From: Minisyncoccota bacterium
GTDB taxonomy: Bacteria; Patescibacteriota; Minisyncoccia; Phycocordibacterales; SBAW01
Assembly (NCBI GenBank): GCA_020050775.1
Contig: JAGVKC010000079.1
Coordinates: 1-24,332 of the forward strand
DNA length: 24,332 nt
Direction: 5' to 3'
This document shows positions 1-24,332 of this stretch, in pieces. The notes under the pieces are model-generated. The model was not told the origin of the DNA, made no database searches, and saw only the letters and a program-made list of their open reading frames with translations. Both the position numbers and the translations under genes were made by a program. Every line of letters begins with the position of its first letter. Positions within the stretch are counted from its first letter, which is position 1.

Positions 1-13
1 AGCGTTTCTTCAT
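1..13 (-). CDS. 5' end of a gene running off the window (MKKR...), product unknown
   Basis: ATG at 13-11, with a TATACT -10-like hexamer (25-20) 6 nt upstream. Only 4 codons are visible. Confidence 0.3.
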
Positions 14-20
14 ACGCAAA

Positions 21-92
21 GTATACCCCGTGAGATAGAGAACTGCGGACACCGTTATTGAAACAGTGTGAGTATCTAACGGGGTATACCCC
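21..92. repeat. Inverted-repeat stem-loop downstream of mnmA
   Basis: Perfect 11-bp inverted repeat GTATACCCCGT (21-31) / ACGGGGTATAC (79-89). Inner pairs AGATA/TATCT and ACAC/GTGT. The right arm overlaps the 12-bp palindrome GGGGTATACCCC (81-92). Confidence 0.6.
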
Positions 93-96
93 TGTA

Positions 97-1173
97 TTAG
101 GAAATCAGAGTGCTTTTCTCCACAATACCGCCACCCAAGCACTGCTCATTTCGGTACATCACAAGCGACTGCCCTTCTGGAACATAGTGCGGCGTTAAAA
201 GTCGCACCTCATTAGTTGAAAGTATTTCTGCTTCAATAAGTTCCTGCCGATATCTAAAACGCGCCTTGGCTTTTCCAGGAAAAAACGCGCCTATCCAGTT
301 TTCTTCAGTGAGTGTTATAGATGTCAGAGATCCATGTTTCGGAAACTTGTCAGCAGAGACTGTCACAGTATTAAATTCTTTATCCTTAGCAATTACGTAG
401 TGCGGCACCGAAGACGAATTCTTTTGCGTAAGCGTAAACCCATGTCTTTGCCCAAGTGTATATAACACAGCACCGTCGTGAGTGCCTATAGCTTCTCCCT
501 TTTCATTGAGGACCTCCCCTGGGGTGGGCTTAAGTTCTGTGTGCAGCATCTCATCTATAGAAAGATCTCCTAGGAAGCATAGGCCTTGGCTGTCTTTACG
601 TTCTGCGTTAGGTAGTGCAAATTTTTTTGCCAAGACGCGCACCTGAGTTTTTTCTAGACCACCCACAGGAAACCGAACGCTAGAAAGTGCAGTCTCTGGT
701 ACTGCCCATAAAAAATAACTTTGATCTTTTTGTGGATCCTTGCCTGCGTAAAGATGTGTTTCAGTACCCTTTTCGCGCACCTGCGCGTAGTGGCCTGTTG
801 CTACGACATCTGCTCCTTCATCCATTGCGAACTGATAGAAATATCCAAATTTTATTTCTCGATTACACAGTGCGTCTGGGTTAGGTGTTCTACCCTTAGC
901 GTATTCTTTCATTGTTTCCGCGAATACAAAATCTTTGTAATGAAACGAAAGATCAATTTCGTAGAACGGAATTTTTAAGTGAGCCGCAACACGCATTGCG
1001 TCTACTTTGTCATTACCTGCACTGCAGGGGTATCCAGGAAGTGCGATACGGATAAAAACGCCAACCACGTCGTAGCCTTCTTTTTGCAGCAATGCGGCAG
1101 ACACAGCAGAATCCACACCGCCGGAGAGCCCTACGATTGCACGCTTGCCTTTTGGCGTTTGTGGCGACCACAT
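97..1173 (-). CDS. mnmA: tRNA-specific 2-thiouridylase MnmA
   Basis: PP-loop SGGVDS, TPNPDALCNREIKFG, ATGHYA, KDQSYFL, KDSQGLCF and YTLGQRHG motifs; 358 aa. Confidence 0.97.
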   Translation of the reverse strand: MWSPQTPKGKRAIVGLSGGVDSAVSAALLQKEGYDVVGVFIRIALPGYPCSAGNDKVDAMRVAAHLKIPFYEIDLSFHYKDFVFAETMKEYAKGRTPNPDALCNREIKFGYFYQFAMDEGADVVATGHYAQVREKGTETHLYAGKDPQKDQSYFLWAVPETALSSVRFPVGGLEKTQVRVLAKKFALPNAERKDSQGLCFLGDLSIDEMLHTELKPTPGEVLNEKGEAIGTHDGAVLYTLGQRHGFTLTQKNSSSVPHYVIAKDKEFNTVTVSADKFPKHGSLTSITLTEENWIGAFFPGKAKARFRYRQELIEAEILSTNEVRLLTPHYVPEGQSLVMYRNEQCLGGGIVEKSTLIS

Positions 1174-1211
1174 ACAACGAGACTAACGTCCCGAAGGTAT
1201 TTAGTCGAGAG

Positions 1212-2141
1212 CTAGAATGACTGGCCTAGCTCTGTAAAAAAGACTTGAGTTACAAGAAGATCTGAGGTTGCCATCAGCATAAGAATAAGAACAGACGCAA
1301 CTATTCCTACTACGCCGAAGAAGATGAACCATCCTCTACTTGTAGTTCCTGCGTCGGCAGCGAGTGTACGAGTTGCTTTCAGATGCGTGAGAACAATATA
1401 CGAGAGAGCAAGGAATGCTGGGGTTATGAGAATACTTGAAACAAAGTTAAAAAACTCCACTGGTATTTGTATAAGCCACGGCGCCTGCGGTAGAAGTAAG
1501 TAGATTGCAAGAGATGGCAGGCCCACAACTACAACTGCTGCCAGCAGCCACCATAGTAAAACAACGCAGACTCCGTACAGGCTGCGCGTAAAGACATGCC
1601 AAAACCGGCCGCGAATATACTCGCGCGATTTAACAACTGCGCTGAGTCCTCGTTCGTTATCGGTGTAGAGAAGATACGGTGCGAATGCGCACATGACAAA
1701 AAGATAAATACCAGGAAGGATGAAAAGAATCAGTCCTCCAAATGCTACTGTTGTATATACAGTGTAGAGCCACACCAAAGGCCAGAAAAGTTTCAAACCT
1801 CTGTGCAGAGCTTCTCTAAAAGAGACATGTTCGCCGACCACCACTGCAGTCATTGCGCTGTAGCCCCAGATACCGAAAAATATGCTGCCTATCACAATAG
1901 CTGCACTGACGAACGTTATACCTACAATACTTGCAACGAAATTTTGTGAGAGCATCCAGTCGCTACCAGCAAGAACCAACATGCCGGTAAGGGCTATCTG
2001 CCCAAAAAGTGCGACGAGTGCAAAAAGAGCGGATACCGAAAGAATTTCTTTAGCATTACGCGTAAAGTGTTCCTTTGCTTGCGCCCAAATCTCTTTGCCG
2101 TACGGGAGCTGCTGCTCGTCTCCGTATGTTGAGTGTGTCAT
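1212..2141 (-). CDS. Multi-pass membrane protein (GPDPase-membrane-anchor/DUF975-like)
   Basis: 309 aa with about 6-7 hydrophobic segments. The pattern LFILPGIYLFVMCAFAPYLL...GLSAVVKSREYIRGRFW is typical of this membrane family. Family assignment is by recognition only. Confidence 0.7.
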   Translation of the reverse strand: MTHSTYGDEQQLPYGKEIWAQAKEHFTRNAKEILSVSALFALVALFGQIALTGMLVLAGSDWMLSQNFVASIVGITFVSAAIVIGSIFFGIWGYSAMTAVVVGEHVSFREALHRGLKLFWPLVWLYTVYTTVAFGGLILFILPGIYLFVMCAFAPYLLYTDNERGLSAVVKSREYIRGRFWHVFTRSLYGVCVVLLWWLLAAVVVVGLPSLAIYLLLPQAPWLIQIPVEFFNFVSSILITPAFLALSYIVLTHLKATRTLAADAGTTSRGWFIFFGVVGIVASVLILMLMATSDLLVTQVFFTELGQSF

Positions 2142-2203
2142 GCGTTAACTATGTCAAAACCAGGCCTAAATACAATACACTATACACACTACGCACTACG
2201 CAA

Positions 2204-3214
2204 TTAGTCGAGGTATTGAGCCCTGTAGCGCAAATGCTGCGCATACGTAGTACTGAAATAAAAATTTCCATTACGATCCGAAAGAAAGAATACGTAATTG
2301 CTCTTTATAGGCTCTAGTGCAGCGCGAATAGAGTCAATCCCTGGGTTTCCGATAGCGCCAGGTGGAAGACCTTTGTTGGTATAGGTGTTATATGGATTAT
2401 CCGTAGTAAGGTCCTCGCGTGTTACTTGAAATGTGTTGCGCCCTAGATAGTACGGAAATGTAGCATCAGTCTGAAGAGGCATACCTACTGCAATGCGGCG
2501 CCACAGTACCCCTGCAATACGTCTGCGATCCTCCATTTTCCATGCTTCTTTTTCAAGAATCGAAGCCATGATAACTGCGTCACTAAGAGTAATGCTGGAA
2601 GAAGCGATAAGCGGCTGTAATTCTTTAATTTTTGCTTCGAAATTGTCGGTAAGCATGTCTATCACAACATCAGGGTCTTCGGCTGGATAAATAAAATAAG
2701 TATCTGGGAATAGGTACCCTTCTTTTTCTTGAGCTAAACGCACAAAGGTTTCAGTATCAAAATAAGGAATTTTTTTTTCAAGTGTTTCCGCCATTTGTTT
2801 GACCGTTACGCCCTCTGGGAAGGTAACGCGTACCGGCGTGAGTTCATAATCCCCTGTGGCCACACGCTGTGCCACCCGAAGAACCGTTTGAGGTCCCTCG
2901 AAGAAATATTCTCCTGCAACAGCGCTGCGATCGTTGCCATAGATACGGCTTGCTGCAACGAACATAATAGGCCAGCGAATAATGCCTTCTTTCTGGAGAA
3001 TCTCGGCTACCTCCCACACCGTCTTGCCTTCATCGATACGCACGTAGGATGCGGTTGGAAATTCAAGCGGGGCAGCAAACGTAAGAAAATATATAAGAAA
3101 GGCTAAAATGCCACCGAGAAATGCCGAGGGCAATACGCGATCGTACATGCGACACTCTACGCACCAGTCGTCACACACCGCTGTTGAGCGAAAGATATGT
3201 TTCTTTTCCGACAT
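2204..3214 (-). CDS. mltG: Endolytic peptidoglycan transglycosylase MltG (YceG family)
   Basis: N-terminal TM helix, VTFPEG, EGYLFPDTY, catalytic ASILEKEA, LQTDAT and NPYNTYTNKGLPPGAIGNPG. The ATG overlaps the upstream stop (TAATG at 3216-3212). Confidence 0.95.
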   Translation of the reverse strand: MSEKKHIFRSTAVCDDWCVECRMYDRVLPSAFLGGILAFLIYFLTFAAPLEFPTASYVRIDEGKTVWEVAEILQKEGIIRWPIMFVAASRIYGNDRSAVAGEYFFEGPQTVLRVAQRVATGDYELTPVRVTFPEGVTVKQMAETLEKKIPYFDTETFVRLAQEKEGYLFPDTYFIYPAEDPDVVIDMLTDNFEAKIKELQPLIASSSITLSDAVIMASILEKEAWKMEDRRRIAGVLWRRIAVGMPLQTDATFPYYLGRNTFQVTREDLTTDNPYNTYTNKGLPPGAIGNPGIDSIRAALEPIKSNYVFFLSDRNGNFYFSTTYAQHLRYRAQYLD

Positions 3215-4578
3215 TAGGTTGGAAGATTGATTGGAGCTTCTGCGCGACGTGTCGGAACACGATCGAGAGCCGGAGTTTTAACAGCAGAACCTGGGAAGTG
3301 CCAGAGTGTCGCGAGCTCTTCAGTCGTCATACACACAGGTTTTTGATCATACGGAACATAGAAATATGCGCGATTCTTGTAGCGGAAAAAAAGCCTGCGG
3401 CGTTCCCTTTTATGCCGTATTTCGAAAAGATCCTGCCATGGGTAATCGAATATGGCGTGTCCGCGCGTAACTCCTAGCCCGTTATAGCCAGGCGATTTAA
3501 AAGGAGCGAAGAGCAAAATCATCCCTGGAATATTTATGCCGTTGAATGTGTCGTGTTTTGCAAGGTAGACAGCTCGTATGCCGCATTCAAATACTAATTT
3601 TCCAAGCGAGCGCTCGATGGCTTCGATTTTCTTTTTTTCGCCTTCAGTGAGCCGTCCTTCTGTAGAATTTTCCTCATCTTCAGCATTGCGAAGCGCTTTA
3701 GAGCGCTTTGCGGCAGTAGCCATAATGTCATTCATCGCCTCTTTTGCAGAATCTGCATACCGATCTCCGCCTTTGTAAAAACCGAACCACTCGTCTTTTT
3801 TACGCGCCTTCATAACTATCTGAATCCAGAAATATTCGTCTTTACCCACAGTTCCCAAAAGCTCAAAAATATTCGTTAGAGGATCGATCTGGATTTCTGG
3901 CTTGTCCGTGCTTTCGTTGAGCCCATAATCAATATAAGACTTGATGGGGAGCGCATGAGGCTCGCTCTTTTCGTATTCTGTTCCCCAAAGATTGTATTCG
4001 TCCAAGTTAAATGGAATTTTTGCTGCATAGTCTGGCACTTCGGTAACACGGGCTTCTGGGTACTGACCATAGATGCGTGCTTCGATTTGGTTTTTGAATC
4101 CTTTACGTAAATGAATGTAGTAGCCGATGCGTCCTTCATTGCTGGCTATTTCTAAGGTCCAGATAGGCCGAAACTTGCCCTCCCAAATGCGCGCTATGAA
4201 CGTCGTTTCCCCGCCCGCGTTGTGCATAGCAGTAAGAATAAGTTCCATGGCAAGGGGTGATTTTTCGATTTCTGCAGGTAACTGTATTTCGAGCACGGTG
4301 TATTCTTGTGCGAACCAGAACGAATACCGAATGTAGTGCATCCACGTTATCCAGAAAAACTTTGCTAGAAACACCGGGAGCCATATGGGTGACAGGCCAA
4401 TAAGTGCGGCAACAACTCCGGAGACTGCATCTGGATCATTATTCATTGCAACAAAAAGCATGCCGATCATAGTAAGCGGCATAACAACGACAGGTTCAAG
4501 ACCCCACTTTTTTATGTAGTCCGCCCACTCGTGGGCACCGTGGTATGAAAGAATATTAGACGACGAATGTCCGGCCAT
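3214..4578 (-). CDS. Conserved CPR-type membrane-anchored hypothetical protein (DUF8128-like)
   Basis: 454 aa with two N-terminal TM segments and then a large soluble domain (VLEIQLPAEIEKSPLAME, EIASNEGRIGYYI, IYGQYPEARVTEVPDY, EELATLWHFP). From recollection it resembles the region found N-terminal to VirD4/TrwB-like ATPases in CPR genomes. No Walker motif is present here. Confidence 0.7.
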   Translation of the reverse strand: MAGHSSSNILSYHGAHEWADYIKKWGLEPVVVMPLTMIGMLFVAMNNDPDAVSGVVAALIGLSPIWLPVFLAKFFWITWMHYIRYSFWFAQEYTVLEIQLPAEIEKSPLAMELILTAMHNAGGETTFIARIWEGKFRPIWTLEIASNEGRIGYYIHLRKGFKNQIEARIYGQYPEARVTEVPDYAAKIPFNLDEYNLWGTEYEKSEPHALPIKSYIDYGLNESTDKPEIQIDPLTNIFELLGTVGKDEYFWIQIVMKARKKDEWFGFYKGGDRYADSAKEAMNDIMATAAKRSKALRNAEDEENSTEGRLTEGEKKKIEAIERSLGKLVFECGIRAVYLAKHDTFNGINIPGMILLFAPFKSPGYNGLGVTRGHAIFDYPWQDLFEIRHKRERRRLFFRYKNRAYFYVPYDQKPVCMTTEELATLWHFPGSAVKTPALDRVPTRRAEAPINLPT

Positions 4579-4605
4579 ACGTGATACTATAAGTATACAA
4601 TACGT

Positions 4606-4848
4606 ATGGGAGACTTAGTCGCGAGCCTCATGTCTGACCCTTATTTCTACTTTGCCGGAGCAATGAGCATTGCTGGCGCCATAGCATTCATAATTTTCTT
4701 ATGGGGCGTTATGGATTACGTATATTCGCACGGTAATGAAGAAGAAAAAGAGCATGGGCGCACGAACATGCTCTGGGGCACTGTGTGGCTGGTGCTTATT
4801 TTTGTAATGTGGGAGTTCGTACGCTTTGTTGCTGGAGTATTCAACTAA
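4606..4848 (+). CDS. Small two-helix membrane protein, TrbC/VirB2-type (T4SS pilin-like)
   Basis: 80 aa. The pattern FIIFLWGVMDYVYSHGNEEEKEHGRTNMLWGTVWLVLIFVMWEFV (hydrophobic helix, SxGxEE..E.G loop, hydrophobic helix) matches CPR pilin-like proteins. A terminator follows immediately. Confidence 0.7.
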   Translation: MGDLVASLMSDPYFYFAGAMSIAGAIAFIIFLWGVMDYVYSHGNEEEKEHGRTNMLWGTVWLVLIFVMWEFVRFVAGVFN

Positions 4849-4874
4849 AAAACCGCCCCTAGGGGCGGTTTTTT
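4847..4874. terminator. Bidirectional intrinsic terminator
   Basis: Perfect 28-bp palindrome AAAAAACCGCCCCTAGGGGCGGTTTTTT between convergent genes, giving a GC stem plus U-tract on both strands. Confidence 0.85.
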
Positions 4875-4932
4875 GTAGTCTAGCGAAGCGAGTGAACAAA
4901 ATTGCTTTTGATTCCGAGCGAGCGACGACTAT
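4875..4932. repeat. Short intergenic GCGAAGCG/CGAGCGAGCG element with imperfect terminal inverted repeat
   Basis: GTAGTC...GACTAT ends enclose GCGAAGCGAG, AACAAAAT and CGAGCGAGCG. The words GAGCAAAAT and GCGAAGCG recur in the atpE-atpF gap (~22400-22421). Confidence 0.35.
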
Positions 4933-4956
4933 ATAAAATTCTTTATTGAGAATTTT

Positions 4957-6000
4957 CTATTTGACGAGAGAGAATTTGCCGTCGCGGGCGCGTTTGAAGT
5001 ATTTCTGATTCTGCAGGTTCACCACGATGGTACCTGGCTTTACATGGCGCTCTTTGAGTACCTTTTCGATAATCTCGTCTTTGTTCATTGGGCCATGTTT
5101 GCGTAGTGCTTCGCGTACAACGTCGCGCACAACGCCCTGAGTGTATCCCTACTCCTTAAGTGCGTACATGCCGCGGCCAACAAGCACAAAGCGGTTGTCC
5201 TTAATGAGTTCGTTATGCGTAGTAGCTACGTGCGCTTTGCGTTCAAACATTTTTTCGATAAGGTTTGCGACTTCTTTGAAGTGCAGTGGTGAGCCATGAT
5301 TTTTAACTGCGAGGTATGCGAAGTCGCGGATGCCCTTGGTTTTTACATTCGGGGACGCAGACTGACCCCATTCGCCAAGCGGGTTTTTGCCTATTGATTT
5401 AGAAATTGAAAGCCAGCGCTTGAGAACTTCCTGGTTGCGATGCTTGTCGTTTATATTCTGGAGTTCTTTTAGAAAACGATCGATCATCTCTCCTTCCGGG
5501 ATAAGTTCTTCGTCTGAAAGACCTTCATAGAGGCCCTTAAGTGCAGTTTCTACTTTGCCTGCGAGTTCTGCATCGACATACCAGCAACGCTGCGCTTCGT
5601 CGTCTTCTTTGCGGTATTTAAACGGATCACCAAGTACAAGAAGGAAGTAGATGTGGTTCTGCATCGACTTATCTTTGGTCATAAAATTAAGAAGGTCATC
5701 TTCGCAGACGATGCCTCCAAGAGAATCAATGATGCGTTCAAGCTCGTCGAACGCTGCATGTGCCTGTCCAAATGCGGGAGACTTTTTAAGTGCTCCAAGA
5801 GCATGGTTTTCGATTTGGCGGACACGCTCGCGGGTGATGCTATAGCGCTTACCAATGGCCTCTAGAGTCACCTTTTCAGTGCTAGAACCAAGGCCAAAAC
5901 GCGCCTCTATAACAGTGCGAGAACGCTCAGGAAGCGCCGAAAGGAGGCGCTTTACGATTACTTTCGGTTTAAACCCAGTTTTGTCCGCTGTCTGTACCAT
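4957..6000 (-). CDS. Sigma-70 region-4 HTH plus tandem winged-helix (HARE-HTH/RpoE-delta-like) protein, interrupted by an in-frame TAG at 5151-5149
   Basis: N-terminal sigma r4 motif (ARFGL...TLEAIGKRYSITRERVRQIE). After YALKE-TAG the same frame continues 63 codons (GYTQGVVRDVVREALRKHGPMNKDEIIEKVLKERHVKPGTIVVNLQNQKYFKRARDGKFSLVK) to TAG at 4959-4957, encoding a second winged helix. Start at 6000 is supported by promoter position. Confidence 0.8.
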
Positions 6001-6014
6001 ATGTTGTGTTGTGT

Positions 6015-6053
6015 AATATATCACACCTTAAACCTCGGGTCAAACCTTGTCAA
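6015..6053 (-). promoter_or_regulatory. Two tandem sigma70-type promoters for the sigma-r4/wHTH gene
   Basis: TTGACC(6043-6038)-N17-TATATT(6020-6015) and TTGACA(6053-6048)-N17-TAAGGT(6030-6025), offset by 10 bp. Confidence 0.55.
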
Positions 6054-6072
6054 ATCAAGGGAATACTGGGAT

Positions 6073-8943
6073 TTACGACTGCTCGACCACAAAACTAACG
6101 ATGCGACCTTTGACGTATACGGCCTTTTTTTCACTACCCCCAGAGAGCCATTTAGCAACATTTGTATCAGCCCTAGCCGCCGAAAGAGCCTGAGCCTCTG
6201 TAGCATCTGGGTGGAGGAGTACTGAGCCTCGCACTTTGCCGTTTACTTGTACGGCAACTTCTACAACAGAGGCTAGGATTTTCTTCTCATCAAATTGAGG
6301 CCACTGGCTTAGGTGAACTGAGGAGGCGTTGCCAAGGCGAGCCCAAAGCTCTTCCGTAACATGCGGTGCAAACGGAGCAAGAAGCTGCAGGAAACTTTGC
6401 CACTGCTCCTTACCTATAGAACCTGACTTTTCAAGCTCATTAAGAAATATCATCATCTGACTTACTGCCGTGTTGAACTTAAAGGTTTCAATATCATCCC
6501 CCACCTTCTTTATCGTCTGGTGTAGTGGCGTATCTAGGTCGGTAGCGGGAGCGTCTTGTACTAGCTCTGCCGCTTTCCACACGCGCTTTATAAAACGCTT
6601 AGTGCCCACGATAGAAGTTGTGCTCCAGGCAACCGTATTTTCAAACGGCCCCATAAACATTTCGTACACGCGGAACGTGTCTGCGCCGTATTCAGCAACA
6701 ACAGTTTGCGGGTCAATAATATTTCCGTGTCGTTTGCTCATTTTTCGCCCGTCTTCGGCAAGAATGAAACCAAGGAATTCAAGACGGGCGAACGGCTCGA
6801 TAGTTGAGACAGAGCCAATGTCATACAAAAACTTGTGCCAGAAGCGCGCATAGATTAAGTGCCGCACCGCATGGTCTCCGCCGACATACACATCTACGGG
6901 AGCCCAAAATTTTTCTTTGTCTTTCGCTACAAGCGCTTCAGAGTTTTGTGGATCTATGAATCGCAAGTAATACCAAGAAGAACCTGCCCACTGCGGCATG
7001 GTGTTTGTTTCGCGTTTTGCAGGCCCATTACACTCTGGGCACGTTGTATTGACCCATTCAGCAATGGTTGCGAGCGGAGATTCTCCTGTGCCGCTTGGTT
7101 CGTAGGAGGTGACCTCAGGAAGCAGGACCGGAAGATCTTTCTCTGGCACACCTACCGCCCCGCATTTCTCGCAATGGATGATTGGTATTGGCTCGCCCCA
7201 ATAACGCTGGCGGCTAAATACCCAATCTTTCAGTTTGTAGGTTGTTGTAAGCACTCCTCCAACAAGTTCTGTAATTTTCTTCTTAGCTTCCTCTGAATCC
7301 AGCCTGTTAAATGTTCCTGAATTAGAAAGCATGCCCGGGCCGGTATGTACATACTCTCTGTCGTTAAGAAGATCAACGACAAAATCTCCTTCAAACACAG
7401 TAAAGAAGCTCTTTAACTCTTCTTTCTTTTTCCATACGATTTCGTGCAAAGCAGTTTCCTGCTCATCTATTGCTTGGCACTCGTCATTTTCGAGGTCAAA
7501 GAACACGAATGTAAAATGGGCCCAACGGTTTTGCTTTTTAACCCTATGGTAGAAAAAAGTATTGATGGCAACGGGCGAAGTACGGACAAATTTTAAATTT
7601 TTATAACCAGTCTCCTCAGCTACCTCGCGTCGGGCTGCTTCAACAATATCTTCACCCGCCTCAATACCCCCGGTAACCAACCCGTTCATATGATTGCTTT
7701 TCCAACTTACGCATAGATACGTGTCGTCTTTCGGATTTCTAACAACGGCACACACGGCTTCTCTCCGAACAAATTCCATGTCTGGCCTGACTTCGTCCCC
7801 ACGAGTTGTCCCAAACTTCTTTTCAATAACTTCTTTAGAGCCAAAAAATTTTGGTTCTATTACTTGCACGATAGGAATATTGAACTTCTTTGCAAATTCG
7901 TAGTCTCGTTCATCGTGGGCAGGAACAGCCATGATGGCACCAGTGCCGTAGCCGCCAAGCACATAGTCGGCTACATAGACGGGAATTTCTTCTTTGTTCG
8001 CTGGGTTCATTGCTTTCACGCCCTTGAGCTCGACACCGGTTTTATCTTTGCCTGCATCAGTGCGTTCTATTTCGCTTTTTGCTGAAGCAGAAGCGACATA
8101 CGCATCCACATCTGCGCGATTGGAAATAGGCAATTCTTTAACTAGAGCGTGTTCTGGCGCGAGCACCATGTATGTAGCGCCAAAAAGCGTATCGGGGCGC
8201 GTTGTAAATACTTTGATTTTTTTATCTGAACCTGCGATTGAAAATTCAATATGCGCACCTTCACTCCGGCCTATCCAGTTACGCTGAGCCTCCTTAATGT
8301 GCTCTGGCCAGCGCAAACTATCCAAGTCTGCGAGCATGCGGTCAGCGTAGGCGGTAATTTTTAGAACCCACTGAGGCAGAGATTTCTTTTCTACTTCGGT
8401 TCCGCAGCGTTCGCACACCGTGCCATCCAAGTCCTCGTTTGCAAGCCCGGTCATGCACGACGGACACCAGTTGATAGGCTCGTTAGATTGAAATGCCAAG
8501 CCCTTCTTGAACATCTGCAAGAAAATCCACTGTGTCCATGTGTAATACGCCGGGTCAGTGGTGTTAATCTCCCGACTCCAGTCGTAATCAAACCCGATAC
8601 CTGCTAACTGCTCTTTAAAGCGCGCAATATTTTTCTCTACCGCAACACGCGGGTGGATTTTAGTTTTTATAGCGAAGTTTTCTGCAGGCAAGCCAAACGC
8701 ATCCCACCCCATCGGGTGAAGCACCGAGTGGCCGCGCATGCGCATGTGTCGAGCATATACGTCGGTTGCGATATACCCTTTTGGATGACCAACGTGCAGC
8801 CCTTCGCCCGAAGGGTACGGGAACATGTCGAGCACGTACGTTTTTGGTTTGTTGGAATCGTCAGTGGTAGCGTAGAGCTTTGTAGCGGCCCAGACCTCCT
8901 GCCACTTCTTCTCTATTTCTTTTGGGTCGTACCCTGAAGCCAT
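6073..8943 (-). CDS. leuS: Leucine--tRNA ligase with an inserted Nudix hydrolase domain
   Basis: MFPYPSGEGLHVGH (HIGH), GWDAFGLPAEN, CP1 editing motifs FTTRPDT and AVPAHDERD, FSRQRYWGEPIP and KMSKRHGN. The Nudix box is at 7671-7603. True start is most likely MASGYDPKEIEKKWQ at 8943; the ORF-track start 9078 overlaps the upstream gene. Confidence 0.97.
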   Translation of the reverse strand: MASGYDPKEIEKKWQEVWAATKLYATTDDSNKPKTYVLDMFPYPSGEGLHVGHPKGYIATDVYARHMRMRGHSVLHPMGWDAFGLPAENFAIKTKIHPRVAVEKNIARFKEQLAGIGFDYDWSREINTTDPAYYTWTQWIFLQMFKKGLAFQSNEPINWCPSCMTGLANEDLDGTVCERCGTEVEKKSLPQWVLKITAYADRMLADLDSLRWPEHIKEAQRNWIGRSEGAHIEFSIAGSDKKIKVFTTRPDTLFGATYMVLAPEHALVKELPISNRADVDAYVASASAKSEIERTDAGKDKTGVELKGVKAMNPANKEEIPVYVADYVLGGYGTGAIMAVPAHDERDYEFAKKFNIPIVQVIEPKFFGSKEVIEKKFGTTRGDEVRPDMEFVRREAVCAVVRNPKDDTYLCVSWKSNHMNGLVTGGIEAGEDIVEAARREVAEETGYKNLKFVRTSPVAINTFFYHRVKKQNRWAHFTFVFFDLENDECQAIDEQETALHEIVWKKKEELKSFFTVFEGDFVVDLLNDREYVHTGPGMLSNSGTFNRLDSEEAKKKITELVGGVLTTTYKLKDWVFSRQRYWGEPIPIIHCEKCGAVGVPEKDLPVLLPEVTSYEPSGTGESPLATIAEWVNTTCPECNGPAKRETNTMPQWAGSSWYYLRFIDPQNSEALVAKDKEKFWAPVDVYVGGDHAVRHLIYARFWHKFLYDIGSVSTIEPFARLEFLGFILAEDGRKMSKRHGNIIDPQTVVAEYGADTFRVYEMFMGPFENTVAWSTTSIVGTKRFIKRVWKAAELVQDAPATDLDTPLHQTIKKVGDDIETFKFNTAVSQMMIFLNELEKSGSIGKEQWQSFLQLLAPFAPHVTEELWARLGNASSVHLSQWPQFDEKKILASVVEVAVQVNGKVRGSVLLHPDATEAQALSAARADTNVAKWLSGGSEKKAVYVKGRIVSFVVEQS

Positions 8944-8996
8944 AGAGAGTAAAGTACCATACGAACGCGCCCCACTGAAAGGTGGGCGCTCTTTGC

Positions 8997-9935
8997 TTAG
9001 ATATTTTTGGTGAACGGCGGATACAGTTCTGGGTCTATGACACGCTGGAAGCATGTCTCCCCTGTGCCGTGTATCCATTTAGAATCCATGCCTTTTGAAC
9101 GATACGCGGGTTCAGGATACATAGGTTCTTCCATGCCAGAACTTGGAAGGTCAAAGGTTGCGCATACTTCGAACGAAAGCGGACCTGTCGCTCGGTATTT
9201 GTACGCAGCGCCGGTTTTAGGATCTGTAGGCGCGGTGTAGTACGAAAGAGGATCTTCCAGTTCTGAAAGTGCTGTGGGAAGAGCATTCTTTTGCTGATAT
9301 ACGTAGATGACTTGAGATTGAATGCTATTCAAGTCCTGTACGCGCTGAGAATCTAGGCGGTACTGTCGCTGTGTCTGTGGAGAACCGACAATAAGGAAGC
9401 CTGCCGCAATAGATAGAACCACCAGAACGCCTACGGACCAATTTATGTAGCGGGCATAGTGCGGATTCTTCAGCCAGTAGCCCCAGATGTCAGCAAGGAA
9501 GTGCATAAAACCAGCGGCGGCTACCAACAGCACAACCGCAACCTTCAGCAAGAAGCGTACTGTCAGTTCTTCACCCGAGAGGAAGGTTGTAAGAAGAACT
9601 ATGAGGTCAATCACTATCGCTGCTCCTGCGACGAACACAAAAAGATACAGAGCCCAGCGACGAACCCACACTTCGTTGCGCGAAGGGTCGCGCTCAATGC
9701 TGCGGCGAATGGCGCGCATAAGAATAAGAAACAGCGGCGCAAGCACAATGAGCGAGGCCATTGAGTATGCTATGCCGCCTTGGTACGGGTCGTAATAGTA
9801 GCTAAGCGAGTCGCGGAACGCATGATTAATGTATTGGAACAAAAGAGAAACGAAGGCAAATATGCCTGCGTATAGAGAAATCATTGCACCAGCCCAGAGG
9901 AAGAAATCTTTCGGTGTTGCTTTAGGCCGTTCCAT
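8997..9935 (-). CDS. DUF5671-type membrane protein
   Basis: 312 aa starting MERPKATPKDFFLW with about 5 TM segments. The C-terminal extracytoplasmic module RLDSQRVQDLNSIQ...LP..L..L...DPKTGAAYKY...FEVCATF is typical of CPR DUF5671 proteins. Confidence 0.75.
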   Translation of the reverse strand: MERPKATPKDFFLWAGAMISLYAGIFAFVSLLFQYINHAFRDSLSYYYDPYQGGIAYSMASLIVLAPLFLILMRAIRRSIERDPSRNEVWVRRWALYLFVFVAGAAIVIDLIVLLTTFLSGEELTVRFLLKVAVVLLVAAAGFMHFLADIWGYWLKNPHYARYINWSVGVLVVLSIAAGFLIVGSPQTQRQYRLDSQRVQDLNSIQSQVIYVYQQKNALPTALSELEDPLSYYTAPTDPKTGAAYKYRATGPLSFEVCATFDLPSSGMEEPMYPEPAYRSKGMDSKWIHGTGETCFQRVIDPELYPPFTKNI

Positions 9936-10049
9936 ATGAAGTGTTAAGACGTTATGAAGTAATGAGTATTACAAGCATACCATGTGGAGTTTTTAGCAAT
10001 GTTTTGATAGGGTGCCTTTTAGAGTTCATTCAACACAAAGAGGGGCACA

Positions 10050-11501
10050 ATGCTACAAGAAAAGCGTATTGTCGTTAAGTGGGGTGGCGCCTGCATGCGC
10101 AACCTCAGTTCAGTAAAAAAGGCGTGTGAAATCACGCTATCTGACCAAAGAAGGAGTATCGTCGTCGTATCCGCGCCCGGCAAGGACGATGAATACGACA
10201 AGATGACCAACGTGCTTATCCACCTACACCGGGACGACCACCCCGAGAAGTCGCGCAGCGAGATGCTGAACGAAATCGAAGCAAGGTTCGCACAGCTCGC
10301 TACAGGCACGAAATTCAATGCCAAAAGAGAAGTAGAAAAGCTCGGACGTGATCTTGCCGACGGTTCATCCTTCGACTTCATCGTAAGCCGTGGCGAATAC
10401 CTTATGGCGAAGATCATGAGCGAACACCTCGGATTCACGTTTGTGGACGCAAGCACATTCGTTCGCTTTGATGCAGAAGGAAGGCTCAACCTGCAGGAGA
10501 CGCTTGAGCGCGCAGCGCTCTTGTGCAAGCTGCCAAACGCCATCATCCCTGGCTTTTACGGCCAAGCATTCGACGGATCGGTGAAGCTTATGACACGCGG
10601 TGGCACTGATCTTACCAAGACGCTTGTCGCAGCCGGCGTAAAAGCCGAGAAGTGCGAGAACTGGAAAGACGTGACGGGAGTGAAGATGGCTGATCCGAGG
10701 ATCGTAAAGAATCCTCGCACCATCAAAGTTCTCTCTACAAAGGAGATGCGTGAGCTCTCTTACATGGGCTTTGAGGTTTTGCACGAGGAGGCTGTGTTGC
10801 CGCTACGCGGGAAGAATATTCCTATCGAAGTACGCAACATGTGGCTTCCGGAAGAGAAAGGCACGCTGGTCGTCGATGATGCGTATCTACCCGAACATCG
10901 CAACGGAGCGGTCATCGGAATAGCGGGAAAGAAAGACTTCAGCATCATCCGGTTGGAGAAGCGCCTTATGAACCAGGAGCTCGGGTTCTTACATCGTGCT
11001 ACGGGCGTTTTCGCCACACATGCTGTAAATATTGAGCATGTTCCTGGCGGCATCGACACTGTTAGCTTCCTTGTGAGGTCTGAGAACCTTAAAGGTAAGT
11101 TCCCAGCACTTCTTAAGGATCTAGAACAGACGTGCGAACCCGACGAAGTGTGTATAGGGCATAATATCGCCCTTATAAGCGTCGTTGGCAGCGGGATGAC
11201 TAACACTCCTGGCATCCTTGCTCGAGCATCGGGAGCACTTGCATGGTGCGGTATTAATATCCGCATCGTGGACCAAGGTTCCAGCGAACTTAGCATCATC
11301 ATTGGCATCGATAATGATGATTACGAAGCGGCCATACGTGCTCTCTACGCTGAATTTACGGATTCGTGGATGAAGCGGCTCTTTAAGAAAGCATGGTGGT
11401 TCGTTAAAAAGTCACTGAGGCCTGCGCGCAAGCGCAGGCCTTTTTCTTTTCATCTATATAAAACAAACTGGCCGCCACATTCAAGTGGACGGCCAGTGTA
11501 A
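10050..11501 (+). CDS. lysC: Aspartate kinase (monofunctional, two ACT domains), divergent; the C-terminal tail is probably artefactual
   Basis: VVKWGG, VVVSAPGK, SRGEYL, IIPGFYG, TRGGTD, ENWKDVTGVKMADPRIV, RELSYMG..VLH, followed by two ACT repeats ending AIRALYAEF. GAGGGG lies upstream of the ATG. Confidence 0.88.
   Translation: MLQEKRIVVKWGGACMRNLSSVKKACEITLSDQRRSIVVVSAPGKDDEYDKMTNVLIHLHRDDHPEKSRSEMLNEIEARFAQLATGTKFNAKREVEKLGRDLADGSSFDFIVSRGEYLMAKIMSEHLGFTFVDASTFVRFDAEGRLNLQETLERAALLCKLPNAIIPGFYGQAFDGSVKLMTRGGTDLTKTLVAAGVKAEKCENWKDVTGVKMADPRIVKNPRTIKVLSTKEMRELSYMGFEVLHEEAVLPLRGKNIPIEVRNMWLPEEKGTLVVDDAYLPEHRNGAVIGIAGKKDFSIIRLEKRLMNQELGFLHRATGVFATHAVNIEHVPGGIDTVSFLVRSENLKGKFPALLKDLEQTCEPDEVCIGHNIALISVVGSGMTNTPGILARASGALAWCGINIRIVDQGSSELSIIIGIDNDDYEAAIRALYAEFTDSWMKRLFKKAWWFVKKSLRPARKRRPFSFHLYKTNWPPHSSGRPV
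11418..11450 (+). terminator. Intrinsic terminator lying inside the last codons of the lysC ORF
   Basis: 10-bp stem AGGCCTGCGC/GCGCAGGCCT with a GCAA (GNRA) loop, followed by TTTTCTTTT. Confidence 0.8.
11461..11497 (-). terminator. Probable intrinsic terminator for a minus-strand transcript
   Basis: Stem ACTGGCCG/CGGCCAGT plus CCAC/GTGG with one bulge, followed on the minus strand by TTGTTT. It sits back-to-back with the plus-strand lysC terminator. Confidence 0.55.
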
Positions 11502-11654
11502 CGGGAACCGGTGAGAATATATGTAGTACACGCGAGCCCAAGAGCACTTCCTCTATTCATTTCTGAGGCAGAGAGGAATTCTTGCTTGGGTGAATCGTCG
11601 CCTCCCTCTATTTCTATTGGCGAAATTGCCGACTATACCACATTGAAATGTACG

Positions 11655-11872
11655 AGTTGGATGTTTCTTGAACTGCGTCCTCTGGAATACCCGGGAACGT
11701 TCCATCTGGTCCCTATGCAAGGGTGTGAGCGCTTCGTGACGGCATCTTTAGGGAAGGACTTCGCGGCCTAAGCAGCTAATCTCGTCCTTAATCGTATGGT
11801 CAGTCAGTCTGTTCCTCACTTCAGGAATCGCCCAGATACGCCAGAGGGGCAGGTTTCAATACGCACCCAACT
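11655..11872 (-). ncRNA. Candidate structured non-coding RNA, rod-like with a central multibranch region (6S-like geometry, family unassigned)
   Basis: Nested long-range helices: AGUUGGGUG/CAUCCAACU, UUGAA/UUCAA, CUGC/GCAG, CCUCUGG/CCAGAGG, UAUCUGG/CCAGAUG and inner AAGGAC/GUCCUU. The 5' end coincides with the predicted TSS of a near-consensus promoter. Confidence 0.55.
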
Positions 11873-11878
11873 TATATT

Positions 11879-11907
11879 AGTATACACCCTCTAACATATT
11901 TTGTCAA
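11879..11907 (-). promoter_or_regulatory. Near-consensus sigma70 promoter firing into a gene-free region
   Basis: TTGACA (11907-11902), 17-bp spacer, TATACT (11884-11879). Predicted TSS about 11872. Confidence 0.75.
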
Positions 11908-11951
11908 TAGCTACAAAAAAGCTACGAATGAAGGAATTCCATGACATCTCC

Positions 11952-11985
11952 CAATGTTGCCCATGCTCACATGGCCGCAACATTG
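11952..11985. other. Stable hairpin downstream of ychF without a U-tract
   Basis: CAATGTTGC/GCAACATTG (9 bp) plus CCATG/CATGG (5 bp), with a 2-nt bulge and a CTCA loop. Confidence 0.5.
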
Positions 11986-12032
11986 AGGATCCCGAGGAGT
12001 ATACGACGAGGGAACAAGGAACAACGATTTAA

Positions 12033-13133
12033 CTAAGAATGTAAAAATTCTATAACATCACCATCTCGAACTACGTATTCCTTCCCTTCTGTACGAAGAT
12101 GCCCTAGCTCGCGAGCCTTCGCGTACGAACCATCTTGCAGAAGCGTGTTCCAAGGAATAACTTCAGCACGGATAAATTTAGTTTGAAAGTCTGTGTGTAT
12201 CGCAGCACCCGCTTCAGGAGCAGTCGAACCGATTTTAATAGTCCATGCGCGCGTTTCTTCTGGGCCCGTAGTAAAGAAGCTCATAAGTCCAAGAAGTTCA
12301 TATCCTGCGCGAATAAGGCTGTTTATCCCGTCGTCAAAAACTCCATACTCCTGGCGGAAGGACACTTTGTCTTCCGTATGGAGTTCGCGTAGTTCACTTT
12401 CTACATGTGCATCCACCACAACATATTTCGCGTTCTGTGTTTCAAAATAATGTATAAGCGCTTCAAAACGGCCATCGTTAAGCTCATCGAGATTGTGGCC
12501 GCCCGCTTCCTTGTTTAGTACATAAAGAATCGGCTTCATCGTAAGAAGGTGCAAATCTTTAATAGCTTCGAGTTCTTTTTTAGAAAGATCTGCAGTTGAA
12601 GCAAGCGCTCCCGCAGCAAGTACTTTAGAAACTTTTTCTGCTGCATCTTTAAGCACGACGGCTTCTTTGTCGCCGCGTTTCACATCGCGCTCCAAGGTTC
12701 CCAAGCGCTTCTCTACAGTAGAAAGATCTGCAAGGGCTAACTCAAAATTTATAGTTTCAATATCGCGCACCGGGTCAACGGTGCCTGCAACGTGCCCTAT
12801 GTTGGAGTTATCGAAAATACGCACTACCTGAGCAATAGCATCTGTTTCGCGGATATGCGACAGGAATTGGTTACCAAGGCCCTCGCCTTCTGCGGCACCT
12901 TTTACAAGACCTGCAATGTCGACGAATTCAATAGCTGCGGGAAGCGTTTTTACGGAGCTGCTGAATTTTGAAAGCTGGTCTAGCCTTTCGTCCGGCACTG
13001 CTACCACTCCAACAGAAGGGTCGATGGTAGCGAACGGATAATTAGCAACCAAAACGCTCTTTTTTGTAAGAGCGTTGAAAAGAGTAGACTTCCCGACGTT
13101 CGGGAGCCCGACGATACCTATGCTTAATGCCAT
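12033..13133 (-). CDS. ychF: Redox-regulated ribosome-binding ATPase YchF (Obg family)
   Basis: GIVGLPNVGKSTLFNALT, ANYPFATIDP, FVDIAGLVKGA..GEGLGNQFL, FFTTGPEETRAWT and TGS-domain EGKEYVVRDGDVI. Confidence 0.97.
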   Translation of the reverse strand: MALSIGIVGLPNVGKSTLFNALTKKSVLVANYPFATIDPSVGVVAVPDERLDQLSKFSSSVKTLPAAIEFVDIAGLVKGAAEGEGLGNQFLSHIRETDAIAQVVRIFDNSNIGHVAGTVDPVRDIETINFELALADLSTVEKRLGTLERDVKRGDKEAVVLKDAAEKVSKVLAAGALASTADLSKKELEAIKDLHLLTMKPILYVLNKEAGGHNLDELNDGRFEALIHYFETQNAKYVVVDAHVESELRELHTEDKVSFRQEYGVFDDGINSLIRAGYELLGLMSFFTTGPEETRAWTIKIGSTAPEAGAAIHTDFQTKFIRAEVIPWNTLLQDGSYAKARELGHLRTEGKEYVVRDGDVIEFLHS

Positions 13134-13282
13134 TGACACCTATACTGACAAAAAAACCTTATCTTGTATAGCGTTTAGCTTGACTACAGCTCAAACGCAA
13201 TATATACCTACGACGGGTAGAACCCAAGCAGTAATGCTTTTCACTGACGCCCGAGAGGGTCCTAGAGAATAGGAAATGTGAA

Positions 13283-13675
13283 ATGAAGAAAGCCGCAGAA
13301 AAACTTCTTAGCGGATCACAACATATTGACCTCATGAAGAGAGAGATAAAGACCATTGAGGATTTATTGAGACATCTTCTTCAACGTAAAAACGAGAGCC
13401 ATCACGCGTTTACAGACAAGAATCCTCTCCTCATTGGCACGAAGCACTGTGCGTGGAAAATATTCAATTACCCGAATTCTGGAGTCACTCATCTCTCATG
13501 CGAGTTGAATGATTCCGCAGCGAAAAACCTTGGATTTGGAAGGAATCATCTTTCCTTTCACCACAGTTCTGTTAAAAGGATTCATGAGGATCTTGAAGAG
13601 TTTCTGCAAAAACTATTGAAAAAAGTGCCAGACTTAGAACACAATTTGTCACCGTTTTTCGAAGCGGCGTCATAA
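13283..13675 (+). CDS. Hypothetical protein (orphan-like, 130 aa)
   Basis: Fills the gap between ychF and a convergent gene. AGGA lies upstream of the ATG and a terminator follows the TAA directly. No recognised domain. Confidence 0.7.
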   Translation: MKKAAEKLLSGSQHIDLMKREIKTIEDLLRHLLQRKNESHHAFTDKNPLLIGTKHCAWKIFNYPNSGVTHLSCELNDSAAKNLGFGRNHLSFHHSSVKRIHEDLEEFLQKLLKKVPDLEHNLSPFFEAAS

Positions 13676-13681
13676 ACTACC

Positions 13682-13703
13682 AGCCCCCGCGTCAGCGGGG
13701 GCT
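13682..13703. terminator. Terminator hairpin between convergent genes
   Basis: 9-bp stem AGCCCCCGC/GCGGGGGCT with a GTCA loop, between the stops at 13675 and 13707. U-tracts are weak. Confidence 0.7.
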
Positions 13704-13706
13704 ACT

Positions 13707-14321
13707 TTACTCTCCTAAACGGCCCATATAGGCCGCTTTTCTGCGCCATTCGTTCTTCTTCCATTCAGGCGCATGGTCCGTTGGGCCAATACGCGAAAGT
13801 TTTACCTTAAAACCAGCGAACCATAGGATGCCTCTTTTAATTTCATTGGTGTAATCGCCGAAGAATAGCCAGATAAGGAACGGATGGCTGCCAGAGAGTA
13901 CGAATACGCGCGCAGTCTTCCCTTTCATGCGTTTTATCCAGCCTAGCGCGCGTGTACCATCTTTATGCTTGCGCATATTAAAGCAGAACCCTGGCAACCA
14001 AAAACGATCAAAAAGGCCTTTCAAAAGAGCTGGCATCGTCTGCCACCAGTTTGGATAGAACAAGACAAAATGGTCGCACCAGGAAACAGCTTCTTGCAGA
14101 GCATTTAGGTCAGGTTCCAGTGTCTGTATTTCTTTATAACCTTTATGGAGAATGGGGTCGAACTTCATTTCTCCTAAATTAAAACGCTTCACTTCGTGGC
14201 CTGCTTTTTTTGCAGCAGTTTCATACAAAAGCGCCATCTCTCCCGTAAGTGTGGGCCCCGAATCCGGATGCCCCACCAGAATCGTAATTTTCTTTTTTGA
14301 ATAATCGGAGAAGAATCCCAT
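13707..14321 (-). CDS. NAD(P)H-dependent oxidoreductase, flavodoxin-like fold (Flavodoxin_2, MdaB/KefF family)
   Basis: ILVGHP, FDPILHKGY..Q.LEPDL, WCDHFVLFYPNWWQTMPALLKGLFDR and MKGKTARV motifs. Confidence 0.92.
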   Translation of the reverse strand: MGFFSDYSKKKITILVGHPDSGPTLTGEMALLYETAAKKAGHEVKRFNLGEMKFDPILHKGYKEIQTLEPDLNALQEAVSWCDHFVLFYPNWWQTMPALLKGLFDRFWLPGFCFNMRKHKDGTRALGWIKRMKGKTARVFVLSGSHPFLIWLFFGDYTNEIKRGILWFAGFKVKLSRIGPTDHAPEWKKNEWRRKAAYMGRLGE

Positions 14322-14323
14322 AG

Positions 14324-15199
14324 TTATTCTGAAGTAAATTGTACCCCAGCTGCACGCAAATGCTTGCCGATATCCTCAGGCTTCTGCGGCATAACATGTA
14401 TGGCTGGAAGTCCTGCTTGATCCAACTCTGGCATTGGTATTTCTTTTTTTGGCGGCTCAGCGACTTTCGGTGCGACAGGCACAGGCGGTGGTGGAGGCGG
14501 AGTTGGAATTTTTTCTTTCACAGGCGCAGGAAGTTCTGCTACCGCGTGTAGTGCAGGCAATGGATGTTCTGGCGTTTTTGCAGGCGGTGGAACTTGTACC
14601 GCTGTAGCGACAGGGACGACAGGCTTATTAGGCGGTGGAGGTGTAACAACAGGTTTTGACAGCACAGTCGTTTCTTGTGCTACTATAGGCACAATATTTT
14701 TTTTCTTACGCGGTGTTACAGCGTACAAAAATATTCCCCAGACAATGCCAAACGCAATAATCCAGGCGCCATATGCGATCAGAATATTTTTCCAAGAAAT
14801 TACAGGAGCCAGCGTGTGCACTAAAAAGAGCGCGTACCAGCTTGCTCCTTCGAGCCACAAGATGATGCCTCGCCCGCGTTGTAGTGTATCGAGCAAATGA
14901 AACCCAAGAAGCAGTGCCACCAAGAGCCACTTAAATACAAAGGCTGGTTCTTCAAGTACCGCTGTTTCTCCTGCAATGAAATGAAAATATCCTACTGCAC
15001 CTCCGGATATAACGATGAGCGCGATTCCCACAAAACGAACCCAACGAGCTGCGGTGCGCAAATGCTCATTAAACCGCTCCGCATGTGTATCAAGAAGATG
15101 TCCCGACAATAATATCGTTTGAGCTCCGATAGCGAGGAGCACGCCTATCTGCTGCGCAAAATAGAGGCCGAAAGCCAATAATTCGGCTGAAAAGACCAT
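14324..15199 (-). CDS. Hypothetical membrane protein with about 5 TM helices and a Pro-rich cytoplasmic tail
   Basis: 291 aa: a hydrophobic N-terminal ~160 aa, then a basic PRKKKN and a Pro/Val/Ala/Lys-rich low-complexity tail. It ends 2 nt before the oxidoreductase start. Confidence 0.8.
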   Translation of the reverse strand: MVFSAELLAFGLYFAQQIGVLLAIGAQTILLSGHLLDTHAERFNEHLRTAARWVRFVGIALIVISGGAVGYFHFIAGETAVLEEPAFVFKWLLVALLLGFHLLDTLQRGRGIILWLEGASWYALFLVHTLAPVISWKNILIAYGAWIIAFGIVWGIFLYAVTPRKKKNIVPIVAQETTVLSKPVVTPPPPNKPVVPVATAVQVPPPAKTPEHPLPALHAVAELPAPVKEKIPTPPPPPPVPVAPKVAEPPKKEIPMPELDQAGLPAIHVMPQKPEDIGKHLRAAGVQFTSE

Positions 15200-15224
15200 G
15201 TGTAAAGAATATCATGCACTTTTG

Positions 15225-16984
15225 CTAGCGAACGAAGACGTTAACCGATTTTTGGCTTATAACTGCACCGCCTGAGTTCGTGCTGATGAATGTAAGCGTG
15301 TAGGGACCGCTGCCTTTCCAATTCCAGCCGGTAAAATCTACTAACGCTTCTTTGTGCGGATAGTCTTGCGATGAATTGAACATAGAATTTCGGACACCGC
15401 CGTCAACGCTCCAAAACATCTGATACTGCGAGACATCTCTGCCTTCTAGCATTGCTTTGAGCGGCTGAACTCCCTGCAGGCTGGCGCCGTCAGTAGGCCA
15501 CCAGATATTTGTTGTCGCGCTTCCTGTCGGCGGTGGTGGTGGAGGAGGTGGATTTGCAGACCCTTGCCCTACCGAAAACGTCAGAGCGCTATTATTCCAA
15601 TGATACGCAGTGCTCCAGCCGCCGCTAAACACGCCTACCGTTACTCGGTACTCGCCCGCTGCAGTCGGAGTCCACAAAATATCAAAGTTACGCTCTTCGC
15701 CACTGCCGAACGCCTGATTCTCGTAGAATTGCTGGTATACCCGCTGGTTGGAAGCATTGTAAATTTCAATATCGACTATGCCGCCGCTTGTTGGGCTCAT
15801 GGTCAGATTCTTGATACTGGCACGCACTGACGTAGCAGTCCCAACATTAGGACCTCCAGGATTTGCGCTTGCACTTGAAGAGAAGCTCGGAGTTGAGGGC
15901 GGCTGGGTGGGTTGTGGCGCCGCAGTGTACCAGCGGGTCAACACGAGTTCCGCAGCTTTACGCTGAGGCGTGTAGTCGCTGTTGCCTTGCCCACCTGCGT
16001 TAGGGTTCGTTTCCCAGTCCCACCAATACACGCCGGCCAGATAGTCGTAATCATTCCAATACGAGAGGAGCGCTTCATACGCATTGGCTTGCAGAGTTTC
16101 ATCTGATGCACCGCCGCGCTGCCAGTTCCACGGGTCTCGATGTGCATCTTGCAAGCTGCGATACCCTATTTCTAGAAAAAGAACTTGCTTCCCTACGCTT
16201 TGCGCAAAACCTTTTATGTCGTTGTTGTTCCAATAGTTCCATGCGCCTTTCATGCCATCGACCGAGCTGTCGGAATTTAACCCGTAATACACCGAAAGAC
16301 CGGCATAATCCAGATAGCTCCAGAAGCCGATGAATTTTTTTTCATTCTGGTAATAACTATTGTCGTTGTTTGTAGAATTTGCGCCATACGTAAGCTTTCC
16401 GTTGTATACGGCTCGCAACTGACCAATGAGATTGATCCAGTTCTGCGTATTGGTTGAATTGATTTGAGGTACGGTCATAGATACCATCTCCGTTCCTATA
16501 GATATCATTTCTACGTGATGCACCCGGCCTATCTCGCCAAGATTAAGCAGTTTTGCTCCATACGCACCAAACCACTCGTTTCTGTCGCTTGGATTTATGT
16601 ATGCGCGCCATTCACCTCCGTAGGATTCAACGTGAGGCTTTAACATGACCGCAAGACCAAGCTCGTGCGCATAATCGATAGCTGCTTTAAGCGATGCGTC
16701 CGTTGGCGTATTCCAGCCGTTTTGTATATCAGTTGAATACATATTCGACTGATAATACGGGACTACAAATGAAACATAATTTGCTCCAGTAGCTTTAAGG
16801 TTGCGCAGAGATTGTTTAAACGAATCGCTGCCGAAGTCGGTCTGAGACTTCGGCACCATTGTTGCCCCTTGTTGCCAAGACGACACTGCTGCATGGGCCA
16901 TAAGAGCCGAAAAGGTGCCCACACCAATGCCGCCATTACAAAAATCCCCACCGCACCGGTGACATACGCTGCCACTTTTTTCAT
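15225..16984 (-). CDS. Secreted glycoside hydrolase family 113-like (beta-mannanase-type TIM barrel) with two C-terminal beta-rich/Ig-like domains; 1-nt frameshift near 16910-16913
   Basis: GH113/GTA-TIM motifs VMLKPHV, SIGTEM (acid/base Glu), LTYGAN, LDYAGLSVYY, FLEIGYRS (nucleophile Glu) and GVYWWDW, with Pro-rich linkers. The signal peptide MKKVAAYVTGAVGIFVMAALVWAP starts at 16984 in a neighbouring frame. Confidence 0.85.
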
Positions 16985-17153
16985 ACTCAAGTGTGTCACA
17001 GTGGCACTGAATCAGTAGTGAAGCCCCGTACACCGATTTTTCGTTGCGAAGCATTCGTCCAGTCTTTTTAATGAAGTTCATTTTGCGCAAGGACCGCGAA
17101 AAGCGGTGTCAGGGGAAGCGGCTACGTTGTATATGCTTGCAAGATACGATAGC

Positions 17154-17181
17154 AAAAAGGCGCTTCCCGAAGGAAGCGCCT
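17154..17181 (-). terminator. Intrinsic terminator closing the atp/small-ORF transcript
   Basis: On the minus strand AGGCGCTTCC-TTCG-GGAAGCGCCT (10-bp stem, C-UUCG-G loop), followed by TTTT. Confidence 0.85.
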
Positions 17182-17187
17182 AAAACG

Positions 17188-17367
17188 TTACCTGCTAGCT
17201 AGCATGGCCACAGTAATTCGGCGGCCGAAACGAAGCAGAGTGATCTGATCAAAAACAGGTGACTTGCGAGGAGCGCCCATTTTTCGCTTTACGCATCTGG
17301 GCGACTGCCCTTTTGTATGAACGACTGGTTGTCCGTTTGATTTAGCCGTTTTAGTTGGCTTGGACAT
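17188..17367 (-). CDS. Small basic protein, 59 aa, absent from the ORF track
   Basis: MSKPTKTAKSNGQPVVHTKGQSPRCVKRKMGAPRKSPVFDQITLLRFGRRITVAMLASR. AGGGG lies 8 nt upstream of the ATG with GGAGG further up; the TAA is 6 nt before the terminator. Confidence 0.5.
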   Translation of the reverse strand: MSKPTKTAKSNGQPVVHTKGQSPRCVKRKMGAPRKSPVFDQITLLRFGRRITVAMLASR

Positions 17368-17451
17368 TCAAATTTCCCCTGTGTGTTGAATTCCTCCCCG
17401 ATACTACCTCGCGCAAAAAATAGCGCAAGCGTAGTTACAAACATACTAAGG

Positions 17452-17685
17452 TTACAAAATCACTGTTGCGCCTTCGGAGCGAACTTCCAATACACCCCCT
17501 TCTACGGGAAATTCGCGTATGTCAGACTCAGTAACACGCACAATCGCGTTGCCACTCTTGAGAGTCGTAACTATGGGCATATGATGCCCTAGCACCGTCA
17601 TCTCCCCGCCCGCAGCAGGAACCGTCAGCGAATGTGCTTCGCCGTCGAAGAGAGTTTCATCTACTCGTGCAATAGTTACGCGCAT
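17452..17685 (-). CDS. atpC: F1 ATP synthase epsilon subunit, N-terminal beta-sandwich only
   Basis: 77 aa (LFDGEAHSLTVP...GEMTVLGHHMPIVTTL...GGVLEV), in last atp position. The C-terminal helical domain is missing. Confidence 0.9.
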   Translation of the reverse strand: MRVTIARVDETLFDGEAHSLTVPAAGGEMTVLGHHMPIVTTLKSGNAIVRVTESDIREFPVEGGVLEVRSEGATVIL

Positions 17686-17693
17686 CTTTTATA

Positions 17694-19079
<1,386 letters not shown>

Positions 19080-19099
19080 ATAGATAATTATTACTGCTG

Positions 19100-20011
19100 T
19101 TATGCGGCCATCGCTTCCATGCCGCCGGTTATCTCGCTCACTTCGCGCGTAATAGCTGCCTGGCGCGCTTTGTTGAACTTCAATGTTAATGCATCAGCCA
19201 TTTCAGATGCTTTATCTGATGCTGACTTCATCGCTACCATGCGAGCCGAGTGCTCTGACGCCTGTGTTTCCAGAAGCGCATGATACACAAAGATGCCTGC
19301 AAGTTTAGGGATGAGCATGCCGAGCACTTCTTCTTCCGAAGGTTCAACTGTATACGGTGCCGATGATGTCGAAAGTACAGGCTCTGCAAATGCTCCACGC
19401 GCTGGAAGGATGTCTCCCACTACGTTCGCAAGCTCTTGAATAGAAAGCGGAAATACCGTGCGCAACGTTGGGCGCTGTTCGAACGTCGATATAAAATTCT
19501 GATATCCCACCTTTACTAAATCGACAGTACCGGCAGAGTATTCTGTAGCACTCGTGCGCAAAAGCGAGCTCATAAAGTTTGTATCCACCAGATCGGTATT
19601 TGGGTGCATCTGTACGCTAAATCCGCGGCGTTCAAAGAAGTCTCCCGCTTTGCGACCTATGGCTACAACGCGAGTATTCTCCGGCGTTAAGCCGAGCCCT
19701 GCGATATCTGCTGCTGCAGCACGCAATACACCAGAGTTAAGTGCTCCTGCAAGGCCCTTGTCGCTGGTGATGACTATATATAGAGCGCGAGAGACCGGAC
19801 GAGCCTGGGCAAGCGGGTGGGTCTGCAGTGCACCTGCACCAGCAACACGTGAAAGTACGCTTGCTGCGGCGCGTGCATACGCGCGGCCACTGAGTGCCTT
19901 CTGCTGAGCTTTGCGCATCTTTGCAGCAGAAACCGCTTCCATCGCCTTGGTGACGGTGCGCGTTTTACCTACAGAGCGTATTTTGCTTTTGATTACCTTA
20001 AGTCCCGCCAT
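19100..20011 (-). CDS. atpG: F1 ATP synthase gamma subunit
   Basis: [28 protein letters not shown] and [14 protein letters not shown] motifs, in operon position. Confidence 0.96.
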
Positions 20012-20013
20012 GG

Positions 20014-21573
20014 TTAGTTAAAAAGATCCGGATGTGAGCTTTCGAATTTCTGGAGCTGCATTTTAAGTTCTTCTTCGGTCTGTTGTGCAATATCGCGTGC
20101 ACGTTCAATACTCTCGAATATCGCCTTTGCATTGCTCTCGATGAACGCAAGAAGTTTCTCTTCGTATTCTGGAACGCGCGCTACTGCCACTTTTGCCAAG
20201 TAGCCGTTAATGGCCGCGTAAATAGCTACTGCCTGCTTTTCGAACGGAAGAGGCATGCCGTTGCGCTGACGCAACGAGGCCGTAAGACGTTCACCTCCGT
20301 CAATGCGCTTCTTGGTGTCTGCATCGAGATCTTGAGAGAACTGCATAAACGCTTCGAGTTCGCGGAACTGCGCAAGTTCGAGCTTGATGCGGCCAGATAC
20401 TTTCTTCATTGCCTTGGTCTGTGCAGCAGAACCCACGCGAGACACCGAGTTGCCGACGTTCACTGCAGGACGCATACCCTTGTTGAAGAGATCTGTCTCA
20501 AGGAAAATCTGACCGTCCGTGATAGAAATAACGTTTGTCGGAATGTATGCAGAGATGTCGCCCTCCTGAGTTTCAATGATAGGAAGCGCGGTAAGAGAAC
20601 CTCCGCCTTTTTCTTTAGAGAGCTTTGCTGCACGTTCAAGCAACCGAGAGTGCAGGTAGAAAATGTCTCCAGGATACGCTTCACGGCCCGGCGGGCGGCG
20701 CAACAAAAGCGAGAGCTGGCGGTATGCAACAGCATGTTTAGAAAGGTCATCGTAAATCACGAGAGCATCGCGGCCCTGTTCCATAAAGTATTCGCCGATA
20801 GCCGCACCTGCAAACGGTGCAAGGTACTGCAACGCCGCAGGGCTTGAAGCGCCTGCGTCAACGACTATCGTGTAGTCCATCGCGCCGCGCTCCTTTAGCG
20901 ATGCTACGAGGCGTGCAGTTTTGGATTCCTTCTGACCAACAGCAACGTAAATACATATTGGACGCGTTGCATCTGGTTCGCTCTTCTGGTTGATGATGGT
21001 GTCGATCGCAATGGTAGTTTTACCCGTGTAGCGATCGCCGATGATAAGTTCGCGCTGTCCCCGACCGATCGGGATCATCGAGTCGATGGCTTTGATGCCG
21101 GTATGCAGCGGCGTGTTAACGGAGGATCGTTCGATAACACCAAACGCTTCGCGCTCAATAGCATTGCGCTTAGTGGACTGTATGGCACCAAGCCCGTCTA
21201 CTGTTTCTCCGAGCGGAGAGACAACGCGACCCAAAAGCGCCTCACCTACCGGAATGGAGAGCACTTCCCCAGTAGGAATAACAGTCATACCTTCAGCCAC
21301 CGCTCCTGCATCGCCAAGAATAATGACGCGCACAGACTCCTCTTCGAGGTTAAGGATCACGCCGAAGACATCCCCTTTCACTTCCACTGCGTCTTTTAGA
21401 GGTTTATTGCCCGTTGTTTCAAAACGAACCATTTCCGACATGCGTGCGCTGCGCAGACCTTCTATTTCAGCCACACCGTCTCCTACGCGCAGCACTACGC
21501 CGGTATCTTTAGGGCGTTCAGTCGCCTTAAAGCCTTCTATCTCTTTTTTAAATTGTTCTATAAAATGTTGCAT
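20014..21573 (-). CDS. atpA: F1 ATP synthase alpha subunit
   Basis: [59 protein letters not shown] and [14 protein letters not shown]. Confidence 0.98.
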
Positions 21574-21578
21574 GGAAT

Positions 21579-21839
21579 TTAGTGTGTGTTGACCAGATGA
21601 CGGTAGAGCTCGACCAGTTTGCGTGTTCTCTCTTGCTCTTTAGTGGCAGTAGAGAACCGTTTGGAACGTTCGCTGCGTAGTTGTAAGCGCTCATACGCTC
21701 CGTAAATGCGAGGCAAAAGTTTACCGTGGCCGCGCTGCATTAACACTTCGCGCAGATTGCGAAGATATTCTTTTCCCTTTGCAGGTTCCTTCTCGACAAG
21801 TTCGTGAAGGGCGCGGGCGTATTGGCTTGCGATATCCAT
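21579..21839 (-). CDS. atpH: Truncated F1 delta-like subunit (N-terminal helical part only, 86 aa)
   Basis: Lies between atpF and atpA and begins [14 protein letters not shown], resembling the delta YARAL motif. There is no C-terminal delta domain. Confidence 0.65.
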
Positions 21840-21846
21840 ATAAGGT

Positions 21847-22290
21847 CTATTTCTTTTCAAACGTCTTTTCCATACCCAGCACAATTAGCTTTGCAACTTC
21901 TTGCTTGCTCTCGCGCAATGCCTGGTCTTTCAATTCCTGTGCTTCGCGCTCTGCATCTTTGAGGACGCTCGCAGCGGCAGCTTCAGCCTGGCTTTGCAGT
22001 TCGCGCTGTTTTTCAACCCCTGCACTGCGTGCAGCAGAGACTATTGAGTCAGCTTCCTTCCCTGCTTCTGCCAAAAGACCTGAGCGCGACGCCTCTATTT
22101 CTTGGAGACGCTGCGACGCTGCTTCTGCTTCGTGTACACCTTGCGCTACTTTAGCGCGGCGCTCTTCAAGCATGCGATTGATAGGCGTATAGAGGAAATA
22201 CGTCAAACCTGCGAGCAGAAGCCCGAAGTTAGTGGCGTTTATAAGGAGGAGCCGCCAATCTATCCCGAATGTGTAAAGAATTTGTTCCAT
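21847..22290 (-). CDS. atpF: F0 ATP synthase subunit b
   Basis: N-terminal TM (FGIDWRLLLINATNFGLLL...LYTPI...LEERR), then an Ala/Glu-rich coiled coil. Confidence 0.93.
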   Translation of the reverse strand: MEQILYTFGIDWRLLLINATNFGLLLAGLTYFLYTPINRMLEERRAKVAQGVHEAEAASQRLQEIEASRSGLLAEAGKEADSIVSAARSAGVEKQRELQSQAEAAAASVLKDAEREAQELKDQALRESKQEVAKLIVLGMEKTFEKK

Positions 22291-22450
22291 TATGTTACTG
22301 AGAGCTAAAAGGATGAACTACATAGAGCAAATTTCTGTAGCTTTGAGCGGAGTTCTAGGAACGCGAGTCATATTTTACGAACCGCACTTGTAGCTGCGGC
22401 GAGCAAAATGTGGCGAAGCGTGACAACGAAATACGCCAAAGATACGGAAA

Positions 22451-22699
<249 letters not shown>

Positions 22700-22714
22700 T
22701 TATTGAAACCTATG

Positions 22715-23536
22715 TTAATGCGCACCTTGACTCGACGCCAATGTCGAGACAGGCGCCCCTTGTGCCTGCCCCTCCACTTTGTGGTGACCTTCGCTGCCGT
22801 GAGGCTCCTCTATAGCAATCTTGATGAATGCTAGCGTGAGGATCGCGAAGATGGCGGCCTGGAGTACCCCAATAAACACTTCGAAGGCCATAAGAGGAAC
22901 AGGGACCACGTACGGAAGGAAAAGCCCAATGACCATAAGGAGCACTTCGCCCGCAAAAATCGCTCCGAATAATCGGAACGAGAATGAGACAAGGCGTGCG
23001 AGGTTGCCGATAAGCTCAAGGAGCCCGACAGCAAACCCCATAAAGCCTCCTCTAAAGTTAACAAATTTTGAACCATACTTCAATACGCCGAGCGTCAAAA
23101 TACCAGAAAGCTCGATAACAAAAAACGAGATGAGTGCGAGCGCTAAGGTAGAGTTAAGGTCTGAGTTAACGTTATGAAAGAGCGGCACCATAGTATCCCC
23201 ACGCTCTATGGTAATGGTTTTAAAAATTGGAAGAAAGTGAAATAAATTCGCTGTGAGAATGAAGAGAAATATAGTCGTCACGAACGGAACATAGCGCTTT
23301 GCCATTTTTTTATCGCCCAACGTCTCCTCAACATAGTTAAAGAGATATTCGTAGAGCATCTCGAATAGATTTTGTACTTTGCCTGGAACGGCAGAGAGGC
23401 GGCGGCCAACCAAAAAGGCCGAGAGGAGCAATACCGCCATGACTAGCCAGGTAGTCAAAATGCTATTGGTTATGGGAAAACCCCATAATTGGAACAAGCG
23501 CTCAGAAGCGAGCGTTATATGCAGTCCTTCTTGCAT
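22715..23536 (-). CDS. atpB: F0 ATP synthase subunit a
   Basis: PITNSILTTW, PGKVQNLFE, SFSFRLFG (essential Arg) and FIGVLQAAIF. The ATG at 23536 (MQEGLH) is preferred to the GTG at 23551, which overlaps the -10 box. Confidence 0.95.
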   Translation of the reverse strand: MQEGLHITLASERLFQLWGFPITNSILTTWLVMAVLLLSAFLVGRRLSAVPGKVQNLFEMLYEYLFNYVEETLGDKKMAKRYVPFVTTIFLFILTANLFHFLPIFKTITIERGDTMVPLFHNVNSDLNSTLALALISFFVIELSGILTLGVLKYGSKFVNFRGGFMGFAVGLLELIGNLARLVSFSFRLFGAIFAGEVLLMVIGLFLPYVVPVPLMAFEVFIGVLQAAIFAILTLAFIKIAIEEPHGSEGHHKVEGQAQGAPVSTLASSQGAH

Positions 23537-23665
23537 ATGCGTTGTCCCCACTATAACACATTGAAGTAAGGCCGTATAGTAAGAATCGTTCTATACTGAC
23601 GTCTTCATTAGGGAAGCTCCTGTAAGGGAACTTCAAGAATTACCACTAACATAACAATTACTTTC

Positions 23666-24307
23666 ATGCCCTTTATTGCAATCGCGCTCGTACTGACAGC
23701 CACACTTGGCGGCGCTGTCTCCGTAGCGTCGCAAAATGCCCTCCCGGGTGATGCGCTCTACGGTTTTAAGGTCGGGGTTAACGAAAACATTCAGAGCTCG
23801 CTCGCGTTCGATGACAAGTCAAAAGCAGACTTCAACATAGCAAAGGCAGAGATTCGTCTTGAGGAAGCTGCAAAGCTCTCCTCGGAAGGCCGTCTCGATG
23901 CTAATGCCCAGGCGCGCATTGAACAGAATTTCGAGGCACATGCAAAGAACACTGCAACACTTATCGCTAAGCTCCAGGAAAAAGGCGACTACGCTATAGC
24001 TGCAGACGTAGCAGCACGCTTCCAGGCTTCGGTAGCAAAGCAAGCTTCCGCGCTTGCACAGGCTAAAGCCAGCGCAAACGCTGAAGGCGAAACAACACTT
24101 ACCATTCTTGTGAACCGTGTACATGCAACGCTCGACATCGCGTCCGACCTTTCCGCTGAAGCTTCGGCTAAAGCGTCAGTTGAGAGCAGTGTAAAAGCGT
24201 CTGCAAATACTAATGGTGCCGCAGCAACTTCCAGCTCGAACACCACTGTTAATGTAGGTGCTACCGGCTCAGCTTCTTCTACTGGCGGTATCAACATCGA
24301 CCTGTAA
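23666..24307 (+). CDS. DUF5667-type exported/anchored protein with an Ala/Ser-rich tail
   Basis: Hydrophobic N-terminus, then ALPGDALYGFKVGVNENI...AEIRLEEAAKL typical of DUF5667, and a low-complexity C-terminus. Confidence 0.8.
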   Translation: MPFIAIALVLTATLGGAVSVASQNALPGDALYGFKVGVNENIQSSLAFDDKSKADFNIAKAEIRLEEAAKLSSEGRLDANAQARIEQNFEAHAKNTATLIAKLQEKGDYAIAADVAARFQASVAKQASALAQAKASANAEGETTLTILVNRVHATLDIASDLSAEASAKASVESSVKASANTNGAAATSSSNTTVNVGATGSASSTGGINIDL

Positions 24308-24332
24308 ACGTTCCCCTTAAAACAAAAACCAC

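Follow-up and report, generated by a model that had tools for sequence, protein, structure and literature searches.

A candidate stand-alone non-coding RNA unit between convergent ychF and lysC genes in an ultra-small bacterium

The RNAs closest in outline to the unit described here are 6S RNA (SsrS; RF00013, with 6S-Flavo, RF01685) and the 6S-like Ms1 RNA. These are about 200 nt in size, bring their 5' and 3' ends together in a long, interrupted closing stem, have a strong housekeeping promoter, and are non-coding. 6S RNA has a large two-sided central bubble that mimics an open promoter; it binds the sigma-70 holoenzyme, templates a product RNA, and is normally conserved within a lineage. Our literature search found no paper linking 6S RNA with the candidate phyla radiation (CPR). 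Ordinary intergenic small RNAs offer a second comparison, with a promoter of their own, a non-coding body, a Rho-independent terminator, a convergent-gene setting, and an occurrence in one lineage. The unit shares these traits with the one group and the other. However, it differs from 6S and Ms1 RNAs in matching no covariance model at any threshold tried, in having no clearly defined central bubble in its predicted fold and no conservation that we could find, and in continuing for another 190 nt on the 3' side, where two more hairpins form. It differs from ordinary intergenic small RNAs in being longer than most (~410 nt) and in showing no evident single-stranded seed or target. BLASTN of the unit against its own genome gave no complementarity beyond paralogues of the promoter.

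The unit lies in a 24,332-nt stretch of DNA from a Minisyncoccota bacterium, referred to as the window. It is flanked by two convergent housekeeping genes, ychF and lysC, of this ultra-small (CPR-type) bacterium, whose genome is about 0.55 Mb and otherwise gene-dense; around the unit, ~660 nt show no coding signal in any frame. The sequence of the locus is present in three low-depth DNA runs, and the assemblies of the three runs confirm the DNA. Its features are listed below in minus-strand order.

11952..12032, minus strand: insert of 81 nt that separates the active ychF stop from the displaced ychF tail; single copy in the genome
11920..11951, minus strand: second, displaced ychF C-terminus (GDVMEFLHS and a stop codon); the promoter follows 12 nt downstream
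11879..11907, minus strand: sigma-70-type promoter (TTGACA, 17-nt spacer ending in GGGTG, TATACT; 11/12 match)
11655..11872, minus strand: rod-capable 5' domain of 218 nt, with the outer ~35 bp robust and the interior ill-defined
11553..11705, minus strand: Arg-rich ORF of 50 aa (55 aa from a TTG at 11720), judged not coding
11537..11590, minus strand: long internal hairpin, recovered by both MFE and centroid folding of the full 418-nt transcript
11461..11497, minus strand: the unit's intrinsic terminator, whose stem of 8+4 bp has a single bulged U and leads into a UUUGUUUUAU tract
11417..11450, plus strand: terminator of the convergent lysC gene (11-bp stem plus T-tract), placed back to back with that of the unit

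The region of the lysC terminator gave terminator-like partial matches in cmscan. The lysC ORF extends 46 codons beyond all its homologues, reading through lysC's own terminator. Elsewhere in the same genome, two further ORF-free orphan RNA units run from promoter to terminator, on contigs C61 and C77, and such units thus recur here.

The promoter had been predicted at 11907-11879 of the minus strand as TTGACA-N17-TATACT, and we observed it there as a match beyond chance. Genome-wide, 27 sites match at 11/12 or better, compared with about 7 expected by chance in a calculation for a genome of this size (~4-fold enrichment). All but one of these strong sites (26/27) fall outside long ORFs, and one drives the 16S rRNA. 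They have in common an extended consensus, TTGACA-AAA ... GGGTG-TATAMT, which the promoter of the unit carries too, along with a paralogous 42-nt match to C62:182-223 (E = 1.7e-4). Transcription from this site would start near 11872. At the opposite end, the predicted long hairpin (11590-11537) and the stem with U-tract (11497-11461) were both retained when the 418-nt transcript was folded as a whole. The plus strand has no U-tract at the terminator, which is thus specific to the minus strand; a simple scan for terminators missed it because of the bulge in its stem. A six-frame check of codon usage found no coding signal in the unit in any frame. Promoter, minus-strand-only terminator, and absence of coding signal together support the original prediction of a self-contained, apparently non-coding unit, and they suggest that a non-coding RNA is probably produced from it.

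Our preferred reading, which we hold tentatively, is a lineage-specific, stand-alone non-coding RNA gene to which no role is assigned. The housekeeping RNA polymerase holoenzyme would start at about 11872 at a strong promoter of the type usual in this organism and would transcribe ~410 nt of the minus strand, ending at the dedicated terminator at 11497-11461, just before the lysC terminator. The 5' 218 nt would pair end to end, with ~35 robust base pairs and a loose interior, and two hairpins would follow; 3' processing may occur near 11655. Such an RNA would most likely act in trans as a regulatory or protein-binding RNA, the leading guess, by analogy of outline only, being a 6S-like RNA polymerase decoy. 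In favor of the stand-alone RNA are the enriched promoter class with its near-absence from ORFs and its use at 16S rRNA, the preference for minus-strand folding with outer helices at probabilities of about 1, the strand-specific terminator, the long non-coding stretch in a gene-dense genome, the confirmation of the DNA by three run assemblies, the displaced ychF tail that marks the unit as native DNA, and the other ORF-free units. Against it stand the lack of homologues, the short spacers of the two genomes sharing the gene order, an unremarkable fold with an undefined interior, and the lack of an Rfam match.

The claim of a 218-nt rod-like RNA holds in part. The stretch from 11872 to 11655 does fold end to end, with an MFE of -76.2 kcal/mol and a z-score of -3.39 against 200 dinucleotide shuffles, 0 of which were as good, compared with only -1.16 for the plus strand. 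However, this fold is unexceptional for the genome. After GC correction its z-score is -1.5, and it ranks 265 of 4020 among sliding 218-nt windows and 59 of 293 among register-optimized local folds of the same 24 kb, many coding stretches of which fold better. By the standard of this genome its stability is ordinary, amounting to no more than chance against the genomic background, and the structural case for the rod is weak. The individual helices divide similarly. The four outer ones (AGUUGGGUG/CAUCCAACU, UUGAA/UUCAA, CUGC/GCAG, and CCUCUGG/CCAGAGG) have pair probabilities of 0.9-1.0, and the CCCU/AGGG hairpin reaches 0.95, but UAUCUGG/CCAGAUG has a probability of 0. Forcing the latter yields a fold of -64.1 instead of -76.2, a cost of 12 kcal/mol, and the ensemble pairs GUAUCUGGG with CCCGGGUAU in its place. 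The UUCCU/AGGAA hairpin (0.03) is likewise lost, and the inner arm is weak (0.36-0.7). Just 14% of the interior positions (nt 46-170) pair with a given partner at p>0.9, and the MFE structure contains 8x7 and 12x12 internal loops without stable flanking stems.

Nearly as likely as a stand-alone RNA gene, though doubtful in itself, is a functionless transcript from a real promoter. A strong promoter behind ychF would then read into a rearranged spacer, the rod would be a chance fold, and the terminator would be kept solely against antisense transcription into lysC. The ranks of the rod within its own genome fit this reading, as does the fact that conservation was found nowhere. A comparison with the syntenic ychF/lysC regions of related CPR genomes had been proposed, in which a lack of homologues would count against the original prediction, and none appeared as far as the searches reach. 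No homologue of the unit was found by BLASTN against 60 relatives or by a single-sequence covariance model against 79 same-genus genomes, 150 same-order genomes (130 genera), and, with filters off, 22 syntenic ychF loci (best score <=11 bits). The same result came from metagenome loci anchored on ychF (<=71% identity), genome loci anchored on lysC (<=36% identity), and the phages and plasmids searched, and tblastx against regions downstream of ychF in relatives matched the ychF tail as its sole hit. These searches have limited power, with a model built from one sequence and a nearest ychF only 75% identical; the best identity of lysC among 5.8 billion proteins is 46%. Within the public data searched the species is a singleton without close relatives, and the absence of homologues therefore carries limited weight. 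Two genomes share the gene order (ychF, convergent lysC, DUF5671, LeuRS), with spacers of only about 225 and 35 nt. A 700-nt gap after ychF in another genome (G009) was considered as a positional analogue and rejected, as it holds small opposite-strand ORFs and no comparable RNA.

A functionless transcript is also consistent with the rearranged neighborhood, which includes a duplicated ychF tail and the lysC overrun of 46 codons and has no counterpart of the unit in the genomes sharing the gene order. The duplicated tail just upstream of the promoter is a recombination scar. In tblastx the displaced copy is matched by relatives' ychF tails, and it differs from the active tail almost only synonymously; the I and M variants of the tail both occur in the genus. 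We rejected an assembly artifact at this point, since unitigs from the independent assemblies of three runs cross the junction without any difference. The insert between the two tails contains a 14-bp hairpin (inverted repeat, 11952-11985) with a fold of -20 kcal/mol. However, the position of the displaced tail implies that, before recombination, the unit followed the original ychF stop at a distance of 12 nt and is therefore native DNA and not the scar itself, which suggests that the unit is older than the scar and speaks against a functionless transcript. Moreover, a genome of 0.55 Mb would not be expected to keep ~410 nt that are transcribed to no use from a promoter of one of the strongest types, and the unit has its own terminator even though the lysC hairpin lies only 20 nt further on.

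It appears improbable that nothing is transcribed at all, with the apparent promoter and terminator owed to chance or left over in a spacer that is decaying. None of the RNA runs searched holds the locus sequence, and the chance expectation of ~7 promoter sites of this quality in such a genome would accommodate this reading. Yet the concentration of these sites outside ORFs in a gene-dense genome, the agreement of this one with the extended consensus beyond both hexamers, and its pairing with a correctly oriented terminator all argue against it.

A true 6S RNA (SsrS), homologous or analogous, in which the rod would mimic an open promoter and sequester the sigma-70 holoenzyme, is highly unlikely. 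At 218 nt, with ends that pair from the predicted start site and outer helices at 0.9-1.0, the rod falls within the ~150-220 nt and long closing stem of 6S RNAs, its 3' end at 11655 being hypothetical. The niche also appears unfilled, as neither the genome nor any of 40 relatives has an Rfam 6S hit that reaches the gathering score, and for this reason it would be of interest to find a 6S-type RNA here. However, RF00013 and related 6S models found no match in the window at the gathering score, in 11250-12100 or the isolated rod at E<=10, or in the whole genome. The resemblance to 6S geometry that had been suggested therefore reduces to likeness of outline, with an interior that is thermodynamically undefined (p 0.0-0.7) and in which no two-sided central bubble is clearly defined. 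No conservation was found in the genomes and syntenic loci searched, whereas 6S RNA is normally lineage-conserved, and a ~190-nt 3' trailer would need removal.

The other Rfam families fared no better. Rfam 15 at the gathering score left the unit unmatched across the whole window, and relaxing the threshold to E<=10, for 11250-12100 as well as for the rod by itself, produced only terminator-like noise; the cmscan comparison proposed with the original prediction (6S, RNase P, tmRNA, SRP) thus assigns the unit to no family. RNase P RNA (RF00010/RF00011) was rejected because no model matches in the region and the gene is located on another contig: a comparison with relatives' RNase P RNAs gives a match at C59:100-187 with 84% identity, cut by the contig end, which places the gene elsewhere than the unit. 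For tmRNA (RF00023), ARAGORN found none in the window or the genome and cmscan none in the region; 5/5 of the nearest relatives have a canonical tmRNA, so that of this genome is probably unassembled. SRP RNA (RF00169/RF01854) was rejected with its model unmatched and its helix-8 motif (GNRA loop, flanking loops) absent from the region. A search of the whole genome for helix-8-like patterns gave nothing convincing, and an Ffh M domain or SRP-GTPase motif was not found in the genome. A lysine riboswitch (RF00168) has no match at E<=10, and the unit is placed beyond the 3' end of lysC and on the other strand, not in a 5' leader.

There is only a very faint chance that the unit is an mRNA whose structured leader controls translation of the Arg-rich ORF at 11705-11553: although the 50/55-aa ORF is present as predicted, with AGGGA 4 nt ahead of its AUG and AGGG paired in a small hairpin (p 0.95), the helix proposed over the AUG has p = 0, the ORF has no Pfam match, and its codon-usage log-ratio is -0.28, compared with 0.30 +/- 0.13 in real genes. 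Of 400 real-gene windows, not one scores as low, and 88% of spurious ORFs score higher. The AUG is unpaired in the rod fold, so the suggested sequestration of Shine-Dalgarno sequence and start codon is only half present. Across 11400-12032 no frame scores above 0.17, compared with 0.2-0.49 for the ychF frame, and the lack of coding signal in the ORF and in all six frames disfavors a leader or mRNA. An alternative genetic code was rejected as well, since reading the region with code 25 creates no ORF and 46/264 long ORFs terminate at TGA, as was a pseudogene remnant, with neither residual coding signal nor protein similarity.

Protein regulators are few in ultra-small CPR bacteria, and to our knowledge almost nothing has been reported on their regulatory RNAs. 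A bolder proposal, which we regard as a long shot, is that the rod is a working, fast-evolving RNA that binds RNA polymerase (6S/Ms1-type) or sequesters another protein, private to an unsampled CPR lineage, and that it belongs, together with the C61 and C77 units, to a set of orphan regulatory RNAs that replace protein regulators in a 0.55-Mb genome. A single locus, an orphan in a singleton species with a fold unexceptional for its genome, would be insufficient for a claim of this breadth. If such units are truly expressed and functional, they would form part of a missing regulatory layer in CPR bacteria.

The candidate minus-strand RNA unit has a strong-type promoter, a strand-specific terminator, a robust outer stem and no coding signal. 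The reading that we tentatively favor as the most likely is a gene for a non-coding RNA that stands alone and is restricted to this lineage; its transcription, its retention for function and its mode of action are presumed. The host assembly (554 kb in 84 contigs, ~90% complete, with the window as its contig C60) has CPR/Patescibacteria-type gene content, including a DUF5671 protein and a lysC with relatives in Parcubacteria-group MAGs. TGA is a stop codon in this genome, where it closes 46 of 264 long ORFs, and translation table 25 opened no ORF within the gene-free spacer proper (~11375-12032, roughly 660 nt). The unit and its neighbors are arranged as follows:

13139-12033, minus strand: ychF, with YchF-GTPase_C and MMR_HSR1 domains
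11951-11920, minus strand: second ychF C-terminus (GDVMEFLHS plus stop); 12033 is the end of the active copy, GDVIEFLHS
10050-11501, plus strand: lysC (aspartate kinase), convergent with ychF, the unit lying between both

The promoter originally predicted at 11907-11879 on the minus strand, TTGACA-N17-TATACT, is an 11/12 match. A whole-genome census found 27 sites of at least 11/12, against ~7 calculated by chance (examples are C62:182-223, C7:3912-3944 and C43:~1263 on other contigs), and 26 of these fall outside long ORFs. In most, AAA follows the -35 hexamer and GGGTG precedes the -10 hexamer, giving the strong promoters of this genome the extended consensus (G)TAC-TTGACA-AAA-N9-10-GGGTG-TATAMT. 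The unit's promoter carries both extensions, and the C62 and C7 sites, which are paralogous, align with it over 34-42 nt. At most strong sites a long ORF follows 0-130 nt downstream, and one such promoter heads the 16S rRNA with a leader of ~340 nt. At the C62 promoter an ATG stands 3 nt after the -10 hexamer, an arrangement resembling a leaderless mRNA. Judged by sequence, the unit's promoter is very probably real, and transcription would start 7 nt past the -10 hexamer, near 11872. The predicted terminator at 11497-11461 likewise proved to be present, as a stem of 8+4 bp, interrupted by a bulged U and followed by a UUUGUUUUAU tract, to which nothing on the plus strand corresponds. It appears to be the unit's own terminator, specific to the minus strand, and stands back to back with that of lysC.

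The lysC gene itself ends unusually. Homology stops near residue 437-440, the best 120 homologues all being 433-450 aa long and covering 89% of the ORF, so that the last ~46 codons are an unshared extension (11363-11501, plus strand), which crosses lysC's own intrinsic terminator at 11417-11450. The natural stop appears to have been lost, perhaps at the present TGG codon after ...AEFTDS, in which case a terminated lysC mRNA would be without a stop codon; alternatively, the overrun is a low-coverage sequencing error.

The proposed 218-nt rod at the 5' end of the unit (11872-11655) does fold, at -76.2 kcal/mol with a z-score of -3.39 against dinucleotide shuffles, compared with only -1.16 for the plus strand, and the fold persists in the full 418-nt transcript together with the long hairpin described downstream (11590-11537). 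The drawn interior fared less well than the exterior. Of the nested helices, the four outer ones formed with pair probabilities of 0.9-1.0, but the fifth, UAUCUGG/CCAGAUG, had a probability of 0; forcing it costs 12 kcal/mol, and its 5' strand prefers CCCGGGUAU as partner. The junction hairpin UUCCU/AGGAA reached only 0.03 and the inner arm merely 0.36-0.7, and only 14% of interior positions have a confident partner. The shuffle z-score also overstates the case for the rod. Among GC-corrected sliding 218-nt windows on both strands of the window, the rod has a z-score of -1.5 and ranks 265 of 4020; in a local-fold scan with free register (span up to 230, length at least 170) it ranks 59 of 293, outranked by many coding stretches. 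In these folding models the rod's exterior exists as drawn, and thermodynamics give no reason to infer selection. The most stable 218-nt folds of the whole 24-kb window (GC-corrected z -3.1 to -4.4) lie on the plus strand at 4669-4994, within a 570-nt gap ahead of 5149-6024, and at 11233-11630, which is the cluster formed by the back-to-back terminators and hairpins already described.

Comparison with relatives is constrained by the isolation of this species, which is a singleton: the closest ychF is 75% identical among 100 same-genus species genomes and 71% in metagenome contigs, and for lysC a search of 5.8 billion proteins gave identities of at most 46%, its own cluster being one member from one contig. 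BLASTN with the unit gave no match in 60 relatives; for RNase P RNA, BLASTN was still able to detect the conserved portion. The rod and its MFE structure were also used to build a covariance model. Being based on one sequence, this model can reach only so far among relatives this diverged; it found no match in 79 same-genus genomes, in 150 genomes from 130 genera of the order or, with filters off, in 22 ychF neighborhoods. Phage and plasmid collections likewise gave no match to the unit. In the lysC/ychF-flanking loci, which the original prediction proposed to compare, most same-genus genomes have the DUF5671 gene immediately after ychF, and the two that share the order ychF, convergent lysC, DUF5671, LeuRS (G013 and G080) have ychF-lysC spacers of only ~225 and 35 nt, with no such unit inside. 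As far as can be seen from these sequence searches, the unit is private to its lineage.

The surroundings of the unit have been rearranged. An 81-nt insert, which contains a 14-bp hairpin, separates the displaced ychF tail from the active stop upstream of it, and 12 nt separate the tail from the unit's promoter on its downstream side. Differences between the two copies are almost all synonymous, and both tail variants occur among relatives; two relatives' loci (L030 and L031) have a degenerate second tail downstream of ychF as well. A genome-wide check found displaced second C-termini in three genes (window 11920-12062, C49:20604-20719 and C50:6630-6921), each copy comprising a stop and the ~9 codons before it, 33-209 nt past the active stop, with almost only synonymous differences; in the C49 case, all six shared residues have a different synonymous codon. 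The inserts of the three genes show no sequence relationship to each other. We read these tails as probable scars left where DNA of diverged relatives has replaced a gene, which would involve homologous crossing-over at one end and illegitimate joining at the other, or they may mark a small element landing on stop codons. The displaced tail implies that, prior to the event, the original ychF stop was immediately followed by the promoter-RNA unit, which would make the unit native sequence and not debris of the replacement. Upstream of ychF, 13140-13706 is a lineage-specific 567-nt insert, whose opposite-strand 130-aa ORF (13283-13675) has no Pfam match; in G080 a conserved 204-aa neighbor directly abuts ychF.

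A fold that does not stand out, the failure to find any relative and the rearranged surroundings are also what favors a functionless transcript from a real promoter, with the terminator insulating lysC, a possibility that we consider nearly as likely as a non-coding RNA gene. That there is no transcription at all seems unlikely. The unit's sequence occurs in three low-depth DNA runs only, from one drinking-water study, and no RNA run containing it was found; unitigs of the three runs (11783-12022, 11870-12080 and 11942-12175) show 0 differences from the window, and the DNA, including the duplicated-tail junction, is therefore real.

The outline would fit a specific 6S-type role, but this role failed in every test run, and we regard it as improbable. 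Of the 6S-like geometry originally suggested, the outline stands: the unit is like 6S/Ms1 in outline and promoter strength, but no testable criterion makes it a member. Rfam 15 matched nothing at gathering score in the whole window, only terminator look-alikes at E≤10 in 11250-12100 and nothing whatever on the rod alone. Because RNase P RNA, tmRNA, SRP RNA and 6S RNA all seemed absent from the genome in first searches, each was checked separately. Canonical RNase P RNA occurs in 22 of 24 same-genus genomes, and relatives' RNase P RNAs match C59:100-187 at 84% identity, which rejects the unit as RNase P RNA; the contig end cuts this gene (C59:1-187), only its 3' ~88 nt align, and this is why Rfam missed it. 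Canonical tmRNA is present in all five nearest relatives and in none of this assembly's contigs, its copy probably being unassembled. No 6S RNA reached gathering score in 40 relatives. For SRP, RF00169 was found in 0 of 41 relatives, RF01854 in 0 of 5, the Ffh M domain (PF02978) in 0 of 6, and the GTPase domain (PF00448) in 0 of 5 and in 0 of 41 genomes across the phylum, with 14 of 14 control genomes positive; no ORF over 150 aa in this genome, which has no Ns, carries a DTAGR or GEKxxDL motif, and neither Ffh nor FtsY was found in it. CPR genomes have been annotated with ffh and ftsY. Either the SRP pathway is missing from these bacteria or the search does not work for them.

The least probable reading is a leader or mRNA: the 50-aa ORF at 11705-11553, proposed as its coding region, has a codon-usage log-ratio of -0.28 versus 0.30 ± 0.13 for real genes (0 of 400 fifty-codon windows of real genes are as low), and 88% of spurious ORFs of similar length outscore it. 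A six-frame sliding scan of 11400-12032 never exceeded 0.17, compared with 0.2-0.49 throughout the ychF frame, and ORFs of 55 and 86 aa had no Pfam match. The original description of the unit as non-coding agrees with these measures, by which we take it to be so; a recently decayed pseudogene is unlikely as well.

Two further ORF-free units occur in the same genome:

C61:2757-~3050 (L130:258-572), plus strand: 11/12 promoter, ~290 nt, strong terminator
C77:8178-~7943 (L131:440-680), minus strand: promoter-to-terminator unit, 12/12 promoter, ~235 nt

The C61 unit has a multi-hairpin fold (MFE -114.5, z -5.3 against shuffles), no Rfam match at E≤1 and no BLASTN match in 40 same-genus genomes. 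The C77 unit (MFE -91.5, z -4.7) has no Rfam match, and its one BLASTN match among 40 same-genus genomes is terminator-sized only. Read as a non-coding RNA gene, the unit between ychF and lysC would be an ordinary candidate for a bacterial intergenic sRNA.
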